Part shown: one piece after another, positions 1-36,154 of the stretch
Layout of the letters: every line of letters starts with the position of its first letter
How positions within the stretch are numbered: position 1 is the first letter of the stretch
From: a virus
UHGV virus genome: UHGV-0071286
Reading direction: 5' to 3' (one strand)
Length of the DNA stretch: 36,154 nucleotides
Made by a program: the position numbers and the translations under genes
The notes under the pieces: generated by a model
Seen by the model: only the letters and a program-made list of their open reading frames with translations
Told to the model about the DNA's origin: nothing
Databases searched by the model: none

Positions 1-1056
1 TGGTCCGGGTGGTCCGGCCTCTCCACGTGGGCCGGTGTCACCTTTCGGCCCCGGCTCACCTCTCGGACCAGCATCCCCCTTTGGTCCCTGAGGCCCCCCC
101 GGGTCTCCTTTTTCGCCTCTGGCCCCGGTTTCACCACGCGGCCCCATTGCTCCCTGTGGCCCGGTCGCACCACGTGGGCCAGATGGCCCTGTTGCGCCAG
201 CTGGCCCCTGCACTCCCTGAGGTCCCCGTTCTCCTGTATCACCTTTCTGGCCCGGTATGCCCTGAGGTCCGCGCTCTCCCTGCTCACCTTTCTCCCCACG
301 CGGACCCGCCGGACCTGTTTCACCACGAGGACCAGCATCACCTTTCGGTCCTGTATCGCCTTTAGGTCCTCGTGCATTCTCAGCCATACGTCTGGCTTCT
401 TCAGCACTAACTGTAGCAGCCTCAGCACGTTTAAGAACGTCTCCGGCGGCCTCCTGAGCCACTCTGGCGGTTTCAGCATGTCGTCTGGCCTCTTTAGCGT
501 CAGCTGCCGCTGCCTTTTCAGACTCACCTGCCCGGGTCGCCGCCTCTGCAGCCTCACTGGCTTTTTGTGCAGACTCCGTCGCTTTGCTGGTCGCAGCCTT
601 CGCGCTTTCTGATGCAGTCTTCGCACTGGCAGCAGCGCTTTCCTTCGACTGTGAAGCCTGATTATTTTTCACCGCCGTGTCTTCGTTCAGACGACGAATC
701 GTGGCAAGGTCATCCGCCACATTGTTCTGTATCTGCCGGAAATCTGTCAGCAGTTCTCCGGGTATGCTCACCTCAACAAGACTGCGGCGTAACAGCATAT
801 TGAGCGTCACCGTACTTTCAGTCCCCTCAATACGCACACGTCCGTAGACAGCAGTCTTCCCTTTCACCGTCACAGAAACCGCATACTCCCCCGGCTCCAG
901 CGTCATTCCGTAATACCCGCCGTCACGAGTCACTGCTGACGCACTGGTGCCGCTGAGCGCATCCGGTGAAACTGTCAGCGCCGTCAGGGTAATATTTGCG
1001 CCTGATATTGCCTCACCATCAGGAGATTTCAGCGTCCCCGAAACAACAACACTCAC
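1..1056 (-). CDS. Tail fibre protein with collagen-like Gly-X-Y repeats (3'-partial, C-terminus runs off the left edge)
   Basis: Minus-strand frame open from GTG at 1054-1056 (SD GGAGGTGG upstream, overlaps stop of preceding gene) to position 1 without a stop. N-terminus [24 protein letters not shown] resembles side-tail-fibre N-termini. Nucleotides about 1-300 translate to uninterrupted [26 protein letters not shown]... triplets. Absent from the ORF track because it has no stop in the window. Confidence 0.7.
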
Positions 1057-1703
1057 ATTCCACCTCCGTTAAACACCTTCTTGCGGGCAGACAATGCACT
1101 GTCTGCACCCTGTTTAATCCCGAGCTGCTCAACAAAACTCTGATAATGTTGTGCTGCCAGTCCTGACTCTGCACCACCGGCTGCATCCTTGCTGAATGCA
1201 CGAAACAACATCCAGTCAACCAGCGGGTTAACATAAGCCTCTTCCAGCGGTACAGGCGTGTCATCATCCTGCGTCAGAACATACACCGCCTCCGGAATGC
1301 GGCTGACCACAGCATCAACACTCACAGCCTCCTCCGGTGCCGGAAACAGCCAGAACACGCGCGGGGCAAGGTCACTGCTGATAAAGCATTCCGGTTTCCC
1401 CCTCAGCATGTGCCAGTCGGGATACTGTGCATCAAGCACCTCACGGGATTGCGGTTTTATAGCACTGCCATCGCTGAGGCATATCACGTCAAGAAGCTGT
1501 ATTGCGCCATCAGGCAAAGTCTGACGTGCACCAGGAACACAATTCAGCGTCTCCAGACTTGCGCCTGCATCCGGCCTTGCCAGAATCACCGCCCGCACAG
1601 CATCATTGTAATAATCACACAGCTCAGCCAGAGGCCAGCGCACCATCATCGGGTCAACCAGTTGCGTGTTCACTCGTCCGATGATTTCAGTAATCGTCGT
1701 CAT
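1053..1703 (-). CDS. Hypothetical virion/morphogenesis protein (216 aa)
   Basis: ORF track; ATG at 1701-1703 overlaps the stop of the upstream gene (TGATG); sits in the structural block between coat and tail fibre. Confidence 0.5.
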
Positions 1704-2266
1704 CAGTAAAACCTTTGTCTGCGGACAGGATTGCGGTATGAGGAGTACGGACTTGTCGCCAGTGTGTCGCGATATGCCCGACGGATACCCTCAGAAAACA
1801 GCACAGAGAAATACTGTGCGCGCGACGGGTCTGACCATGAAACCCCGGTCTGCATGAACAACCGTTCAAGCGCCCCTGCAGCCACTTCTTCAGACCATGC
1901 CCGCAGTTCATCCTGCACCTGACGGCTCCCTGCTTTCGGAGCAACGGCATAAAGCACACTCACCTCTCCGGGCGAACAGGCAAAATGCATTACCCGCCCC
2001 GGGCGGATTTCCACATCATGACCGGCAAAAAGCTCACGCCCGTCAGCGAGGATACGAATAATATGTACGCACTCTTCATTCTCCGCGTCATATGGCAGCA
2101 CACAGTCCTCTCCGGCTGGCGGTGACAGCGTGGCTTCACGGCGGCACAACAGGGACTGACGGCAGAATGCCACTGCCGACATGGATAACGCATCCGTCAT
2201 CATAATGTTCAGCGGACCACTGATATGGCGACGGACATACGGTAAAAAATCAGTCAGTTCCGCCAT
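1703..2266 (-). CDS. Hypothetical virion/morphogenesis protein (start chosen at MAELTDF, 187 aa)
   Basis: ORF track 1703..2326; the internal ATG at 2266 has GGAG 11 nt upstream and gives a short overlap with the preceding gene; the N-terminal extension looks non-protein-like. Confidence 0.45.
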   Translation of the reverse strand: MAELTDFLPYVRRHISGPLNIMMTDALSMSAVAFCRQSLLCRREATLSPPAGEDCVLPYDAENEECVHIIRILADGRELFAGHDVEIRPGRVMHFACSPGEVSVLYAVAPKAGSRQVQDELRAWSEEVAAGALERLFMQTGVSWSDPSRAQYFSVLFSEGIRRAYRDTLATSPYSSYRNPVRRQRFY

Positions 2267-2711
2267 GCTGTTCAGTCTCCGCAACACGACGGCGAAATGC
2301 CTCACGCACACGGACACGAAATACATCAGCCGTTTCTTTCGGGTCTTTGTGAATATTCAGCTCTTCTGCCTCACACAACGTTGCCAGCCGTGCGGACGTG
2401 AGTTTGCTCAAATCCACATCCTGACCACCAACGCTAACCACAAAACTGTTCTCCGCTTCTGCAAGAGCCACCTGTTCTCTTTCCTGCGCCTGCTGTGCCT
2501 GCCGCAACTGCTCATCCTGTTGTTGCTTTTTGAGCACACCATCAAGCTCTTCATGACGAACCCAGACATCCGGAAAGGCCAGCAACTGCCAGGCAAGCGC
2601 GCTGTCAACATGCACCGGCTCAAGACGCGGGAACAGTGTACGACTCCCGGTAAGGGTATCCTTTTTCACGGGTTTGGGGCCGATATAGACAACGGCAATT
2701 TTCTCGCTCAT
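2250..2711 (-). CDS. Hypothetical virion/morphogenesis protein (153 aa)
   Basis: ORF track; ATG at 2711 with SD GGGGA 7 nt upstream. Confidence 0.5.
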   Translation of the reverse strand: MSEKIAVVYIGPKPVKKDTLTGSRTLFPRLEPVHVDSALAWQLLAFPDVWVRHEELDGVLKKQQQDEQLRQAQQAQEREQVALAEAENSFVVSVGGQDVDLSKLTSARLATLCEAEELNIHKDPKETADVFRVRVREAFRRRVAETEQHGGTD

Positions 2712-2723
2712 ATAATTCCCCGG

Positions 2724-2750
2724 ATAAAAAAGCCCGCATGACGCGGGCCG
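2724..2750 (-). terminator. Rho-independent terminator after the 130-aa gene
   Basis: Minus-strand hairpin GCCCGCGTCATGCGGGC (2732-2748) followed by a U-run (plus-strand A-run 2725-2730). Confidence 0.6.
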
Positions 2751-2761
2751 GAAGGTTTATA

Positions 2762-3154
2762 TCAGTATCCCACCACGGTATAACGCAGCAGAACATTCAG
2801 GGTACCGGTCGCAGCAGCTGTCTTAATGGTGACCGTAACCAGCTCTCCATCACTCTGTGTGGTGTACGGCTCCACTGGCACATATTTAGCAAAGCTGGCA
2901 GTTACTGCACCACTGTCACCAATGAGCTCATGCTTGCCAGATTTAACGCTGACGGTCGCCGTACCACCAAGACCACCTTTTGAAATCAGTTGGATCCCAT
3001 TAATGCGAACGCCAGTCGGCAGTGAGAGAAGATTAATAACGGTTTCCTGTTCGGCAGCATTCACTGTAAACACACCTTCTGCCACCGACTCATTACCATG
3101 CGTACCTGAATAAACCCGCTCACTCAGTGACGGAGCAAGGATAGTCTTTGCCAT
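2762..3154 (-). CDS. Small head-associated protein (130 aa, possible decoration/Ig-like protein) flanked by terminators
   Basis: ATG at 3154 with SD AGGAG; Gly/Thr/Val-rich beta-like composition; immediately after the coat gene; terminators on both sides. Confidence 0.5.
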   Translation of the reverse strand: MAKTILAPSLSERVYSGTHGNESVAEGVFTVNAAEQETVINLLSLPTGVRINGIQLISKGGLGGTATVSVKSGKHELIGDSGAVTASFAKYVPVEPYTTQSDGELVTVTIKTAAATGTLNVLLRYTVVGY

Positions 3155-3167
3155 AATTAATGACTCC

Positions 3168-3192
3168 TGAAAAAGCCGGGCGATAACCCGGC
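3168..3192 (-). terminator. Rho-independent terminator after the major capsid gene
   Basis: Minus-strand hairpin GCCGGGTTATCGCCCGGC (3175-3192) followed by UUUUUCAGG. Confidence 0.6.
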
Positions 3193-3208
3193 ATGGGGAA
3201 AGGAAAAA

Positions 3209-4423
3209 TCACAGCTTCACTGCGGTATCAACGGCAATAACACCGTGATCCTGCATCTTGCCGCTCTTCTCGGGGAAACGGATTTTTTTCAGACCGTTGA
3301 TCCAGCTGATTGCTATCTCAGTACGGTTATCCATATCCGTTTTCTTCTCAACCATGTTGAAGTGGCCGCCGCCCTTCTGGCCGTACGCATTCGCCAGCGC
3401 CTGAGCCCCCAGCAGCATGGCACGGTCGATGTTGGTCTTGGCCTGCTTCTCCTCTGTGGTTGCTGCCATATCGTTTTTCGATACAAGGACCTTTGAGTCC
3501 TTATAGAAACGGATCGGCATCCCCGCATACTTACGGACCAGAATATTGCGCCACATCGCACATTCGCCTTTGAACAGCGGATGGTTAAACCCTTTTGAGC
3601 GGTTTACGGCACGCGTCATCATCTGGTTCCAGTCCTTGCCGGACGTGGAGGTGTACCAGTCATTCCACTGACGCGGCGTGACGTAGAGGACGTAATACGG
3701 ATCTTCGCCATACAGCTCATCACCGGACAGGCGTACCGGTTGTAACGGATGAGCCATCTCGTCAATAAACAACGAGAGATTATCGACCAGCGCAAGAGTG
3801 AACAGGTCAGACTGGTCAATACTCTCAAAACTCGTCGCATCCCCACCGAAAAAATGACGATCATGCGTCGGCGGCAGTACGTCGTTGATCATGATTTTTT
3901 TGAATTCAGGGTGATCTGCCGTTGGCAGAATGGTGTCATCAGCAACAAAATCACCGCGGGCACCGGCAAGATGCACTATCGCACACTGGTCCTGCAGGTC
4001 GTTAAAGTACGTACCCAGCAGCGTTCTGGCAGAGGATGCCAGGTTGAACTTCGTACGCTGTTGGCTCATACGTCCGCCCGCATCCACCAGGTGACGGCCC
4101 TGATTAATTTTCAGGGAAAAATCAGCATGGCTGAGGTCTTCACCACGGCCTTCAACGCGCTCATCCCCCATCGTCGGACGTTTAGAGAGTTTGTGCATGA
4201 TGCTGAACGTCACTTCATCACCGGCCTGTTTGTTGAGGTCCGTGATTCGCACAACCGGTGCACCGGCACTGGTCTGCTTCGTGCTTTTCTTGTCAGGCGA
4301 AACTGCTTTTGGTGCATCCTGCTGTTCAGTGAGTATATTCACCATTGAGCGGTTGCGGTTGGCAGCCGTGAAAAGCGCCACCTGATACAGCTTATTCGCC
4401 TGGGCTGTTGTTACTGTGGTCAT
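3209..4423 (-). CDS. Major capsid (coat) protein, 404 aa
   Basis: Position after terminase, portal and scaffold in the canonical head-gene order; size typical of HK97-fold coat proteins; strong terminator downstream. Assigned from gene order, not from recognised sequence. Confidence 0.6.
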   Translation of the reverse strand: MTTVTTAQANKLYQVALFTAANRNRSMVNILTEQQDAPKAVSPDKKSTKQTSAGAPVVRITDLNKQAGDEVTFSIMHKLSKRPTMGDERVEGRGEDLSHADFSLKINQGRHLVDAGGRMSQQRTKFNLASSARTLLGTYFNDLQDQCAIVHLAGARGDFVADDTILPTADHPEFKKIMINDVLPPTHDRHFFGGDATSFESIDQSDLFTLALVDNLSLFIDEMAHPLQPVRLSGDELYGEDPYYVLYVTPRQWNDWYTSTSGKDWNQMMTRAVNRSKGFNHPLFKGECAMWRNILVRKYAGMPIRFYKDSKVLVSKNDMAATTEEKQAKTNIDRAMLLGAQALANAYGQKGGGHFNMVEKKTDMDNRTEIAISWINGLKKIRFPEKSGKMQDHGVIAVDTAVKL

Positions 4424-4445
4424 TACGTCAGTACTCCTTCAGTGG

Positions 4446-5453
4446 TTACCCGAGTTTTTCCAGAATCGCGTCAATTTCAGCGTCCGTCATGCCTCGCATG
4501 GCGGCTTCAATTTCGGTATGGGAAGCACCAAGTAACCGTTCAAAATTATCACCGGTTCCGACGGAAGCCGTGTTGCCAAGCTCTGACGGGGAAGCAGGCA
4601 CAGCCATCTCCCGTTCAGCGGCTTTCACTTTTTCTTCCGCCGTTTTCCGGATATCCGTGTTGTCTGCCTTGTCATCAGAAGGCGGCTCACTGGCTTCACC
4701 GAAAGCGAGCTGCGTACGGCGGGCCACTTCGGCGAAACGTTCAGTGAGCGGTTTGTCTTTCCATGCGGGGTCATTCTGGAGCTTCCCGTCGATGGATACG
4801 GCAACCGAGAAGCGATCCGGATCGGAGTTCTGCCACGTTTTCAGCACCGGCACGGCATTCATCGCATCAAGAACCGGTGATAAATCCTCACCACCATGAC
4901 CTTCTGCCTGCTGTGCTGATTGCTGAACACGGGACTGGAGATAGTTATTTTTACGGATGAGCGAAGCCACCGCGTCACCAATTTCCGGATACATATCCCT
5001 GATACGGGCAATCTTCTCATCAGAGATTTTTTCGTTTTCCGGTAACGGTGCGGGTTTCATACCGGCCTGGTGGATCTGAGACGTCAGCAGTTCAACCAGG
5101 CGTTTTTCTTCGGCTATCTGTCCCCGAAGAAGTGCGGCTTCCTGTTCGGCCCGCTGCTTACCGGAACGTTCAGCCTCAAGGACTTCATAGGGAATGACGT
5201 GTTTACCATCGCGGGTGAGCACACCCTTCGCCTCCGGCTCCTTCACGTCCTGCGTCTGCTCAGCACTGGCATCCGGCGTCGGTGCCGCAGTGTTATCGCC
5301 CGTCTGTGTCTGTGCTGCCTCATCCGCATGATTTTCTGTGGCGGCCTCTGTCACGCAGTCCTGTTCGTGACCGTCAATATCCACATCTCCAAGCCCTTCC
5401 AGCATTTTTTCCAGTTGTTCCGGGGTTTCTTCACCCGTAAATTCAAAATCCAT
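4446..5453 (-). CDS. Putative scaffolding protein (335 aa, acidic, helical)
   Basis: Between portal and coat; highly charged, Ala/Glu/Gln-rich sequence; ATG at 5453 with SD GGAG. Confidence 0.5.
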   Translation of the reverse strand: MDFEFTGEETPEQLEKMLEGLGDVDIDGHEQDCVTEAATENHADEAAQTQTGDNTAAPTPDASAEQTQDVKEPEAKGVLTRDGKHVIPYEVLEAERSGKQRAEQEAALLRGQIAEEKRLVELLTSQIHQAGMKPAPLPENEKISDEKIARIRDMYPEIGDAVASLIRKNNYLQSRVQQSAQQAEGHGGEDLSPVLDAMNAVPVLKTWQNSDPDRFSVAVSIDGKLQNDPAWKDKPLTERFAEVARRTQLAFGEASEPPSDDKADNTDIRKTAEEKVKAAEREMAVPASPSELGNTASVGTGDNFERLLGASHTEIEAAMRGMTDAEIDAILEKLG

Positions 5454-5564
5454 AAATAACTCCGCATGGTCTGTTTATCGGACAGATCCGAATGGTTGAG
5501 TAAATAAGGCTTATCGCTGCCCCCGCGAATAAGCGCACCGCTCCCGGAACGCTTATCTCCGGAA

Positions 5565-5590
5565 ACAAAAAACCCCGTACGATGACGGGG
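5565..5590 (-). terminator. Rho-independent terminator after the portal gene
   Basis: Minus-strand hairpin CCCCGTCATCGTACGGGG (5573-5590) followed by UUUUUUGUUU. Confidence 0.55.
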
Positions 5591-5610
5591 TTCCGTTAAG
5601 TTCAGGATTT

Positions 5611-7755
5611 TCAGAGCGGCATTTCATGCATCCGCTGTTGTAGTGTATGCAGCATCTGTTGCTGAAGAACTTCCTGCTCCTGTTCCATATTCTGTATGCC
5701 GGTAATGATTTCTGCCGTATGTGCCTGGTTAAGCGCATCCACATAACGCTGTCCCTGTGCCGCGGCGACATCCCGTTGTGCGCCAGCATTATCCCGTTGC
5801 GCAGCCGCGCGTGCCCTGGCAGCTTCTGCTTCCAGTTTAGCCACCCGGCCTGTCATTTCGCGCATCTGAAGTTCTGCCTGCTGTTGCTCCAGCGCCTGCT
5901 GTTGTGCTGCCGCTTCCTGCTCTTCCGGAGTCATCTCATCCGGTGATTTTGGCGTCCCCAGCGCCGCACGAATACGTTCGACAAATTCCTGTTTCTGCGG
6001 CACATCCAGAAGATTAACCCACAGATCGAGCACAACAGCCTGCACCTGAGGCGGCAGCCCCTGAATAACCTCTGACATTCTCTGTGCAAGCTGTGCCTTA
6101 AACGCCGGTGTCTGCTGAACAGGAGCCAGCGCAATATGTGTATTTAACCTTGAAATATCATTGGTCAGTTCACCATTATCACCTTCAGCATTGAGGACAA
6201 TGGTCTGGCGACGCTGACGATCATCGCGATTAATCACCACCGCATGATTACGCCGCTTTTTCAGGTCATCAAGAAGATAAGCGAGCAACAGCCTTCCCAC
6301 CTGCTGGCAGGCAAACTGGTAGTTATCGTTGATTTCGGCAAGGGTTGTGGCTCCCTGCTCCACCAGGTTGCTGATCGCCACGCCGGACGATGCATTTGAA
6401 TCCTGCCCGAGAAATGCGGAATAAACCCCCATCGTGTCCTGGATAAGTTTTTCCGACTCCTGCATGACCTGAAACTGCTGGCTGGCAACCTGAAAATCCT
6501 GTTCAACCCGGAAAACATCAGCAACGCTTTTCTGATTTTTTCGGGCCGGATTCAGTTTAATAATGCCATCCGGACGCTCGATCTGCTCCATCAGATCGTT
6601 GTCTGACAACTGGGTGGCATCCTCGTCCATAATCACGCGTTTGGCCTGAAGCAACCACGTCAGTTTTATACGACGAAAATTCACCTCATCCTGTGCCGGA
6701 ATGGCCCGGGAAATCAGCCCGTAAGGCTCCCCGGTTTTATCCTTCCGGTATCCCCAGAAGGGAACCAGCGGGAACATCCCCTGCGGCGCACTGCAGGGGC
6801 GATCCACAATAAAGTGCGGTCCCACAAACCAGGCTTCACGAATACGACTTACCCGCCCGACTCTCACCTGCACCCGCCCGGATGCCACAGCCACCGCATG
6901 CATCAGATTATTTTTATCAAAGGCCACCACCCGTCCATTACTGAGTTCAATCACCGGAAGACGCTCGAATGTACGGTAATAAACCACCTGAAGCAGCACA
7001 CGACGGCGTTCACGCTGAAGCCATTCGTTCTGCTGTCGATCCCATGACTGATACTCTTCCCATGCACTCATCAACGGACTGGGCTGGCCTTCAGTAACCG
7101 TGGTATCGACAAAACCACGCCAGTCATCAATGGCATAATCGATAACCTGAGCCATTCCCGGAAATGTGGCTTTTGCCTCATCGGTATCCATCCAGCGGCG
7201 GCGCATCAGCCAGCGGCAGTCACTTAAATCAGCCTCCCGGCTAAGCCAGTCCCAGAACACTTCATTCCGGCTGACAGTAGACACCTTAAACTCAGGCCCG
7301 AACGGATCGCTGTTCCGTCTGACCTCCACCCAGCTGAGCCCCGCTTTGATTTGTTCCGCATAGGCATCAGAACGGGCTTTATTCATATTTCCAAGGCGGC
7401 AAGCATCGGCAAATTCAGCATTAATAGCTTCAGCCAGTTTTTCTGTTTCATCATCAGGATCATCTGATATCACCAACAGATCAGTCCGCGTTTTGGCCTC
7501 CATACCCAGAACACCATCAACGGTAGGCGCGATGAGGTTATGGATGGTCATCGGCTGACCGCGATCTTTCAACACCAGGAGAACTTCCGGTGGCAACTGG
7601 TCACCATCGTAATACGCACAGGCCTTGTTTGCGGCATCGCGCCATTTAGGCTGACTGTCAATATCAGAACAAAGCGCCTGTAACTGGCGCTGAGAAAAAC
7701 GCGGCGTGGCTCCGTTGTCGTTTTTCGTCGCCATGGTATTAGTTTCATTTTTCAT
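5611..7755 (-). CDS. Portal protein (714 aa) with long C-terminal coiled-coil tail
   Basis: Immediately downstream of TerL (ATGA overlap at 7755); size and Ala/Gln/Glu-rich helical C-terminus as in P22 gp1-type portals. Confidence 0.75.
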   Translation of the reverse strand: MKNETNTMATKNDNGATPRFSQRQLQALCSDIDSQPKWRDAANKACAYYDGDQLPPEVLLVLKDRGQPMTIHNLIAPTVDGVLGMEAKTRTDLLVISDDPDDETEKLAEAINAEFADACRLGNMNKARSDAYAEQIKAGLSWVEVRRNSDPFGPEFKVSTVSRNEVFWDWLSREADLSDCRWLMRRRWMDTDEAKATFPGMAQVIDYAIDDWRGFVDTTVTEGQPSPLMSAWEEYQSWDRQQNEWLQRERRRVLLQVVYYRTFERLPVIELSNGRVVAFDKNNLMHAVAVASGRVQVRVGRVSRIREAWFVGPHFIVDRPCSAPQGMFPLVPFWGYRKDKTGEPYGLISRAIPAQDEVNFRRIKLTWLLQAKRVIMDEDATQLSDNDLMEQIERPDGIIKLNPARKNQKSVADVFRVEQDFQVASQQFQVMQESEKLIQDTMGVYSAFLGQDSNASSGVAISNLVEQGATTLAEINDNYQFACQQVGRLLLAYLLDDLKKRRNHAVVINRDDRQRRQTIVLNAEGDNGELTNDISRLNTHIALAPVQQTPAFKAQLAQRMSEVIQGLPPQVQAVVLDLWVNLLDVPQKQEFVERIRAALGTPKSPDEMTPEEQEAAAQQQALEQQQAELQMREMTGRVAKLEAEAARARAAAQRDNAGAQRDVAAAQGQRYVDALNQAHTAEIITGIQNMEQEQEVLQQQMLHTLQQRMHEMPL

Positions 7756-9461
7756 CAGTGAGCCATCCAGTGTGTGGTTCTGCGTTTATCCGTTTTCTGT
7801 TTTACCCTCACCGGCATTCTGGCGCGCATCTCCTGGGCAATCATGTAGCTCATAAGCTGATCATCAAAACAGCCTTCCTGTGCATTCATGGAGCCTTTCG
7901 CGTCATAAACGTAGGTGTTCATTTCTGATAATGTGCCCGACCAGCGGATCCCCGACAGGCCGTTATTCAGCAGCGTTTTCATTCCCTCTGTCAGGACCGG
8001 TTTACTCTGGCGGGTTGTCAGCCAGCCAAGACGGGGCGTATCGTCGTCATATGCCTGGTCAAGGTGCTGTTCGTTGTAGATATAACGCGTCGGATAGAGT
8101 TCCCTGAGTTTCAGGATAACGGCATGTCCGTGATTGTTACGCTCCGGCCCCACAAACGCGTTGTTGTACATACGGCAGACCTGCGCAATGAGATGAGCGA
8201 AAAGCTCCGCATCGAGATGACCAAACCAGTGAGCCACCTGCTCACCATTACTGCATCTGATGATATCCAGCGATGAGCGGTCTCCGTGCTCCAGCCCCTC
8301 AGCGGTATCTGCTCCGCATACATACTCTTCATCCGGATCCGGCAGCTCCCAGACCAGCAGATAATTCATCAGCGTCCGGTGCTGTTCGGCTTTATTCCCG
8401 TCACGCAGAGACTGCGCCTTGGTCTTCGTTCCTGTAACCGGTTCAATGTCATAAACAATCAGCGGTGGCGAACAGAATGACTCTGCCTGCAGCGTGCTTT
8501 CCGCACTGAACACCCGTCGTCCTGACGTCAGAAACGCCTCCTGTGGCGTTGAGGGAAATTCCTGCTTCATTTCCTCACGCTGTTCAGTTTCCTTGCAGAT
8601 GTACCAGTGTTTCTGCTCATCGGTAAGCGTGATGTTCATTGCTTTTTCAACCGCAGAAAAATACGCTGTTTTTTCCCGTGACAGCTTAAGTCCGCTTTCC
8701 GGCACTCTGGCGCTGTATTTGAGATCCTGCCACCAGGCGTAAAAATGGAATTTATAATCCTGTGGCGTCAGCGCCAGCCCTGATGCAGTGATTTCCTGTG
8801 CCCGGTTACTCATCTCGTAAAAATCGCCACCCACACCTTCAGCAGTGGATTCATCAAAGATAATGCACTCATCAGAGACGGCATTAAGTGTACCGGTTCG
8901 CAGTTCTTTCGCCTTAGCCGGATATTTTGCGCAAATTTTGCCGTGCTCTGAGATATGCAGGCGCTGCACCGTACCTGAACGGAATGAGGTTGCCACCTGG
9001 ATACTCGAGCCGTGACCAAACAGGATATAGCCACCGCTGGCTCCGCTACGACGTTCAACGATGGTGAATGAGGCTCTCAGCCAGTCAGGAAGATGATCAA
9101 ACGGTACAGCAATTTTGGTGCGGAAAATTTCACTGGCAGCCTGTTTATCCTGAGCGACAATCCCGCATTTGAGATGCGGTATGAATAATGCCTGGTCGAG
9201 AAGATAAATATCAATGGCCGTGGAAAACCCCAGCTGGCGTGCTTTCAGGATAATATTTTTATTGTGCATGCTCCGGAACAACTGGCGCTGCGCCGGTCGC
9301 ATTCTGAAGGTGACCAGCTCACCTTTTTCGTTCTGTATTTTGTAGAGATGATTGAGCCGCCACCAGGGATTGCTCAGTTTAGTCATGATGAACAGACGTT
9401 GTTCGGTCCCGGTCATTTCTGACGGTTCATCACATCGCGGTTCATTCTTCCGGAATGTCAT
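7755..9461 (-). CDS. Terminase large subunit (568 aa)
   Basis: ORF track; ATPase-like N-terminal region and nuclease-like C-terminal region; ATG at 9461 with SD GGGGAGA; overlaps the terS end by 20 nt. Confidence 0.8.
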   Translation of the reverse strand: MTFRKNEPRCDEPSEMTGTEQRLFIMTKLSNPWWRLNHLYKIQNEKGELVTFRMRPAQRQLFRSMHNKNIILKARQLGFSTAIDIYLLDQALFIPHLKCGIVAQDKQAASEIFRTKIAVPFDHLPDWLRASFTIVERRSGASGGYILFGHGSSIQVATSFRSGTVQRLHISEHGKICAKYPAKAKELRTGTLNAVSDECIIFDESTAEGVGGDFYEMSNRAQEITASGLALTPQDYKFHFYAWWQDLKYSARVPESGLKLSREKTAYFSAVEKAMNITLTDEQKHWYICKETEQREEMKQEFPSTPQEAFLTSGRRVFSAESTLQAESFCSPPLIVYDIEPVTGTKTKAQSLRDGNKAEQHRTLMNYLLVWELPDPDEEYVCGADTAEGLEHGDRSSLDIIRCSNGEQVAHWFGHLDAELFAHLIAQVCRMYNNAFVGPERNNHGHAVILKLRELYPTRYIYNEQHLDQAYDDDTPRLGWLTTRQSKPVLTEGMKTLLNNGLSGIRWSGTLSEMNTYVYDAKGSMNAQEGCFDDQLMSYMIAQEMRARMPVRVKQKTDKRRTTHWMAH

Positions 9462-10293
9462 CCAGTCTCCCCGAATTACTCATTTCATGCAGCGATGACA
9501 CGATGTCACTGACTGGCGTAATAACCCCCCGGCGCTGGCTGGTCAGAATATCGGTTTCCGCTCTGAGTTTATCTCTGGCGGCGTTGATTCTTTCCCGGTC
9601 AGCACGAAGTTTTGGTGCTGTTTCCGCCAGAACGTCCAGCGTCAGCAATGAGCGTTCAATTGACTCGATACGGGCAATATTCCGGTCAAGGGCCTGTTCT
9701 GCTTTGAGTATTTTGTCGTACAGGGCAACACGGGTTTCCACGTCAGCCGCCTCTTTCAGGTCGGCGAACATTTTTTTCAGTGTTCCTGTTACTGAAAGTG
9801 CGCGGGCCCGGGTGAACACCAGTTCATCGAACAGCACCATATCGGACGCATCATCCATGAGGTTATCTGCCTCAAGATACTTCGCATATCCACGGTGTCT
9901 CACGGCGTGGGTGTTACGGTCGCTAAACCGGGCAACGGGGTGAGGATTACCCGATCTGCTGTTGCGTTTCGTTTCTGCCGAATTTGCGCAGTTTTTTGCG
10001 CATTTTTCATCACTGCCATCATCGCCGTAAGACTCGTCATTACTGGACTCGTCATCAGCTCCATGCGCATTTTTTTGTGCGCTTTTTTGAGTGTCAATTT
10101 GCGCACTTTTTTGCGCATTTTTCTGCGCACTTTCCTCTGTATTTTTGGGGGAGTTTTTGCGCAGTTTTATGTACCGACGAGCCGTGCCATAGCTGATATT
10201 GTTCTGTCGACACCAGTCCTGAAGTTTTATGCCAGTTCTGGCATGTTCGCGTCGGAATGCCTGCTCCAGTTTTTTCCAGTCCAGCTTTGCCAT
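9442..10293 (-). CDS. Terminase small subunit (283 aa, N-terminal HTH, internal KSAQKNAQ-type repeats)
   Basis: Directly upstream of TerL; N-terminal HTH-like segment; contains a DNA repeat cluster (see findings). Confidence 0.6.
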   Translation of the reverse strand: MAKLDWKKLEQAFRREHARTGIKLQDWCRQNNISYGTARRYIKLRKNSPKNTEESAQKNAQKSAQIDTQKSAQKNAHGADDESSNDESYGDDGSDEKCAKNCANSAETKRNSRSGNPHPVARFSDRNTHAVRHRGYAKYLEADNLMDDASDMVLFDELVFTRARALSVTGTLKKMFADLKEAADVETRVALYDKILKAEQALDRNIARIESIERSLLTLDVLAETAPKLRADRERINAARDKLRAETDILTSQRRGVITPVSDIVSSLHEMSNSGRLDDIPEE

Positions 10294-10594
10294 GTCACTT
10301 TCTGACGTCCTCTGTTAAAAACTGACGCATAATGACCGCTGTGATTTTTCAGAATTCACACAGCAGCGTCTTGTTTGATTGATATTTACACAATATGGTT
10401 GTTTTATCCGGTTTCTTCCACCACCGCACCGGACAGGCGGCCATGCGGGAAAACGCTCACGTTACCTGAAAACGTGGAAAGCCCGGTGTGCATCGTTTTT
10501 GATTATCCCCACACACTCGCGCAGGAGGTCCAGTGTCTGGCTGAGGTCTCTGTTAATGCGGGAATACTGCGACGATACGGCGCATCAGCAAAAC

Positions 10595-11062
10595 TTATTT
10601 CAGGCACTGAGTGCGGATATATTCCTGTGCCCCTTCCAGCTGCTTCTGCATCATCATCAACCGCTCTCTGAGGGTGAAATAATCCCGTTCAGCGGTGTCT
10701 GCCAGTCGGGGGCCGGTTGCATTATCCACGCGGGCGGTGCCGGTGGCTTCACGCACGGGACCTGGACAGGTGGCGTTGATACGCAGGCGCTTACGACCAG
10801 CGGCAACGTCAGCGCGAAGAGTTTCATTTTCAGCTCTCGCATCGGCTAATTCCCTCGAGTATTTTGCATCGAGCGCAGCAACATCGCGCTGGCGCACCTG
10901 CATATCAGTAATGGTGGCGTTTGCCAGCTCCAGCTCTCTGGCTTTTTTATCGCGCTGCGCTTTGTAGGTGATGGCGTTATCGCGGTAATGATTCAGCCCC
11001 AGACTAAGCGCACCACAGGCCACCAGCAGGGCAATGATGACCACGCACAGTACGCGGTTCAT
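10595..11062 (-). CDS. Rz: Rz i-spanin (155 aa)
   Basis: N-terminal TM segment then charged coiled-coil; follows the endolysin; contains the embedded Rz1 frame. Confidence 0.8.
10657..10842 (-). CDS. Rz1: Rz1 o-spanin lipoprotein embedded in Rz in another frame (61 aa, or 56 aa from MKLFALT)
   Basis: Signal peptide with lipobox LVVSAC followed by a Pro-rich mature peptide, entirely inside Rz. Confidence 0.7.
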
Positions 11063-11063
11063 T

Positions 11064-11162
11064 TCACCACCAGCGTATCTGACCGATGAAATAACCGGAG
11101 GCCATAATCACAAACACCAGCCAGATAAGAATGAACTTCCAGGTGGATAATTTTTCAGCCAT
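11064..11162 (-). CDS. Possible 32-aa hydrophobic peptide between R and Rz
   Basis: ATG at 11162 with SD GGGAGA; [32 protein letters not shown]; its stop overlaps the Rz start region. Below the ORF-track size cutoff, translated by hand. Confidence 0.25.
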
Positions 11163-11236
11163 CACTCGAATCTCCCGAATCAGTTTGCTAAAATCAAACA
11201 CACTTTCCCCTTTGACTTTTCCAGAGTCAGGAAACA

Positions 11237-11275
11237 CAAAACCCCGCTTGCAGCCAACAAACGGGGTTTTTACTT
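11237..11275. terminator. Bidirectional hairpin terminator between R and Rz
   Basis: Hairpin ACCCCG...CGGGGT (11241-11267) with a T-run after it on the plus strand and a U-run (UUUUGUGUUU) after it on the minus strand. Confidence 0.4.
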
Positions 11276-11360
11276 TTATTCACTTAGTTTTTGTCAGTTC
11301 GCAGGATTTCGTGTTATCCGTCCGTGTGAGCAAACCGCATTTTTCAGCAAAATATTCTGC

Positions 11361-11894
11361 TTATCTGTCAATTCCCCAGCACGCCAGCGCACTCTCCTGG
11401 TCGCGACGGGATACCTGACCGTAACAGTTGTTTGAGCGAATACGGCAGTCTCTGCCACCGTCCTTAATCCACCAGCGAATCGCCTCACACGCTCCCCTGC
11501 GATCACCTGCATTAATTCGTTTATAAAACGTCGACGGGAAACACTTACCGGGACCAATGTTGTACGGACAGAATGACGCGATCCCCGCTTTCTGGGGTTC
11601 GGTCAGCGGCACTCTGATGTTTTTCTCCACCCACGCCAGCGCTTTATCACGCTCAATGGCGTTAACCTGGTCGCATTTTTCCTTCGACAACTTCATGCCC
11701 GGGACGACAGGTTTGCCATCCACCATGATGGCACCACGGCAGATGGTCCAGATCCCCGCACCATCACGGTATGCCGTGGTGTGGTTACCTTCTTTTTCGT
11801 CAAGAAACTGGTCGATGATTTCAGGCGCAGAAGCACCTGCCGCAATCAGCGCCAGAACGGCTACCGATAAACCATAGTGGAGTTTCTGAGTCAC
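11361..11894 (-). CDS. R: Endolysin (lysozyme R) with N-terminal SAR-like hydrophobic segment, 177 aa
   Basis: Near-identical by recall to Stx-phage/phage-21-type lysozyme R (…EGNHTTAYRDGAGIWTICRG…CYGQVSRRDQESALACWGIDR); hydrophobic N-terminus YGLSVAVLALIAAGASA. Confidence 0.9.
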   Translation of the reverse strand: MTQKLHYGLSVAVLALIAAGASAPEIIDQFLDEKEGNHTTAYRDGAGIWTICRGAIMVDGKPVVPGMKLSKEKCDQVNAIERDKALAWVEKNIRVPLTEPQKAGIASFCPYNIGPGKCFPSTFYKRINAGDRRGACEAIRWWIKDGGRDCRIRSNNCYGQVSRRDQESALACWGIDR

Positions 11895-11898
11895 CTAA

Positions 11899-12114
11899 TC
11901 ACTCTCCCCGGGCAGCCTTGCGACGGTCCTCTTTAATTTTGAAATACAGATTCGTCAGGTATGTCAGGAACCCCAGACACAGGCTCCCCAAAACCCCGAT
12001 AGCAGCCCACTGTGACGGAGTAACCTGATCCAACCACTGTAGAAACCAGTAACCCGCACTGCCCGCAGAAGTACCATAGGCTATGCCCGTTGATATTTTT
12101 TCCATCTGATACAT
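11899..12114 (-). CDS. S: Class II holin (pinholin-like, 71 aa) with dual-start motif MYQM
   Basis: Two TM segments; two in-frame Met codons (M1 and M4) as in holin/antiholin pairs; immediately upstream of R. Confidence 0.85.
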
Positions 12115-12145
12115 ATCCCCGCCCCGACAGACCTGTGCTACCGGA

Positions 12146-12178
12146 AATAAAAAAGGCCATCAGTGTTTTACTGATGGC
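12146..12178 (-). terminator. Rho-independent terminator upstream of the lysis cassette
   Basis: Minus-strand 10-bp stem GGCCATCAGT/ACTGATGGCC (12154-12178) followed by UUUUUUAUUU. Confidence 0.55.
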
Positions 12179-12190
12179 CCTGCCCCGCCG

Positions 12191-12481
12191 TTACAGCATT
12201 GTGCCCGGTTCGGGTTGTGTGTCTGTCATATCCGTCACCGGTGACTCCGGCTGAATATCACCATTTTCCGTGGTGACATCTTCCGCCTGTGGTTCCGGAA
12301 GCAGTTCCGGGGATGGTTCCGGCTGTGCACCAAGCAATTCATCCAGAATGGCATCCACTTCTGCATCAAGACGCGCCTCAAGGTTCTGCCGAAGTTGCTG
12401 TTTCAGTGCACTCCGGACTTCTTCAGAGCGCAGGACTTCCTTCACTGCCTCAGCAGTGACCAGCGATTTTATTTCTGACAT
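12191..12481 (-). CDS. Hypothetical acidic protein (96 aa from MSEIKSLV)
   Basis: ORF track 12191..12655; internal ATG at 12481 chosen because the upstream extension is Cys-rich and non-protein-like. Confidence 0.4.
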   Translation of the reverse strand: MSEIKSLVTAEAVKEVLRSEEVRSALKQQLRQNLEARLDAEVDAILDELLGAQPEPSPELLPEPQAEDVTTENGDIQPESPVTDMTDTQPEPGTML

Positions 12482-12506
12482 AGGATTTTCTCGTTGAAAG
12501 GGGTTA

Positions 12507-12701
12507 TTAAGAAGGTTGTTCCGGAATGAGTGGGGCTTCTGTTTTTGCTCCGGCTGACTGAGTGGCGCTGATTTTCTCAGCGGCCCTTTTGTCAATCTGT
12601 CTGCGCCAGAAGTCGCGTACTGCCCTGTATCCACCCGAAAGCAGATACAACACACAGACCACCGTACAGAAGTACAGCATTAACTGGTTGATGAATGTCA
12701 T
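12507..12701 (-). CDS. Small membrane protein (64 aa)
   Basis: ORF track; N-terminal hydrophobic helix LMLYFCTVVCVLYLL then a charged tail. Confidence 0.4.
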   Translation of the reverse strand: MTFINQLMLYFCTVVCVLYLLSGGYRAVRDFWRRQIDKRAAEKISATQSAGAKTEAPLIPEQPS

Positions 12702-12800
12702 GGTTTATTACCGTTACTGTTGACAATGAGAACTGTTTTCATTTAGAAATGATTGATGTCGAAAGCATCCTTTCGTTAGATTCTCCATTGGGATTACCTC

Positions 12801-12835
12801 CGCCAGTCTCCATTCCTGTTGCTGGCGGTTTTTTT
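12801..12835 (+). terminator. Plus-strand intrinsic terminator just left of nanS-p
   Basis: Hairpin CGCCAG(12801-12806)...CTGGCG(12822-12827) followed by TTTTTTT; on the minus strand the U-run would precede the hairpin. Confidence 0.4.
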
Positions 12836-12841
12836 CGTCTG

Positions 12842-14815
12842 TTATGCTGCTACGGCATTCACACCAACAGTAAGACTTTCAATCAGCACAGGGTAAGTTG
12901 CCGCATTTCCGGTAATATCCGTAATTGCCAGCGCGTTGGCCTCAAAGGCTGCATTCGTCCATCTGGTCAGCGTAAACGGTTTTCCTGCTGCATTATCAAG
13001 CACCGGCGTGACGTTCAGCGAGCCACCACCCGGGAAGCGGAAAGTCAGCGTGTGCCAGTCGTGATCGAACGGACCATAACTACCAAGCCGCTGTGATGTG
13101 GTGTTTGCATGATACATCACATTGATGTTTGTTTTATCAGTCTGCAGATAGAAGGCCGCAATATAACCCTCCTCTGATTCCGCTCCCGGCCATCCACTAC
13201 CGCGCCAGTAAATACCCGCAGAATATTGATTTGCAGAAGCATTGAGAGATACATCATCGGGGATTTTAAAGCGCAGCGTGATTTCACCGCCGTTATCGAA
13301 CAGCTCCTTCCCCTTACCGGCATCAATTGCGTGCGATACTTTCCAGGTCTTTTTCTGTGCAAGACCATTTTCTGGTTTTTCAAGACGAAGGGCTTTTTTA
13401 CCTGAACCACTGTCACTGACCAGCGTGTTTTTGACATCTGTCAGCGTCCAGCCCTGCGAAGCCAGATCGGCATTTTCCGCATTCGCATCATAAGCCAGCA
13501 CTGACTGTATCTTTGTCGGGACAACGGATTCAGGCTGAGTATCGCCACTCTCCTGTGCTGGTTGCGATACGCCTCCGCCTGAAGAAACCGCGGCTTTTGT
13601 CACTTTCCCGGAAACAAAATCTGCCACTCTGCCCACATGCAGAAGAATGGCTGTTGCCAGACGGTCGGAAATAATTCCGCGACGCGCCCATGAACCAAAG
13701 TGGGTTTTACGATCGGATGTTGTCCAGCTCTTCGCATCCGTTCGTCCACCGGAACCATAATACCCGATAGCCGGAATATCCGGGTCTTCTGACGGTTCAT
13801 TGGTCCCGACTTTCTGACCATTGTCATCCATCATAAACGGCACAAAGAAGATATTTTTACCGGCTTTGGTTTTGTATGCGCCATAGACGGCATCGTATTG
13901 CGCTGAATACGTCTCCTTCCAGTAGTACGTCGTGTCACCACAAATCCAGGGCACCAGAGAAGGAGAAGCACCAGCGCACTGACCGGATACTCCCGCCAGG
14001 TCAGAACGGTATTTTTCCACCATGGCATCAAACATGGCGGGCTGACTGGCGTACGCTCCCTGTTTTAAATCAAACTCGCCCTGCATCCAGACAACACAAA
14101 GCAGTATGTTTTTGGGGTTTGCCTTCAGCGCGGCCTGAGTGCGTGTCAGCAGGTCTTTATACAACGGCTTATCAACGCCCCATCGTTCAGATTTATCCGA
14201 CGCTCCTGAACTTTCACTGAACGTTCCGTCAGCACCGGCTGTAAACGCAGAGCCACCACGACAGCACGGCACTAACAAAATACCCGCATTTTCCGGCATA
14301 AAGGGCAACAGCTTTTTGGCAATATGCAATCCCTGTCCGACACACCCATACTGCTCTGCGCTGGCTTTCGGATGAGAAAAACGGCTCAAATCCTGCACAT
14401 CATGCAGGCAGTGGTCCGCCGGAATGATGTCGTTATATGCACAGGCCGCACCACCCGGTGTCACCGTACTGCGACGCGCCAGCTGTTTAATACGCGGGTC
14501 CGGACGGTCATATGTCTCCGGCAGCGGCAGGCCTTCACCATACGCCATGCCGTTTGACTGTCCGGCCAGCGCAATGACAAAGTAATATTCTGGTTCAACA
14601 ACAACAGTCCGGGTACCATCTCCCCCCGGTGAAACTACCGGAGAGGTCATATCCCCTTCAGCGACTATAGCCTGGATAAATTCAGCACCATAACCCGCGT
14701 TTGAGATAATCGGACTACCATAGGGTTGCCAGCCTTCCTTCAGTTTTTGCGTCAGTTTTCCTGCGAGGTCTGACGGCGATGATGCCCTGACCACGTCATA
14801 GTGTTTAAATGCCAT
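12842..14815 (-). CDS. nanS-p: Prophage sialate O-acetylesterase NanS-p-like protein (657 aa from MAFKHYDVV)
   Basis: N-terminus MAFKHYDVVRASSPSDLAGKLTQKLKEGWQP matches the NanS-p family found in the late region of Stx-type phages (recall); ATG at 14815 with SD GGGAGG 5 nt upstream. Confidence 0.75.
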   Translation of the reverse strand: MAFKHYDVVRASSPSDLAGKLTQKLKEGWQPYGSPIISNAGYGAEFIQAIVAEGDMTSPVVSPGGDGTRTVVVEPEYYFVIALAGQSNGMAYGEGLPLPETYDRPDPRIKQLARRSTVTPGGAACAYNDIIPADHCLHDVQDLSRFSHPKASAEQYGCVGQGLHIAKKLLPFMPENAGILLVPCCRGGSAFTAGADGTFSESSGASDKSERWGVDKPLYKDLLTRTQAALKANPKNILLCVVWMQGEFDLKQGAYASQPAMFDAMVEKYRSDLAGVSGQCAGASPSLVPWICGDTTYYWKETYSAQYDAVYGAYKTKAGKNIFFVPFMMDDNGQKVGTNEPSEDPDIPAIGYYGSGGRTDAKSWTTSDRKTHFGSWARRGIISDRLATAILLHVGRVADFVSGKVTKAAVSSGGGVSQPAQESGDTQPESVVPTKIQSVLAYDANAENADLASQGWTLTDVKNTLVSDSGSGKKALRLEKPENGLAQKKTWKVSHAIDAGKGKELFDNGGEITLRFKIPDDVSLNASANQYSAGIYWRGSGWPGAESEEGYIAAFYLQTDKTNINVMYHANTTSQRLGSYGPFDHDWHTLTFRFPGGGSLNVTPVLDNAAGKPFTLTRWTNAAFEANALAITDITGNAATYPVLIESLTVGVNAVAA

Positions 14816-15016
14816 TATTCCTCCCGGCAGGGATAGTGTATGCAATCAAGATAAGGTGCGGGCTGACGTCAGTCATGGACAAGGGTTCAGAAACAGGAGG
14901 ATGACTACAGCCCGCAATACGAAAAAGACCATACAGTTGCGCAGAGTGATTACTATCAGGTATTATTCGCCAGCTGAAAATTGATCACTTCACGTTTTGT
15001 TGTTTATTCCTTGCCA

Positions 15017-15045
15017 CCCGCGCTTCCCGGCGCGGGCTTTTTTTT
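15017..15045 (+). terminator. Plus-strand intrinsic terminator right of nanS-p
   Basis: Hairpin CCCGCGC-TTCCCG-GCGCGGG (15017-15036) followed by CTTTTTTTT. Confidence 0.45.
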
Positions 15046-15058
15046 ATCCAACAAGAAA

Positions 15059-15293
15059 GCCCCTCCGGAGAGGGGCTGGAGAGTAGCGCTATGTACCGTT
15101 CATGCATGGTGCAGGGTGCCTCCCGGTGAGTTCAGTATCAGCACCTGAACCCGCACCAGAAAGGATAAGGGGTGTGACCAAACACCTGTCGCTGATATGC
15201 CCCTCCGCACAGGGGGATTCACCATGCCATATTTTTTTAACAAACTTCCCGCTGGCCAGACAATAATCGCCAGCCTGAATTGTGAGTAACGTG
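15059..15293 (-). repeat. sRNA-like repeat unit 1, ending in an intrinsic terminator on the minus strand
   Basis: Paralogous to 15542..15755 in blocks (shared 18-bp perfect palindrome GCCCCTCCGGAGAGGGGC at the 3' end, shared GGGGGATTCACCA, TTTTTAACAAA, CCAGACAAT, GAATTGTGAG). On the minus strand the palindrome is followed by UUUCUUGU. Confidence 0.6.
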
Positions 15294-15323
15294 GCATTTT
15301 ACGGGAAAACTGTTTTCTGCAGT

Positions 15324-15540
15324 AAAAAGGCCCGCCGGAGCGAGCCTGGAAGGATAGCGGTCATGTGATGCCGGTTTCCCGGTAACTCAGCATCGGTATC
15401 TGAGTCAACGTTTTCTCTACTGGGTCATTTCCGATACGTTCCGCCTTCCGGCAGACTTTCATCACGTCAGAAAATATAGCACCCTGAGTAACAGGACAGT
15501 ACTCAGAATTCAGGAAACTGTGACACATCCTGCACAGAAA
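15324..15540 (-). other. Third, more diverged sRNA-like unit with its own terminator
   Basis: Minus-strand hairpin GGCUCGC-UCCG-GCGGGCC (15329-15346) followed by UUUUUACUG; upstream segment shares the ACCGGGA…CATG…GCTA pattern with units 1 and 2. Confidence 0.35.
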
Positions 15541-15541
15541 A

Positions 15542-15755
15542 GCCCCTCCGGAGAGGGGCTGAAGTATAGCCTAATTTCTGTCTGTCGCATGGTGCCAGGT
15601 GCCTCCCGGTAAATTCAGCCTGGCTACTGAATTTGCATGTTCGCTGGATCATACACTTTGCCAGATGCCCCGCCGCTGAGGGGGATTCACCACGCGATGC
15701 AATTTTTAACAAATTCTCCGGCAGCCAGACAATCATCAAGCTGTGGAATTGTGAG
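15542..15755 (-). repeat. sRNA-like repeat unit 2, ending in an intrinsic terminator on the minus strand
   Basis: Same architecture as unit 1; identical terminal palindrome 15542-15559 followed on the minus strand by UUUUCUGUG. Confidence 0.6.
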
Positions 15756-16074
15756 GTATTTAAAAATTTCGCAGCCTCTTGCCACCCGCTTTTCACAAAA
15801 ATCGTATGTAGAAGGCCGCAGCGTAACTATCACTGATGAATTCAGGACACCCAGAGGCTACGGCTCAGTTTGGATTGTGGCGGCCGGAATCGAACCAGCT
15901 CCCATCGGTGCGCTGCCGATTACAATACGCGCGGCGATCCGCTACATGACTAGTATTTTCACAGTCGCCTGTCTGCTAGCTCGCCATTGAGCTTCACCAC
16001 AACGATAAGAGCACTGCGCACACCTTTCACCAATTCCACGAGGTCTGCGGGTTCAATGCTCTTACCTGTTGTGC

Positions 16075-16106
16075 AAACAAAAAGCCCCGACATTTCTGCC
16101 GAGGCC
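16075..16106 (-). terminator. tR'-like intrinsic terminator about 130 nt downstream of the putative PR'
   Basis: Minus-strand hairpin (stem with two G-U pairs, loop AGAAAU) at 16084-16106 followed by CUUUUUGUUU. Confidence 0.5.
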
Positions 16107-16212
16107 TTTACCTAATCTAGCCAGTATGCCGATCCTAAATATTATCGACGACCGAGGTAAATCAGGATTTCTCTTTCGCTTCTCAGTGCGCTTTTGCTCC
16201 GAGCATACACAA

Positions 16213-16241
16213 AACATACTACTTTCATTTCTCGAAAGCAA
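16213..16241 (-). promoter_or_regulatory. Putative late promoter PR' (-35 TTGCTT, 17-nt spacer, -10 TATGTT)
   Basis: Sigma-70-like hexamers on the minus strand 25 nt downstream of the putative Q stop; plus-strand coordinates 16236-16241 (-35) and 16213-16218 (-10). Confidence 0.45.
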
Positions 16242-16265
16242 CGCATTTACAAAAAATATTTTGCA

Positions 16266-16880
16266 TCATCCAGCAATCACTAGAAGTTCTTTCTCCAATT
16301 CTCGCTTCATTGCATAAAACATTTCTGAATCAAGGACCCTCTCGCACCACACGACCCGCCTCCGGCAATACTGAATATCAACTCCTGTTATCTGAGAAAT
16401 CATCCTGGCGATATCTTGCGTGCTGTCGCGATTGCAATATCGCCTAATAGCTACATCACGGACAGGGCTTTCACGATGAAAGGTCTCAACCATCACACGT
16501 TCAACGAAAGCAGCATCATCGGATTCTTTGGCGAGAGCAATGATATTACCTGCCGATGACTGAGGGATGACCAGTTCTCGGGCTTTCTGATGGAGTTCAT
16601 CTCCACGTAGTCCGTCTTCTTCATACAGACGCATGACAACAGACTCAATCTGCTTAGCTTTGTCATCGCTCCACTGACTGCGAATCATCAGTCGCCCAAT
16701 AACGTTAATTGCACCACAAGGAGAATCATCACCAGCGTTAACATTTCCCCATACCTGTAGCATGTAGTGAACCCATGCTTTCTGACGAGAGTTAATGATT
16801 TTCTTCGGATGCCTCCATATGCGGCGGAAATGAGCATCATTAATAAAGTTAACCATGCCGAATACTGGGGTTAGCCGCAT
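16266..16880 (-). CDS. Putative late-gene antiterminator Q (204 aa from MRLTPVF)
   Basis: Last gene of the nin region, immediately upstream of the PR'-tR' unit. Assignment is positional; the sequence is not lambda Q. Confidence 0.45.
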   Translation of the reverse strand: MRLTPVFGMVNFINDAHFRRIWRHPKKIINSRQKAWVHYMLQVWGNVNAGDDSPCGAINVIGRLMIRSQWSDDKAKQIESVVMRLYEEDGLRGDELHQKARELVIPQSSAGNIIALAKESDDAAFVERVMVETFHRESPVRDVAIRRYCNRDSTQDIARMISQITGVDIQYCRRRVVWCERVLDSEMFYAMKRELEKELLVIAG

Positions 16881-17122
16881 CACAGCCCCCATCCTTTACA
16901 ATGACACCACACTTCAAACATTCGTTTCACAACTTCACGGCAGTAGAAACCGTCAGCATCACGTGTCAGGTCATAGCGATCTCCGTGCTTCAGTCTCATA
17001 TAGCATTCGAATAATCTGTTCATATACTCTTCGCCATGAACTCCGCTATTACGCTGCTCATGCGCTTTTCCAGACGACCTGAATAAAGCCATGCGTTCAG
17101 GCACCTGCTGAATATCACGCAT
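16880..17122 (-). CDS. Hypothetical protein (80 aa from MRDIQQVPE), possibly part of the late-regulator module
   Basis: In-frame ATG at 17122; its stop overlaps the Q start (TGATG). Confidence 0.35.
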   Translation of the reverse strand: MRDIQQVPERMALFRSSGKAHEQRNSGVHGEEYMNRLFECYMRLKHGDRYDLTRDADGFYCREVVKRMFEVWCHCKGWGL

Positions 17123-17315
17123 CAGTAGCTTTCCCCTTATCCCATCCACGATGAACCATAAGGACACCGTTGACGACGGCGTGCCGTTTGCCTTCTTTAT
17201 CACCGACATATTTTCTGACCGTAGCACGATTACAGTTCAGTTTTCGTGAAACTTCAGTCATATTGCCTCGTGCCTGGATAAGCAATTCCGGTATTGTTTG
17301 AATTGTGGCGTTCAT
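17115..17315 (-). CDS. ninH: NinH-like protein (66 aa)
   Basis: TIPELLIQARGNMTEVSRKLNCNRATVRKYVGDKEGKRHAVVNGVLMVHRGW is closely similar to lambda NinH (recall); ATGA overlap with rusA. Confidence 0.65.
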   Translation of the reverse strand: MNATIQTIPELLIQARGNMTEVSRKLNCNRATVRKYVGDKEGKRHAVVNGVLMVHRGWDKGKATDA

Positions 17316-17674
17316 ATGTTCTCCAGTTCGGTGATTTTTATCCCCACTCTACCGCCAAGCACTTTCACGCCGCGAATTACGCGAATGTCATCGAATTGCA
17401 CGTCGTCTTCCGCAAATCCGGCGTGGATAAGAGAGTCGAGTAAACCTTTCAGGATGTTATCGAGGTCGCGACGGCGGGAATCTGGTGGTTCAGCAATAAT
17501 TGTGATGCGAAGTCGTGATTTAGTGAAAATGTCTAATCTGAGTTGCCGGATGATTTGCTGTACGTCTTTTCGGTATTTCTGGCCTTTATCGCTGATGTAG
17601 TACTGGCTTCCCCGTCTTCGCCAGTAGGTATTCACCGTCGGCGGCCAGGGAAGCACAAACTCATATTCATTCAT
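17312..17674 (-). CDS. rusA: RusA Holliday-junction resolvase (120 aa)
   Basis: LPWPP…RRRDLDN…GF motif pattern of the RusA family; nin-region position. Confidence 0.85.
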   Translation of the reverse strand: MNEYEFVLPWPPTVNTYWRRRGSQYYISDKGQKYRKDVQQIIRQLRLDIFTKSRLRITIIAEPPDSRRRDLDNILKGLLDSLIHAGFAEDDVQFDDIRVIRGVKVLGGRVGIKITELENI

Positions 17675-17964
17675 GACTTAATCTTCCCCTCCTTCAGCAA
17701 TATCGCCAGCGTCCTGATCACGCCTTCCAGGTGGTAAAGTCTGGCGTCGTTGTTGTCGAGAATGCGAGTACGGCGATCGATTTCATTATGGCAGTCACTA
17801 CAGGCCCATGCAGCCAACAGATCATCTGGCTTTGTTCCCGTTCCGCAAATTCCAGCCATTCGGTAATGCGCCAGAACTGTAGTTTCAGGGTTGCCATTGC
17901 ATACGCCATAAATCCGTACCTGGCATTCTCTGCCGCGCGCTTCTTTGCGTAGGTTTGTCATCAT
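17671..17964 (-). CDS. DUF1364 (YbcO-like) nin-region protein (97 aa from MMTNLRKEARG)
   Basis: RKEARGRECQVRIYGVCNGNPETTVLAHYRMAGICGTGTKP…CSDCHNEID resembles YbcO-type proteins (recall); SD GAGGA before the ATG at 17964. Confidence 0.55.
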   Translation of the reverse strand: MMTNLRKEARGRECQVRIYGVCNGNPETTVLAHYRMAGICGTGTKPDDLLAAWACSDCHNEIDRRTRILDNNDARLYHLEGVIRTLAILLKEGKIKS

Positions 17965-17984
17965 CTTATTCCTCATGCAGTAGG

Positions 17985-18176
17985 CTATCCGGAGTGACAA
18001 TTAAATCTTGCTCGACGCCTTAGCCACCGGATATCCCACAGGTGAGCCGTATAGTTGAAGGTTTTAACATCAGATTCTTTGGGGACTGGCCTGGGTTTAT
18101 TTCGGGAGCGTTTGGTTGGAAGGTAATTGCAGTTTTCACAGACGATATCGGTGATGCTTCGTCGCTGTCGTCTCAT
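17985..18176 (-). CDS. ninE: NinE-like protein (63 aa)
   Basis: [57 protein letters not shown] matches lambda NinE (recall). Confidence 0.7.
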
Positions 18177-18583
18177 TCGTACCTCCTGTCGGTAAATCTG
18201 ACACCCTGATCCACGGCCCAGGATGTTGTGTACTCAATCAGGCTTGCCATACGCTTCACGCTCATTTGCGCACTGCTTTCGCGGATATTGACGTATTCAT
18301 CTTCAAGACCTGGCAAAACATCAGCTTCCTGTTTTGTCGCCACGGCATGACCGCTGATTAACAAAACTTTCCACTGTTCTGGTTTTAGCCACCTGCCGCA
18401 CCACTTAACCTGGCGGGATATATCAGCGACCATCGCGTGAAATTTTGCATTTTGAGCGAGATTACGCTTGTAATCGGTGATACGGATCGTAACGGGTTTG
18501 TCTTTATCGAGAGTTGTTGCAAGGATGGCGTTAATGGCGAATTGTTGCTGCTGCTTACTTCGGAGGAAGATAGTCTGGTTCAT
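18173..18583 (-). CDS. ninB: NinB (Orf) recombination protein (136 aa)
   Basis: Similar to lambda NinB (…[23 protein letters not shown]…); SD GAGAGGGAA upstream of the ATG. Confidence 0.7.
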
Positions 18584-18637
18584 TATTCCCTCTCACTGGA
18601 TTTTCCCAACAAAAAAGGAGCCGAAGCTCCTTTAGTT

Positions 18638-19339
18638 TCAGAATTCAAATTGTCTTGCCCGCAGGCTTTTCAGCATTGGCATGGCCCGCTGGATAACGGA
18701 ACTTGACATGTCGAGACGTGTTACTTCCCTCAGTAACGCATCTCTGTTCTTCGTCACCATGTAGATGGTCTCAAACGCAATGTCATACAGCTTGTTCGTG
18801 TATGAGGAGTTCAGCTCTTTCATTATGGGGTACAGCTGCTTGCTAAGGTCCTGGGCTTTTTCCATCCAGAGTTGCATGTAGCAAAGGAGGATGATTTCCT
18901 CGGCTGTGAATTGTGGCTGAATCTGCGGCTGCTGTTCGGTTGGTGCTGTTTTTCCCTGGCTGAAATAGCAGTCTTCCAGTTTTTCGAACACTTCCCTCGC
19001 CTGATCGGTTTCGAGCATTTTTGCGTGACGGGCTGCGCCGCGTTCTGTCCAGAGGATGAGGGAGCGAACATTGCGGGCGATTTTCACAGAGTAACTTTCT
19101 GTTACCTCGCGGCTAACAGACTCGCTTAAAGATAGTCTGTGCTTAAACTCACGTAGTTCATTCCCTTCCAACTTAAAGAAATGTTTTCCCTGTACAAATC
19201 GCGCAGAGTTACGGGAAAAATTCATTTTTATATTGACTGTTTCAGTGCCATACAATTGCGCCAATAATTCTGTAGTAATTACGGGGATCTGGTTGTAGGC
19301 AATTGGGGAAAGAGTTTCAACGGAAATTTGAGTCGCCAT
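18638..19339 (-). CDS. Phage regulatory protein with N-terminal ORF6N/Rha-like domain (233 aa)
   Basis: N-terminal …PVITTELLAQLYGTETVNIKMNFSRNSARFVQGKHFFKLEG… pattern typical of ORF6N/Rha anti-repressor-like domains; SD AGAGGG. Confidence 0.5.
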   Translation of the reverse strand: MATQISVETLSPIAYNQIPVITTELLAQLYGTETVNIKMNFSRNSARFVQGKHFFKLEGNELREFKHRLSLSESVSREVTESYSVKIARNVRSLILWTERGAARHAKMLETDQAREVFEKLEDCYFSQGKTAPTEQQPQIQPQFTAEEIILLCYMQLWMEKAQDLSKQLYPIMKELNSSYTNKLYDIAFETIYMVTKNRDALLREVTRLDMSSSVIQRAMPMLKSLRARQFEF

Positions 19340-19647
19340 GACAACGCCCTCTGGTTGATGAATTTAACTATCACCACCGTCAGGTGCAAATCTTTGGGTG
19401 GTGAGACGTACAGGGTTTGCACTACCGGATCAACCAACCGGCGAGCCTTTCGGCTCCCCCATACGCCCCACCATAATTCAGATGTGCGTGTGCTTACGAC
19501 AACAAAAAACACGCTCGCGGCGTGTGTCTGTCGCGGTTGAATATCCGGGGTGCAAATCCCGACGCCAGATTTTGCTGGCGTGCGAAGAATATAATCCCGG
19601 ATATGTGTTGTCGTCAACATACCTTGAATGTATATAACAAATTTGTT

Positions 19648-19989
19648 ATGTTTACTCTCATGAACTACATTATCGAATACTACAGTGACGAGGTTGAAGC
19701 TGAGATCCTTTCTCTTCCTGAGACCTTACAAGCCCGGTACATTCGGTACACGGAGAAAATGCGTATTTACGGAGCTAATCTTGGTTCCCCGCATACAGAG
19801 GCATTTGGCGACGGTTTGTTTGAAATCCGCCTTAAGGGCTCGGAAGGCATAGGGCGTGTTTTTTACTGCACGCTAAAAGGAAAGCGAATCATTATGTTGC
19901 ATAGCTTTGTAAAGAAAACGCAAAAAACTCCACCTGCCGAGCTTAGAAAAGCTGAAACCAGAATGAAGGAGGTTAAGCATGACTGGTAA
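19648..19989 (+). CDS. Type II toxin, RelE/ParE superfamily (Gp49/HigB-like), 113 aa from MFTLMNY
   Basis: Sequence pattern …GDGLFEIRLKGSEGIGRVFYCTLKGKRIIMLHSFVKKTQKTPPAELRKAE… typical of Gp49-like addiction-module killers; on the strand opposite to the surrounding operon; downstream antitoxin overlaps by 11 nt. Confidence 0.7.
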   Translation: MFTLMNYIIEYYSDEVEAEILSLPETLQARYIRYTEKMRIYGANLGSPHTEAFGDGLFEIRLKGSEGIGRVFYCTLKGKRIIMLHSFVKKTQKTPPAELRKAETRMKEVKHDW

Positions 19990-20287
19990 ACGTACCCCAC
20001 CTACCATGACACACGATGAAATGGTAGAAAAAATGTTGTCTAACCCCGCAGTAAAAGCAGAATACGACGCCATCGCCGATGAATTCGCACTACTTGATGA
20101 AATGCTGGCAGCACGAAAAGAAGCTGGCTTAACCCAGGCTGAAGTTGCTGAACGTATGGGAACAAAAGCGACTGCGATAACCAGAATGGAAAGCAATCTT
20201 GCATCAGGTACAAGCGGCCCATCATTTGCCACACTGAAAAAATTCGCCCGTGCTACAGGGAAAAAACTCCAGATCCGCTTCGTTTAA
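19979..20287 (+). CDS. XRE-family HTH antitoxin (HigA-like), 102 aa
   Basis: HTH segment LTQAEVAERMGTKATAITRMESN; strong SD AAGGAGG 7 nt upstream; translationally coupled to the toxin. Confidence 0.7.
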   Translation: MTGKRTPPTMTHDEMVEKMLSNPAVKAEYDAIADEFALLDEMLAARKEAGLTQAEVAERMGTKATAITRMESNLASGTSGPSFATLKKFARATGKKLQIRFV

Positions 20288-20341
20288 CTCTCCACTACCG
20301 CGCCGTCATTCTGGCGGCGCTTTACCCCAGAGAAATATCAA

Positions 20342-20587
20342 TCACCGGATTACCACATCCCACTCCGGCTCCTGCCATCTCAAATCCGGTGAATCATTTC
20401 TCTCAGGAATAACCATTACGTCCTTTTCCCTTCGCTCCCTTTCTATCGCCATCACAGCCAATGCTGCAACCATGATGTATTTTTGTTCGTCGGTTCCTGT
20501 TTCATAACGACGCATGAGGGTAAACTCGGGGCGATCAGTAACCTCAATGATTTCGTTAATTTCTTTAATTTCGCGAGGAATATCCAT
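20342..20587 (-). CDS. Small acidic hypothetical protein (81 aa from MDIPREIKE)
   Basis: ATG at 20587 with SD AAGGAGA 8 nt upstream; start codon shares the CCATGG palindrome with the divergent DUF4145 gene. Confidence 0.4.
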   Translation of the reverse strand: MDIPREIKEINEIIEVTDRPEFTLMRRYETGTDEQKYIMVAALAVMAIERERREKDVMVIPERNDSPDLRWQEPEWDVVIR

Positions 20588-21260
20588 GGGTTTAGTCTCC
20601 TTTGATATCACATGCCCGCACTGTTTAAAAGAGCGAGCTGTTATTGAGGCATTTGCCGAAAAACAAATTGAAAAAACACCTTTTTTTAACGTCGCTTTTG
20701 TATGCAGAAGTTGTCATCGAGGAGGTGTTGCTATTGTTGAAATCCCATCAGACCACTATCACGGTCCCATGGCGGAAAGCCAGAAAAAAGACCTCGATAT
20801 TCTGATTTCAGGAAATAGCCAGTACCGTTTCCGCAAGATCTATCCTGTGGTCAAAAAAATTACCGCACCAGAATATACGCCCCCGGTTGCAGACCGTACT
20901 TTTGTTGAGGCAAAAGAGGATTTACAGAGGAGGCGGTACGACACAGTGGTTATTCTTTGTCGCAGAGTCCTCGATATCTCCACGAAAAAACTGCTCGGCG
21001 ATGAAGCAGGAAAAGAATCGCTGTCGCAACGTATTCAGATGATTTACAAAAAAGGCCTGATCACTGAACAGATGAAGGAATGGGCTCATATTGTACGAAT
21101 TGATGCCAATAAAGCAGTTCATACAGATGAAGTTTTCACACCAATTGAGGCAAGCCAGATCCTGAGTTTTACCGAAATGTTTTTAGTCTACGCCTTCACT
21201 CTGCCTGCAATGGTGGAAGCCAGACGTGAACAAAAAAGATCAGATTCAGCCTCTATATGA
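20586..21260 (+). CDS. Zn-ribbon + DUF4145-like domain protein (224 aa from MGLVSFDITCPHC)
   Basis: N-terminal CPHC…CRSC ribbon; C-terminal …ILCRRVLDISTKKLLG…IQMIYKKGLITEQMKEWAHIVRIDANKAVH…SQILSFTEMFLVYAF matches the DUF4145 pattern (R-x2-[GA]-N-x-A-x-H) as I recall it; SD GAGGAA 7 nt upstream; opposite strand to the operon; AT-rich. Confidence 0.6.
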   Translation: MGLVSFDITCPHCLKERAVIEAFAEKQIEKTPFFNVAFVCRSCHRGGVAIVEIPSDHYHGPMAESQKKDLDILISGNSQYRFRKIYPVVKKITAPEYTPPVADRTFVEAKEDLQRRRYDTVVILCRRVLDISTKKLLGDEAGKESLSQRIQMIYKKGLITEQMKEWAHIVRIDANKAVHTDEVFTPIEASQILSFTEMFLVYAFTLPAMVEARREQKRSDSASI

Positions 21261-21292
21261 ATCACTTTTCTGAACACGTAAGCCCCCGTCAT

Positions 21293-21724
21293 TCACGACG
21301 GGGAGAACATCAATCCCTCTGCACTCCCTCGCCAGAATGCCAGCACACGCTGCATCGTTTCGCTGTTACGGCACTCGCGACAAATTGTGTTGTAGCGTCT
21401 GTCGTAGCGCCGTATTTCCCCATCTGGTAATGCCCGGATAAGGTCTGGATCAACGACAACCGGTTTCTTCGACTTTGCCCTTGAGAGTTTTTTGCGGGCA
21501 TTTTGCCAGTCCTTACGAGCCTGTTCAGACGGGAATACTCCGTAACCGGAATTGTAAACATCACCACTGGCGGCCAGCTCCATGCATAAACGACCGACAG
21601 ACGCATGACTGACACCAATTTCATCCGATAACTGCCGAATCGTGCCTCGTCCGTTAAGGCGTACGAATTCCACGATCAGCCCCTTAATTTTTTCCCGCTC
21701 TTCTGGTGTAAATGCTCTTGTCAT
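21293..21724 (-). CDS. Hypothetical replication-region protein (143 aa from MTRAFTPEE)
   Basis: ATG at 21724 with SD GGAGGTG; winged-helix-like N-terminus. Confidence 0.5.
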   Translation of the reverse strand: MTRAFTPEEREKIKGLIVEFVRLNGRGTIRQLSDEIGVSHASVGRLCMELAASGDVYNSGYGVFPSEQARKDWQNARKKLSRAKSKKPVVVDPDLIRALPDGEIRRYDRRYNTICRECRNSETMQRVLAFWRGSAEGLMFSPS

Positions 21725-21739
21725 AAGCACCTCCGGAGA

Positions 21740-22510
21740 TCACTTTGTTGTCGGTGAATGAACCGGAATATCAGCAATCGAACTGAAAATATCCCGGTGT
21801 TTATTCAGCTCCCGCAGCGCGGCGCAGACTCGCTCCCACTTCTGAACATCACTTTTCGCCCTGCGCAGCGCCAGGTTTGCCCTGCGAAGGGACGGAAAAA
21901 TCAGCTCATCTGCTTGCGTTTCGGTAAACGATGGCAACGGCTGCACAATGTCCGCCACAGTTTCTGTTTTAATTTCTTCCTGTGTTGCGGCTTCCCGGAC
22001 TGGTAACGCAGCACCTGCTGGCTGAGGAAAGGCCTTACCATCACTTTCCGTTACCAGCGCGGCTTTCGGCTCTGCTGGTAAATTATCGCCCGGCATGCAG
22101 TAACGAAATTTACCGTTCTGATTAACGCGTGCCAGCCGCCCCGTTGCGGTTACCACCGCCAGCGTGGAAGCAACCTTGCGAGTGGTAACTCCGAACTTAC
22201 CCGCTATTTCTTCACAGGTTTTAGCCCCCTCCTGAGAGATAAACTCAATCATCATGTCAGCGCTAACTTTTGGAGCGACCTCTTCGGTCAGCATATCCTG
22301 TGTTTCAGATTTTACTGGCCGCTCTTCGGTTACCCCGGCTTCACCTTCGACAGCCAGAAACCAGGTGTGACCCGTTTTATCAACAACGCCATTTTTTTTG
22401 AGCTCCCACAGTTCGTTGAGAACTTCTTCACGGCTGATATCAAGCCGCGCCGCCAGTTCAACAGAATTGGCTTTTCCCATCGCTTTCAGTGCATGCAATA
22501 CGGTTTCCAT
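21740..22510 (-). CDS. Hypothetical protein (256 aa) downstream of the helicase loader
   Basis: ORF track; N-terminal winged-helix-like segment; conserved position after dnaC-like genes in lambdoid prophages (recall). Confidence 0.5.
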
Positions 22511-22535
22511 CGAAAATTTACCTCGTCAAAAATTC

Positions 22536-23276
22536 TCACATACCCTGACGTCCAACGTTTGACCGCCAGTTCTCCCAGTTAAAATTCACCCAACGACCAC
22601 CGTTCATGGTCATCCGGTCCATAATCCTCTCACCAAGAAGCGTGCTCATTGCGGCATGATTCAGGTTTGTCAGCATCCCGACACTGCGCAGTGATGCCGT
22701 CCGGCGGTCAACAATCTGGTGCAGTACCACCTGCTCGTTTTTCGTCTCACGCTGGATGCCAATTTCGTCAAGAACCAGGAGGTCCACTTCGCACAGTTCA
22801 CGCAAAAATTTTTCCCCTGACAGTCCGTCGTCATAGCTGGCATGTAACGCGCTCATCACATCCGCCACGGTGACCACTATCACGGATTTACCGGCCTTCA
22901 GCAGACGATTACCCACAGCCGCCGCCAGATGATTTTTTCCGGTTCCCGGATTCCCGCTGAACACGAAGTTTGTATAACCGGTCATCAATTCATCGACAAT
23001 GGATTTCGCCTGGCTCAGAGCATGGCGCTGACCGTCGTTCTGCACCCGGTAGTTCCCGAATGAGCACTTCCTGTGAAGCGGCTGGATGCCCGAACGATTC
23101 AGGATTTTTTCAACCCGCGTCTGGTGATTCTGGCGGTTAACTTCCTCGCTGCGCTTCCGGCCCTCAGCCAGTTGCCATTCCCGCCATTCGTCGGTCGTCC
23201 GGAACGGTGCTGCCACGTGCGGTGGTGCCAGACGGCGCACCCGTTCAAGAATCCCTCCTGTCGAAATGTTTTTCAT
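22536..23276 (-). CDS. dnaC: DnaC-like helicase loader (AAA+ ATPase), 246 aa
   Basis: Walker A FSGNPGTGKNHLAAAVG, Walker B LLVLDEIG, and near-colinear similarity to E. coli DnaC (…HRKCSFGNYRV…). Confidence 0.85.
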   Translation of the reverse strand: MKNISTGGILERVRRLAPPHVAAPFRTTDEWREWQLAEGRKRSEEVNRQNHQTRVEKILNRSGIQPLHRKCSFGNYRVQNDGQRHALSQAKSIVDELMTGYTNFVFSGNPGTGKNHLAAAVGNRLLKAGKSVIVVTVADVMSALHASYDDGLSGEKFLRELCEVDLLVLDEIGIQRETKNEQVVLHQIVDRRTASLRSVGMLTNLNHAAMSTLLGERIMDRMTMNGGRWVNFNWENWRSNVGRQGM

Positions 23277-23282
23277 GGCTGA

Positions 23283-24365
23283 TTACCCCCTGAAACCCGG
23301 CGGAATTTCGGTGTCCGGTTCAGAAATGTGATTCACGCAACGCAGGCTGACTGCGCCAGCCTTCGGCAGCGACCACGGATTTTCGAAATTCCTGTTCGGG
23401 CCAAAAAACGTCGATGCCTGCTGAACAAATTCAGTTCCCGCTTTCCCGGTAGCCTCCAGGTATCTTGCGTAACGCCTCACGCCATCCAGCACGACATCCG
23501 GTGACACCCCTTCGCGTAATCTGGCCCTCCAGGCATTGAACGCGGATTTCTTCGGGTTTGACCCTGCCCGATGCGGATATTCACGCCAGACCCGTTCGAA
23601 CACGTCAGGATAATCAACTCGTCCCGCAGACGGTCCCGGCATCGCCCGGGTTAACCCAATCGGCTTCCCGCTCATCGCGGAATCGGCTTCAGGCTGCTGC
23701 GGTTGGCGTTGTTGCTCCGGTTCGACGATCAGCACCTGCTGCACACAACGCCCGGAATCTGCTTCCGGTGTCGTGCCATCTGGTCCTGGACGTTCAGTCA
23801 GAACAGGACAAAAATCCCCCTGTGGGTCCGTGGCGATTTTTTCGCCATGGACCAGAAGGGTTTTATCCCTTTCCTGTTCCTGTTCCTGTTCCTGTTCTTG
23901 GCTTGAAAGGGGCTCTGAAGGGGCTTCAATTTTCCGACATGATTCACGTCTGACATCCAGGTGGAAATCATCCTTATATCTATCATAAAAGGATGATAAA
24001 AAAGGATTTTCCAGCAACGCGGAATATTCATTTCTTACCCCAGCACAACGGTTATCGCCAGGTTTCAGCGATTCACCAACCTGCCATGCTGCCATTTCAT
24101 GCACCCATACAACCTCAGAATCATGGTCATAGCTGCAAAAACCAGCCTCGCAAGCCATTTGAAGCCCCTTAGAAGCCCCTTCAGGAGCAAGTCCGGTTTC
24201 GTGAGCAATGTACAAAACAGGCAGGTAATAAAGGCCCAGCATATTGGAATGAGGCGAGGTCATCATATACAACGCCACTACCATACATTCCGGACCAGAC
24301 TTCCTTAGTTTTCGCCCTGTATCGCCTAACCAGAACTGAGGTGAAATTGTTGCGTAATTACGCAT
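23283..24365 (-). CDS. Replication initiator / replisome organiser (O-like), 360 aa, with internal QEQEQEQ tract and iteron-like repeat
   Basis: Position between cII and the DnaC-like gene; SD GAGGGG; contains repeat copy A (23625-23716). Confidence 0.55.
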   Translation of the reverse strand: MRNYATISPQFWLGDTGRKLRKSGPECMVVALYMMTSPHSNMLGLYYLPVLYIAHETGLAPEGASKGLQMACEAGFCSYDHDSEVVWVHEMAAWQVGESLKPGDNRCAGVRNEYSALLENPFLSSFYDRYKDDFHLDVRRESCRKIEAPSEPLSSQEQEQEQEQERDKTLLVHGEKIATDPQGDFCPVLTERPGPDGTTPEADSGRCVQQVLIVEPEQQRQPQQPEADSAMSGKPIGLTRAMPGPSAGRVDYPDVFERVWREYPHRAGSNPKKSAFNAWRARLREGVSPDVVLDGVRRYARYLEATGKAGTEFVQQASTFFGPNRNFENPWSLPKAGAVSLRCVNHISEPDTEIPPGFRG

Positions 24366-24396
24366 AGTCCCCTCGCATACAAGATTTACTCCATAC

Positions 24397-24556
24397 CGCA
24401 GACGGTCCCGGTATCTCCCGGGTTAACCCAATCGGCTTCAGGCTGCTGCGGTTGGTGTGACTGCACATTGGTGTGACTGCACATCTTCACAGACGGTCCC
24501 GGTATCTCCGGGTTAACCCAATCGGCTTCAGGCTGCTGCGGTTGGTGTTGTTGCTG
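24397..24556. repeat. Two direct copies of a ~60-bp iteron-like unit plus a 16-bp tandem duplication, upstream of the replication gene
   Basis: CAGACGGTCCCGGTATCTCCCGGGTTAACCCAATCGGCTTCAGGCTGCTGCGGTTGGTGT at 24397-24459 and 24489-24556; GGTGTGACTGCACAT repeated at 24454-24485; a third copy lies at 23625-23716. Confidence 0.75.
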
Positions 24557-24618
24557 GCGAAATTCTTCCAGATGTGGCAGAATTATTCCCGTGTATTGCT
24601 CCATGCCCTGCCTGAATA

Positions 24619-24915
24619 TCAGATATTCATCAGGATTTGCTCAGAACGTCCGGCCCCAACCGGACGTTTTTTATTTGCATGAACGTTAATGGCATGCTGG
24701 AAAGCCCGGCTGATCGGACTGATATCAGATGCCATCTGGAACGCGCATAAAATCGCCGCGATGTATCGCCAGTCGGTACGACTGACCTTCGATTCATGGC
24801 AGCCAATCATCTTTGCCAGTCCCCTTTGCGTCAGAGCTGACAGGTTGATGAGTAAATCTGTTTCTGCGCGATCAACGTCACGCTGGGATAGTTTGCTGTA
24901 ACTTGTTTGTGTCAT
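24619..24915 (-). CDS. cII: CII-like transcriptional activator (98 aa)
   Basis: Position after cro/nutR; C-terminus NKKRPVGAGRSEQILMNI resembles lambda CII NKKRPAATERSEQIQMEF. Confidence 0.7.
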   Translation of the reverse strand: MTQTSYSKLSQRDVDRAETDLLINLSALTQRGLAKMIGCHESKVSRTDWRYIAAILCAFQMASDISPISRAFQHAINVHANKKRPVGAGRSEQILMNI

Positions 24916-25000
24916 TTCTTATGATTTCCAATAGTGAATAGCTAGTTGAAAGGTATGCGTGGAAACGCATATGGCCTTAGTTGGTCAGATATCTTGGGAC

Positions 25001-25046
25001 TCGCTTTGTCAGCGACGTAGGACGAATGTCCATTGTGAAAAGAGCG
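25001..25046 (-). promoter_or_regulatory. nutR: boxA-like CGCTCTTTTCACA and boxB hairpin UCGCUGACAAAGCGA
   Basis: On the minus strand just downstream of the cro stop; boxB loop GACAAA is the same as in the nutL candidate. Confidence 0.5.
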
Positions 25047-25053
25047 GTGTTAC

Positions 25054-25254
25054 TTATGCAGTTGTTTTTTTGTTACTTGGGAAGGGCTTTATTTCTTCCG
25101 CATAAACGCTTCCATCAGCGTTTATAGTTAAAAAAATCTTTCGGCCTGCATGAATGGCCTTGTTAATCGCGCTTTGATATACGCCGAGATCTTTAGCCGT
25201 CTTGGTTTGCCCAAAGCGTATTGCATAATCTTTCAGGGTTATGCGTTGTTCCAT
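25054..25254 (-). CDS. cro: Cro repressor (66 aa), near-identical to lambda Cro
   Basis: [65 protein letters not shown]. Confidence 0.95.
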
Positions 25255-25278
25255 ACAACCTCCTTAGTACATGCAACC

Positions 25279-25349
25279 ATTATCACCGCTAGAGGTAAAA
25301 TAGTCAACACGCACGGTGTTAGATATTTATCCCTTGCGGTGATAGATTT
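25279..25349. promoter_or_regulatory. Lambda-type right operator region: OR1 25281-25297, OR2 25305-25321, OR3 25328-25344, with PR (minus) and PRM (plus)
   Basis: 17-bp operators recognisable as lambda OR1-OR3; PR -35 TTGACT / -10 GATAAT on the minus strand; PRM -35 TAGATA / -10 TAGATT on the plus strand. Confidence 0.9.
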
Positions 25350-25351
25350 AA

Positions 25352-26068
<717 letters not shown>

Positions 26069-26099
26069 TTGTTTTATTTTTCACGTAATAGGATGATTT

Positions 26100-26861
26100 A
26101 TGACACAGTTTCAACTTGCATTAATCGCTAGAGAAGTTGATGGAGAAGTCATCCATCTTCGCACCAAAGACGGATACATCAATGCCACCGCGATGTGCAA
26201 GTCTGCGGGGAAGCTACTTGCTGACTATACACGACTAAAAACAACACAAGATTTTTTTGATGAATTATCACGCGATATGGGGATTCCCATATCGGAGTTA
26301 ATTCAATCATTTAAAGGCGGAAGAGCAGAGAATCAAGGGACTTGGGTTCATCCAGACATCGCAATTAATTTAGCTCAGTGGCTATCTCCAAAATTTGCAG
26401 TGCAAGTATCGAGATGGGTGCGTGAGTGGATGTCAGGTGAAAGAGCGCCTGCCGAACTCCCTATCCACCTTAAGCGGTATATGACAAACCGAGGCAGAGT
26501 TCCTCATACGCACTTTTCTATGCTTAATGAACTGACGTTTAACTTGGTTGCGCCACTTGAACAGGCCGGATATACGCTGCCAGAAAAAATGGTCCCTGAT
26601 ATTTCAGAGGGTAGGGTTTTCTCGCAATGGCTCCGTGACAACCGGGGGGTTGAGCCGAAGACATTCCCAACATATAACCATGAGTACCCAGATGGCCGGA
26701 CATTCCCGGTACGTCTATACCCAAACGAATATCTTGCAGATTTCAAACAACACTTCAACGAAGTGTGGCTGCCTCAGTACGCTCCTAAATATTTTGCTGA
26801 ACGAGACCAAAGGGCATTGACGTTGATTGAGAAAATCATGCTACCTGACCTTGATTCCTAA
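26100..26861 (+). CDS. KilA-N domain protein (253 aa) in the position of rexAB; BstA-like candidate
   Basis: KilA-N signature …GYINATAMCKSAGKLL…GTWVHPDIAINLAQWLSPKFAVQVSRWV…; 31 nt after the cI stop with SD AGGA; followed by a terminator and lambda-type OL. Confidence 0.7.
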   Translation: MTQFQLALIAREVDGEVIHLRTKDGYINATAMCKSAGKLLADYTRLKTTQDFFDELSRDMGIPISELIQSFKGGRAENQGTWVHPDIAINLAQWLSPKFAVQVSRWVREWMSGERAPAELPIHLKRYMTNRGRVPHTHFSMLNELTFNLVAPLEQAGYTLPEKMVPDISEGRVFSQWLRDNRGVEPKTFPTYNHEYPDGRTFPVRLYPNEYLADFKQHFNEVWLPQYAPKYFAERDQRALTLIEKIMLPDLDS

Positions 26862-26869
26862 ATGTTATT

Positions 26870-26895
26870 CCCGGCCACAGAGCCGGGTTTTCTTT
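26870..26895 (+). terminator. Rho-independent terminator ending the cI–KilA-N transcript
   Basis: Hairpin CCCGGC-CACAGA-GCCGGG (26870-26887) followed by TTTTCTTT. Confidence 0.6.
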
Positions 26896-27046
26896 GCCTC
26901 ACCCCCCACCTAAAGACACATAACCAAATGTATTTATTGAAAAATAAATAGATACAACTCACTAAACATCGCAATTCAGATCTCTCGATCACCTCCCAAG
27001 CCACTCAACCCTGCAAAAAATAAATCCATATAAAAAACATACAGAT

Positions 27047-27109
27047 AACCATCTGCGGTGATAAATTATCTCTGGCGGTGTTGACATAAATACCACTGGC
27101 GGTGATACT
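27047..27109 (+). promoter_or_regulatory. Lambda-type OL3-OL2-OL1 operators and PL promoter (-35 TTGACA 27081-27086, -10 GATACT 27104-27109)
   Basis: Matches the lambda OL/PL sequence …AACCATCTGCGGTGATAAATTATCTCTGGCGGTGTTGACATAAATACCACTGGCGGTGATACT. Confidence 0.9.
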
Positions 27110-27177
27110 AAACACATCAGCAGGACGCACTACTCACCTGGGCGGTGAATATACAACGATTCAAATATGAATCTACG

Positions 27178-27192
27178 GCGCTGACAAAGCGC
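27178..27192 (+). promoter_or_regulatory. nutL boxB candidate GCGCUGACAAAGCGC (P22/H-19B-type loop)
   Basis: Perfect 5-bp stem with GACAA loop about 60 nt downstream of the PL start; same loop as nutR; no clear boxA seen upstream. Confidence 0.5.
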
Positions 27193-27357
27193 AATAACCA
27201 AAGTGAACTTTGGGGTGTGGTGAAGGGTTCATGGACGGGAATATGTCGCACGTAAAGCGGCGAGGCCTGCGGGACTATTGCCGAATTGAAGTAGGCCGAA
27301 ACAGGTCGAAATGGGTCTCCCACCTACCACACCACCAAAGTTCATCAGGAGGTCTAT

Positions 27358-27741
27358 ATGACACGCAGAACTCAGTTCAAAGGCAATTCACGTTCTCGTC
27401 GTCGTGAGCGTTTAAAGGCAAAGGCATTAGCTAACGGCGTGCTGGCCCGCGAAGAAGCAATAAGTTCAGAAGTATTACACCGCCCTACTCTAAGCAGAGC
27501 GCAGATTCAGGCTAAAGGTACTCACGAAACGCCTGAGCGCATAGAAGACGCTAAGCCAATTAAGTTCATGGCACAGGACGTGATCTGGCAACAGAAAGAA
27601 TACAGACGCAATCTGGAGCGAGCGGCCATTGTGTACGCGAATGAGTTTGGACATAAGCAACCAGAAACTGGTGTATGTCTTCCAAACGTAGCCATTTACG
27701 CGGCAGGCTACCGGAAATCCAAACAACTGACGGCGAGGTGA
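27358..27741 (+). CDS. N: Antiterminator N (127 aa) of the P22/H-19B type with N-terminal Arg-rich motif
   Basis: MTRRTQFKGNSRSRRRERLKAKA… ARM and C-terminal …LPNVAIYAAGYRKSKQLTAR; SD AGGAGG 5 nt upstream. Confidence 0.8.
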   Translation: MTRRTQFKGNSRSRRRERLKAKALANGVLAREEAISSEVLHRPTLSRAQIQAKGTHETPERIEDAKPIKFMAQDVIWQQKEYRRNLERAAIVYANEFGHKQPETGVCLPNVAIYAAGYRKSKQLTAR

Positions 27742-27744
27742 TTG

Positions 27745-28458
27745 ATGACCACGCCTTCAGTTTTGCCGCAAAAATTATGGCGTCCGCTTGCAGAGATTAA
27801 AAACTTCGTTGAAAAAATGCCTGACGGCGTTCGCCTTACTGAGGTTACTAAAAAAGTTAAGACATTTGCCGAACTGTCAGGAAAGGAGAGAAACCAGCTC
27901 ATCGATTTTATCGATAAACGGGAAAGCATCATTGTATTTAAGGTCAGAAAAGAAGGTTCTGGTAACGGAGTAACCTTTTTACGCCACAAAAAATATGGAT
28001 ATCCCAAGCGGGAAGGAAACGTCACAATCATTAAGGACCTTCAATCAAAATTATGTACCAGATGCGGGCAGACAAAATCAGTCAATGATTTTTATTCAGA
28101 TGCCAGCAAGCGTGACGGGAGAGCCATTTATTGCAAGAAGTGCGAATCTGCAATGAAACGCTCACGCAGAGAATGCAACAAATTAATTCTGCAACAACAG
28201 GAACCTGAAGTGAATAACCTCAAAGCAGTTTCACCTTCACCAGAAATACTCAGAAAACAGGCTGAAGAATTGCTGAAAGCCGCCGAAATTGCGGAGAAAA
28301 AACGCCAGGAAGATGATGAATTCAACAAAAAACTTGCGCCCTTAAAACTTGAAATTCTTCAGGCCGCCGGAAAAATGCAGCTTAAACTGGACGAATTCAT
28401 CGACTGTATGGATGAAATGAATAAAGCAGTTCAGAAGCTTAAAGAGCTGACCGCCTGA
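27745..28458 (+). CDS. Hypothetical protein with Zn-ribbon and Lys/Glu-rich helical tail (237 aa)
   Basis: ATG at 27745 (track start 27742 is a TTG); CTRCGQTK…CKKCES motif; AT-rich. Confidence 0.5.
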   Translation: MTTPSVLPQKLWRPLAEIKNFVEKMPDGVRLTEVTKKVKTFAELSGKERNQLIDFIDKRESIIVFKVRKEGSGNGVTFLRHKKYGYPKREGNVTIIKDLQSKLCTRCGQTKSVNDFYSDASKRDGRAIYCKKCESAMKRSRRECNKLILQQQEPEVNNLKAVSPSPEILRKQAEELLKAAEIAEKKRQEDDEFNKKLAPLKLEILQAAGKMQLKLDEFIDCMDEMNKAVQKLKELTA

Positions 28459-28489
28459 TATTAATAAATTGCAACTACCGGAGTTAACT

Positions 28490-28849
28490 ATGAACGAAAC
28501 AGAACTGAAGCACATTATCGCCCTGCTTCTGGAAGATGCCAAACAGGTTTATCGACTTAGCCCAAATTCCGCAACGCTGACACGCATCCAGATGGCAGAA
28601 AAAGCACTGAAACAGGATAATGAAAACAGCGCATCTGAAGTTGATGCTAATGGTGAAAATGAAGTAATAGAAATAAACAGCAATATCAGCGACAGTTGCG
28701 TCGCTTACAGCCACCAAATAATTCGTGTAAGCGCAAGAATAATGGAATTGATGGCAAGTGAGCTTGAAAAGAACAACATCAAGCCCACTGATTGTTGTTT
28801 AAGAACCGTAATGAACGTTATTTATTACTCGATGTTCCGAAGTCGCTAA
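28490..28849 (+). CDS. Hypothetical protein (119 aa from MNETELKH)
   Basis: ATG at 28490 with SD GGAG 7 nt upstream (track start 28469 is a TTG); AT-rich. Confidence 0.45.
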   Translation: MNETELKHIIALLLEDAKQVYRLSPNSATLTRIQMAEKALKQDNENSASEVDANGENEVIEINSNISDSCVAYSHQIIRVSARIMELMASELEKNNIKPTDCCLRTVMNVIYYSMFRSR

Positions 28850-29027
28850 CAGCGTCGAGTTTTTCATCAAAAAATGATTCAAATACATCGTAAAATACGG
28901 CAATAGCACCGCCCTTATCTACCGCGGCAGGAACTGCCTTTTGAGGTATATCTTTCTCCCTGAATTGTGTGTTGTAGGTATCGACAGCCAGCCGCATCAG
29001 AAACATCACTTTTTCTTCTTGTGTCAT
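28818..29027 (-). CDS. Oppositely oriented small protein (69 aa) embedded in the PL operon
   Basis: ATG at 29027 with strong SD AAGGAGA 9 nt upstream; convergent overlap with the 119-aa gene; the plus strand has no credible ORF here. Confidence 0.4.
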   Translation of the reverse strand: MTQEEKVMFLMRLAVDTYNTQFREKDIPQKAVPAAVDKGGAIAVFYDVFESFFDEKLDAVSDFGTSSNK

Positions 29028-29483
29028 AAATTCACTCTCCTTACGGGGTTTGTAGTTGAGGAGTTCTCCACGGGTGAGGTGGAGATCGTGCGCCGGACAC
29101 GGGTGAGTTCCTGCACTCTCAGTTTACTGAACAGACATTACCCTGAAAGCCAGGGTACTACACGAAAGCGCGAGGCGAAGACTCTTTCCCATAGAAGGAT
29201 TGTCGTTAGATTTCTTCGACCGTGCGCTTCCGGTTGTGAATAACAACATTGCTGTGTGTAACCCTTGGCGGATATCGGTTTGCCGATTGCTGATGTCCGC
29301 CCTTTTTAAAGTGAATTTTGTGATGCGGTGAATGCGGCTATGCGCACGCGGAACAGTTAAACCGACAGGATGTCACGGAAAGTCATCGTCCCCTGACCCG
29401 GCGTTAGTTGTTAACTGGTTAACGTCACCTGGAGGCACCAGGCACCGCATCAACAAAGTTCATTTGTGAAAATGGAGATAATT

Positions 29484-29705
29484 ATGATTGCTCATCACTT
29501 CGGAACTGATGAAATACCACGTCAGTGCGTGACGCCTGGCGATTATGTTCTTCATGAAGGTCGGACATATATCGCTTCAGCAAACAATATTGAAAAGAGA
29601 AAACTCTATATTCGTAACTTCACAACAAAAACATGCATTACCGACTGCATGATTAAAGTTTTCATCGGGCGCGATGGCTTACCCGTAAAAGCAGCGTCGT
29701 TGTGA
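29484..29705 (+). CDS. Hypothetical small protein (73 aa from MIAHHFG)
   Basis: ATG at 29484 with SD GGAG 7 nt upstream (track start 29466 is a GTG). Confidence 0.35.
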
Positions 29706-29788
29706 CGAGTAATAAAATACACCTTCCATATCTGTAACAGACAAGCCGAAATAAAACCGCATTAATTATCAATCACGGAAAAATCAAA

Positions 29789-30175
29789 ATGAAAGAACTT
29801 GCGCAAAATGAAATATTTTCCGAAACCAGTCCTGATGCAATAAATGAACTCAAAGAAATTGCAGAACGCATCAGTAAAATATGCAAAGAATACAAAATCG
29901 ACTTTGTATTTTCTTTTTCAGTGCTTACAGAAGTTGGAAATAACGAATATAAGGACAGTCGTTTTGTTTTATGTGGGTTAAATGGCAAAACACCAAGCCC
30001 ATATATTCATGCTGCACGTGAAGTCGTCAGAAGCAACATTGGAGTACAACAAATCCATACACTGGCGCAGGCTCTTGAGTTTGCAAGAGAAAATTCCGAG
30101 TGCGACTGCCCTGAATGCCAGCACGAAAAGGGAAAAACAACTCACAAAACAGCAAACCAGGCAACCTTCCACTGA
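29789..30175 (+). CDS. Hypothetical protein (128 aa) with C-terminal CxC…CPEC cluster
   Basis: ORF track; AT-rich; followed by a hairpin at 30183-30206. Confidence 0.45.
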   Translation: MKELAQNEIFSETSPDAINELKEIAERISKICKEYKIDFVFSFSVLTEVGNNEYKDSRFVLCGLNGKTPSPYIHAAREVVRSNIGVQQIHTLAQALEFARENSECDCPECQHEKGKTTHKTANQATFH

Positions 30176-30282
30176 AATAAAAATCCGGCAGCGCAGGCTA
30201 CCGGATTTCTCCCTGCGTCACCGTATTCGGAGAAATCAGACAAAGGGCCGCTAATTCTAATCCAGCCAGAGGTTTAAATACA

Positions 30283-32355
30283 ATGAGCGCTGATAAACAG
30301 ACTTTTGCACTACACTGCGAAGCAAAAAACGATAAAGTCAGAAAACGCCTTGGCATCAAAGGCGGTTTTTTCTGGACCGAGGCCAGAAAACTTTCTGTCG
30401 CAGTTTCCCGCTGCATTGCAGCCATGGACGATGCAGGCTACGACGAGGATGATTTCAAAAAACCCGTTCGCGTAAATTTCCCCGTCGTGAATGACCTTCC
30501 ACCGGAAGGCGTGTTTGATACTGAATTCTGCAACCGCTATGAAAAAGGCGGTAACGATGGCATCACCATGATGGCTATCCCCTTCGATGACAACATCAAC
30601 GGTGAAGATGCCACAACTGCTGGCGATGACAACGATAACCTGGACGGAACTATTCCGGATGATGTGGAGAAAAGCGAATCCCCGGACAGCGACGATGACT
30701 GTTCTGAGTGTGAAATTCCCGTCGCCACTCTGAGCCTTACTCATCGCTTCCTTCACCTCTTCTTATTCAGCAAAGATGAAGATGGAAAATACCGGCATCA
30801 TGCCACACCAGAACAACGCAATAACGTGATCCGTATGGAGATGGACACAGAGGACAGTTACCTTCAGAGCCTGCTTACTGCTGTGCGCGCCGCGCATCAT
30901 GAACTGGATAAACTGACGAACTATCACCTTAGTCGCCTGGCTGAATCTGTAGGGAAAGCATTCCCCCACTCTGCAAATCATCGCATCAGCCCGGCTGAAT
31001 TCGACAAGTTCATTTCCACCTGGATGAAAACTGACTACCTTGATCAGGGCCTGCTGACAAAAGAATGGCAGAACGGAAATTATGTTTCAGGCATTACCCG
31101 TACGCCTTCCGGTGCTAACGCTGGCGGCGGAAATATTACCGATCGTGGTGAAGGATTCAAACATGATAAGACATCACTCGCACGAGATGTAGCCACCGGC
31201 GTTCTGGCCCGTTCAATGGATGTGGATATTTATAACCTGCACCCAGCACACGCAAAACGCGTTGAAGAAATCGTGTCAGAGAATAAGCCGCCCTTTTCTG
31301 TTTTTCGCGACAAATTTATCGCCATGCCCGGTGGGCTGGATTATTCCCGCGCCATTGTGGTGGCTTCCGTGAAAGAAGCACCAATCGGCATTGAGGCCAT
31401 CCCGGCACGCGTGACTGAATATCTCAACAAAGTGTTGACCGAAACCGATCACGCTAACCCGGATCCGGAAATCGTGGAAATTGCCTGCGGTCGCTCATCA
31501 GCACCGATGCCGCAGCGCGGAACAGCAGAAGGAAAACATGGCGATGAAGAAAAGCAACAAGCATCGGACACAATGGCTAATGAACAGGCAGCGCCTGAAT
31601 CAGTGGAAGAAATTCCAGTTAAACATAATGAGGACACGCAATCACTGGAAAATGTCTCATCTGTAGAAACGAAATACCAGGAACTGAGGGAGGAACTCAA
31701 TAAAGCCAGGGAAAACATCCCCCCAAAAAATCCAGTCGATGCCGACAAATTACTGGCTGCCTCGCGTGGAGAATTCGTTGAAGGCATCAGTAACCCTGCT
31801 GATCCGAAGTGGGTGAAGGGGATCCAGACTCGCGACACTGAGGACCAGAATCAGTCCAAAGTGGAACAAATTGCCCCAGAAGCGGGACAAAACAGCCCGG
31901 ATACGCAACAAAACGGGTCAGAAGAGCAACAGCCAGGGCCAGTAGCGCAACCGGAGCTGGAAAAAAACTGCCGCGTCTGTGGTCAGACTGGCGGGGGTAA
32001 CTGCCCTGACTGTAGTGCGGTAATGGGCGATAGCACTTACACAGAAACTTTTGGAGAAAATGACGCCGCTGATGGAGAAGACTCAGCACAAACTGAGGAG
32101 AAGATCATTCAGGAAAACTCTGTTGATGCCGCTCAGGAGGGCGAAACCGTTGTTCAGAACGAGCCAGGCAGTGATACGTCCGGCGATGACGCCAATTCTG
32201 AGCCAGTAACTCTCGACTGGAAAAGACAGCTCGTGATTGCCGCCGTCTATGGTTTGTGCGCCAACCCCGCATGTATAGCCACAGCGCCAGCAATCCCTGA
32301 TATCGCCATCATGATTGCCAACAGGCTTGAAAATTTCGGAGGTGATAAATCATGA
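30283..32355 (+). CDS. Large acidic hypothetical protein (690 aa) with C-terminal CxxC…CxxC ribbon and hydrophobic tail, translationally coupled to gam
   Basis: ATG at 30283; stop overlaps the gam start (ATGA at 32352-32355); long Asp/Glu/Gln-rich low-complexity tracts; [16 protein letters not shown]; terminal [29 protein letters not shown]. Confidence 0.6.
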
Positions 32356-32648
32356 ATGCCTGGCTTATCCCCGATCGCATTGAAGAGCAGTCATGGGCAC
32401 GACACTACCAGCAAATTGCCCGTGAAGAAACTGAAGCTGAGCTGGCAGACGACCTGGAAAAAGGTCTGCCCCAACACCTGTTTGAATCGCTATGCATCGA
32501 TAATCTGCAACGTCACGGGGCCAGCAAAAAAGCTATTTCCCGTGCATTTGATGACGATGTCGATTTTCAGGAACGCATGGCAGAACACATCCGCTACATG
32601 GCTGAAACCATCGCCCGTCACCAAATTAATATTGATTCAGAGGTATAA
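32352..32648 (+). CDS. gam: Gam (RecBCD inhibitor), short form, 98 aa
   Basis: …[19 protein letters not shown]…[21 protein letters not shown]… matches lambda Gam; SD GGAGGTGA. Confidence 0.9.
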
Positions 32649-32653
32649 AACGG

Positions 32654-33439
32654 ATGAGTACAGCACTCGCAACGCTGGCAGGGAAGCTGGCTGAACGTGT
32701 CGGCATGGATTCTGTCGACCCACAGGAACTAATCACCACTCTTCGCCAGACGGCATTTAAAGGTGATGCCAGCGATGCGCAATTTATCGCATTGTTGATC
32801 GTCGCCAACCAGTACGGCCTTAATCCCTGGACGAAAGAAATTTACGCCTTCCCTGACAAGCAGAACGGCATCGTTCCGGTGGTTGGCGTTGATGGCTGGT
32901 CCCGCATTATCAATGAAAACCAGCAGTTTGATGGCATGGACTTTGAGCAGGACAATGAGTCCTGTACATGCCGGATTTACCGCAAAGATCGCAATCACCC
33001 GATCTGCGTTACCGAGTGGATGGATGAATGTCGCCGCGCACCATTCAAAACCCGCGAAGGCAGAGAAATCACCGGACCGTGGCAGTCGCATCCCAAACGG
33101 ATGTTACGGCACAAAGCCATGATTCAGTGTGCTCGCCTGGCCTTCGGATTTGCTGGCATCTATGACAAGGATGAAGCCGAGCGTATTGTCGAAAATACTG
33201 CATATACTACAGAACGTCAGCCGGAACGCGACATCACCCCGGTTAACGAAGAAACCATGTCGGAAATTAACGCCCTTCTTACTTCCATGGAAAAAACGTG
33301 GGATGACGACCTGTTGCCGCTCTGTTCCCAGATTTTTCGCCGCAACATTTACACATCTTCAGAACTAACACAGGCTGAAGCTGTGAAGGTTCTTGGATTC
33401 CTGAAACAGAAAGTCACAGAGCAGAAGGTAGCAGCATGA
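32654..33439 (+). CDS. bet: Bet (Red-beta single-strand annealing protein), 261 aa
   Basis: Near-identical to lambda Bet as recalled ([37 protein letters not shown]…). Confidence 0.95.
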
Positions 33440-34116
33440 CACCGGACATTATCCTGCAACGTACAGGGATCGACGTGAGAGCTGTCGAACAGGGGGATGA
33501 TGCGTGGCACAAATTACGGCTCGGCGTCATCACCGCTTCAGAAGTTCACAACGTGATAGCAAAACCCCGCTCAGGAAAGAAATGGCCTGACATGAAAATG
33601 TCCTACTTCCACACCCTGCTGGCTGAGGTTTGCACCGGTGTGGCTCCGGAAGTTAACGCTAAAGCGCTGGCCTGGGGAACACAGTACGAGAACGACGCCA
33701 GAGCCCTCTTTGAGTTCACTTCCGGCGTGAATGTTACTGAATCCCCGATCATCTATCGCGACGAAAGTATGCGCACCGCCTGCTCTCCCGATGGTTTATG
33801 CAGTGACGGCAACGGCCTTGAGCTGAAATGCCCGTTTACCTCCCGGGATTTCATGAAGTTCCGGCTCGGTGGTTTCGAGGCCATAAAGTCGGCTTACATG
33901 GCCCAGGTGCAGTACAGCATGTGGGTGACACGAAAAGATGCCTGGTACTTTGCCAACTATGACCCACGAATGAAGCGTGAAGGCCTGCATTATGTCGTGG
34001 TTGAGCGGGATGAAAATTACATGGCGAGTTTTGACGAGATGGTGCCGGAGTTCATCGAAAAAATGGACGAGGCACTGGCTGAAATTGGTTTTGTATTTGG
34101 GGAGCAATGGCGATAG
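33436..34116 (+). CDS. exo: Exo (Red-alpha 5'-3' exonuclease), 226 aa
   Basis: Near-identical to lambda Exo as recalled ([65 protein letters not shown]…); ATGA overlap with bet. Confidence 0.95.
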
Positions 34117-34154
34117 CCGTAGCAACGAGGTGCAAATGATATGACAGTTAAGGA

Positions 34155-34415
34155 ATGCTACCTGTGTTCGTTCTGATCCAGCGCGGGCAGTCCTTCGTCG
34201 ACGCCAACAACTATCCGGTTCAAGTCTGCAAGGTAACGCTGACACAGGTGATCTTCCGAAGGCTGGATGGGAGAACCAGAGCCGCATCAATTAACTCATT
34301 TAATGCAGAATTTGAGCGAATCGATCACAACGAACTACATATGATTAAAGCGGAAATTGAGAAGGAAAAGCATATTGCCAGCCTTCGAAAAATGCGCCGC
34401 ATATCAATCAACTGA
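34155..34415 (+). CDS. Hypothetical small protein (86 aa) between exo and xis
   Basis: ORF track; followed directly by a terminator. Confidence 0.4.
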   Translation: MLPVFVLIQRGQSFVDANNYPVQVCKVTLTQVIFRRLDGRTRAASINSFNAEFERIDHNELHMIKAEIEKEKHIASLRKMRRISIN

Positions 34416-34416
34416 C

Positions 34417-34438
34417 AACCGCCTTCGGGCGGTTTTTA
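34417..34438 (+). terminator. Rho-independent terminator upstream of xis-int
   Basis: Hairpin ACCGCC-TTCG-GGCGGT (34418-34433) followed by TTTTTAAT. Confidence 0.5.
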
Positions 34439-34449
34439 ATGGCGAAAAT

Positions 34450-34821
34450 ATGGATTCACACAGTATCACCCTCAAAGAGGCCTGTAAGTTTCTCAAGATA
34501 TCAAGGCCAACAGCTGTTAACTGGATACGAACGGGCCGACTACAGGCAACCCGAAAAAATTCTTCCGGTAAAAGATCACCTTATCTCACAACCCGGCAAG
34601 CCTGCATTGCAGCACTTCATTCACCGCTGCATACTGTCCAGGTGAGCGCGGGTGATGGCATAACAGAGGAAAGAAAATGTCACTCTTCCGCAGAGGTGAA
34701 ATATGGTACGCCTCGTACTCGCTCCCGGGCGGGAAGCGAATTAAGGAGTCTCTTGGCACAAAGGACAAGCGGCAAGCTCAGGAGTTGCACGACAAGCGAA
34801 AAGCAGAACTCTGGCGAGTAG
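34450..34821 (+). CDS. xis: Excisionase (AlpA/MerR-type HTH), from [11 protein letters not shown]
   Basis: [28 protein letters not shown] is a typical excisionase HTH; the frame stays open 145 nt into int, so the true C-terminus is uncertain. Confidence 0.55.
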
Positions 34822-35840
34822 ACAGACTGGGGGATATGCCAGATGTCACTTTCGAAGAAGCCTGCCTGAGATGGCTTGAGGAAAAAGCCGACAAGAAATC
34901 CATCGATTCCGATAAATCCAGAATCGCATTCTGGATTGAGCATTTCGAGGGAATAAGGATTAAGGATATATCGGAGGCAATGATCTACTCAGTTATCAGC
35001 AAAGCGTATAACCGAAAAACAAAGGAGAGATGGAAGTTGCAGGTGGAGGCTGCATTAAGAAAAGGGAAAGAACCACCAGCCTATATACCTAAATCGGTGA
35101 GCACGCAAACAAAAGCAACACACCTGGCAATGATCAAGGCTATTCTGCGCGCCGCAGAGCGAGACTGGAAATGGCTTGAAAAAGCACCTGTAATCAAAAT
35201 ACCTGCCGTAAAAAACAAACGCGTGAGATGGCTGGAAAAAGAAGAAGCCAGGAGACTCATTGATGCATGTTCTGATCCCCTGAAATCTGTAGTTAAATTT
35301 GCACTGGCAACTGGCCTGAGGAGATCAAACATTATTAATCTGGAGTGGCAACAAATCGATATGCAGCGACGTGTTGCCTGGGTAAACCCTGAAGACAGTA
35401 AGTCAAACCGCGCTATTGGGGTCGCACTGAATGACACTGCCTGCAAGGTGTTGCGTGATCAAATAGGCAAACATCACCGCTGGGTGTTTGTTTATACCAC
35501 TGCTGCCAGAAGGCCTGACGGGACAATGACACCAAGCATCAGAAAGATGCGCCTGGACTATAACACATCGTGGTTAACAGCATGTCGTCGGGCAGGAATT
35601 GAAAATTTCCGTTTTCATGACCTCCGCCATACCTGGGCCAGTTGGTTAATTCAGTCAGGTGTACCACTGTCAGTACTTCAGGAAATGGGCGGCTGGGAGT
35701 CTATCGAAATGGTGCGTAGGTACGCACACCTTGCACCTAATCATTTGACAGAGCACGCGAGGAAAATTGACGACATATTGGGTGACGATGTCCCAAATTT
35801 GTCCCACCATGAGGTTTTTGAGGATGCAAAGAAAGCATAA
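34677..35840 (+). CDS. int: Tyrosine site-specific integrase (387 aa)
   Basis: N-terminus [34 protein letters not shown] typical of P4/Rac-type integrases; catalytic region with R…HDLRHTWAS…Y; SD GAGGAAA. Confidence 0.9.
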
Positions 35841-35877
35841 GTAATTGAATTAGAATGAGTTAAGCTCACGCTTTCAA

Positions 35878-36127
35878 GTGGTGAGCAACAACTTTAAAGA
35901 TCTTGGCCCGGAAGTCAGTTTCCGCCGTATTTATGAATACGCTGGCGGCGACTGGCAGGAAGATAATGGCGTCTGGCACCAGAACGTGTTCGCTTATTAT
36001 CTCTCCATCTCCTGTAACCATTGCGATGACCCCGCATGTACAAAAGTCTGCCCCAGCGGCGCAATGCATAAGCGTGAAGATGGCTTTGTGGTGGTTGATG
36101 AAGATGTTTGTATCGGCTGGCGCCCCT
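35878..36127 (+). pseudogene. ynfG: 5'-truncated ynfG-like (DMSO-reductase-type 4Fe-4S ferredoxin subunit) host gene fragment
   Basis: Translation [75 protein letters not shown] matches YnfG/DmsB internal sequence (recall); the ORF starts with a GTG and the frame departs from the ferredoxin pattern after 36127. Confidence 0.55.
35880..35900. other. Approximate prophage-host attachment junction
   Basis: About 40-60 nt after the int stop the sequence becomes the coding sequence of a ynfG-like ferredoxin (from …[12 protein letters not shown]) whose normal N-terminal Cys cluster is missing. Confidence 0.4.
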
Positions 36128-36154
36128 TCCCCCACGGGTTTTCTCGTTAGGTTT

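Follow-up and report, generated by a model that had tools for sequence, protein, structure and literature searches.

Short repeats bound by the N-terminal domain of the small terminase subunit (TerS), at or flanking the cut, are found at the packaging sites of lambda, where the winged helix-turn-helix of gpNu1 binds the R sites of cosB, and of SPP1, where they form pacL and pacR; in these systems specificity goes with the N-terminus. Lambda has fixed cohesive ends and a large terminase subunit (TerL) of the gpA type, and the sites of SPP1 are in part located upstream of the gene, which encodes a TerS of the Terminase_2 family. The pac of P22 is one asymmetric site of about 22 bp and not an array of hexamers. 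In the P22 pac-wobble mutant this site was changed at wobble positions, leaving the protein as it was (PMC11260489).

The pac site of P1 lies inside pacA and consists of seven hexamers of sequence TGATCA/G, arranged in two clusters of four and three (HEX4 and HEX3) around an IHF site and the cut (GenBank annotation; PMC10028697). Synonymous recoding of these hexamers lowers the titre 9-fold, and cleavage is controlled by Dam methylation via the GATC that they contain (PMC10028697). In pacA coordinates the hexamers lie at nt 193, 200, 212 and 227 and at nt 323, 335 and 346, in two reading frames, with the cut at 275-284.

For 933W and its relatives, classification by TerL phylogeny calls this type 'headful (933W type)' (PMC7317114; PMC6029569), whereas Stx phages have also been called 'cos phages', with the ends not shown (PMC7566468); on pac versus cos for the Stx phages these papers disagree. 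A search of the full-text literature found no paper that maps the pac site or the virion ends of 933W-like phages, or that names TGCGCA repeats in terS. Here, such repeats in the terS gene of one prophage are described and compared with the systems above.

Genomic setting of the terminase genes

The window (the whole stretch of 36,154 nucleotides analysed, viral genome UHGV-0071286) encodes the packaging genes listed below and, elsewhere, a sialate-esterase-like gene, an antirepressor, replication genes, exonuclease VIII and an integrase. From these phage genes along its length, the window represents most of a lambdoid prophage. The lysis genes are upstream of terS, which is followed by terL, a P22-like portal gene and then a capsid gene; terS and the start of terL share 20 nt.

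9442..10293, minus strand: terS, small terminase subunit, 283 aa (open reading frame with a full-length match to phrog_370, E = 2.5e-117)
7755..9461, minus strand: terL, large terminase subunit, 568 aa (terminase families phrog_2, phrog_24361 and phrog_38407)
5611-7755: P22-like portal gene (Pfam P22_portal, E = 2e-128)

The terS/terL junction (9300-10450) has 99.2% DNA identity to Escherichia phage PhiR12_3 and, outside the repeat region, 91-92% to more than 200 Shiga-toxin-converting phages (subfamily Sepvirinae). The host element is a 933W/Stx-phage-like prophage. No Pfam family was matched by either TerS or TerL, and hence neither Terminase_GpA nor a P22-type terminase family. An ORF of 667 aa (12842-14845, minus strand), with the late-gene regulator region on one side and the lysis genes on the other, carries DUF1737, a sialic-acid-specific acetylesterase (SASA) domain and DUF6645; tRNA genes were found nowhere in the window.

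A hexamer array in two clusters

Seven exact copies of TGCGCA start at 9985, 9997, 10064, 10100, 10112, 10124 and 10158, inside terS, so that 7 of the 19 copies present in the whole 36-kb window fall between 9985 and 10163. A degenerate eighth copy, TGTGCGCT, is located at 10076-10083 and keeps the peptide SAQ via the codons AGC GCA CAA. The rest of the window predicts 0.061 copies per 184 nt (Poisson P = 6e-13 for the seven seen) and none of 300 third-order Markov simulations contained a cluster of more than three, so the clustering is not explained by chance. Periodic units of 12 nt were picked up both by Tandem Repeats Finder and by a repeat finder. The array is made up of the following parts.

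10064..10163, minus strand: left (promoter-proximal) cluster, with exact TGCGCA at 10158-10163, 10124-10129, 10112-10117, 10100-10105 and 10064-10069 and the degenerate copy at 10076-10083
10003..10063, minus strand: spacer of 61 nt between the clusters, encoding the acidic stretch GADDESSNDESYGDDGSDE and containing the direct repeat GACTCGTCAT twice
9985..10002, minus strand: right cluster, two TGCGCA copies 12 nt apart (9997-10002 and 9985-9990), in frame 0, encoding K-C-A-K and N-C-A-N

In gene coordinates the exact copies are at terS nt 130, 164, 176, 188, 224, 291 and 303, in frames 1, 2, 2, 2, 2, 0 and 0, and the two clusters span nt 130-229 and 291-308. Those of the left cluster (frames 1, 2, 2, 2, 2) encode LRK, SAQ, NAQ, SAQ and NAH. 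One copy of the right cluster is also present in relatives from Citrobacter, Salmonella and Yersinia, 51-102 nt past the left cluster. The 10-nt direct repeat of the spacer, GACTCGTCAT, is exact at 10031-10040 and 10046-10055, 15 nt apart, encodes D-E-S twice, and is kept only in part in GER2 and P13374.

A preliminary description of this DNA had reported at least eight copies of the motif or its variants within some 200 bp of terS, which agrees with the seven exact copies and one degenerate copy counted here in 9985-10163. It had defined the motif with a T-run; the cluster of hexamers stands, but the long form TTTTGCGCA is exact in only three copies. The T-run corresponds to the A-tract of Lys codons on the coding strand and fades in distant relatives, and the extended consensus across lineages, read on the coding strand, is AAAA-N-TGCGCA-R-A. 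Similarly, peptides of the KSAQ/KNAQ kind, which had been assigned to the copies, are encoded by only four to five of them, and not by the copy at 10158 (L-R-K) nor by those at 9985 and 9997 (C-A).

Conservation of the hexamers as DNA

The hexamer array is conserved as DNA rather than as protein. In terS of the window the hexamer is found in all three reading frames, where it encodes L-R-K, S/N-A-Q/H and C-A, and one hexamer in three frames cannot be the by-product of a peptide repeat. Related terS genes were taken from phage records, GTDB genomes, IMG/VR and public assemblies. Those of Citrobacter, Salmonella, Dickeya, Yersinia and Aeromonas, at 40-65% protein identity, each carry four to eight TGCGCA copies in the same place, with spacings of 7 to 24 nt. 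At the distant end, Aeromonas phage phiARM81mr and Aeromonas prophages (40% protein identity) have six to eight copies at spacings of 7-14 nt; in the Aeromonas and Dickeya relatives the copies form one cluster in place of two. The 13 lineage representatives together contain 77 copies, distributed 51/16/10 over the frames and encoding 20 different peptides, the lineages being related and the counts therefore not independent events.

The choice of codons gives the same answer. Of the X-Ala-Gln/His tripeptides encoded in the linker, 49/56 are written nnT-GCG-CAn, where about 5% would be expected since, outside the linker, GCG accounts for 22% of Ala codons and T for 22% of third positions. The last base of the codon before Ala stays T, while the residue itself may be S, N, T, P, A or D. 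Within alleles, 2 of 30 columns are variable in the hexamer core and 0 of 24 in the core of the GATCAT array found in the sister allele (see below), versus 112 of 255 outside, a count that takes in indels and the mosaic tail. When relatives are compared for the DNA motif against the peptide, the outcome is thus clearly DNA: three frames, the 49/56 codon pattern and retention of the motif down to 40% protein identity.

Domain structure of TerS

The AlphaFold2 model of TerS places the array with respect to the protein as follows.

10159..10293, minus strand: HTH-coding region, an N-terminal three-helix helix-turn-helix (HTH), aa 1-45 (helices 6-20, 24-30 and 35-41, pLDDT 87-90)
10171-10191, minus strand: predicted recognition helix, Y35-G-T-A-R-R-Y41, of which residues 39-41 co-vary with the hexamer type
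9901..10158, minus strand: predicted disordered linker, aa 46-131, holding the whole array except the first copy (10158-10163), which is mostly HTH-coding

The pLDDT is below 50 at residues 46-116, 118-124 and 127-131 and 87-97 in the other parts, with the C-terminal helices at 88-97. The array is therefore predicted to sit in DNA for a flexible linker with little sequence constraint. This linker is basic and Gln/Ala-rich in the TGCGCA allele and acidic and His-rich in the sister (GATCAT) allele; as almost any peptide appears to be tolerated there, the DNA could evolve freely into an array of binding sites. Searching PDB sequences with a profile gave no hit, Foldseek with the full TerS model returned coiled-coil look-alikes only (E > 0.1), and Pfam searches with 60-residue N-terminal pieces gave only sub-threshold helix-turn-helix hints.

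Co-variation of the helix-turn-helix with the repeat

The repeat that follows the HTH-coding region differs between alleles, and it does so together with the recognition helix.

A-R-R-Y/H helix: TGCGCA, in 12/12 lineages
A-R-T-R helix: GATCA, 4-5 copies, in E. coli Stx phages (the common Stx-phage allele)
A-R-T-Q helix: GATCA, 4-5 copies, in Salmonella, with a domain that is otherwise TGCGCA-like (about six residues different)
A-K-R-Y helix: ATTCGCA, in a Pectobacterium prophage (two frames, giving the peptides S-Q and I-R) and in a Yersinia phage (S-A-N, mostly in the opposite orientation)
Two unrelated HTH types: GGTACGCAA/GGTACGAAA and GACGGA

A protein proxy of this pairing holds in 120 cluster representatives from a search of 5.8 billion proteins. 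In the common Stx-phage allele (e.g. P13374) the left cluster is replaced by four or five GATCAT units encoding IDHE/TDHE, and the recognition helix reads N-T-A-R-T-R-I-K as against G-T-A-R-R-Y-I-K in the TGCGCA allele. Alleles of the GATCAT type retain TGCGCA in the right cluster, once or twice (P13374 terS nt 234 and 258), and in some of them one of these has been lost by a synonymous change, with the protein unchanged; the residual copies may be relics of recombination or may still be in use. Recombination has taken place directly after the array, as all four pairings of array type with the two downstream segments occur. No hybrid of HTH type and left-cluster type was seen among the alleles compared, which is a weak point because the two parts are only about 100 bp apart.

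The GATCAT units occupy nt 141-182 of P13374 terS, occur in more than 200 Stx-phage records, and keep an exact 12-nt spacing with up to seven units (P0015). Each contains a Dam site and is coded as Asp-His, like the hexamers of P1 pac; by analogy, packaging in the Stx phages with the GATCAT allele may be gated by Dam methylation.

The same N-terminal HTH and TGCGCA repeats also occur on Terminase_2-family TerS proteins with an unrelated C-terminal part, with four copies in E. coli phage vB_EcoS-606R9 and six in Klebsiella phage ST405-OXA48phi1.3. Conversely, at least six N-terminal cassettes share one TerS core. Several of these arrangements have features of their own. ST405-OXA48phi1.3 has a second group of three TGCGCA at nt 359-397; Yersinia phage vB_YenM_29.18 encodes a Terminase_2-family TerS with an extra, homologous N-terminal HTH that is followed by its own hexamer array; and in the Salmonella prophages L107 and L108, and in P0066-P0072, the same TerS C-terminal core is carried on two further unrelated HTH types, with the repeats GGTACGAAA and, in both orientations, GACGGA.

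A simple recognition code of three residues was considered and rejected: it holds within the family and fails for P1 PacA, where ARRY is paired with TGATCA, so that the residues which set specificity are not only those at positions 39-41. On a broader view, the HTH and the hexamer array in its own linker may form a portable packaging-specificity cassette common to 933W-type TerS, some Terminase_2 TerS and P1 PacA, with at least six natural specificities (TGCGCA, GATCA, ATTCGCA, GGTACGCAA, GGTACGAAA and GACGGA) that can be as few as three recognition-helix residues apart (Salmonella L105 versus Citrobacter L007). We put this generalisation forward tentatively, and regard it as possible but somewhat doubtful.

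Comparison with P1 and other packaging sites

The locus resembles P1 pac in several respects. In both, the array is inside the small-subunit gene, straight after the HTH-coding part (pacA nt 193-351; terS nt 130-308), and in both the hexamers form two clusters with steps of 7-15 nt (pacA nt 193-232 and 323-351) and occupy more than one reading frame. P1 has four hexamers, a spacer of about 90 nt and then three, and the window has five plus one degenerate, 61 nt and then two. The N-terminus of PacA (NLNPNTARRYLR) matches that of TerS in BLASTP (E = 4e-4), and when a profile built from 16 N-terminal domains is compared with PacA residues 1-60 by hhalign, the probability is 93% (E = 3e-7); the N-terminal domain of PacA is detectably homologous to the HTH domain of TerS. 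The sister Stx-phage allele is closer to P1 in one further respect, its hexamer containing GATC and being coded Asp-His.

There are also clear differences from P1. TGCGCA contains no GATC, the only GATC of this terS being at nt 337, and P1-style Dam control therefore cannot apply to this allele. No match to the IHF consensus WATCAANNNNTTR with up to one mismatch was found in 9263-11513, unlike in P1. TerL shows no similarity to PacB (best BLASTP E-value 3.4), and the rest of TerS is unrelated to PacA by sequence.

With P22 and Sf6 the locus shares the position of the probable recognition site, inside terS of a presumably headful podovirus with a P22-like portal; the P1 pac is a better analogue than the single site of P22. 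It differs from lambda in lacking a Terminase_GpA match and in having a TerL of the type labelled headful on the basis of phylogeny, and from SPP1 in that, for the 933W-type family, Terminase_2 is met only in distant carriers of the N-terminal cassette. The array is best grouped, as a new member, with the pac recognition arrays of the P1 type; no earlier description of it in this phage group was found.

Function of the array

The TGCGCA array probably consists of binding sites for the HTH of its own TerS and represents the recognition part of a P1-like pac site. The preliminary description had proposed that the repeats plausibly serve in recognition for packaging, beyond encoding a repetitive peptide, and had suggested comparing DNA motif and peptide in relatives as a check; its reading is supported by the DNA-level conservation together with the co-variation of the HTH. 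Three other explanations have to be weighed against it. A low-complexity protein repeat, in which slippage in 12-nt steps would have produced the KSAQ/KNAQ linker with the DNA motif as a by-product, would fit the shifts in copy number by 12-nt steps between alleles (e.g. P0005 and P0015) and the position of the segment in a predicted disordered linker. It is very unlikely, because the hexamer encodes LRK, xAQ and CA in three frames, the spacings in relatives (7-16 nt) are not multiples of 3, whichever residue precedes Ala, its codon ends in T and is followed by GCG, and the motif is still present at 40% protein identity, a divergence at which saturation of synonymous sites would be expected. 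Nucleic-acid structure is also quite unlikely as the explanation. The hexamers might pair into hairpins within the terS mRNA, adjusting translation or the ratio of TerS to TerL, or into hairpins with a U-run that terminate antisense transcription into the late operon; TGCGCA is indeed palindromic, the RNA of the left cluster folds with z = -4.8 and that of an Aeromonas array with z = -3.0, and six terminator-like sites, formed by neighbouring hexamer pairs followed by T-runs, lie on the plus strand (9985-10153) where 1.5 are expected. These plus-strand hairpins are probably a by-product of the palindrome and the Lys codons. The non-palindromic arrays at the same position fold no better than shuffles (ATTCGCA, z = -0.7; GGTACGCAA, z = -1.2; GATCAT, z = +0.2), so structure is not the property that the arrays share; T-runs are absent in Aeromonas, and the change of the motif with the helix-turn-helix would be left unexplained.

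It is harder to separate packaging from regulation, as the co-variation of HTH and hexamer shows a partnership in cis and trans and is silent on the purpose of the binding. The array could hold sites for TerS, or for another protein, with a regulatory role such as autoregulation of terS/terL through binding in the 5' portion of terS, the real pac or cos being elsewhere; the description of Stx phages as cos phages in one paper (PMC7566468) and the failure to find an IHF site would be compatible with this. We consider it unlikely, given that the equivalent array of P1, in the same place and next to a homologous domain, is a pac site by experiment, that recognition of the packaging site is the known role of small terminases, and that no other repeat cluster was found from terS to the lysis genes, the terS-Rz intergenic region having weak repeats at chance level only. 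The ends of database records were considered as clues to the termini and set aside. The phi296/phi349 records end at the terS/terL junction, which looks like re-orientation to terL; the Stx2 II record is circular with its origin inside terL, and the RCIP0034 record ends inside terS, none of them being informative.

If the array is the recognition part of a pac site, as we favour, TerS would oligomerise via its long C-terminal helices and its N-terminal HTH domains, carried on flexible linkers, would bind five or six hexamers of the left cluster and two of the right. The bound copies would be 9-14 nt apart (multiples of 12 nt in E. coli), and the complex would position TerL, the nuclease/ATPase partner, for a first cut nearby. 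By analogy with the layout of P1, where the cut falls between the clusters, this cut would most likely be in or near the 61-nt spacer (10003-10063). Headful packaging would then proceed toward terL and the portal, in the direction of falling window coordinates. Binding by TerS, the position of the cut and the direction of packaging are all points that we infer. The HTH and its sites would move jointly, as one specificity cassette.

Implications for the Stx-phage group

The pac site of the 933W/Stx-phage group, which spreads Shiga toxin genes, has apparently not been defined. A defined array would give the start and direction of in situ (lateral) packaging of these prophages, and with them the host genes that are mobilised. 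The array would also be a small DNA tag with which plasmids could be made packageable by these capsids, and the natural series of alleles is a compact system in which DNA recognition by a small terminase could be studied. For unannotated prophages a simple rule follows, which is to look for a repeated 6-9-mer in linker-coding DNA after an HTH. Should the cassette reading prove true, the series would amount to a readable recognition code, from which pac specificity could be predicted from sequence alone; the GATCAT allele of the Stx phages would be Dam-gated like P1, and the TGCGCA allele of this window would have escaped Dam control.

Follow-up and report, generated by a model that had tools for sequence, protein, structure and literature searches.

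Our analysis suggests that the interval between positions 15059 and 15760 of the virus genome UHGV-0071286 (36,154 nucleotides, here referred to as the window) is probably an array of three noncoding sRNA genes of the STnc100/EcOnc27/PasD superfamily, which occupy the cargo ("moron") slot of a lambdoid prophage and would be separately transcribed into Hfq-dependent base-pairing sRNAs. The kind of element is already known, STnc100 (= EcOnc27) being a prophage sRNA family related to PasD, and the basic picture of prophage-encoded Hfq sRNAs is unchanged by the array. Family membership, a fold with covariation, terminators, conserved promoter motifs, the lack of a coding signature, recurrence of the array, and cassette variation in the 3′ linker (V2) were computed directly in this work.

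The three consecutive units (A, B, and C, from 5′ to 3′) lie on the minus strand, as a preliminary description of the sequence had stated, with inferred starts 228 and 240 nt apart. Upstream of the array is a Q-like late antiterminator gene (16266..16892, minus strand), which matches phrog_753 "anti-termination protein Q-like" (E = 3.5e-68) and no Pfam family. On the same side, a tR′-like intrinsic terminator (about 16109..16075, minus strand; −18.9 kcal/mol, z = −4.5) is composed of a 13-bp stem with a GAAA loop, followed by UUUUUGUUU. This terminator sits just 3′ of the presumed late promoter PR′, and its placement is supported by phage HK75, with which similarity begins at the end of the annotated Tr′. 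Downstream of the array is a nanS-p-like sialate O-acetylesterase gene (12842..14815, minus strand) with DUF1737, SASA, and DUF6645 domains, which is annotated as a 657-aa SASA family esterase at an identical locus in RefSeq. The position between the presumed PR′/tR′ and nanS-p given in the preliminary description is thus confirmed, and it agrees with that of the STnc100/PasD superfamily, whose members lie on the late strand of lambdoid prophages, with the Q/PR′ region on one side and the esterase and lysis genes on the other.

Each unit ends in its own intrinsic terminator, as had been described, a G+C-rich hairpin followed by a T-run (15560..15541, 15347..15328, and 15077..15058). A scan of positions 14800 to 16400 identified 11 terminator-like sites, compared with 1.9 ± 1.4 in shuffled sequences. 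The predicted RNA of unit A (15537..15695, minus strand, about 159 nt) comprises a scaffold (15695-15587), a single-stranded V2 linker (15586-15561; GACAGACAGAAAUUAGGCUAUACUUC), and the terminator (15560-15541) followed by UUUUC. Unit B is predicted to be shorter (15323..15467, minus strand, about 145 nt), with a scaffold at about 15467-15365, V2 at 15364-15348 (AUGACCGCUAUCCUUCC), and the terminator (15347-15328) followed by UUUUU. The predicted RNA of unit C (15050..15227, minus strand, about 178 nt) has a scaffold at 15227-15104, V2 at 15103-15078 (AUGAACGGUACAUAGCGCUACUCUCC), and the terminator (15077-15058) followed by UUUCUUGUU. Units A and C are clear paralogues (∼75% identical) that share an identical 20-nt terminator hairpin, AGCCCCTCTCCGGAGGGGCT. 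Two paralogues and one diverged unit had been reported previously; the pair exists, but it is formed by the first and third units, and the diverged unit is the middle one. Similarly, the reported 18-bp perfect palindrome is indeed a hairpin identical in both paralogues, but it consists of an 8-bp stem with a 4-nt loop. A supposedly compensatory change in an internal hairpin (CCCCT…AGGGG versus CCCC…GGGG) proved to be a one-sided A-to-C change that breaks a U-A pair in unit A, which cmscan flags as a nonstandard pair.

The covariance-model search suggested in the preliminary description was run against Rfam. Unit A (138.7 bits at 15725..15532) and unit C (129.9 bits at 15256..15047) pass the gathering score of RF02076 STnc100 (47 bits), and both cover model positions 1-206. 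This full-length match to a curated sRNA family supports the earlier reading of the units as phage regulatory sRNAs. Judging from homology with the 5′ end of PasD2, the Rfam model apparently begins with promoter DNA rather than RNA over some 28 positions. Unit B reaches 30 bits (E = 3e-4 in a 1.7-kb search and E = 0.0065 in the whole window); because this is under the gathering score, unit B is a diverged relative and not a member by the Rfam criterion. With R1, a scaffold-only covariance model trained without B-type or dicB-leader sequences, the scores were 106 bits for unit A, 112.4 bits for unit C, 27.7 bits (E = 3e-4) for unit B, and 31.3 bits (E = 5e-5) for the other allele of B.

The scaffold folds into a closing helix (P1) around three hairpins (P2, P4, and P5), and all three units align to this fold, as do members of the superfamily. 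True covariation across the family is found in P1, P2, P4, and P5. In a MAFFT alignment (A2), 94.6% of the cells are paired and 14 of the 34 pairs have changes on both sides; none of 500 shuffles scored as high, and 39 to 52% of the cells were paired when the partners were slid. A model-fitted alignment (A4) has 95.7% of its cells paired, and both partners vary in 17 of its 26 pairs; again, no shuffle out of 500 reached this level, and sliding the partners left 37 to 47% paired. When folded from the inferred starts, the predicted RNAs form P1, the internal hairpins, and the terminator and leave V2 unpaired. The z-scores of single-sequence folding are modest (−2.0 for A, −2.6 for B, and −1.2 for C); in this range, thermodynamic stability alone is insufficient to support the fold, and it is the covariation that carries the support. 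Unit B keeps the four-helix fold: its pairs change in a compensatory manner, whether it is compared with A and C or its two alleles are compared with each other. Its peculiarities are a different P2, an extended −10 promoter, and a GAAA loop on P5, which replaces the AGGCA loop that, like the AAUC junction, is nearly invariant in the family.

Units A and C are preceded by promoter-like regions (15703..15732 and 15234..15263, respectively, minus strand), whose motif is conserved across family members. In unit A, TTGTCT (15732-15727) and TAAAAA (15708-15703) are separated by an 18-nt spacer, and 7 nt lead to G15695; in unit C, TTGTCT (15263-15258) is likewise followed by an 18-nt spacer and TAAAAA. 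This geometry (−35, 18 nt, −10, 7 nt, +1) is common to units A and C and PasD2. The unit starts given above are predicted from homology with PasD2, for which RNA-seq coverage places the 5′ end at the homologous G. For unit B, an extended −10 element, TGCTATATT (15473..15481, minus strand), can be read from the sequence; it is kept in both B alleles, while the sequence farther upstream diverges. A conserved CTCACAATTC box precedes the start of unit A by about 50 to 60 nt (15746..15755, minus strand); it recurs upstream of unit C (15277..15286, minus strand) and of most STnc100-type units at other loci. By eye, the box makes a doubtful CRP site, its left half-site being poor.

The A-B-C array is present in 673 of 5,426 complete Escherichia coli genomes, where it is kept in at least two diverged alleles. 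Six further prophage loci repeat this order, and IMG/VR contigs contain arrays of two to four units. The first and third slots are filled by different STnc100 variants in different prophages. Among 144 copies with the same 26-nt P5-P1 core, the next 24 nt fall into about 18 unrelated classes. A scan of genome contigs with the 16-mer GCRTGGTGAATCCYCC gave only chance matches in unrelated taxa, and the loci derived from it (L007 to L126) were left out of the analysis.

One of the closest known counterparts is EcOnc27/sRNA103, an STnc100 member located 3′ of stx2B that is Hfq-crosslinked (Hfq-CRAC) and seen on Northern blots. In the Sp5 and 933W Stx2 prophages, EcOnc27 occupies the same strand and place as our units, with PR′ cargo upstream, a nanS-p-type gene downstream, and a convergent sRNA behind it, and it has the same scaffold, promoter motif, and terminator type. 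However, EcOnc27 is a single gene accompanied by stx, whereas here three genes stand in a row without stx, and their V1 and V2 segments differ from those of EcOnc27. In strain EDL933, 11 STnc100 copies are listed with RNA-seq read counts, and one of them (STnc100_4) has been verified by Northern blotting. PasD1 and PasD2 of EPEC E2348/69 (EcOnc13 homologues), which are validated by RIL-seq and Northern blotting and have Hfq-dependent stability, also lie between Q and a sialate esterase gene and have P1, P2, P4, and the promoter geometry in common with the units. Discrete, Hfq-associated RNAs of about 150 to 210 nt are characteristic of the superfamily, and EcOnc27, STnc100_4, and PasD supply the experimental support for this. 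The STnc100 model gives PasD2 a score of 41 bits, and R1 gives it 59 bits. In PasD2, P5 apparently lacks the 3′ arm, the 3′ linker, which contains the seed UUGUGAG, is long and U-rich, and the tail is U8. This seed, the complement of the CUCACA target motif, is absent from V2 of units A, B, and C on reading the sequences, and only the scaffold of PasD aligns to the array units, which are thus not PasD itself. A common ancestor of PasD and STnc100 has already been proposed in a 2026 preprint, whose survey found PasA and PasD copies to be far apart and not derived from tandem duplication. In contrast to these dispersed PasD copies, the relatives described here are arranged in tandem.

Tree et al. 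(2014) assigned convergent Hfq-binding sRNA genes to a slot flanked by the cargo that follows PR′ on one side and by a conserved ORF preceding the lysis genes on the other, and the neighborhood resembles this arrangement as well. In those dyads (EcOnc27/AsxR and EcOnc06/AgvB), as in the window, sense-strand sRNA genes face an antisense-strand sRNA gene between the late promoter and the lysis genes. The dyad partner in the window is a plus-strand sRNA gene (14894..15044) antisense to the nanS-p leader, with a terminator at 15017-15036 followed by U8. Its identity to E2348C_1409.E2348C_1408.IGR, an EPEC RIL-seq sRNA represented in EHEC by the homologues EcOnc08/21/42, is 85.5% over 152 nt (E = 2e-40). 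The partner belongs to the EcOnc08/21/42 type, in place of AsxR or AgvB, and three genes instead of one make up the sense side. The AgvB (RF02702) and AsxR (RF02703) covariance models gave no match at E ≤ 10 in positions 14700 to 16400, nor at E ≤ 0.1 in the whole window, and either identity was rejected for the units and for the convergent RNA; AsxR and AgvB themselves were found at the homologous position in loci L005, L129, L130, and L132. Units A, B, and C are therefore outside the AgvB/AsxR families, the EHEC anti-sRNAs mentioned in the preliminary description, and correspond to the sense-strand partner of the dyad. AgvB and AsxR are 51 to 60 nt long and encoded on the strand opposite the late operon, whereas the array units are 145 to 180 nt long and encoded on the late strand.

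Neighboring paralogous sRNA genes that each have a promoter and a terminator and that combine shared and divergent parts are also represented by OmrA/OmrB and PrrF1/PrrF2. Unlike these, the array units share a large structured 5′ domain and diverge in a short 3′ cassette, and they are carried on a mobile element in which the slots hold different variants across prophages.

We propose the following mechanism. With its own predicted sigma-70-type promoter and its own intrinsic terminator, each unit would give rise to a separate RNA of about 145 to 180 nt in the lysogen, in which Q is absent; after induction, Q-modified polymerase would read through every terminator. Each RNA would consist of the conserved 5′ four-helix scaffold, a single-stranded V2 of 17 to 26 nt, and a terminator hairpin with a U-tail. 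By analogy with PasD, in which the seed lies directly upstream of the terminator, and with the Hfq-crosslinked EcOnc27, V2 and the terminator may together form an Hfq-binding, target-pairing module. V2 differs among the three units, and each of the RNAs may have a set of mRNA or sRNA targets of its own. The fourth, opposite-strand sRNA gene converges on unit C. In this mechanism, the starts of transcription, the dependence on Hfq, the role of V2 as a seed, and the targets are inferred. Hfq-dependent sRNAs usually carry longer uninterrupted U-tails; those of unit A (UUUUC) and unit C are short or interrupted, which counts against the proposed mechanism. A search for V2 targets confined to the window gave best z values of −4.7 to −5.4, and the strongest match in the window was between V2 of unit C and the 3′ end of the lysozyme gene (about 11370-11395); these matches are not decisive. 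A direct target has been established for no STnc100-type RNA; overexpression of EcOnc27 raises fimZ and espA.

It is hardly credible that the interval encodes small proteins or decayed remnants of such genes, even though phage records annotate hypothetical proteins there. One candidate, a 55-aa ORF (15361..15528, minus strand), has a full-length match to phrog_23557 (E = 2e-45), and its frame remains open in the second allele of unit B. Nonetheless, the five phage records that have unit B show no DNA difference at all (100% identity) across the 241-nt query containing it, so that phrog_23557 may rest on near-identical sequences. Moreover, the ATG start is ATA in the second allele, which is carried by about half of the 673 genomes. 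The two alleles differ by 5 synonymous and 14 nonsynonymous codons, with an even spread over the codon positions (8/10/9), while the changes in the P2 stem between them keep pairing. In several members of the family, each of the three forward frames is interrupted by stops, and in the 39 listed genomes where the unit is complete, RefSeq has no feature beneath the match. Pfam gave no match for the 97-, 65-, and 55-aa ORFs, and coding hypotheses for these and for a 117-aa ORF were rejected. Hence, the earlier statement that the interval holds no credible ORF stands, as no ORF in it is conserved, and its own alternative of degraded coding sequence finds neither a conserved start nor a coding-type substitution pattern in the 55-aa ORF.

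Three noncoding alternatives were weighed against an array of sRNA genes. The units might be a cis-acting stack of terminators that shields nanS-p and the lysis genes from read-through from PR′ and cargo promoters in the lysogen, the RNAs being by-products. Four serial terminators (tR′ and the three of the array) between Q and the late genes, together with the bidirectional-looking terminator of the convergent gene, would suit this role, as would the fact that in lambdoid late control Q-modified polymerase would ignore such terminators. We regard it as quite improbable, because a terminator needs about 30 nt, which leaves the covarying scaffold of about 110 nt unexplained, along with the conserved promoters before each unit and the abundance and Hfq association of the homologues; furthermore, the unit promoters add to, rather than reduce, transcription toward the late genes. 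Even less probable are decaying, functionless duplicates that persist as passengers in a region prone to recombination. Mosaicism there is high, and the occupants of the first and third slots change between prophages, but A, B, and C have each kept their promoter motifs, every helix, and the terminator, and the allelic differences among the 673 genomes preserve base pairing. Finally, the functional unit might be the scaffold and not the seed, namely, a structured domain that serves as a binding site for a protein or nuclease or as a control element for RNA stability or processing and is used both free and in cis, with the 3′ linkers as spacers. The scaffold is the most conserved part, with strong covariation and the nearly invariant P5 loop and junction noted above, and copies of it exist outside the array (see below). 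This reading is unlikely, given that the PasD RIL-seq target motif is complementary to a sequence in the 3′ linker and not in the scaffold, and that V2 varies in discrete cassettes, a pattern more suggestive of selection for distinct specificities than of drift. In addition, the P5 loop is not retained in unit B, and the missing 3′ arm in PasD2 (an alignment read by eye) points the same way.

One such weaker copy is present in the window directly after a DicF-like element and before the ORF 29321..29453 (R1, 42 bits; E = 2e-7), with compensatory changes in P1 and P5. [quoted passage not shown] The two arrangements are alike (29253..29453 in the window), the scaffold being recognizable in both, and we found no published description of the K-12 copy. 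Unlike the array units, neither copy has a promoter or terminator of its own, and the dicF-dicB spacer copy is part of a protein-gene leader; this location in an mRNA leader suggests that the scaffold may have a function of its own other than seed pairing. While retaining the array of base-pairing sRNA genes as the preferred reading, we tentatively put forward a broader model, which is possible although we are inclined to doubt it. The scaffold of roughly 110 nt might be an autonomous RNA module of lambdoid phages, serving stability or partner binding, that displays 3′ seed cassettes; arrays of two to four units would arise by duplication, cassettes would be exchanged by recombination between scaffolds, and the module would be used in cis in dicB-type leaders. 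In this model, unit B would be a third, unrecognized subfamily, seemingly confined to the middle gene.

Our findings bear on annotation, in that the inspected phage and RefSeq records of the locus list no ncRNA feature, and some have hypothetical proteins or opposite-strand pseudogene fragments where the RNA genes sit. They also indicate that PasD/STnc100 relatives can be tandem, contrary to the dispersed copies of the recent survey, and that the middle unit, a diverged subtype missed by the Rfam threshold, is present in 12% of complete E. coli genomes. A design of constant scaffold and exchangeable 3′ cassette offers a concrete route to the targets of abundant prophage RNAs. It also helps to address the clustering of sRNA genes at the PR′ cargo site, the reason for which a 2021 review called unclear. 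Among further readings, a tRNA-like element was rejected as a remnant of the ileZ-argN-argO cluster, to which it has no similarity (ARAGORN finds no tRNA). No similarity to PasA or PasC was found in the spacer between the esterase and holin genes; this spacer carries DUF1378 and DUF826 ORFs.

The minus strand between 15760 and 15050 carries three consecutive units, here called A, B, and C in order of transcription. A covariance-model search, one of the checks proposed in the preliminary description, gave full-length matches to Rfam family STnc100 (RF02076; gathering score, 47) for unit A (15725..15532; 138.7 bits) and unit C (15256..15047; 129.9 bits). Unit B (15496..15321) gave a full-length but weak match (30 bits, E = 3e-4) in a more permissive search. 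Identity is about 75% between units A and C and about 66 to 71% between B and either of them; it is the middle unit that is diverged, and not the third, as had been described. The inferred starts are spaced by 228 and 240 nt. As previously suggested, each unit has a terminator of its own: a consensus scan found a G+C-rich hairpin with a T-run at each end (15560..15541, 15347..15328, and 15077..15058), and 11 terminator-like sites between 14800 and 16400, compared with 1.9 ± 1.4 in shuffled sequence. The terminator reported to be shared is indeed an identical 20-nt hairpin, but not a perfect palindrome, as a loop of 4 nt separates the arms of its 8-bp stem. The array is a known kind of element and extends known biology rather than representing a new kind of system; its new features are that the genes lie in tandem, that the middle one is a sub-threshold subtype, and that a scaffold is combined with cassettes.

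Folded from their inferred starts, the predicted RNAs (about 15695-15537, 15467-15323, and 15227-15050) share a common plan: a closing helix P1 (8 bp; 6 bp in unit B), hairpin P2, a variable segment V1, hairpins P4 and P5, the latter abutting the 3' strand of P1, and an unpaired linker V2 of 17 to 26 nt before the terminator. In the minimum-free-energy fold of unit B the center pairs otherwise and P4 is absent, but the family alignment supports its P4. Folding z-scores of the single sequences are modest (A, -2.0; B, -2.6; C, -1.2), and support for the fold comes from comparison instead. In a MAFFT alignment of 21 distinct family sequences, including both B alleles, PasD2, and EcOnc27, 94.6% of the cells are paired and 14 of 34 pairs show changes on both sides; none of 500 shuffles reached these values, and sliding the partners reduced pairing to 39 to 52%. 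One change in an internal hairpin, earlier cited as compensatory, is a one-sided A-to-C difference that breaks the pair in unit A. Unit B is below the Rfam threshold, yet it is a real, diverged relative, because R1, a scaffold-only covariance model that we built from 13 sequences, none of them B-type, finds it (27.7 bits, E = 3e-4) as well as the other B allele (31.3 bits, E = 5e-5). The resulting alignment, which is fitted to the model and hence biased towards structure, has 95.7% paired cells and both-side changes in 17 of 26 pairs.

Of 5,426 complete E. coli genomes, 3,081 carry one or more family members; the number of places per genome has a median of 2 and reaches 13 at most. Unit B occurs in 673 of these genomes, and at least 80% of the A-B-C stretch likewise in 673, so that B seems to exist only within the array. 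The strong-weak-strong order recurs in six other prophage loci inspected; which variants fill the first and third slots changes from locus to locus, and unit C of the window resembles the first-slot unit of other arrays. Among 100 IMG/VR loci seeded with the scaffold core motif, the trio was found in about 10, directly adjacent pairs in two, and four tandem units in one. The last (IMGVR_UViG_2861053794_000003; locus L144, 2265..3380, minus strand) is the largest array seen; its units score 77 to 132 bits, all above the Rfam threshold, with tRNA genes before them and a convergent terminator after them. The 26-nt P5-P1 core is the same in 144 copies, and the 24 nt that follow it are of about 18 unrelated classes. 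Judged from these sequences, the family combines a constant scaffold with 3' cassettes that can be exchanged.

The start sites of the three units are placed by homology with the 5' end of PasD2, the G of GCATGGTG, itself located from RNA-seq coverage. The homologous G is at 15695 in A and 15227 in C, with the B equivalent at about 15467-15465. Units A and C and PasD2 have in common TTGTCT or TTGACT, 18 nt, TAAAAA, and 7 nt before +1, a geometry kept by most family members. Unit B has an extended -10 element instead (TGCTATATT), which is kept in both B alleles while the sequence farther upstream diverges. Given this promoter geometry and the PasD2-homologous start, the first ~28 positions of the Rfam STnc100 model are probably promoter DNA and not RNA. 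A conserved box, CTCACAATTC, lies about 50 to 60 nt upstream of the inferred A and C starts (15746..15755 and 15277..15286, minus strand) and precedes most STnc100-type units elsewhere. It includes CUCACA, the motif reported for PasD targets, and may be a regulator binding site or be relevant only in read-through transcripts.

Upstream of the array are a Q-like antiterminator gene (16266..16892; phrog_753) and, after it, a strong hairpin followed by a U-run (about 16109..16075; -18.9 kcal/mol, z = -4.5), which we call tR' because the similarity of the window to phage HK75 starts where the annotated Tr' of that phage ends. Downstream are a nanS-p-type esterase gene (12842..14815; DUF1737-SASA-DUF6645) and, beyond it, DUF1378 and DUF826 open reading frames (ORFs), a P21-type holin, and lysozyme. 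The placement between tR' and nanS-p given by the preliminary description therefore holds. An identical locus exists in Escherichia phage PhiR5_2 and a few human-associated E. coli isolates; these records annotate no noncoding RNA there, and hypothetical proteins are annotated over it (two in the phage record and one in one RefSeq record). Between tR' and the array, a tRNA-like element (15875..16001, minus strand; 26.5 bits; gathering score, 29) has intact acceptor and T arms and a 74-nt insertion at the expected anticodon region; ARAGORN calls no tRNA there. It shows no relation to the ileZ-argN-argO cluster found at the same position in other prophages, and in HK75, where it lies between Tr' and the holin gene, it is conserved with 92.7% identity.

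Relatives of the units have been studied in pathogenic E. coli. STnc100 copies are abundant in EHEC: for EDL933, eleven are listed with RNA-seq read counts, one of them confirmed by Northern blotting (PMC5331693). EcOnc27/sRNA103, an STnc100 copy 3' of stx2B, is Hfq-crosslinked and Northern-detected, and its overexpression raises fimZ and espA (PMC12711010, PMC7873438). [quoted passage not shown] PasD1 and PasD2 were validated by RIL-seq and Northern blotting and show Hfq-dependent stability. In eight Sakai prophages, Tree et al. (2014) found Hfq-binding sRNA genes that converge at a site reaching from the cargo downstream of PR' to a conserved ORF before the lysis genes (PMC4104026); a 2021 review named such pairs "dyads" and called the reason for the arrangement unclear. 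In the window, a convergent sRNA gene (14894..15044, plus strand) has a strong, U8-tailed terminator directed towards unit C. Over 152 nt, the gene shares 85.5% identity (E = 2e-40) with E2348C_1409.E2348C_1408.IGR, an EPEC RIL-seq sRNA with the EHEC homologues EcOnc08/21/42. Because that sRNA likewise faces a PasD-like scaffold in E2348/69, and AsxR or AgvB is the convergent partner at other loci, the window carries the published dyad, enlarged to three genes on the sense side. The leader of the nanS-p-like gene lies opposite the convergent sRNA, which is antisense to it and contains a G/U-rich stretch, CACGUUUUGUUGUUUAUUCC.

The best-supported reading, which we consider probable, is that the array encodes three Hfq-dependent, base-pairing sRNAs, each transcribed separately in the lysogen; after induction, Q-modified polymerase would override the unit terminators. 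The regulatory role earlier proposed gains support from the membership of A and C in STnc100 and from homologues with Hfq-crosslinking and Northern evidence. Target specificity would reside in V2, by analogy with PasD, in which a motif common to the RIL-seq targets is complementary to the linker immediately before the terminator. Both the V2 of B (CUAUCCUUCC) and that of C (CUACUCUCC) are rich in pyrimidines and might pair with sequences of the Shine-Dalgarno type. Three points count against the reading as a whole: STnc100-type RNAs are not known to have a direct target, units A and C end in U-tails that are short or interrupted, and a scaffold copy is present in an mRNA leader. The last would fit a function residing in the scaffold itself, which we regard as unlikely, the cassettes that follow the core being so varied. 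That the units are a stack of terminators agrees with the four terminators in series (tR' and one per unit); each unit also has a promoter-like sequence and a conserved fold, and we hold this explanation to be quite doubtful. Non-functional remnants are highly improbable in view of the covariation.

Small proteins are the least probable product of the interval. The statement that it holds no credible ORF needs qualification: ORFs do exist, including one of 55 amino acids in unit B that matches phrog_23557, but none is gene-like and none has a Pfam match. All five phage records containing unit B are DNA-identical over a 241-nt query that includes it. A second B allele, about 85% identical and the best match in 333 of 675 matching records, has ATA in place of the ATG of the 55-amino-acid ORF. 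Between the alleles, this ORF shows 5 synonymous and 14 nonsynonymous codon differences, spread over codon positions as 8/10/9, and the differences in the P2 stem keep pairing. In several family members, each of the three forward frames contains stop codons. On the strand facing the scaffold, the RefSeq annotation of many genomes shows fragmentary "hypothetical protein" pseudogenes (L004, 2340..2465; L005, 2325..2465; L001, 3198..3439; and similar loci). Probably an ORF was once predicted over an STnc100 gene and similarity to it then propagated these spurious calls.

The best complementarity to the V2 of unit C within the window is at about 11370..11395 in minus-strand RNA (-31.4 kcal/mol, z = -5.4). 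This site complementary to C's V2 (CCAGGAGAGUGCGCUGG) lies at the 3' end of the lysozyme gene, and the match may be due to chance.

A weak STnc100-like element, the fourth scaffold copy of the window, lies outside the late region, at 29304..29498 on the plus strand (Rfam, 31 bits; R1, 42 bits, E = 2e-7). It belongs to a dicF-dicB-like arrangement (29253..29498, plus strand) in which a weak DicF-like match (29 bits) is directly followed by the scaffold copy. E. coli K-12 likewise has a copy in its homologous dicF-dicB spacer (R1, 40 bits, E = 5e-7; NC_000913, about 1649453..1649583; L138, 854..984). We found no published description of a scaffold copy in this spacer, nor is a structured element mentioned for it in a recent paper on the dicBF operon. 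The dicF-adjacent copy has neither promoter nor terminator of its own, a start codon follows about 25 to 30 nt downstream, and the changes that set its P1 and P5 apart from those of the late-region copies are compensatory. Elsewhere in the window, adjoining matches to isrK (75 bits), C4 antisense RNA (74 bits), and, below threshold, the c4-a1b1 target occupy 19394..19594 (minus strand), a cluster that we take to be an RNA-controlled antirepressor module of the P1/P7 type.

Follow-up and report, generated by a model that had tools for sequence, protein, structure and literature searches.

The DNA analysed here, a window of 36,154 nucleotides from the viral genome UHGV-0071286, contains an accessory locus that, in our judgement, probably consists of an independent HigB/HigA-type toxin-antitoxin pair and a RAZR-like abortive-infection RNase with a small partner gene arranged head to head with it. 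Overall, the toxin-antitoxin pair is ordinary, and the module beside it is a variant, made up of two genes, of a defence type that is already known. It occupies an accessory-gene hotspot of a lambdoid (Stx-phage-like) E. coli prophage, where two modules are inverted relative to the early-right operon. Three plus-strand ORFs (19648/19660-19989, 19979-20287 and 20586-21260) lie within this minus-strand operon, flanked by an ORF6N gene and by DUF977/DUF1627/DnaC-like genes. The initial annotation had placed three plus-strand genes between ORF6N and the replication genes and regarded them as accessory prophage genes inverted with respect to the phage operon. The ORFs and their Pfam matches show that these genes are real, and the description as inverted accessory genes is supported. 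Their reported AT-richness is a matter of degree, as the GC content of the cassette (0.449; window, 0.500) is lower than that of the flanks, but only modestly so (0.47-0.55).

The 224-aa protein encoded at 20586..21260 (+) begins with a C4 zinc ribbon that spans residues 1-52 (20586-20741, +). An extra insert of helix and strand (53-86) and a linker rich in proline (87-99) separate it from the DUF4145/HEPN domain, which occupies residues 100-224 (PF13643, 36.9 bits). This composition bears out the two domains initially proposed for the protein. C10, C13, C40 and C43 are invariant across 33 family sequences, and so is the R-x3-N-x3-H motif; among 132 full-length representatives, CxxC...CxxC is present in 115 and R-x3-N-x3-H in 121. 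The HEPN fold was confirmed and a conserved R-x7-H site was found. The predicted catalytic residues are R171 (codon 21096-21098, +), N175 (21108-21110, +) and H179 (21120-21122, +), and the catalytic loop (172-178) has a pLDDT <50 in the model. Weak matches of the family profile to zinc ribbons of the RPB9/TFIIS type include 1qyp, an entry that the RAZR authors also used. The clade comprises 3,321 cluster representatives at E ≤ 1e-3. A literature search found no defence tests on any of its members and no publications on phages PhiR5_2 and PhiR12_3.

DUF4145 had been described as a domain without a characterised mechanism, which is out of date, as the same architecture is found in RAZR (PD-T7-4) of E. 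coli UMB1727 (Zhang et al., Nature 2026; PDB 9y9c; PMC13017515). RAZR is switched on by assembly around large phage protein rings and cleaves single-stranded RNA nonspecifically, resulting in abortive infection (PMC13017515). At the sequence level, the 224-aa protein appears to be a homologue of RAZR, though a remote one. BLASTP aligned the two with 24% identity over 141 aa (E 3e-5), and hhalign gave a probability of 82% (E 1e-5). The family profile weakly reaches the RAZR cryo-EM chain 9y9c_OA, with R171/H179 aligned to R146/H154; a phmmer search of the 224-aa protein against PDB sequences gave no match. The PADLOC PD-T7-4 model was matched by 19 of 33 family members (best E 2.8e-7), the window protein scoring 15.5 bits (E 0.002) in its HEPN part only. 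By analogy, the N-terminal zinc ribbon would sense a protein of an infecting phage, whereupon the DUF4145/HEPN domain would cleave RNA through R171/N175/H179, so that translation would stop and phage spread would be blocked.

The DUF4145 protein might instead serve the life cycle of the phage itself, for example as a nucleic-acid-binding regulator, and have no role in defence. Its match to phrog_1305, annotated as "DNA binding protein", and the almost exclusive occurrence of the family in prophage contexts are consistent with this explanation. However, neither the HEPN catalytic triad nor the C4 ligands vary, the gene is found at three different places in phage genomes, and its relative RAZR is a validated defence protein. 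Moreover, the flanking ORFs are mainly on the opposite strand at 25 of 27 representative loci, and such inversion relative to the phage operon is expected of an accessory gene expressed in lysogeny. We therefore find a life-cycle role quite unlikely and favour an RNase acting in defence. Strict and relaxed scans revealed no convincing or positionally conserved promoter for the DUF4145 gene. Downstream, between this gene and the convergent DUF977 gene, lies a hairpin, CCCCGTC-n6-GACGGGG (21284..21303; −14.5 kcal/mol on the plus strand and −16.5 on the minus strand), whose function is putative because it lacks a T-run.

The toxin-antitoxin pair is by itself ordinary. In HMM searches, its two proteins, like the DUF4145 protein, scored above the curated Pfam cut-offs. 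The toxin (109 aa; 19660..19989, +) belongs to the Gp49/HigB-like proteins of the RelE/ParE superfamily, as indicated by its matches to Gp49 (PF05973; 94 bits, E 5e-27) and phrog_2523. The toxin gene has no Shine-Dalgarno sequence. The antitoxin (102 aa; 19979..20287, +) is an XRE-type HTH protein that matches HTH_3 (PF01381; 43 bits, E 3.6e-11) and phrog_1373. Its ATG lies within the 3' end of the toxin gene, giving an overlap of 11 nt, and follows an AAGGAGG Shine-Dalgarno sequence. Both the RelE/HigB-like toxin with XRE antitoxin and their translational coupling through a strong Shine-Dalgarno sequence, as first annotated, thus hold. The toxin start is more likely at 19660 (109 aa) than at 19648 (113 aa), the position given earlier: the alignment of phrog_2523 to the 113-aa form begins at residue 6, and the start in NCBI's genome annotation is the equivalent of 19660. 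This Gp49-family toxin probably acts on mRNA as a ribosome-dependent endonuclease, and the translationally coupled antitoxin probably represses the promoter of the pair by way of a palindrome at 19634-19649.

This perfect 16-nt palindrome, ATAACAAATTTGTTAT, is enclosed by a promoter-like site, the candidate toxin-antitoxin promoter TTGAAT-17-TATGTT with a TG-extended −10 (19624..19652, +), found in a relaxed promoter scan. The conserved block of the toxin-antitoxin module begins at ~19600 in 92%-identical loci. Judging from sequence, the palindrome is likely an autoregulatory operator, and it is a better candidate than the palindrome near 19560 that had been assigned this function for the cassette. 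The latter palindrome (19563-19580) is present, but it forms the first stem-loop of an isrK-like sRNA encoded on the other strand (19504..19581, −; Rfam RF01394), which rules it out as the toxin-antitoxin operator. The RF01394 match is full length, scores 75.4 bits (gathering score, 50), adjoins a match to C4 antisense RNA (Rfam RF01695), and comes with a promoter, TTGACG-18-TATATT (19617..19588, −; promoter scan), and a terminator (19525..19509, −; terminator scan). As in the IsrK locus of Gifsy-1 (PMC4825925), these Rfam matches, which are full length, are found immediately upstream of the ORF6N/P22_AR_C antirepressor-like gene. The isrK/C4 RNA module controls this neighbouring antirepressor-like gene; it is located on the opposite strand, belongs to antirepressor control and stands apart from the cassette, which corrects the local map.

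The initial annotation also treated the three plus-strand genes as a single cassette, whereas exchanges of the toxin-antitoxin pair and of the DUF4145 gene are independent of each other. In related prophages, four unrelated pairs replace one another in the toxin-antitoxin slot, and the DUF4145 gene is kept or replaced independently of them. A small-gene and DUF4145 pair that is 97-100% identical adjoins three different toxin-antitoxin families, and the fourth family, TumE/TumA, adjoins the small gene where DUF4145 is absent. The block boundary falls directly after the antitoxin stop codon, and the conserved block begins at ~20294 whichever pair is upstream. These exchanges and the position of the boundary argue against one integrated system in which the HigBA-like pair would regulate or cooperate with the DUF4145 effector and all plus-strand genes would act together. 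Such cooperation would fit the adjacency of the genes on one strand and the presence of some toxin-antitoxin pair beside the small/DUF4145 pair at every E. coli locus examined. Read-through from the antitoxin into the DUF4145 gene is also possible, because the T tail of the hairpin after the antitoxin is weak. However, in other genera, a search limited to relatives of the four E. coli pairs found none within ~4 kb of DUF4145 relatives, and a single gene suffices for RAZR function (PMC13017515). We consider an integrated system highly improbable, and two independent modules remain our preferred reading. Among the phage genes beside the homologues in Atlantibacter, Enterobacter, Pantoea and Paraburkholderia prophages, no toxin-antitoxin-like Pfam matches were found. 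The hairpin itself (20300..20320; GC-rich, −16.5 kcal/mol), located between the convergent antitoxin and small genes, does have the weak tail (TTT only) of the weak antitoxin terminator that had been noted, but it travels with the small-gene block and not with the toxin-antitoxin pair.

The second module contains a further gene that was missed earlier. The gap of 300 bp described after the antitoxin is not empty, as it holds an 81-aa gene on the minus strand (20342-20587, −), which is present in the NCBI annotation, is preceded by the Shine-Dalgarno sequence AAGGAGA and is conserved across genera. It is this conserved partner gene, and not the DUF4145 protein as had been stated, that is the least characterised part of the locus. 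Its ATG overlaps that of the DUF4145 gene by 2 nt (CCATGG), and the head-to-head pair occurs in 20-22 of 30 family clusters, from E. coli to Paraburkholderia. The model of the small protein consists of a bundle of three helices and a disordered tail. Residues R19-P20-E21 of the protein are invariant. It had no match in Pfam, among the sequences of solved structures or in PADLOC, and its PHROG match was to a function-unknown family only. The orientation of the small gene is the same as that of the phage lytic operon. Substitutions in the small ORF among E. coli sequences are distributed 7/14/21 over codon positions 1/2/3, a weak selection signal, and its status as a real gene is argued instead from its conservation across genera. 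Neither gene is obligatory to the other, because each also occurs alone: the small gene is found without DUF4145 in some E. coli prophages, and it is absent at RAZR-type loci and missing in whole RNase clades (the 212-aa subgroup and Pantoea), with a decayed copy in one clade.

The last of these distributions bears on whether the small and HEPN proteins form an addiction pair, in which a constitutively toxic RNase would be neutralised by its partner and the prophage stabilised, with no sensing of phage rings. RNase clades that lack the small gene, or in which it has decayed, speak against this, as do the divergent orientation, which is atypical for type II pairs, and the invariant zinc ribbon, which argues for a sensing domain. 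RAZR overproduced alone is also not toxic (PMC13017515). An addiction pair is thus unlikely, and we retain the defence RNase with a small partner. The small protein may modulate the RNase, most likely by silencing it upon induction of its own prophage. More specifically, we tentatively propose, as one possibility, that it is a prophage self-immunity factor ("anti-RAZR") that binds the zinc-ribbon/HEPN protein and provides an off-switch at induction. Transcripts of the lytic operon would then cross the RNase gene in antisense direction and include the small gene, so that the prophage's own portal or recombinase rings would fail to trigger abortive infection. The 2-nt overlap of the start codons would keep effector and antidote genetically inseparable.

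A temperate carrier of a RAZR-like sensor must itself make a portal, which this prophage encodes at 5611-7755; a Bet recombinase is encoded at 32654-33439 as well. This raises the question of how a carrier prophage spares its host from killing on induction. In this prophage-borne clade, in contrast to RAZR, the RNase gene is usually tied to a very small conserved gene with the orientation of the lytic operon, and this small gene offers a route to test for self-immunity or for a regulatory partner of a HEPN defence protein. Trigger specificity could also be mapped with the zinc-ribbon sensor domains of the clade, which are highly divergent.

Both modules can be compared with known systems. The toxin-antitoxin pair resembles HigB/HigA-type systems such as S. 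pneumoniae HigBA (PDB 6af3) in its toxin-first order with coupled, overlapping genes, its RelE-superfamily toxin and XRE HTH antitoxin, and the palindrome in its promoter region. HigB 6af3 is the solved structure closest to the window toxin, and the similarity is only remote (E 7e-5). For the second module, two single proteins that carry a HEPN domain are alike in kind. HepS, a HEPN defence protein of the Gifsy-1 prophage (PDB 9oik), is likewise a prophage-borne single-protein effector; the title of its PDB entry describes a structure in complex with the J tail tip of phage lambda. DS-38/HEP2 (DefensePredictor) is an E. coli single protein with a zinc finger and a HEPN domain; identity with it is ruled out, as DS-38 is a 366-aa protein (WP_001313577.1). 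Ishtar and BxaP are also DUF4145 proteins, but their architectures differ, so they are not the same system.

Like RAZR, the window protein is ~220 aa long; in both, an N-terminal Cys4 zinc ribbon is joined by a linker containing proline to a C-terminal DUF4145 domain of HEPN fold that carries the R...H residues. The R-x3-N-x3-H motifs align, as do P87 of the window protein and the invariant linker residue P66 of RAZR, and both RAZR and the window clade reside on mobile elements in Enterobacteria. The identity of ~24% is restricted to the linker and HEPN domain, whereas the zinc ribbons cannot be aligned by sequence and the window protein has an extra insert of ~34 residues (53-86). The RAZR dimer-dimer interface is not retained, as D179/D180/R184 are replaced by V201/Y202/L206, of which Y202 and L206 are invariant in the family of the window protein. 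Because these residues are replaced, ring or filament assembly may differ from that of RAZR. Finally, RAZR is encoded by a solitary gene adjacent to an integrase, without a small partner, whereas the gene of the window clade does not stand alone but lies start to start with the small gene in a lambdoid prophage.

The window is a lambdoid prophage of E. coli, resembling Stx phages, and nearly all of it aligns at about 99% identity with a prophage integrated at ynfG in E. coli G1/2. The locus is flanked by the replication genes on one side and the nin region on the other, in the − strand order DnaC-like, DUF1627 and DUF977, then the toxin-antitoxin/small gene/DUF4145 locus, then ORF6N/P22_AR_C, ninB and ninE. 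What the initial annotation had observed here largely holds, and its interpretation holds in part. The three + strand ORFs it described are present, encoding the toxin (19660..19989), the antitoxin (19979..20287) and a 224-aa protein (20586..21260). The region that it called AT-rich does have a lower GC content (0.449 versus 0.500 for the window), but this depression is only modest, and the hairpin at 20300-20320 is present (−16.5 kcal/mol) but with a tail of just TTT. Elsewhere in the window, two tandem full-length copies of the STnc100 sRNA (RF02076, 130 and 139 bits) lie on the − strand at 15047-15256 and 15532-15725, both upstream of a SASA-family esterase and the lysis region.

The three genes had been read as a single cassette, which is contradicted by independent module exchange across E. 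coli prophages. In the E. coli prophages compared, a block of the small gene and the DUF4145 gene (97–100% identical) adjoins Gp49/XRE, RelE/HigA or a third pair consisting of a 123-aa RelE and a 106-aa HTH protein, and a TumE/TumA pair fills the same slot in prophages without DUF4145. The block common to these prophages starts directly past the antitoxin stop codon, and the slot beside the small gene (compared loci L003-L006, equivalent to window 19600-20290) holds at least four unrelated toxin-antitoxin pairs. The ORF6N-DUF977 interval behaves as a toxin-antitoxin exchange hotspot. In phage PhiR12_3, ORF6N, a toxin-antitoxin pair and the small gene + DUF4145 block are located in the early-left region. 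Some prophages lack DUF4145 at this site and keep the small gene, with a − strand gene for a 166-aa hypothetical protein past a gap of about 300 nt (4106-4606 in L004, 4115-4615 in L006); in PhiR12_3-type loci, this gene and DUF4145 are both present. DUF4145 homologues in prophages of Atlantibacter, Enterobacter, Pantoea and Paraburkholderia (36–52% identical) are surrounded by phage genes at the ninB/replication junction, the lysis/terminase junction or elsewhere, and Pfam matches revealed no toxin-antitoxin-like gene beside them. A search limited to the four E. coli toxin-antitoxin pairs found no relatives of these in 80-odd loci from other genera. For 25 of 27 representative loci, the opposite strand carries most of the flanking ORFs. 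Because the modules are exchanged independently, the comparison of loci indicates that the toxin-antitoxin pair and the DUF4145 gene are neighbours and not one system.

The toxin-antitoxin pair itself is ordinary, and would act as an autoregulated type II module of the HigBA-like kind. Matches over the Pfam cut-off support the earlier assignments of a RelE/HigB-like toxin (Gp49/PF05973, RelE/ParE superfamily, 94 bits) and an XRE antitoxin (HTH_3, 43 bits). Translational coupling with a strong SD was also borne out, as the antitoxin ATG at 19979 is preceded by AAGGAGG and the two genes overlap by 11 nt. For the toxin start, 19660 (109 aa) is more likely than 19648, being preferred by the NCBI genome annotation and PHROG alignment. 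A perfect 16-nt palindrome, ATAACAAATTTGTTAT, lies at 19634-19649 within a promoter-like TTGAAT-17-TATGTT, from which transcription would start at about 19659 and yield a nearly leaderless toxin message. This palindrome is probably a better candidate operator for the pair than the one near 19560, which had been proposed as the cassette operator and is instead stem-loop 1 of a full-length − strand isrK match (19504-19581, 75.4 bits versus the Rfam gathering score of 50). The isrK promoter-like site (TTGACG-18-TATATT, ending at 19588, − strand) stands back-to-back with the candidate toxin-antitoxin promoter, and its terminator is at 19525..19509 (−). Directly downstream on the − strand is a full-length Rfam match to C4 antisense RNA (19394-19478, 74 bits), followed directly by the ORF6N/P22_AR_C antirepressor-like gene (18638-19339). 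The two RNAs are part of the ORF6N/P22_AR_C module, and 19394-19581 (−) has the appearance of an antirepressor module under RNA control, like the one to which isrK belongs in Gifsy-1 (for IsrK biology, see PMC4825925).

The new result here is the small partner gene. In the spacer of about 300 bp before the DUF4145 gene, where no gene had been noted, the − strand carries an annotated gene for an 81-aa protein (20342-20587). Its SD, AAGGAGA, is strong, and its ATG overlaps that of the DUF4145 gene by two bases inside CCATGG. The tblastn and HMM searches covered 114 stretches (compared loci plus the window) and found homologues in 71, always on the opposite strand and directly upstream of the DUF4145 gene, and 64 of 105 loci share the two-base ATG overlap. 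The ORFs range from 54 to 93 aa, and several are missing from the source's gene calls. When DUF4145 proteins were grouped at 80% identity, the small gene occurred in 20 of 30 clusters, or 22 including Photorhabdus and one Enterobacter locus with a shifted start inference; its hosts include E. coli, Atlantibacter, Enterobacter, Symbiopectobacterium, Tatumella, Rosenbergiella, Photorhabdus and Paraburkholderia. As the motif [SA]DRPEFTL.QRYE...QK...IGKLIE.DR is kept at identities down to 28%, with R19, P20, E21 and L24 invariant, the ORF is a real protein-coding gene. Its divergence parallels that of the DUF4145 partner (Spearman 0.73), and it is modelled as three bundled helices plus a disordered tail. 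Among the loci scanned, the 212-aa DUF4145 subgroup and the Pantoea loci lack the gene, and a few E. coli prophages retain it without DUF4145. In one clade (L070, L071, L073 and L091), a decayed remnant upstream of the DUF4145 start, IKLLHLAIVIER..., has ATC replacing ATG and an early stop, and is still similar to intact homologues such as MNVLHLAKEIERELISSDRPEF, which suggests that this lineage lost the partner recently. An imperfect 30-nt inverted repeat (20322-20351/20383-20412, 77% complementary, 31 nt between arms) spans the small-gene 3' end.

The DUF4145 assignment of the 224-aa protein was upheld (PF13643, 36.9 bits, over the Pfam cut-off). It has 83 close relatives, nearly all in Enterobacterales, and a profile search returned 3321 cluster representatives at E ≤ 1e-3 (207 at ≤ 1e-30), most of them 205–230 aa and matched over their full length. 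C10, C13, C40, C43, R171, N175 and H179 are invariant in a 33-sequence alignment; among full-length representatives, 115 of 132 have the C4 pattern and 121 of 132 have R-x3-N-x3-H. In the AlphaFold2 model (pLDDT 90), a β-rich zinc ribbon and a short helix/strand insert are joined through a linker to a helical bundle. The earlier prediction of a HEPN fold with an R-x-H site is confirmed. The domain is no longer without a characterised mechanism, as PD-T7-4, since renamed RAZR (PMC13017515), has the same order of a zinc ribbon and then DUF4145. RAZR assembles into a 24-mer ring that surrounds ring proteins of the phage (Erf-like Gp77 or portal proteins) and, after ring assembly, nonspecifically cleaves single-stranded RNA via R146/H154, causing abortive infection; alone it is not toxic, and its zinc-finger domain sets trigger specificity (PMC13017515). 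The RAZR sequence of 219 aa, which we pieced together from two database fragments, fits all residue numbers quoted in PMC13017515 (V21, AGN68-70, R146, H154, D179, D180 and R184). By sequence comparison, the 224-aa protein is a remote homologue: BLASTP gave 24% identity over 141 aa, hhalign gave 82% probability, and the family profile found the RAZR cryo-EM chain 9y9c_OA. The PADLOC PD-T7-4 model gave E 0.002 for the window protein but hits for 19 of 33 relatives (best E 2.8e-7). DS-38, a zinc-finger + HEPN system, was ruled out as the same protein, being a different protein of 366 aa. Database relatives of the RAZR HEPN domain (P0103-P0222) were mostly called at 146–168 aa with the zinc ribbon absent or half present (one CxxC), and represent either gene calls cut short or forms that genuinely lack the zinc-finger domain.

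Most likely, the DUF4145 protein acts like RAZR: the zinc ribbon would recognise a superinfecting phage by one of its proteins, and the HEPN site would then degrade RNA and abort the infection. Judged by the annotation of the near-identical E. coli G1/2 prophage, window 30283-34116 (+) encodes Bet, Gam and a lambda-type exonuclease and, in addition, a RecE-family exonuclease of 690 aa. Because Redβ-type recombinases form rings, Bet is of interest as a protein of the prophage's own that might set off a RAZR-like sensor. The small gene is co-oriented with the phage lytic operon, so early-right transcription would pass through the RNase gene in antisense before the small gene is expressed. We infer that the small protein modulates the RNase, in the most plausible case by silencing it when the prophage is induced; alternatively, its role may be antitoxin-like or regulatory.

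In each of the sequence comparisons with RAZR, R171/H179 fall opposite R146/H154, and P87 falls opposite the invariant RAZR P66. However, the zinc-ribbon domains are not alignable, the 224-aa protein has an insert at residues 53-86, and V201, Y202 and L206 replace the salt-bridge residues of the RAZR dimer-dimer interface. Among the loci scanned, the small gene was not found beside RAZR-type genes, whereas the DUF4145 gene here is paired with it. The DUF4145 part of the locus is of a kind that now has a known mechanism, and represents a divergent two-gene variant, specific to prophages, whose partner is uncharacterised.

Follow-up and report, generated by a model that had tools for sequence, protein, structure and literature searches.

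Repeats of about 60 bp at the start of a Stx-phage replication initiator gene: probably a young tandem duplication of linker-coding DNA rather than origin iterons

Introduction

Three copies of a repeat of about 60 bp lie in and just upstream of a replication initiator gene on a viral DNA of 36,154 nucleotides (UHGV virus genome UHGV-0071286; hereafter, the window), and their position raises the question of whether they mark an origin of replication or a past recombination event. An earlier note on this DNA had considered both an origin with initiator-binding iterons and the footprint of a duplication that moved part of the origin outside the gene. Iteron arrays of plasmids and phages, exemplified by P1, F, pSC101, and R6K, are built from units of 17–22 bp. 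The analysis described here favors, with a probability of about 0.72, a reading of the ~60-bp repeats as a young and unstable tandem duplication of DNA coding for the initiator linker, not as origin iterons; the likely origin would consist of 11-bp units inside the gene.

The initiator (360 aa; 23283..24365, minus strand) is predicted to comprise a winged-helix N-domain (aa 1–~140), a disordered linker, and a C-domain common to other phage initiators. The next gene encodes a DnaC-like loader (22536–23276), and the module formed by cII, the initiator, and the DnaC-like gene is 98–99.7% identical to those of 75/02, POCJ13, PhiR5_2, and phiSTEC1589-Stx1c. The clade that carries the array of upstream repeats is the Stx-phage "Eru4" module. 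The Eru4 unit, represented by Shigella phage 75/02, has been classified by its genes (PMC8951638); in that article, the word "iteron" does not occur, and "origin," used four times, never denotes an origin of replication. The Eru articles examined assign the Eru4 module neither an origin nor repeats.

Anatomy of the repeats

The window holds exactly three copies of the repeat, one within the initiator gene and two upstream of it, as the earlier note had stated. In window searches, a 41-nt pattern representing the left half matches without gaps solely at 23627–23667 and 24399–24439—the second upstream copy escapes because of a 1-nt deletion—and a 26-nt pattern taken from the right half has matches at just three sites, 23681, 24430, and 24520. 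Against shuffled sequence, neither pattern yields a match, and no copy is expected by chance. The boundaries given below were taken by reading the sequence directly. The in-gene copy (93 bp; 23624..23716, minus strand) encodes EQQRQPQQPEADSAMSGKPIGLTRAMPGPSAG, the end of the linker that abuts the C-terminal domain (RVDYPDVF...), is of the source-type sequence, and keeps a 23-nt segment, AATCGGCTTCCCGCTCATCGCGG. This segment is missing upstream, where it was lost through deletion between two AATCGGCTTC direct repeats. The gene-proximal upstream copy 1 (24396..24458, minus strand) ends 31 nt ahead of the initiator start codon. The cII-proximal copy 2 (24490..24555, minus strand) carries its 1-nt deletion in a hairpin loop and ends in GTTGTTGCT, as does the in-gene copy. 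Together, the upstream copies form head-to-tail units of 90 bp, each made of a 60-bp core and a 30-bp spacer. Located within the spacer is the 16-bp tandem duplication that had also been reported upstream of the initiator start, which is indeed present as two copies of TTGGTGTGACTGCACA at 24452..24483. Its sequence TTGGTGTGACTGCAC agrees with the linker of the L016/Tritos type, TTGGTGTGATTGCTC, at 13 of 15 positions and matches the resident in-gene copy less well. The 3′ edge of the inner units likewise resembles L016/Tritos-type linkers, and the cII-proximal unit resembles the resident copy. These affinities suggest that more than one donor or repeated conversion lies behind the array. As a DnaA box, the duplicated spacer was dropped, since by eye it agrees with the consensus at ~6 of 9 positions.

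The array is G+C-rich (GC 0.55–0.62), and each unit contains small palindromes, CCCGG/CCGGG and GGGTTAACCC, the latter not being preserved in the homologous linker of Tritos/L016. The hairpin that the earlier note had assigned to each copy (CCCGG-loop-CCGGG) does form in all three predicted folds, but its stem measures just 5 bp, and the DNA folds of the three repeats are not clearly more stable than those of shuffled sequences (z = +0.46, −2.2, and −1.2). The same is true for the RNA fold of the whole leader, the stability of which is unexceptional against shuffles (z = −0.27). Scanning for promoters and terminators returned a pR-like promoter and an oop-like terminator, with nothing inside the array; no CII-type TTGC-N6-TTGC sites were seen there, and an Rfam scan of 22000–26500 at E ≤ 1 gave a chance miRNA match only.

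Distribution and instability of the array

About 80 of 5426 complete E. coli genomes carry the array; 82 matched the query, one of them through the in-gene linker only and another as a deletion remnant. It is further found, with near-identical sequence throughout, in 6 phage records and 29 contigs of IMG/VR, and the IMG/VR scan for the array junction, which returned near-identical contigs, added no diversity. Across the module, carriers are at least 98% identical, with the exception of 23CRST047 (L008), whose module is closely similar apart from the unit length of its array. A clade this young offers no argument for or against a function of the array from conservation. All cII-linked members of the clade retain at least one upstream copy, so that the array may not be dispensable. 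Beyond the clade, the same N-domain occurs at ~77% nucleotide identity in 469 further E. coli genomes (the O103/O157 prophage family). Upstream copies are absent at three inspected loci of this family, in Citrobacter and Raoultella prophages with the same N-domain, and in the isolated phages Acinetobacter YMC/09/02/B1251, Ralstonia NK-7, and E. coli Fraca, which share it as well. The in-gene repeat sequence, on the other hand, recurs at ~82% identity, with the extra 23–24 nt included, in phage Tritos, L009, L016, and L017. Tritos-type initiators (Tritos, L009) thereby share the linker segment despite an unrelated N-domain, and the linker homology stops exactly where the conserved C-domain begins.

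Within the clade, the array is polymorphic. One unit is found in G1/2 (L006), two in the window and in the 27 IMG/VR contigs with an extractable leader, and three in TOE17 (L010). In 23CRST047, three units of 113 bp are present, each of which retains the 23-nt segment. SW071619 (L007) has suffered a deletion of the 772-bp class in which an upstream copy is joined to the in-gene copy; the resulting hybrid copy fuses the cII side directly to the C-domain, and the N-domain of the initiator is lost. A different kind of exchange is probably recorded in 23CRST047, where a T>A change (GGCATC) is common to the in-gene copy and all three upstream copies, and where upstream copy 1 and the in-gene copy differ at ~1 of 88 nt. 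Gene conversion between the array and the in-gene copy probably accounts for this pattern, the alternative being selection for identical sites. A nearby source, a polymorphic copy number, recombination products, and a shallow clade are thus all found, as in segmental duplications.

Taken together, these features point to the following course of events, the order of which we infer. DNA for the end of the inter-domain linker of the initiator would have been copied recently, and the copy would have been inserted into the cII–initiator leader, where the immunity and replication modules meet. Unequal recombination would then have amplified it into the 90-bp tandem array. This array would since have expanded and contracted between one, two, and three units and exchanged sequence with the in-gene copy, and recombination between an upstream and the in-gene copy would delete the DNA-binding domain of the initiator together with the likely origin. 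The earlier suggestion of a duplication that moved part of the origin is therefore upheld as regards the duplication, but the copied DNA is linker-coding, and the 11-bp iteron-like units described below are not duplicated. The array probably plays no part in origin recognition, its visible effect being genetic instability.

A candidate origin inside the initiator gene

The N-domain of the initiator is confidently predicted as a winged helix (pLDDT 86.5). Foldseek comparison with the PDB returned weak, generic winged-helix matches (MarR, CAP, and CzrA folds; E 0.01–0.06) and no specific initiator structure; the protein has no Pfam match and no Phage_rep_O domain. Its gene contains two clusters of candidate iterons. 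Cluster A (24161..24182, minus strand) consists of the 11-bp units GAAGGGGCTTC and TAAGGGGCTTC in coding orientation and encodes EGASKGL in the predicted recognition helix. Cluster B (23906..23927, plus strand), ~255 bp away and inverted relative to cluster A, consists of AAAGGGGCTCT and GAAGGGGCTTC and encodes EAPSEPL at the start of the disordered linker. In the window, GAAGGGGCTTC occurs with at most one mismatch at 23917, 24161, and 24172 only, and the fourth unit, AAAGGGGCTCT, with two mismatches, abuts at 23906. Between the clusters lies an A+T-rich patch (23940..24029; GC 0.32–0.35 in 60-nt windows and 0.25 in 40 nt) that includes a small palindrome (23967–23997) and is a candidate unwinding region. 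Directly after cluster B, a run of (TTCCTG)n hexamers (23871..23897) encodes (EQ)n and varies among close relatives by 6-nt steps over a 12-nt range.

In every N-domain relative, to as low as 35% amino-acid identity and with Rhizobium among them, the paired units recur at both cluster positions of the gene, and identical 22-nt pairs are found in E. coli, Citrobacter, Raoultella, Acinetobacter, Rhizobium, and metagenomic homologues. Cluster B is encountered in either orientation and is translated as EGASKGL or EAPSKPL accordingly. The GAAGGGGCTTC clusters are conserved beyond coding needs: at invariant amino-acid columns, pairwise codon identity amounts to 0.81 in cluster A versus 0.47 elsewhere—a conservation that may be partly protein-level, as cluster A falls in the predicted recognition helix—and the codon for Gly63 is GGG in 10 of 10 sequences. 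The motif also changes with the DNA-binding domain. The Tritos gene, in which the linker and C-domain are retained but the N-domain is another, lacks GAAGGGGCT and has GTGAC-type repeats in two clusters 260 bp apart at the equivalent place. An adjacent A+T-rich region (GC 0.25–0.35 at gene nt 341–400) is present in the enterobacterial members; in higher-GC relatives, the A+T minimum is weaker in some and absent in others. In one defective prophage, slippage of an 11-bp iteron frameshifts the initiator gene. A full-text search for the 11-mer brought up unrelated primer matches only. Most likely, this replication module has its origin within the initiator gene, at the GAAGGGGCTTC clusters that flank the A+T-rich stretch. 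In the model drawn from the predicted fold, the winged-helix N-domain would bind the 11-bp units and the A+T-rich patch would unwind.

Alternative readings of the array

Were the three ~60-bp repeats themselves initiator-binding iterons, the origin would extend across the beginning of the initiator gene, and auxiliary sites would lie upstream of it. The repeats do lie in and beside the initiator gene, two upstream copies are present in all three isolated phages of the clade, and 23CRST047 shows concerted evolution of its upstream and in-gene copies; yet units of 60–113 bp with a period of 90 or 113 bp and a polymorphic copy number are unlike known iterons, and where short units of about 11–22 bp in helical register would be expected, the window has units of 60–93 bp. 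Each copy contains (G/C)AATCGGCTTC, which agrees with the 11-bp iteron at 8–9 of 11 positions and might be bound weakly by the initiator, but matches to the 11-mer with two mismatches occur at chance frequency (15 found versus 9.4 expected). The Acinetobacter phage, a distant relative, possesses a true iteron pair just upstream of the start codon, which shows that this family can have sites there. The repeat sequence, however, does not follow the DNA-binding domain: it recurs in Tritos-type initiators, and the other inspected relatives with the same N-domain lack it upstream. Moreover, the G+C-rich array has no adjoining A+T-rich unwinding region, the patch being ~370 bp away. On these three grounds—no link to the N-domain, no upstream copies in the other relatives inspected, no neighboring A+T-rich patch—the origin proposed in the earlier note is not supported and counts as a very unlikely reading. 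Absence of the repeats from replication-competent relatives, which had been named as a test of it, gives a divided result, as they are present in the close relatives PhiR5_2, POCJ13, and 75/02 but absent from more distant isolated phages of the same initiator family. A weaker variant holds that the array is not inert and that its GAAGCCGATT(G/C) 11-mers act as low-affinity initiator sites, a variable number of which would titrate the initiator or "handcuff" it against the in-gene copy. This is very improbable; if true, titration or handcuffing would set replication timing or initiator expression in a Stx-phage module, and the array would be a copy-number-tunable control element made from recycled coding DNA.

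Two further readings concern transcription and translation across the array. A 72-aa open reading frame, phrog_2751 (24386..24604, minus strand), is mostly translated repeat, and its first ~16 codons overlie DNA resembling the lambda cII–O junction and the 5′ end of oop. It is extremely unlikely to be a true gene for a small protein whose internal peptide repeat the DNA repeats merely encode. Its ATG lies 14 nt past the cII stop with a weak AGGG upstream, it is annotated in all phage records, and it has a PHROG of its own, but its sequence is of low complexity and linker-derived. Variants with one, two, and three units, of 42, 72, and 102 aa, all remain in frame, which a 90-bp unit ensures automatically; in the diverged relative 23CRST047, with its 113-bp units, the frame is cut to 41 aa and no gene is annotated. 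Neither reading frame nor length is conserved, tblastn against phages finds six near-identical records of the same clade only, and searches of Pfam and NCBIfam give no match. The earlier view of the frame as a mere translation of the repeats is borne out by its dependence on copy number, its disruption in 23CRST047, and the lack of homologues outside the clade. The frame would be a by-product, open by virtue of its descent from coding DNA that was copied in its own orientation. The array could also be a cis-regulatory element of the early rightward operon, either as an RNA or DNA structure that tunes initiator translation or transcript stability or as an upstream element of an adjoining antisense oop-like promoter. 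Its location would fit, within the transcribed cII–initiator leader and directly upstream of a region that aligns with the 5′ end of lambda oop and with pO. The small palindromes in each unit would suit such a role, but structure is unexceptional at both the RNA and the DNA level, GGGTTAACCC is not kept in the Tritos/L016 linker, and both number and length of the units vary. Neither the array nor its flanks yielded a sigma-70-like promoter. The stop of the open reading frame, ~20 nt ahead of the initiator start, would permit translational coupling; in 23CRST047, where it lies ~270 nt upstream of that start, coupling is gone. A regulatory role is accordingly unlikely.

Comparison with known systems

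The candidate origin shares features with the origin of phage lambda, which likewise lies in the initiator gene, at the boundary of the DNA-binding N-domain and the linker, and likewise combines short repeated sites with an A+T-rich stretch. The gene order cII–initiator–helicase loader is common to both. The counterpart of the lambda iterons is not found in the ~60-bp repeats. Despite these similarities, several differences exist. The lambda origin has four adjacent 18-bp sites, whereas here two pairs of 11-bp units, inverted or direct, are ~255 bp apart. Lambda employs the P loader; the present module has a loader of the DnaC/IstB type and an initiator without Phage_rep_O. Like the arrays of P1, F, pSC101, and R6K, the upstream array consists of several direct repeats close to an initiator gene. 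In contrast to these, its units are 60–113 bp long with a period of 90 or 113 bp, G+C-rich, and coding-derived, and it is limited to one near-identical clade and unlinked to the identity of the DNA-binding domain. The closest resemblance is to the mosaic-junction scars and tandem duplications of lambdoid phages, which also sit at a module junction, are copied from a neighboring gene, vary in copy number, and leave deletion and conversion products. DNA on the cII side of the array aligns with the lambda cII–O junction. The array belongs with these lambdoid scars and segmental duplications, from which it shows no substantial difference.

Significance

The ~60-bp feature that first drew attention to this locus is ordinary, and the 11-bp repeats inside the gene are a modest new lead. 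Among the carriers of Eru4-type modules are phages of E. coli and Shigella that convert their hosts to Stx1 or Stx2 production, and in these phage replication drives toxin dose. Reading the conspicuous 60-bp repeats as a recombination scar would avoid a wrong assignment of the origin. It would also explain some defective prophages through repeat-mediated loss of the initiator N-domain. For a widespread initiator family without Pfam assignment, the in-gene clusters provide a testable origin model, in which the gene itself would carry the binding motif, part of it within the predicted recognition helix by which the motif may be read.

Replication module of the prophage

The window belongs to a lambdoid Stx-type prophage. 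On its minus strand, cro (25054-25254) is followed by cII (24619-24915; Pfam Phage_CII, E 1e-25), a 72-aa ORF (24386-24604), the gene for a 360-aa protein (23283-24365), a DnaC/IstB-like ATPase gene (22536-23276) and the gene for a DUF1627 protein, with cI on the opposite, plus strand. At 25307-25279, on the minus strand, a pR-like promoter (TTGACT-17-GATAAT) overlaps a 19-nt inverted repeat (arms 25281-25299 and 25326-25344); together (25279-25344) they are presumably the operators between cro and cI. A 1.5-kb region has its counterpart, at 98.3-99.7% identity, in Escherichia phages PhiR5_2 and phiSTEC1589-Stx1c and in Shigella phages POCJ13 and 75/02 Stx. Phage 75/02 serves as the type of the "Eru4" replication unit, and the paper in question (PMC8951638) gives no origin for that unit. 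A Pfam search with the 360-aa protein returned no match; among PHROG families, the protein matches those annotated as replication initiator or DnaD-like loader. Its last 24 residues (23283-23354; …CVNHISEPDTEIPPGFRG) weakly resemble the C-terminus of the E. coli primosomal protein DnaT (NCBIfam NF002770, E 0.009, far below cutoff). As in the order dnaT-dnaC, its gene precedes that of the DnaC-like loader.

Structure and source of the ~60-bp repeats

The ~60-bp repeats around the start of the initiator gene are real and non-random and lie where the earlier note had placed them: two sub-patterns match only three places in the 36 kb (23624-23716 within the gene, 24396-24458 and 24490-24555 upstream) and none in shuffled sequences, and a repeat search of the window recovered the same families as pattern matching. 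Upstream, two 90-bp units form an array, head to tail; each comprises a 60-bp core and a 30-bp spacer, with a 16-bp tandem duplication (24452-24483) inside the spacer. The CCCGG/CCGGG hairpin attributed to the copies is present, with a 5-bp stem, but its fold is not more stable than that of shuffled sequence. The length of the in-gene copy, 93 bp, is due to a retained 23-nt segment that is missing from the upstream copies; this segment is flanked by two AATCGGCTTC direct repeats, so that a slippage deletion would take out exactly 23 nt.

The in-gene repeat codes for the final portion of the linker between the domains and ends exactly where the conserved C-terminal domain starts (…PGPSAG / RVDYPDVFERVW…). 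DNA for this linker and C-domain recurs in other initiators at ~82% nucleotide identity. Phage Tritos and one prophage (L009) combine it with an unrelated "replisome organizer" N-domain; two further prophages (L016, L017) share the window's N-domain, with ~77% identity. All four contain the 23-24-nt segment, which identifies the in-gene copy as the native form and the upstream copies as derived, and none of the four has a copy upstream of the initiator gene. Since the DNA beside the array on the cII side aligns with the lambda cII-O junction and oop RNA region, the array sits exactly at a module junction. In the oop-like antisense RNA region itself (24590-24675, plus strand), a terminator hairpin with T-run (24643-24670) and its flanks can be aligned to lambda oop across the 3′ end of cII; the sequence upstream of this region showed no consensus sigma-70 promoter.

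Occurrence and instability of the array

A 253-bp leader query (24366-24618) matched 82 of 5426 complete E. coli genomes, 76 of them at least 99% identical to the two-unit form of the window. All 29 IMG/VR contigs with a unit junction have a single junction, i.e., two units, and the 27 with an extractable leader are near-identical to the window. The 72-aa ORF is, as had been suspected, a translation of the repeats: it measures 42 aa in E. coli G1/2, which has one unit, and 102 aa in TOE17, which has three. In strain 23CRST047, whose three units are 113 bp long and still contain the 23-nt segment, it is shortened to 41 aa and is not annotated.

All four copies in 23CRST047, the in-gene one and the three upstream, share a T>A change (GGCATC for GGCTTC), and the upstream copy nearest the gene departs from the in-gene one at ~1 in 88 positions. 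Such concerted evolution is most simply explained by gene conversion. At their ends, the inner units of the array read TTGGTGTGACTGCAC, closer to the L016/Tritos-type linker (TTGGTGTGATTGCTC) than to the resident in-gene copy, while the end of the cII-proximal unit resembles the resident copy. The array therefore has a recombinational history, only partly reconstructed. In strain SW071619 (L007 1990-2070), a hybrid repeat copy links the cII side straight to the initiator C-domain; the entire N-domain is gone and a frameshifted pseudogene is left. This deletion, which also removed the candidate origin described below, arose by recombination between an upstream and the in-gene copy.

A candidate origin inside the initiator gene

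The repeat search also revealed a 23-nt inverted repeat within the initiator gene (23907-23929 versus 24159-24181), each arm being a pair of 11-bp units (cluster B, 23906-23927; cluster A, 24161-24182). If at most one mismatch is allowed, GAAGGGGCTTC has only three matches in the entire window, at 23917, 24161, and 24172; directly beside the first of these, at 23906, is a fourth unit (AAAGGGGCTCT), which has two mismatches. Between the pairs lies the A+T-richest DNA of the region (23940-24029). A (TTCCTG)n run after cluster B (23871-23897) encodes (EQ)n; its length varies by 6-nt steps among phages at least 98% identical.

Homologues of the N-domain were taken from Citrobacter and Raoultella (70-74% amino-acid identity) and the O103/O157 prophage family. 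Another 126 hits, with identities reaching as low as 30-45%, came from searching 5.8 billion proteins; among their sources are Klebsiella, Acinetobacter, Rhizobium, Enterovirga, and metagenomes. The aligned proteins hardly vary at EGASKGL (residues 62-68), and a second motif at the N-domain end reads EGASKGL again or (E/Q)APSKPL, then SQEQEQEQE. The latter stretch, right after cluster B, is conserved throughout the initiator family, distant members having similar GAACAG-type DNA. Both peptide motifs correspond to one 22-nt DNA element, GAAGGGGCTTCGAAGGGGCTT, read in either orientation. A Rhizobium prophage whose protein is 35% identical has this element unchanged, and it is also found in three phage isolates, YMC/09/02/B1251, NK-7, and Fraca. 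Relative to the closest enterobacterial relatives, cluster B of the window family is inverted, which turns the peptide EGASKGL into EAPSEPL while the DNA site is kept. Pairwise codon identity at invariant amino-acid columns is 0.81 in cluster A versus 0.47 elsewhere; the Gly63 codon is GGG in 10 of 10 sequences, and two other invariant glycines use four codons each. Acinetobacter phage YMC/09/02/B1251 has, in addition to clusters A and B, a third 11-bp pair (AAAGCCCCTTC, GAACCCCCTTC; L053 1462-1483) just upstream of the initiator start codon.

Tritos, with a different N-domain but the same linker and C-domain, lacks any GAAGGGGCTTC-type motif. At equivalent positions and in the same layout it carries a different motif, (C)GTGAC repeats spaced by ~10 bp, which form two clusters separated by 260 bp (L005 3145-3183 and 3405-3443). 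The motif thus follows the DNA-binding domain while the layout is shared, as would be the behaviour of initiator-binding sites.

An AlphaFold2 model based on a 47-sequence alignment is confident for the N-domain (mean pLDDT 86.5; residues 11-140 above 90) and predicts a helix-strand-helix-helix-hairpin topology, as in winged helix; residues 147-165, including those encoded by cluster B, are disordered. Foldseek gave only weak matches (E 0.01-0.06), almost all of them winged-helix domains (MarR, CAP, CzrA, IclR, O-methyltransferase N-terminal domain). By position, helix 61-73, whose start is encoded by cluster A, would be the recognition helix. Part of the conservation of cluster A may therefore be at the protein level, and the main evidence for constraint on the DNA comes from cluster B and synonymous sites. 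The 11-bp clusters are likely true iterons, which would probably place the origin inside the initiator gene.

Iterons or duplication?

One suggestion of the earlier note was that the ~60-bp repeats could be initiator-binding iterons of the origin. The argument that still speaks for this is that every copy contains (G/C)AATCGGCTTC, an 8-9/11 match to the in-gene 11-bp motif, but matches of this quality arise at the rate of chance (15 observed, 9.4 expected). The units have neither the size nor the period of iterons, linkage to the DNA-binding domain is absent, no A+T-rich DNA adjoins the array (GC 0.55-0.62), and conservation does not extend beyond a clade too young to be informative. Because these four iteron-defining tests fail or give no support, the array is probably not the origin, and its repeats are unlikely to be iterons. 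The other suggestion, the footprint of a duplication that moved part of the origin out of the gene, was essentially right in that linker-coding DNA was duplicated, but the origin itself is not what moved. The best explanation for the repeats is a young tandem duplication, at the module junction, of DNA that codes for the linker. Features of this kind are ordinary; this one has no demonstrated function, and its side effects through recombination are clear.

The G1/2 initiator, annotated "frameshifted", differs from that of the window by one substitution and an 11-bp insertion at the position of window 23906, a third unit in cluster B; slippage in this cluster destroys the reading frame. Together with the SW071619 deletion, repeats within the initiator gene thus inactivate prophages in two ways. 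As a by-product, the analysis provides a modest but testable new lead: an orientation-flipping pair of 11-bp clusters, conserved at the nucleotide level, in a widespread initiator gene without Pfam assignment.

Follow-up and report, generated by a model that had tools for sequence, protein, structure and literature searches.

The closest described relatives of the gene analysed here are the BstA proteins. BstA of BTP1, E. coli and Klebsiella is expressed in the lysogen and colocalises with phage DNA, and these proteins block phage DNA replication and abort the infection (PMC8585504). The repressor gene precedes bstA, which takes the slot of lambda's rexAB, and the C-terminal domain of BstA-BTP1 comprises residues about 156-307 (PMC8585504). 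Few prophage defences come with a described self-immunity DNA element, and BstA is among them. Each BstA is suppressed by its cognate DNA element aba, which is variant-specific in sequence; in BTP1 aba measures 63 bp, extends from -29 to +34 across the start codon and is bounded by CCCGCC direct repeats (PMC8585504). The lambda occupants of the slot, RexA and RexB, play an exclusion role in the lysogen, and their published mechanism is that of a sensor and a membrane protein (PMC8585504).

Here we report on a gene from the virus genome UHGV-0071286, of which one strand of 36,154 nucleotides was analysed (the window). Like the genes of BstA-BTP1, BstA-Ec and BstA-Kp, it is a single gene placed directly downstream of a prophage repressor and before the same terminator, and its product follows the same two-domain plan with a DNA-binding-type domain at the N-terminus. 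The C domains are homologous (PF26567), and both proteins fall into the same PHROG, 6287. From its sequence the gene is best filed as a variant of the BstA kind that combines KilA-N with BstA_C, and thus has a different N domain, and in which no aba of the BTP1 type was found.

The rexAB slot and its flanks

The immunity region of the window is of lambda type (Table 1), and its cI product differs from lambda CI in only 2 of 237 residues. Two BLASTN blocks frame the gene, window 25201-26069 corresponding to lambda 38094-37226 (97%) and window 26870-27131 to lambda 35824-35567 (90%), and an 800-bp cassette therefore stands exactly for rexA-rexB (lambda 35825-37225). The initial annotation had placed a single 253-aa gene between a near-lambda cI and lambda-type OL/PL, where lambda carries rexAB, and both the open reading frame and the BLASTN junctions bear this out. 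It had also given the gene a terminator of its own, which was wrong in detail. The terminator stem starts at the first base of the lambda-shared flank (26870), and because the same terminator is common to lambda, to an E. coli O178:H19 prophage (3' of a classic bstA) and to BTP1 (3' of bstA), it belongs to the slot and not to the KilA-N/BstA_C gene. Beyond it the operators lie at 27047 (OL3), 27067 (OL2) and 27091 (OL1), and a PL-like promoter at 27081-27109.

Table 1. Features of the immunity region and of the cassette, in window coordinates
Feature	Positions	Strand	Basis
cI repressor, lambda immunity type (HTH_3 + Peptidase_S24)	25355..26068	+	ORF; Pfam domains on identical locus
Cassette in place of lambda rexA-rexB, cI stop codon to slot terminator	26070..26869	+	BLASTN breakpoints
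Shine-Dalgarno AGGA, 6 nt 5' of ATG	26090..26093	+	read from sequence
KilA-N + BstA_C gene, 253 aa, ATG start	26100..26861	+	ORF, domain matches
KilA-N / APSES-fold DNA-binding domain, residues 13-112	26136..26435	+	Pfam PF04383
22-bp palindrome CGATATGGG-GATT-CCCATATCG, inside codons 58-65 (RDMGIPIS)	26273..26294	.	sequence + homolog comparison
BstA_C domain (PF26567), about residues 120-252	26457..26855	+	profile, BLASTP, hhalign, precomputed Pfam
Intrinsic terminator of immunity transcript, 6 G-C pairs then TTTTCTTTGC	26870..26897	+	stem 26870-26887 + T run
OL3, OL2, OL1 + PL promoter	27047..27109	+	operators identical to lambda's
N antiterminator, N_peptide type, not lambda N	27358..27741	+	ORF, domain match

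The gene follows the cI stop codon on the same strand after a gap of 31 nt. No terminator-like site was found in this interval, and co-transcription with cI can therefore reasonably be presumed. Slot, flanks and presumed transcription with cI are thus features that the window gene has in common with RexA-RexB. It differs from them in being one gene instead of two, and BLASTN against lambda 35000-38100 aligned the flanks only; the mechanism published for RexAB is also a different one. The exclusion role belongs to RexAB as such, whereas for the window gene it is presumed from homology and synteny.

The slot has taken up related cassettes elsewhere. In the O178:H19 prophage a classic bstA of 301 aa stands behind an equally lambda-like cI with exactly the same two junctions, and consequently classic bstA and the window gene are alternative cassettes of one slot. 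A viable phage, PhiR5_2, is 99.8% identical across the region and has the gene annotated as a "hypothetical protein", and E. coli ML35 is 100% identical to the window over 26069-26900. The exact protein lies 3' of an S24-type repressor in 8 of 8 distinct contexts. In one of the lineages that carry it (L017), repressor and cro are different, of another immunity type, and the cassette keeps the last 10 nt of lambda cI, a remnant that therefore marks a recombination joint. Between the window lineage and L017, 29 of the 762 nucleotides differ, all of them synonymously and with 0 amino-acid changes, which shows that this is a real gene under purifying selection. A Proteus phage displays the same order, cI followed by an 80% homolog.

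Domain composition and distribution of the protein

The N-terminal half carries the KilA-N signature that the initial annotation had described as clear: Pfam PF04383 matches with E=8.2e-27 and 93.6 bits against a cutoff of 23.8. This half shares the KilA-N/APSES fold and sequence signature with P1 KilA, phage Bro/Ant-type proteins, yeast Mbp1 and Bqt4. The C-terminal half, left as uncharacterised by that annotation, could be identified as the C-terminal domain of BstA (PF26567, named BstA_C, "BstA-like C-terminal domain"). Three comparisons agree on this. First, the PADLOC BstA model (PDLC02356) matches residues 120-237 with E=2.5e-20 and 70.8 bits. Secondly, BLASTP aligns residues 133-251 of the window protein with residues 171-302 of BstA of BTP1 (29% identity, E=5e-15). 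Thirdly, hhalign of 60 relatives of the window protein against 48 classic BstA proteins aligns the C domain only, with a probability of 98.2% and E=5e-14. Eleven residues are invariant across the window type and classic BstA (R126, N130, P135, E144, D167, S169, G171, H194, P208, F215 and Y231).

The earlier suggestion of a BstA-like candidate thus gains support from the homology of the C halves, together with the slot and junctions shared with classic bstA. Its further suggestion of a shorter and distinct variant also holds, as the protein has 253 aa against about 300-310 aa in classic BstA, a canonical KilA-N domain, and a PADLOC match that covers only profile positions 149-271 of 292 (42% of the profile), whereas classic BstA proteins match the same model over positions 3-291 with 350-412 bits. 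According to precomputed Pfam assignments, all relatives carry PF04383 and PF26567, whereas classic BstA carries PF26567 alone, and no Pfam KilA-N match, or indeed any Pfam match, was obtained for the N domain of classic BstA. PHROG 6287 ("BstA abortive infection system") matches the whole window protein with E=1.8e-82 as well as each half separately, and it aligns the N halves of both types to one profile region. By hhalign the N halves of the window family and of classic BstA align colinearly at E=0.14 and a probability of 0.4%, and at this E value their similarity is not significant and the alignment is unsupported.

An AF2 model of the BstA_C domain alone reached a pLDDT of 93.8 and a pTM of 0.86. 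No solved structural relative was found, and Foldseek against viral structures returned none at E<=0.001; the predicted fold suggests no particular activity.

A KilA-N domain at the N-terminus also occurs in P1 KilA and in many "antirepressors", and several other partners of BstA_C (Bro-N, Rha, AntA and ORF6N) are common to antirepressor-like proteins. The protein could accordingly be read as a KilA/Ant-type antirepressor, or as a host-killing protein of lytic growth. The profile comparison, which the initial annotation had named as a check, argues against such a reading. In a Pfam scan with E up to 1 the window protein matched KilA-N only, with no ANT/KilA-C (PF03374) and no P22_AR_C domain, and the C-terminal partner is BstA_C, unlike the KilA-C/ANT of KilA/Ant-type proteins. 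Moreover, lysogeny would become unstable if an antirepressor were made from the cI transcript of the lysogen, and the window has separate antirepressor-like genes in its nin region. With no ANT/KilA-C domain and with the gene lying in the repressor operon, we consider this reading highly improbable and rejected it.

At least 924 contigs encode the exact protein, whose 90% cluster extends over Escherichia, Klebsiella, Enterobacter, Cronobacter, Citrobacter and Pectobacterium, where the only names given are "KilA-N domain-containing" or "hypothetical". Among 5426 complete E. coli genomes 139 carry the gene, 22 of them with a nucleotide identity of at least 95% and 117 with one of about 78%; this commoner variant sits in the nin region and adjoins hok. 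More widely, 382 species-representative genomes match, and we examined 80 species-level loci from many phyla. Only four of these 80 have an S24 repressor upstream, and linkage to the repressor is therefore not family-wide. Elsewhere the gene was seen, for example, at a bare chromosomal site, in a Prim-Pol island, in the vicinity of a RES-Xre toxin-antitoxin pair or, at one prophage end, adjoining Abi_C.

The BstA_C superfamily is small, with 414 clusters at 50% identity among 1.84 billion representatives. Apart from KilA-N, its N-terminal partners are Bro-N (19), Rha (14), AntA (11) and ORF6N (2), as counted among the 51 proteins that neither of two N-domain HMMs, built from the window family and from classic BstA, had matched. 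Judging from these architectures, BstA_C is a module that stays the same while the phage DNA-binding domain ahead of it can be exchanged, an arrangement that fits a targeting-plus-effector design. In one case BstA_C terminates a primase-helicase, and in another it stands N-terminal to a DUF559 nuclease-like domain. Literature searches under the protein accessions, and for KilA-N with anti-phage activity, returned no experiment on the KilA-N/BstA_C subfamily, and no paper was found on PF26567 or on the biology of PhiR5_2. Short hits in Table S1 of the BstA study (PMC8585504), such as one of 351 nt in Hafnia alvei, have, we infer, the size expected for the KilA-N/BstA_C family.

A covarying palindrome within the KilA-N coding sequence

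The start codon of the window gene is not flanked by direct repeats of 6 nt or more, although the sequence of aba is defined only for BTP1; the comparison loci do have start-codon repeats, CCCGCCA at -28/+28 in BTP1 and ATCCCT at -34/+23 in the Ec-type locus. A nested inverted repeat at the 5' end (26091-26154) was rejected as a candidate, as neither its DNA fold (z=-1.7) nor its RNA fold (z=-0.7) is significant and it is not conserved in another locus (L022). Synonymous-site conservation among 75 distant homologs likewise gave no excess constraint at the 5' end. In these 75 homologs codons 57-72 did stand out by a bump in codon sharing (permutation p=0.002, which relatedness alone could explain), and this bump, together with a stretch of 200 nt without any difference between two lineages, led to the palindrome listed in Table 1. 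The initial annotation had proposed looking for an anti-defence DNA element inside the gene; an internal element was indeed found, unexpectedly, in the form of a palindrome with at most a putative anti-defence role.

The palindrome is present in a single copy in the 36-kb window and is extended by the outer arms GAATTA (26262-26267) and TAATTC (26299-26304). At the same position 44 of the 80 species-level homologs have a palindrome of 16-26 bp centred on GGAATTCC, and about six more have one with another centre. About 50 of the 80 homologs thus keep the dyad, and about 30, of the "QTGLPE" type, have none. The arms differ between homologs, as in DMGIPIS (GATATGGGAATTCCCATATC), ETGIPVS (GAAACGGGAATTCCCGTTTC), DIGIPIS (GATATCGGAATTCCGATATC), DVGIPTS (GATGTCGGAATTCCGACATC) and SAGIPAD (TCTGCGGGAATTCCCGCAGA), and compensatory changes in the arms even alter the protein sequence. 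Out to a distance of 11 from the centre (distances 0-11), the two sides form Watson-Crick pairs in 30-44 of the 44 sequences, and from distance 12 pairing is at background.

We evaluated the covariation on 42 distinct sequences with 500 shuffles. Paired cells amounted to 92.1% (shuffled 74.7 ± 1.2%), cells changed on both sides to 68 (shuffled 18.4 ± 3.2) and the covariation score to 0.418 (shuffled 0.134); each of these values was reached in 0 of 500 shuffles. When the register was slid by 1-3 columns, 29-49% were paired. Compensatory changes affect 9 of 12 pairs, purely synonymous positions included: the wobble position of Pro63 pairs with that of codon 60 as G-C in 28 sequences and C-G in 13, and the wobble position of Gly61 pairs with that of Ile62 as A-T in 27 and T-A in three. 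Because the covariation extends to wobble positions, the palindrome does not simply result from the amino-acid sequence. On the strength of this covariation, the palindrome is a selected nucleic-acid element tied to a class of KilA-N genes.

Its position within the gene is not invariable. In three homologs without the internal dyad, a palindrome closely resembling it follows the ORF (stop codon counted in) at 7-14 nt (TCGATATCGTTTAAACGATATCGA, TTTCGATATCGTGATCACGATATCGAAA and ACCGATGCCGAGATACCGGCATCGGT), and a fourth has one 324 nt upstream. Nor is the element confined to genes with BstA_C, as a dyad is also present at the equivalent position of KilA-N genes whose C-terminal domains are of other kinds. 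The scan of viral contigs was led by a distant KilA-N gene (a scan led by the N-domain alignment had recovered hardly anything but near-identical copies). Across 40 distinct viral KilA-N genes, the best dyad at that position scored 8.7/12, compared with 6.27 ± 0.97 at control positions in the same genes. A score of at least 9/12 was obtained in 62% of these genes versus 1.7% of the controls (Mann-Whitney p=5e-22). In four classic bstA genes, on the other hand, no palindrome with arms of at least 8 bp was found in or near the gene.

These results bear on the comparison with aba. Both are short DNA elements situated partly or wholly inside a defence gene (a putative one in the window), and both differ in sequence between variants or homologs. 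Aba of BTP1, however, is non-palindromic and located at the start codon, whereas the window element is an inverted repeat of 22-24 bp about 175 nt into the gene, and unlike aba it is also found in KilA-N genes without BstA_C. Being general to KilA-N genes and absent from classic bstA, the palindrome therefore cannot be equated with aba.

As a ligand of the palindrome, the KilA-N domain that this very DNA encodes is the obvious candidate. Such binding would generally result in autoregulation. GIPxSEL, the 7 residues from the palindrome centre, is an insertion relative to yeast Mbp1 in the alignment. A duplex DNA site of a dimeric protein is favoured by the pairing, which extends right into the centre in the GIP group, by the lack of a G-U bias among the mismatches and by the equally good folding of both strands. 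We tentatively propose that the palindrome may be the DNA site of this KilA-N domain and may here provide an aba-like self-immunity, a proposal that we rate as unlikely overall.

It is also conceivable, if rather unlikely, that the palindrome acts as an mRNA hairpin that sets translation rate, ribosome pausing or transcript stability, and not as a protein-binding DNA site. As a single strand, the 44 nt from 26262 to 26305 (outer arms included) fold at -19.1 kcal/mol with z=-5.0, the central 4-6 nt are often unpaired and loop-like in more distant KilA-N genes, and the displaced copies in three homologs, lying just 3' of the stop codon, remain in the transcript. The mismatches, however, show no G-U bias (6 G.T versus 9 A.C at pairs d=2-11); moreover, both strands fold equally well. 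The pairing at the centre of the GIP group, GGA-ATT versus GGT-ATA, involves two synonymous sites and is something that a loop would not require, and no Rfam family matches at the palindrome. The strong fold and the unpaired centres are also compatible with a hairpin of single-stranded DNA. A literature search yielded no report of a palindrome in connection with KilA-N genes.

Probable phage exclusion and its implications

Our hypothesis is that the gene product is a one-protein factor of the BstA family that is expressed in the lysogen and excludes phages by abortive infection, and on the grounds of homology and synteny we regard this as its probable function. According to our hypothesis the KilA-N/BstA_C protein would be made from PRM/PRE together with CI, and on infection by another phage the KilA-N domain would bring it to DNA. 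The BstA_C domain would then block phage DNA replication, as shown for BstA, and the infected cell would yield no progeny. Since PhiR5_2 is viable and 99.8% identical, the resident phage would need an escape from its own protein. Speculatively, the escape could be provided by the 22-bp palindrome as the protein's own DNA site, which might act as a copy-number-dependent decoy like aba; an equally speculative role for the palindrome would be that of an autoregulatory operator. Against the exclusion hypothesis count the restriction of the PADLOC match to the C half, an N domain without significant similarity to the classic one, the failure to find aba-like direct repeats around the start codon, the rarity of an upstream S24 repressor among the homologs (4 of 80), a BstA_C fold that suggests no activity, and the lack of the dyad in about 30 of 80 homologs.

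The main rival to phage exclusion is a regulator without a role in defence. The protein would in that case be a sequence-specific DNA-binding regulator of the prophage switch or of host genes, controlling its own synthesis through the palindrome. The generic annotation of KilA-N proteins is that of regulators (PHROG 129), many homologs reside in non-prophage contexts, and the presence of the dyad in KilA-N genes with other C domains is easier to reconcile with a general site of autoregulation than with one specific to BstA. However, the C half is a domain of an experimentally proven abortive-infection protein (PMC8585504), and exclusion genes occupy the slot in lambda as well as in other phages. 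The defence-like neighbours of homologs, Abi_C at a prophage end and a nearby RES-Xre pair, also point to defence. We therefore find a purely regulatory function quite doubtful.

The gene shows the effector domain of BstA to be a module found after many different phage DNA-binding domains, of which the KilA-N version is common and takes the place of rexAB in lambda-immunity prophages. The presence of BstA in the rex slot was already published; what had not been anticipated is a covarying palindrome inside the KilA-N coding sequence. This palindrome bears on two questions, namely which DNA is bound by KilA-N domains and how a prophage avoids its own BstA-type protein. As the arms differ between homologs, nature itself offers a set of cognate and non-cognate pairs.

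In conclusion, if the KilA-N domain does bind its own palindrome, a large class of KilA-N genes would carry the protein's own site within the nucleotides that code for the domain. A replicating phage would then titrate or switch off its own BstA-type protein, and self-immunity would be inseparable from the gene by recombination. For the KilA-N domains of bacteria and phages, the palindrome would also be the first DNA target to be defined.

Genes and repeats flanking the cassette

The features that we located on either side of the cassette are collected in the table below. On the PL side, the N gene is of the N_peptide (PF25694) type and is not lambda N, whereas cI, OL and PL are those of lambda; the annotation of ML35 gives this gene solely as a pseudogene fragment. 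None of the three PL-operon reading frames that follow N gave a match in Pfam or PADLOC, and the product of the first of them (238 aa) carries paired Cys motifs (CTRCG...CKKC).

Coordinates of features around the cassette
Feature	Window position	Strand	Remark
Gp49/HigB-like toxin-type protein	19522-19986	+	weak PADLOC NsnC match
DUF4145 protein	20514-21257	+	248 aa
O-like replication gene	23283-24365	-	
Repeat, 60-85 nt, three copies	23624-23709, 24396-24458, 24490-24548		CCGCAGACGGTCCCGG...GGCTGCTGCGGTTGG
Perfect 16-nt tandem duplication	24452-24483		TTGGTGTGACTGCACA x2
N gene	27358-27741		127 aa
PL-operon ORFs 3' of N	27742-28458, 28469-28849, 29789-30175	+	

The copies of the 60-85-nt repeat lie inside and just upstream of the O-like gene, and in a small ORF (24386-24604). 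The repeats near this gene may be origin iterons or, alternatively, repeated protein modules (QQPQQPEAD). In the nin region, the early-right genes of the minus strand are interrupted by the two plus-strand genes for the DUF4145 and Gp49/HigB-like proteins, and it is possible that these constitute further cargo, be it moron, toxin-antitoxin or defence. The DUF4145 protein had no match in PADLOC.

BstA_C partners, the dyad and the classic bstA start

Among the representatives with BstA_C, the C-terminal domain of BstA (proteins P0282, P0316, P0371 and P0280, together with alignment A4), the domain found N-terminal to it was Bro-N, Rha, AntA, ORF6N or KilA-N. P0316 has in addition a DUF559/REase-like domain C-terminal to BstA_C. 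In P0282 (1230 aa) KilA-N and BstA_C together stand at the end of a PriCT_2/DUF3987 primase-helicase, a candidate fusion only, as it could be an artefact of gene calling. Moreover, KilA-N genes without BstA_C (loci L105-L108 and L191-L270), from phages of Bacteroides, cyanobacteria and others, hold a dyad at the homologous site, which in the window is 26273-26294, and its arms and encoded peptides are quite unlike those of the window (e.g. CCAAACTGAAAATTATCAGTTTGG, CCGTTAGGCATATGTGCCTAACG).

At the bstA-Ec-type locus of E. coli O178:H19 (L006, NZ_CP024289), ATCCCT direct repeats stand at -34 and +23 from the start codon. They are 57 nt apart, nearly the same spacing as that of the CCCGCC(A) repeats (-28/+28; 56 nt) that bound aba, the self-immunity element of BTP1 (L002), and they may mark a putative Ec-type aba.

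Movement of the cassette

The same cassette occurs in a second lineage (L017 3959-4792, GCA_015643915.1), with 95.6% nucleotide identity and an identical protein. The window gene and its counterpart in the L017/L021 lineage agree at every base of a 200-nt tract, window 26208-26407 (gene nt 109-308), whereas the rest of the gene has 29 differences, all synonymous. This tract could reflect recombination or, alternatively, constraint around the palindrome. Upstream of the L017 cassette lies a different repressor/cro pair, and the cassette nevertheless retains the slot terminator and, from the 3' end of lambda cI, the last 10 nt (GTTTGGGTGA). The L017 case shows that the whole cassette is transferred in one piece, through recombination at these joints.

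Follow-up and report, generated by a model that had tools for sequence, protein, structure and literature searches.

What fills the segment directly after N in this lambda-immunity, Stx-phage-like prophage, and is it an acquired island or a working part of the early-left operon? The block in question spans positions 27745-30175 of a 36,154-nt stretch of DNA (UHGV-0071286, referred to as a whole as the window) and contains five ORFs, encoding proteins of 237, 119, 73 and 128 aa on the + strand and of 69 aa on the - strand, all of which are present as listed in the first-pass annotation. There the block had been read as an AT-rich replacement of the lambda ral/ea10/cIII/kil region, holding genes without recognizable function and a non-coding gap. 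On balance we consider it probable that the block is instead a pL delayed-early segment assembled from modules that also occur in the Rac and Qin prophages, in which a small RNA and a structured leader would gate expression of kilR. Homology and synteny were found for every piece of this arrangement, along with a terminator hairpin and a leader fold with some covariation.

A Rac-type kil gene preceded by a KilS-like small RNA

The 73-aa ORF (29484..29705, + strand) is identified by family membership as a Rac-type KilR, an inhibitor of FtsZ and cell elongation. It matches the KilR family (NCBIfam NF008465, PRK11354, PF27398) over residues 1-72 of 73, scoring 154.9 bits (cutoff 92; E 4e-46), as well as phrog_294 ('Kil protein for bacterial septation inhibition'); it is 92-93% identical to Escherichia/Shigella KilR loci and is annotated as Kil in PhiR5_2 and 75/02 Stx. 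The block does lie at the lambda ral/ea10/cIII/kil site, as had been proposed, but kil has not been replaced, and of the ORFs taken to be functionally obscure only the 119-, 128- and 69-aa ones remain entirely so, with a fold-level clue for the 237-aa protein. Silencing of kilR proceeds by Rho/NusG-dependent termination. Both the silencing by NusG and the blocking of FtsZ by KilR have been reported (PMC5793797, PMC13501541, PMC12482147).

Upstream of kil, the supposedly empty non-coding stretch (29046-29465) showed stronger conservation than any other part of the block, and holds an sRNA and a structured leader. The sRNA, a KilS-type member of the DicF family (29205..29307, + strand), was recognized through its homology to Qin dicF and Rac and through an Rfam DicF match (RF00039) at 29253-29302, of 29.2 bits (E 4e-4) and thus below the gathering score of 48. 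It includes a -10-like TAGATT (29207-29212) with a poor -35 and ends in a terminator hairpin (29267-29301) followed by U5 (29303-29307), the 13-bp stem of which forms part of the MFE fold. The same element serves as an intrinsic terminator ahead of kil. The gap as a whole is 81-85% identical to the Rac sieB-kilR and Qin-like ydfC-dicB intervals, and the portion from the sRNA through kil (29222-29719) is about 83% identical to Rac.

Sequences resembling dicF, with Rac among their locations, were reportedly described by Faubladier and Bouché in 1994. In K-12, the RNA encoded in the kilR 5' UTR of Rac was named KilS by Bar et al. (2021), who recovered it from Hfq RIL-seq chimeras and verified it by northern blotting as an RNA of about 98 nt, apparently with its own transcription start (PMC8175672). 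KilS maps to L004:2495-2592 in the Rac copy used here, and the distance from the end of the terminator to the kil ATG is 176 nt both in the window and in Rac (L004:2592 vs 2768). Homology thus identifies the gap sRNA as an ortholog of KilS that is predicted to be expressed. The two share the locus type, this spacing, the terminator scaffold and an upstream GUUA(A/G)AUUU element, the window seed opening with the same AACAUUGCUGUGUGUA; they differ in the hairpin loop and in the left part of the gap, beyond which the window carries the reverse 69-aa gene where Rac carries sieB. The relationship to the Qin ydfABC-dicF-dicB locus is of a similar kind, since the intergenic region is homologous on both sides of the sRNA, the same leader follows, and a GGCGG...CCGCCC-U5 terminator precedes a division-inhibitor gene. 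In contrast to DicF, however, the window sRNA has AACAUUGCUGUGUGUAACCC rather than the DicF seed UUUCUGGUGACG, has another hairpin loop and is followed by kilR instead of dicB. By analogy, biogenesis through termination and RNase processing would be plausible for the window sRNA. The gap hairpins were also considered as N-binding boxB elements and this was ruled out: the nutL boxB of this phage is the P22-like GCGCUGACAAAGCGC at 27179-27193, and nothing in the gap resembles it.

Seeds of the small RNA and their resemblance to RprA

The single-stranded seed of the window sRNA includes AUUGCUGUGUGUA at 29248-29260, which is identical to RprA nt 60-72 (13/13). Related prophage copies reach 20/20 identical nucleotides, and for one of them 28 of 30 aligned positions agree with RprA nt 51-80; alignment scores against RprA are 32-48, as compared with a maximum of 23-25 for shuffled sequences. 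Only nt 48-72 of RprA align to the window, for which the Rfam RprA model (RF00034) gives 22.4 bits (E 9.5, gathering score 70). After GUGUGUA the window has ACCCUU where KilS has AGUCCU, so that its match to RprA is limited to 13 rather than 16-20 nt. The shared segment occupies the same place in both RNAs, directly 5' of the terminator stem. Unlike RprA, however, the window sRNA sits in a prophage, has another terminator, and lacks both the RprA 5' stem-loops and the rpoS-pairing CCCCU element.

Such seeds may of course carry no function of their own. An alternative that we regard as unlikely, albeit worth weighing, holds that the hairpin is merely an N-gated terminator, the leader merely a long 5' UTR, and the likeness to RprA a functionless relic of ancestry or recombination. 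The census of 123 instances, which carries the bias of the fixed 27-nt motif by which the kil/dicB leader sequences were gathered, speaks to both sides of this question. Hairpin and U-tract are invariant among the instances while the 5' flank varies, as would be expected of a terminator alone, and the window copy retains only 13 of 20 RprA-identical nucleotides. On the other side, the instances fall into 64 DicF-type seeds, 43 RprA-like seeds and several rarer types, the seeds are conserved within a type (8 variants among the 43 RprA-like copies), and they have been shuffled as units among hairpin and gene types, each seed type occurring together with kilR, with dicB or with a third gene. Evidence on targets is likewise divided. 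For KilS only three RIL-seq interactions were recorded (PMC8175672), and duplexes with its reported partner yncL were no better than for shuffled seeds, whether the seed was that of KilS, the window or RprA (p 0.07-0.32), the best falling in the yncL 3' UTR; when either strand of the window was scanned for a phage-internal target able to form a duplex with the seed, only the trivial antisense site was returned. Against this stand the Hfq chimeras and the northern blot through which KilS was found, and the similarly built canonical DicF, which is a proven trans-acting sRNA (PMC5069750).

A structured leader upstream of kil

Between the sRNA and kil lies a leader of about 160 nt that resembles STnc100 (29308..29483, + strand), recognized through Rfam STnc100, its fold and a covariance model built here. 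Its outer helix of approximately 21 bp, in which 29310-29330 pairs with 29443-29464 as nearly perfect dsRNA, encloses three conserved hairpins together with a variable arm, and stops 9 nt short of the kil SD (GGAG, 29474-29477). Among the enclosed elements are a CCUGG-AGGCA-CCAGG hairpin (29428-29442) and hairpin P4, the apex of which is formed by GTTAACTGGTTAAC at 29410-29423. The pair of GTTAAC palindromes noted at first is indeed present there, but as the tip of a leader hairpin within a structured RNA module and not as a DNA-level feature.

The leader has an MFE z-score of -3.3, and Rfam STnc100 (RF02076) matches it at 29304-29498 with 31 bits (E 1e-4), short of the gathering score of 47; two true STnc100 copies elsewhere in the window score 130-139 bits. 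Conversely, a covariance model derived from 15 kil/dicB leaders (R1) matches both STnc100 copies (49.2 bits, E 5e-12; 40.2 bits, E 1.6e-9) and also the N leader of the phage (E 5.6e-8). RNAalifold on the kil/dicB leaders predicted 45 pairs, 3 of them with compensatory changes, a thin level of covariation in an alignment of which the fixed collecting motif freezes one arm. When GTDB species genomes were scanned with KilR, only eight loci were recovered, all in Escherichia/Shigella or contaminated MAGs, so that covariation could not be deepened by more divergent leaders. The helix of the N leader (27200-27347) is paralogous to the kil helix, and a comparison of the two found three fully compensatory pairs, two wobble-compatible changes and no disruptive ones.

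STnc100/PasD (preprint 10.64898/2026.05.13.724894) shares with the kil leader a multi-branch fold, a GGUG...CACC closing helix and a CCNGG-AGGCA-CCNGG hairpin, and the covariance models of the two match reciprocally. The kil leader differs in lacking a terminator, in the much greater length of its outer helix, and in its placement within the early-left operon, where an sRNA precedes it and a coding gene follows, whereas STnc100 is found in the pR' late-leader region.

How might such a leader act? The lambda N leader carries an RNase III hairpin, a long helix just upstream of the SD of an early gene, and the kil leader likewise places a long helix just 5' of an early-gene SD, its cleavage being a prediction. 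[quoted passage not shown] Extrapolating from Qin dicF, RNase III cleavage of the kil leader is plausible.

These similarities invite a broader reading, which we offer tentatively and consider doubtful as a whole. DicF, KilS and their relatives would represent one modular prophage sRNA scaffold, in which the terminator and the STnc100-like leader after it stay fixed while recombination swaps the seeds; the seed of Rac and the window would mimic or compete with the envelope-stress regulator RprA at some targets; and this one phage would have used the helix-closed fold four times as a switch gated by RNase III, once each in the N and kil leaders and in two pR' sRNAs.

Composition, relatives and passengers of the block

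The AT-richness attributed to the block is real. Its GC content is 42.5%, compared with 50.0% for the whole window, a value matched by only 0.1% of windows of the same size. Over a length of 2.4 kb, GC content is nowhere lower than in this block, the minimum starting at 27751. Coding genes (39.5-42.3% GC) account for this deficit, while the 420-bp gap is a GC-rich island within the block (51%). The adjoining region from cI to pL is also somewhat low in GC (45%).

Relatives of the block include PhiR5_2, which is 99.4% identical over 27300-30400, and phiSTEC1589 and 75/02 Stx, in which 92-96% identity starts inside the N 3' end; a mosaic joint to differing N/immunity regions lies near 27676, within that end. 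The notion of boundaries to be found by comparing prophages was accordingly supported as regards mosaicism but not as regards a foreign island, since gene order places the block in synteny with the early-left operons of Rac and Qin.

Immediately after N, the 237-aa gene (27745..28458, + strand) matches phrog_2539 over its full length (E 8e-130). An AlphaFold2 model of its product (pLDDT 81) comprises a winged helix at residues ~9-81, a CxxC...CxxC zinc ribbon at C101-C134 and a C-terminal helix at 166-236, on which basis the protein is probably nucleic-acid binding. Foldseek comparison with the PDB returned winged-helix proteins throughout, all of them weak (best E 0.056), and assignment to a specific family was dropped given such generic matches. 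The 119-aa gene (28490..28849, + strand; phrog_2982 full length, E 3e-76) is annotated as hypothetical in PhiR5_2, phiSTEC1589 and 75/02 Stx. The 128-aa gene (29789..30175, + strand; phrog_2016 full length, E 2e-78) encodes a C-terminal CxC..CxxC motif and occupies a slot held in Rac by ydaE and racC; that it might be a fused or diverged YdaE/RacC was ruled out by the lack of BLASTP similarity to either. Profile and structure searches, which identified KilR, returned no Pfam, NCBIfam, PADLOC or PDB sequence match for the 237-, 119- or 69-aa proteins, and neither a Pfam, NCBIfam or PADLOC match nor a significant PDB match for the 128-aa protein.

Could the block nevertheless be an acquired AT-rich moron island that replaced ral-cIII-kil with anti-restriction or exclusion genes, its gap a spacer with DNA palindromes? 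Low GC, the joint inside N, ORFs lacking known function or, for the 237-aa protein, offering a weak fold clue, and a hypervariable reverse-strand slot that holds SieB in Rac would all suit this account, as would the match of residues 99-161 of the 237-aa protein to the Lar-like phrog_5558 (E 2.6e-8). That match is confined to the zinc-ribbon stretch, which also matches endonuclease VII and HNH PHROGs, and the family of the protein occupies the post-N position in prophages across Enterobacterales, about half of its 67 homologs being without the zinc ribbon. Apart from this zinc-ribbon hint, the suggestion of anti-restriction or exclusion functions found no real homology in any ORF, with no PADLOC hit at E <= 0.01 and no meaningful Ral, Lar or SieB family match. 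With kil present, gene order parallel to Rac and Qin, and the gap surpassing the rest of the block in both conservation and structure, we judge the island account improbable, and take the pL delayed-early segment as the better description.

The reverse-strand slot

The 69-aa gene (28818..29027, - strand; phrog_2605 full length, E 7e-45, its own and only family) has the strong SD ascribed to it, AAGGAGAG, located 7 nt before the ATG, and is convergent with the 119-aa gene as had been described, with a 32-bp overlap. Its 15 homologs, all in E. coli and with identities down to 46%, support the view of a gene conserved in relatives and carried in moron-like fashion in a variable slot. The same position and orientation are kept in kilR-type and dicB-type prophages, and the frame is intact with a dN/dS of 0.36-0.45 at a dS of 0.8-1.0, so that by these substitution patterns the ORF is a real gene under purifying selection. 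That it is instead a chance antisense ORF is very improbable: although it is unannotated in the PhiR5_2, phiSTEC1589 and 75/02 Stx records, diverged and shortened in the last, restricted to those E. coli homologs, modelled with low confidence and served by no promoter called in a consensus scan, such an ORF would hardly be expected to stay intact at this divergence, keep one position and orientation in two unlike prophage backbones, possess a strong SD and a PHROG family, and share its slot with genuine reverse genes such as sieB.

The protein is small and acidic with two predicted helices. Its AlphaFold2 model, a helical hairpin (pLDDT 64, pTM 0.31), was uninformative, and a fold search was dropped because the model was too poor. 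In other prophages the slot holds very diverse small genes, and in Rac it holds sieB, on the same strand and directly upstream of the KilS/kilR module. The likeness to the SieB proteins of Rac, lambda and P22 ends with this location: SieB, at 162 aa, is a membrane protein, while no membrane span is predicted for the 69-aa protein, which shows no sequence or family similarity to SieB.

Upstream of the gene lies the GC-rich, conserved left part of the gap (29028..29204), here termed the launch pad, which on the + strand is upstream of the sRNA. On the - strand it contains the 5' UTR of the reverse gene, with two hairpins, and a putative weak promoter (-35 at 29149-29144, -10 TAAACT at 29126-29121), an assignment that we infer, the consensus scan having called none in the gap. 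The launch pad is far more conserved than the cargo gene downstream of it and in other prophages also lies upstream of numerous small, unrelated ORFs on the reverse strand. It is kept as well in a Qin-like prophage without any reverse gene, which makes its role on the - strand uncertain. The reverse gene is probably expressed in the lysogen while pL is off.

A model for the cassette and its wider meaning

Taken together, the core cassette would be ordered as reverse cargo gene, GC-rich launch pad, KilS/DicF sRNA-terminator, STnc100-like leader and kilR, with the 237-, 119- and 128-aa proteins as conserved early-left passengers. In the lysogen, with pL off, short transcripts from an internal promoter or leaking in from upstream would end at the sRNA terminator, yielding a trans-acting sRNA with a seed that duplicates part of RprA, namely its conserved, single-stranded 3' segment, and the reverse gene would meanwhile be transcribed from its own weak promoter. 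Upon induction, N-modified polymerase would pass the sRNA terminator, and RNase III may then cut the long helix of the leader, the 3' arm of which ends so close to the kil SD. Such a cut would separate the sRNA from the kil mRNA and set the translation and stability of the latter, leading to a transient division block. Induced transcription from pL would also meet the reverse gene head-on and so turn it off.

If this is correct, a complete regulatory cassette resides in a stretch that is often blank or 'hypothetical' in records of Stx-type and lambdoid phages, and three separately described RNAs (DicF, KilS and STnc100/PasD) would be joined as one modular family. The second commonest seed type, as a near-copy of part of RprA, would offer a testable case of prophage mimicry of a stress regulator. 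Should the inferences on the reverse slot hold, this slot with its shared upstream element, through which many unrelated small genes are carried, would be a place to seek exclusion or defence genes expressed in the lysogen. The basic picture of lambdoid early-left operons is unaltered. Parts of the cassette are widespread, occurring in approximately 85% of complete E. coli genomes, 4642 of 5426 of which match at least some part of 28800-29720.

An RNA module ahead of kil

The 420-bp stretch between the reverse ORF and kil (29046-29465), listed as non-coding in the first-pass annotation, is an RNA module. Rfam searches at relaxed thresholds revealed likeness to DicF at 29253-29302 (29.2 bits, E 4e-4) and to STnc100 at 29304-29498 (31 bits, E 1e-4), both below gathering. 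By BLAST, 29047-29464 is ~81% identical to the Qin-like ydfC-dicB intergenic region that houses dicF, and 29222-29719 shares ~83% identity with Rac sieB-kilR; of 5426 complete E. coli genomes, 4642 match the query over at least some part of it.

Every copy of the small RNA carries the terminator hairpin GGCGG...CCGCCC-U5, with stem variants that preserve pairing, and the 20-30 nt 5' of this hairpin, here termed the seed, fall into discrete types. Among 123 instances, canonical DicF accounts for 64, AACGACAUUGCUGUGUGUAGUC for 43 and CCAUGUUGAUUACCUUU for 8, while several rarer types occur once or twice each and the type found in the window (...GUGUGUAACCCUU) occurs once. The types of seed and of hairpin are combined in various ways, both with each other and with the gene that follows, which is kilR, dicB or a third one (MLNVAIEN...). 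The second type, AACGACAUUGCUGUGUGUAGUC, is a near-copy of host RprA: with a query 100% identical to the annotated rprA gene, RprA nt 51-80 aligned with one prophage copy at 28 of 30 positions, including 20/20 identity over nt 60-79, and the window retains 13 of 13 RprA-identical nt at 29248-29260. Alignment scores of 32-48 compare with a shuffled maximum of 23-25, DicF-type and type C copies gave no alignment with RprA, and the terminator stem follows this segment directly in RprA and in the prophage RNAs alike. That this seed-swappable prophage sRNA family functionally mimics RprA is conceivable, if in our judgement rather unlikely.

KilS has been reported as a 98-nt RNA in the kilR 5' UTR (MG1655 1,418,502 to 1,418,405); Hfq RIL-seq data led to its prediction, which a northern blot confirmed, and it is apparently expressed from its own promoter, with yncL as its reported partner (PMC8175672). 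The text of that report on KilS makes no mention of DicF, RprA or Rac, and our literature search found no further papers naming KilS together with kilR. Placed on the Rac locus, KilS corresponds exactly to the RprA-like seed plus terminator, which argues that the window RNA is a KilS ortholog with a variant seed, belonging to a wider DicF scaffold family. Its identification as DicF proper was rejected on the basis of this variant seed and of an Rfam DicF score below gathering.

The RprA 3' part has a second, independent mobile copy on the phage-like E. coli plasmid NZ_JBRBPZ010000006.1, where 46 nt within database locus L126:2501-2554 share 96% identity with RprA nt 60-105, covering seed and terminator; this plasmid also carries tRNAs, a late promoter activator, a pacase and Tad2.

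Related folds in the kil and N leaders

Between the U-tract and the kil SD, the leader folds into an outer helix of ~21 bp (29310-29330 with 29443-29464) that encloses three conserved hairpins and one arm variable in length and sequence (MFE z-score -3.3; 45 pairs by RNAalifold, with compensatory changes in 3). The pair of GTTAAC palindromes pointed out in the first-pass annotation is indeed present (GTTAACTGGTTAAC at 29410-29423) and forms the apex of leader hairpin P4. A covariance model built from 15 kil/dicB leaders only detected the two bona fide STnc100 copies of the window (49 bits, E 5e-12; 40 bits, E 1.6e-9), and the resemblance between kil leader and STnc100 is therefore reciprocal. 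These full copies, at 15047-15256 (-) and 15532-15725 (-) (130 and 139 bits), have their core fold in common with the kil leader and lie downstream of a Q-like gene, in the late-leader region ahead of a 667-aa gene.

The same model also detected the N leader at 27200-27347 (+) (34.6 bits, E 5.6e-8), whose ~19-bp outer helix ends just ahead of the N SD (MFE z-score -3.75) and is a paralog of the kil-leader helix. A base-by-base comparison of the two helices shows three pairs changed in a fully compensatory way (C-G to U-A, A-U to G-C, U-A to G-C) and two further wobble-compatible changes, with zero disruptive ones; for the helix, no other structural evidence is as good. This copy in the N leader was found solely with this N type and probably marks RNase III-type control of N. 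In Qin, RNase III produces a 72-nt DicF species reaching 19 nt beyond the terminated form (PMC5069750, PMC9438474); by position count, the terminated end plus 19 nt falls in the 5' arm of the kil leader helix.

A reverse-strand gene in a variable slot

All five ORFs of the block (27745-30175) were recovered at the positions first proposed. For the reverse 69-aa ORF (28818-29027, -), both the SD (AAGGAGAG, 7 nt upstream of the ATG) and convergence with the 119-aa gene (3' ends overlapping by 32 bp) were confirmed. This ORF matches its own PHROG over its full length (E 7e-45) and is conserved in relatives, with 15 homologs, all from E. coli, at identities down to 46%; two distinct backbones have diverged homologs at the same site and in the same orientation, N-237-118-[rev]-gap-kilR-128-recE' and the Qin-type ydfA-ydfB-ydfC-201aa-[rev]-gap-dicB-ydfD. 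Pairwise dN/dS of 0.36-0.45 at dS 0.8-1.0 marks it as a real gene, for which a low-confidence structure model predicts a two-helix hairpin.

In 105 prophage copies of the cassette, the reverse slot directly upstream (in the pL sense) of the sRNA is occupied by a wide range of small ORFs unrelated to one another, comprising several MEDKM... families, others that start MTSKNV..., MDKKQ... or MSTEND..., a 143-aa zinc-ribbon protein and, in Rac, SieB. Most are preceded by a common - strand element consisting of TTTTCAGGG, a 17-nt spacer and TAAACT, followed by a conserved hairpin (GUGCCGGAU...UCCGGCGCAC), a second hairpin varying in sequence by cargo class, and the SD; a Qin-like prophage that lacks a reverse gene keeps the element too. 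We infer a putative weak promoter and leader launching interchangeable cargo genes; a consensus promoter scan did not call this promoter. The MEDKM start and upstream leader are common to many unrelated reverse ORFs (loci L010, L037, L047, L062, L066, L089 and L090), as if promoter, RBS and first codons formed a fixed platform for recombined cargo. The 143-aa reverse-strand protein (loci L028 and L104) has a C-terminal double CxxC zinc ribbon, and its gene a different upstream region with a good TTGTATAAT-like -10.

Proteins and setting of the block

As first described, the block is AT-rich, with 42.5% GC where the whole window has 50.0%; for its length it ranks lowest in GC, with only 0.1% of same-size windows equally low and a minimum from 27751. 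Its genes account for this composition (39.5-42.3%), the 420-bp gap standing at 51% GC. The earlier view that kil had been replaced is overturned by the 73-aa ORF, which scores 154.9 bits against NCBIfam NF008465 (cutoff 92), also matches phrog_294 and is Rac-type KilR, so that kil is present in its Rac form. Published work describes KilR as inhibiting FtsZ and cell elongation. The 119-aa and 128-aa proteins match PHROGs without known function and no other family; YdaE and RacC, the holders of the 128-aa protein's slot in Rac, bear no relation to it. The 237-aa protein has 67 homologs, its family being spread across Enterobacterales with a conserved N-terminal domain and C-terminal helix and a zinc ribbon missing in about half of members. 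Its AlphaFold2 model (pLDDT 81) predicts a winged helix followed by a ribbon and a helix of 70 residues, for which Foldseek returned generic winged-helix proteins only (best E 0.056); PHROG matches to Lar-like, endonuclease VII and HNH families are restricted to the ribbon. PADLOC, Pfam, NCBIfam and PDB sequence searches returned no anti-restriction or defence family for any block ORF.

The block and its neighbours make up the immunity and early-left segment of a lambdoid prophage, in which leftward (pL) transcription uses the + strand. The order is lambda-type cI (25355-26068), a KilA-N gene (26100-26861, +), lambda-like oL/pL (about 27040-27110), a P22-like boxB (27179-27193), 933W-type N (27358-27741), the block, a 690-aa RecE-N-terminal-like gene (30283-32355, +) and gam, bet and exo (32352-34116). 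Escherichia phage PhiR5_2 is 99.4% identical over 27300-30400, phiSTEC1589-Stx1c (96%) and Shigella phages 75/02 Stx and POCJ13 (92%) are similar from ~27676, within the N 3' end, and ~150 further phages match N only; these patterns argue that the block is a module recombining with varied N and immunity regions. In related phage records kil is annotated and the remaining block genes are hypothetical, with no annotation of the reverse ORF or of any RNA.

The three phages similar from ~27676 carry a different N, of 90 aa, and this position, about 65 nt ahead of the N stop codon, is a recombination joint. Control at 27040-27193 (+) is hybrid, combining lambda-like oL/pL and cI with a P22-type boxB (GCGCUGACAAAGCGC) and a 127-aa 933W-type N.

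A proposed working of the module

It is reported that kilR is normally silenced through NusG and released upon OxyS repression of nusG (PMC5793797, PMC13501541). While pL is repressed, transcripts entering the module would halt at the sRNA terminator and yield the sRNA, and the reverse gene would be expressed. Upon induction, N-modified polymerase would pass this terminator, RNase III would cleave the long helix and part the sRNA from kil mRNA, and the cut would set kil expression, giving a transient division block; pL transcription would oppose the reverse gene. We consider the overall picture reasonably probable and hold each single mechanistic step with much less confidence. Homology, synteny, folds, selection on the reverse gene and RprA identity come from this analysis; KilS expression with its Hfq RIL-seq chimeras, RNase III processing beside DicF, kilR silencing and KilR activity come from the literature.

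Already known were the block, which public phage records contain, along with kil, DicF, STnc100 and the Rac copy of KilS. New here are the reverse gene, un-annotated until now, with its variable slot, the placing of KilS, DicF and several other seed types on one scaffold, the likeness of a seed to RprA, and the resemblance of the kil/dicB and N leaders to the STnc100 fold; part of this may be covered by Faubladier & Bouché 1994.

Other genes and RNAs of the window

The 253-aa KilA-N gene, between cI and pL where lambda has rexAB, carries a KilA-N domain at its N terminus (Pfam E 8e-27) and a C-terminal half matching the PADLOC BstA model (E 2.5e-20), and looks like a BstA-type prophage defence gene. 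C4 antisense RNA (19394-19478, -; 74 bits) and the Hfq-binding RNA isrK (19504-19581, -; 75 bits) are adjacent in the nin/replication-proximal region, a layout known from Gifsy-type prophages. The 690-aa gene, directly ahead of gam-bet-exo, matches RecE/exonuclease VIII profiles over no more than their N-terminal ~600 positions (NCBIfam 739 bits vs cutoff 1269) and is labelled exodeoxyribonuclease VIII in database records despite missing the C-terminal nuclease part.
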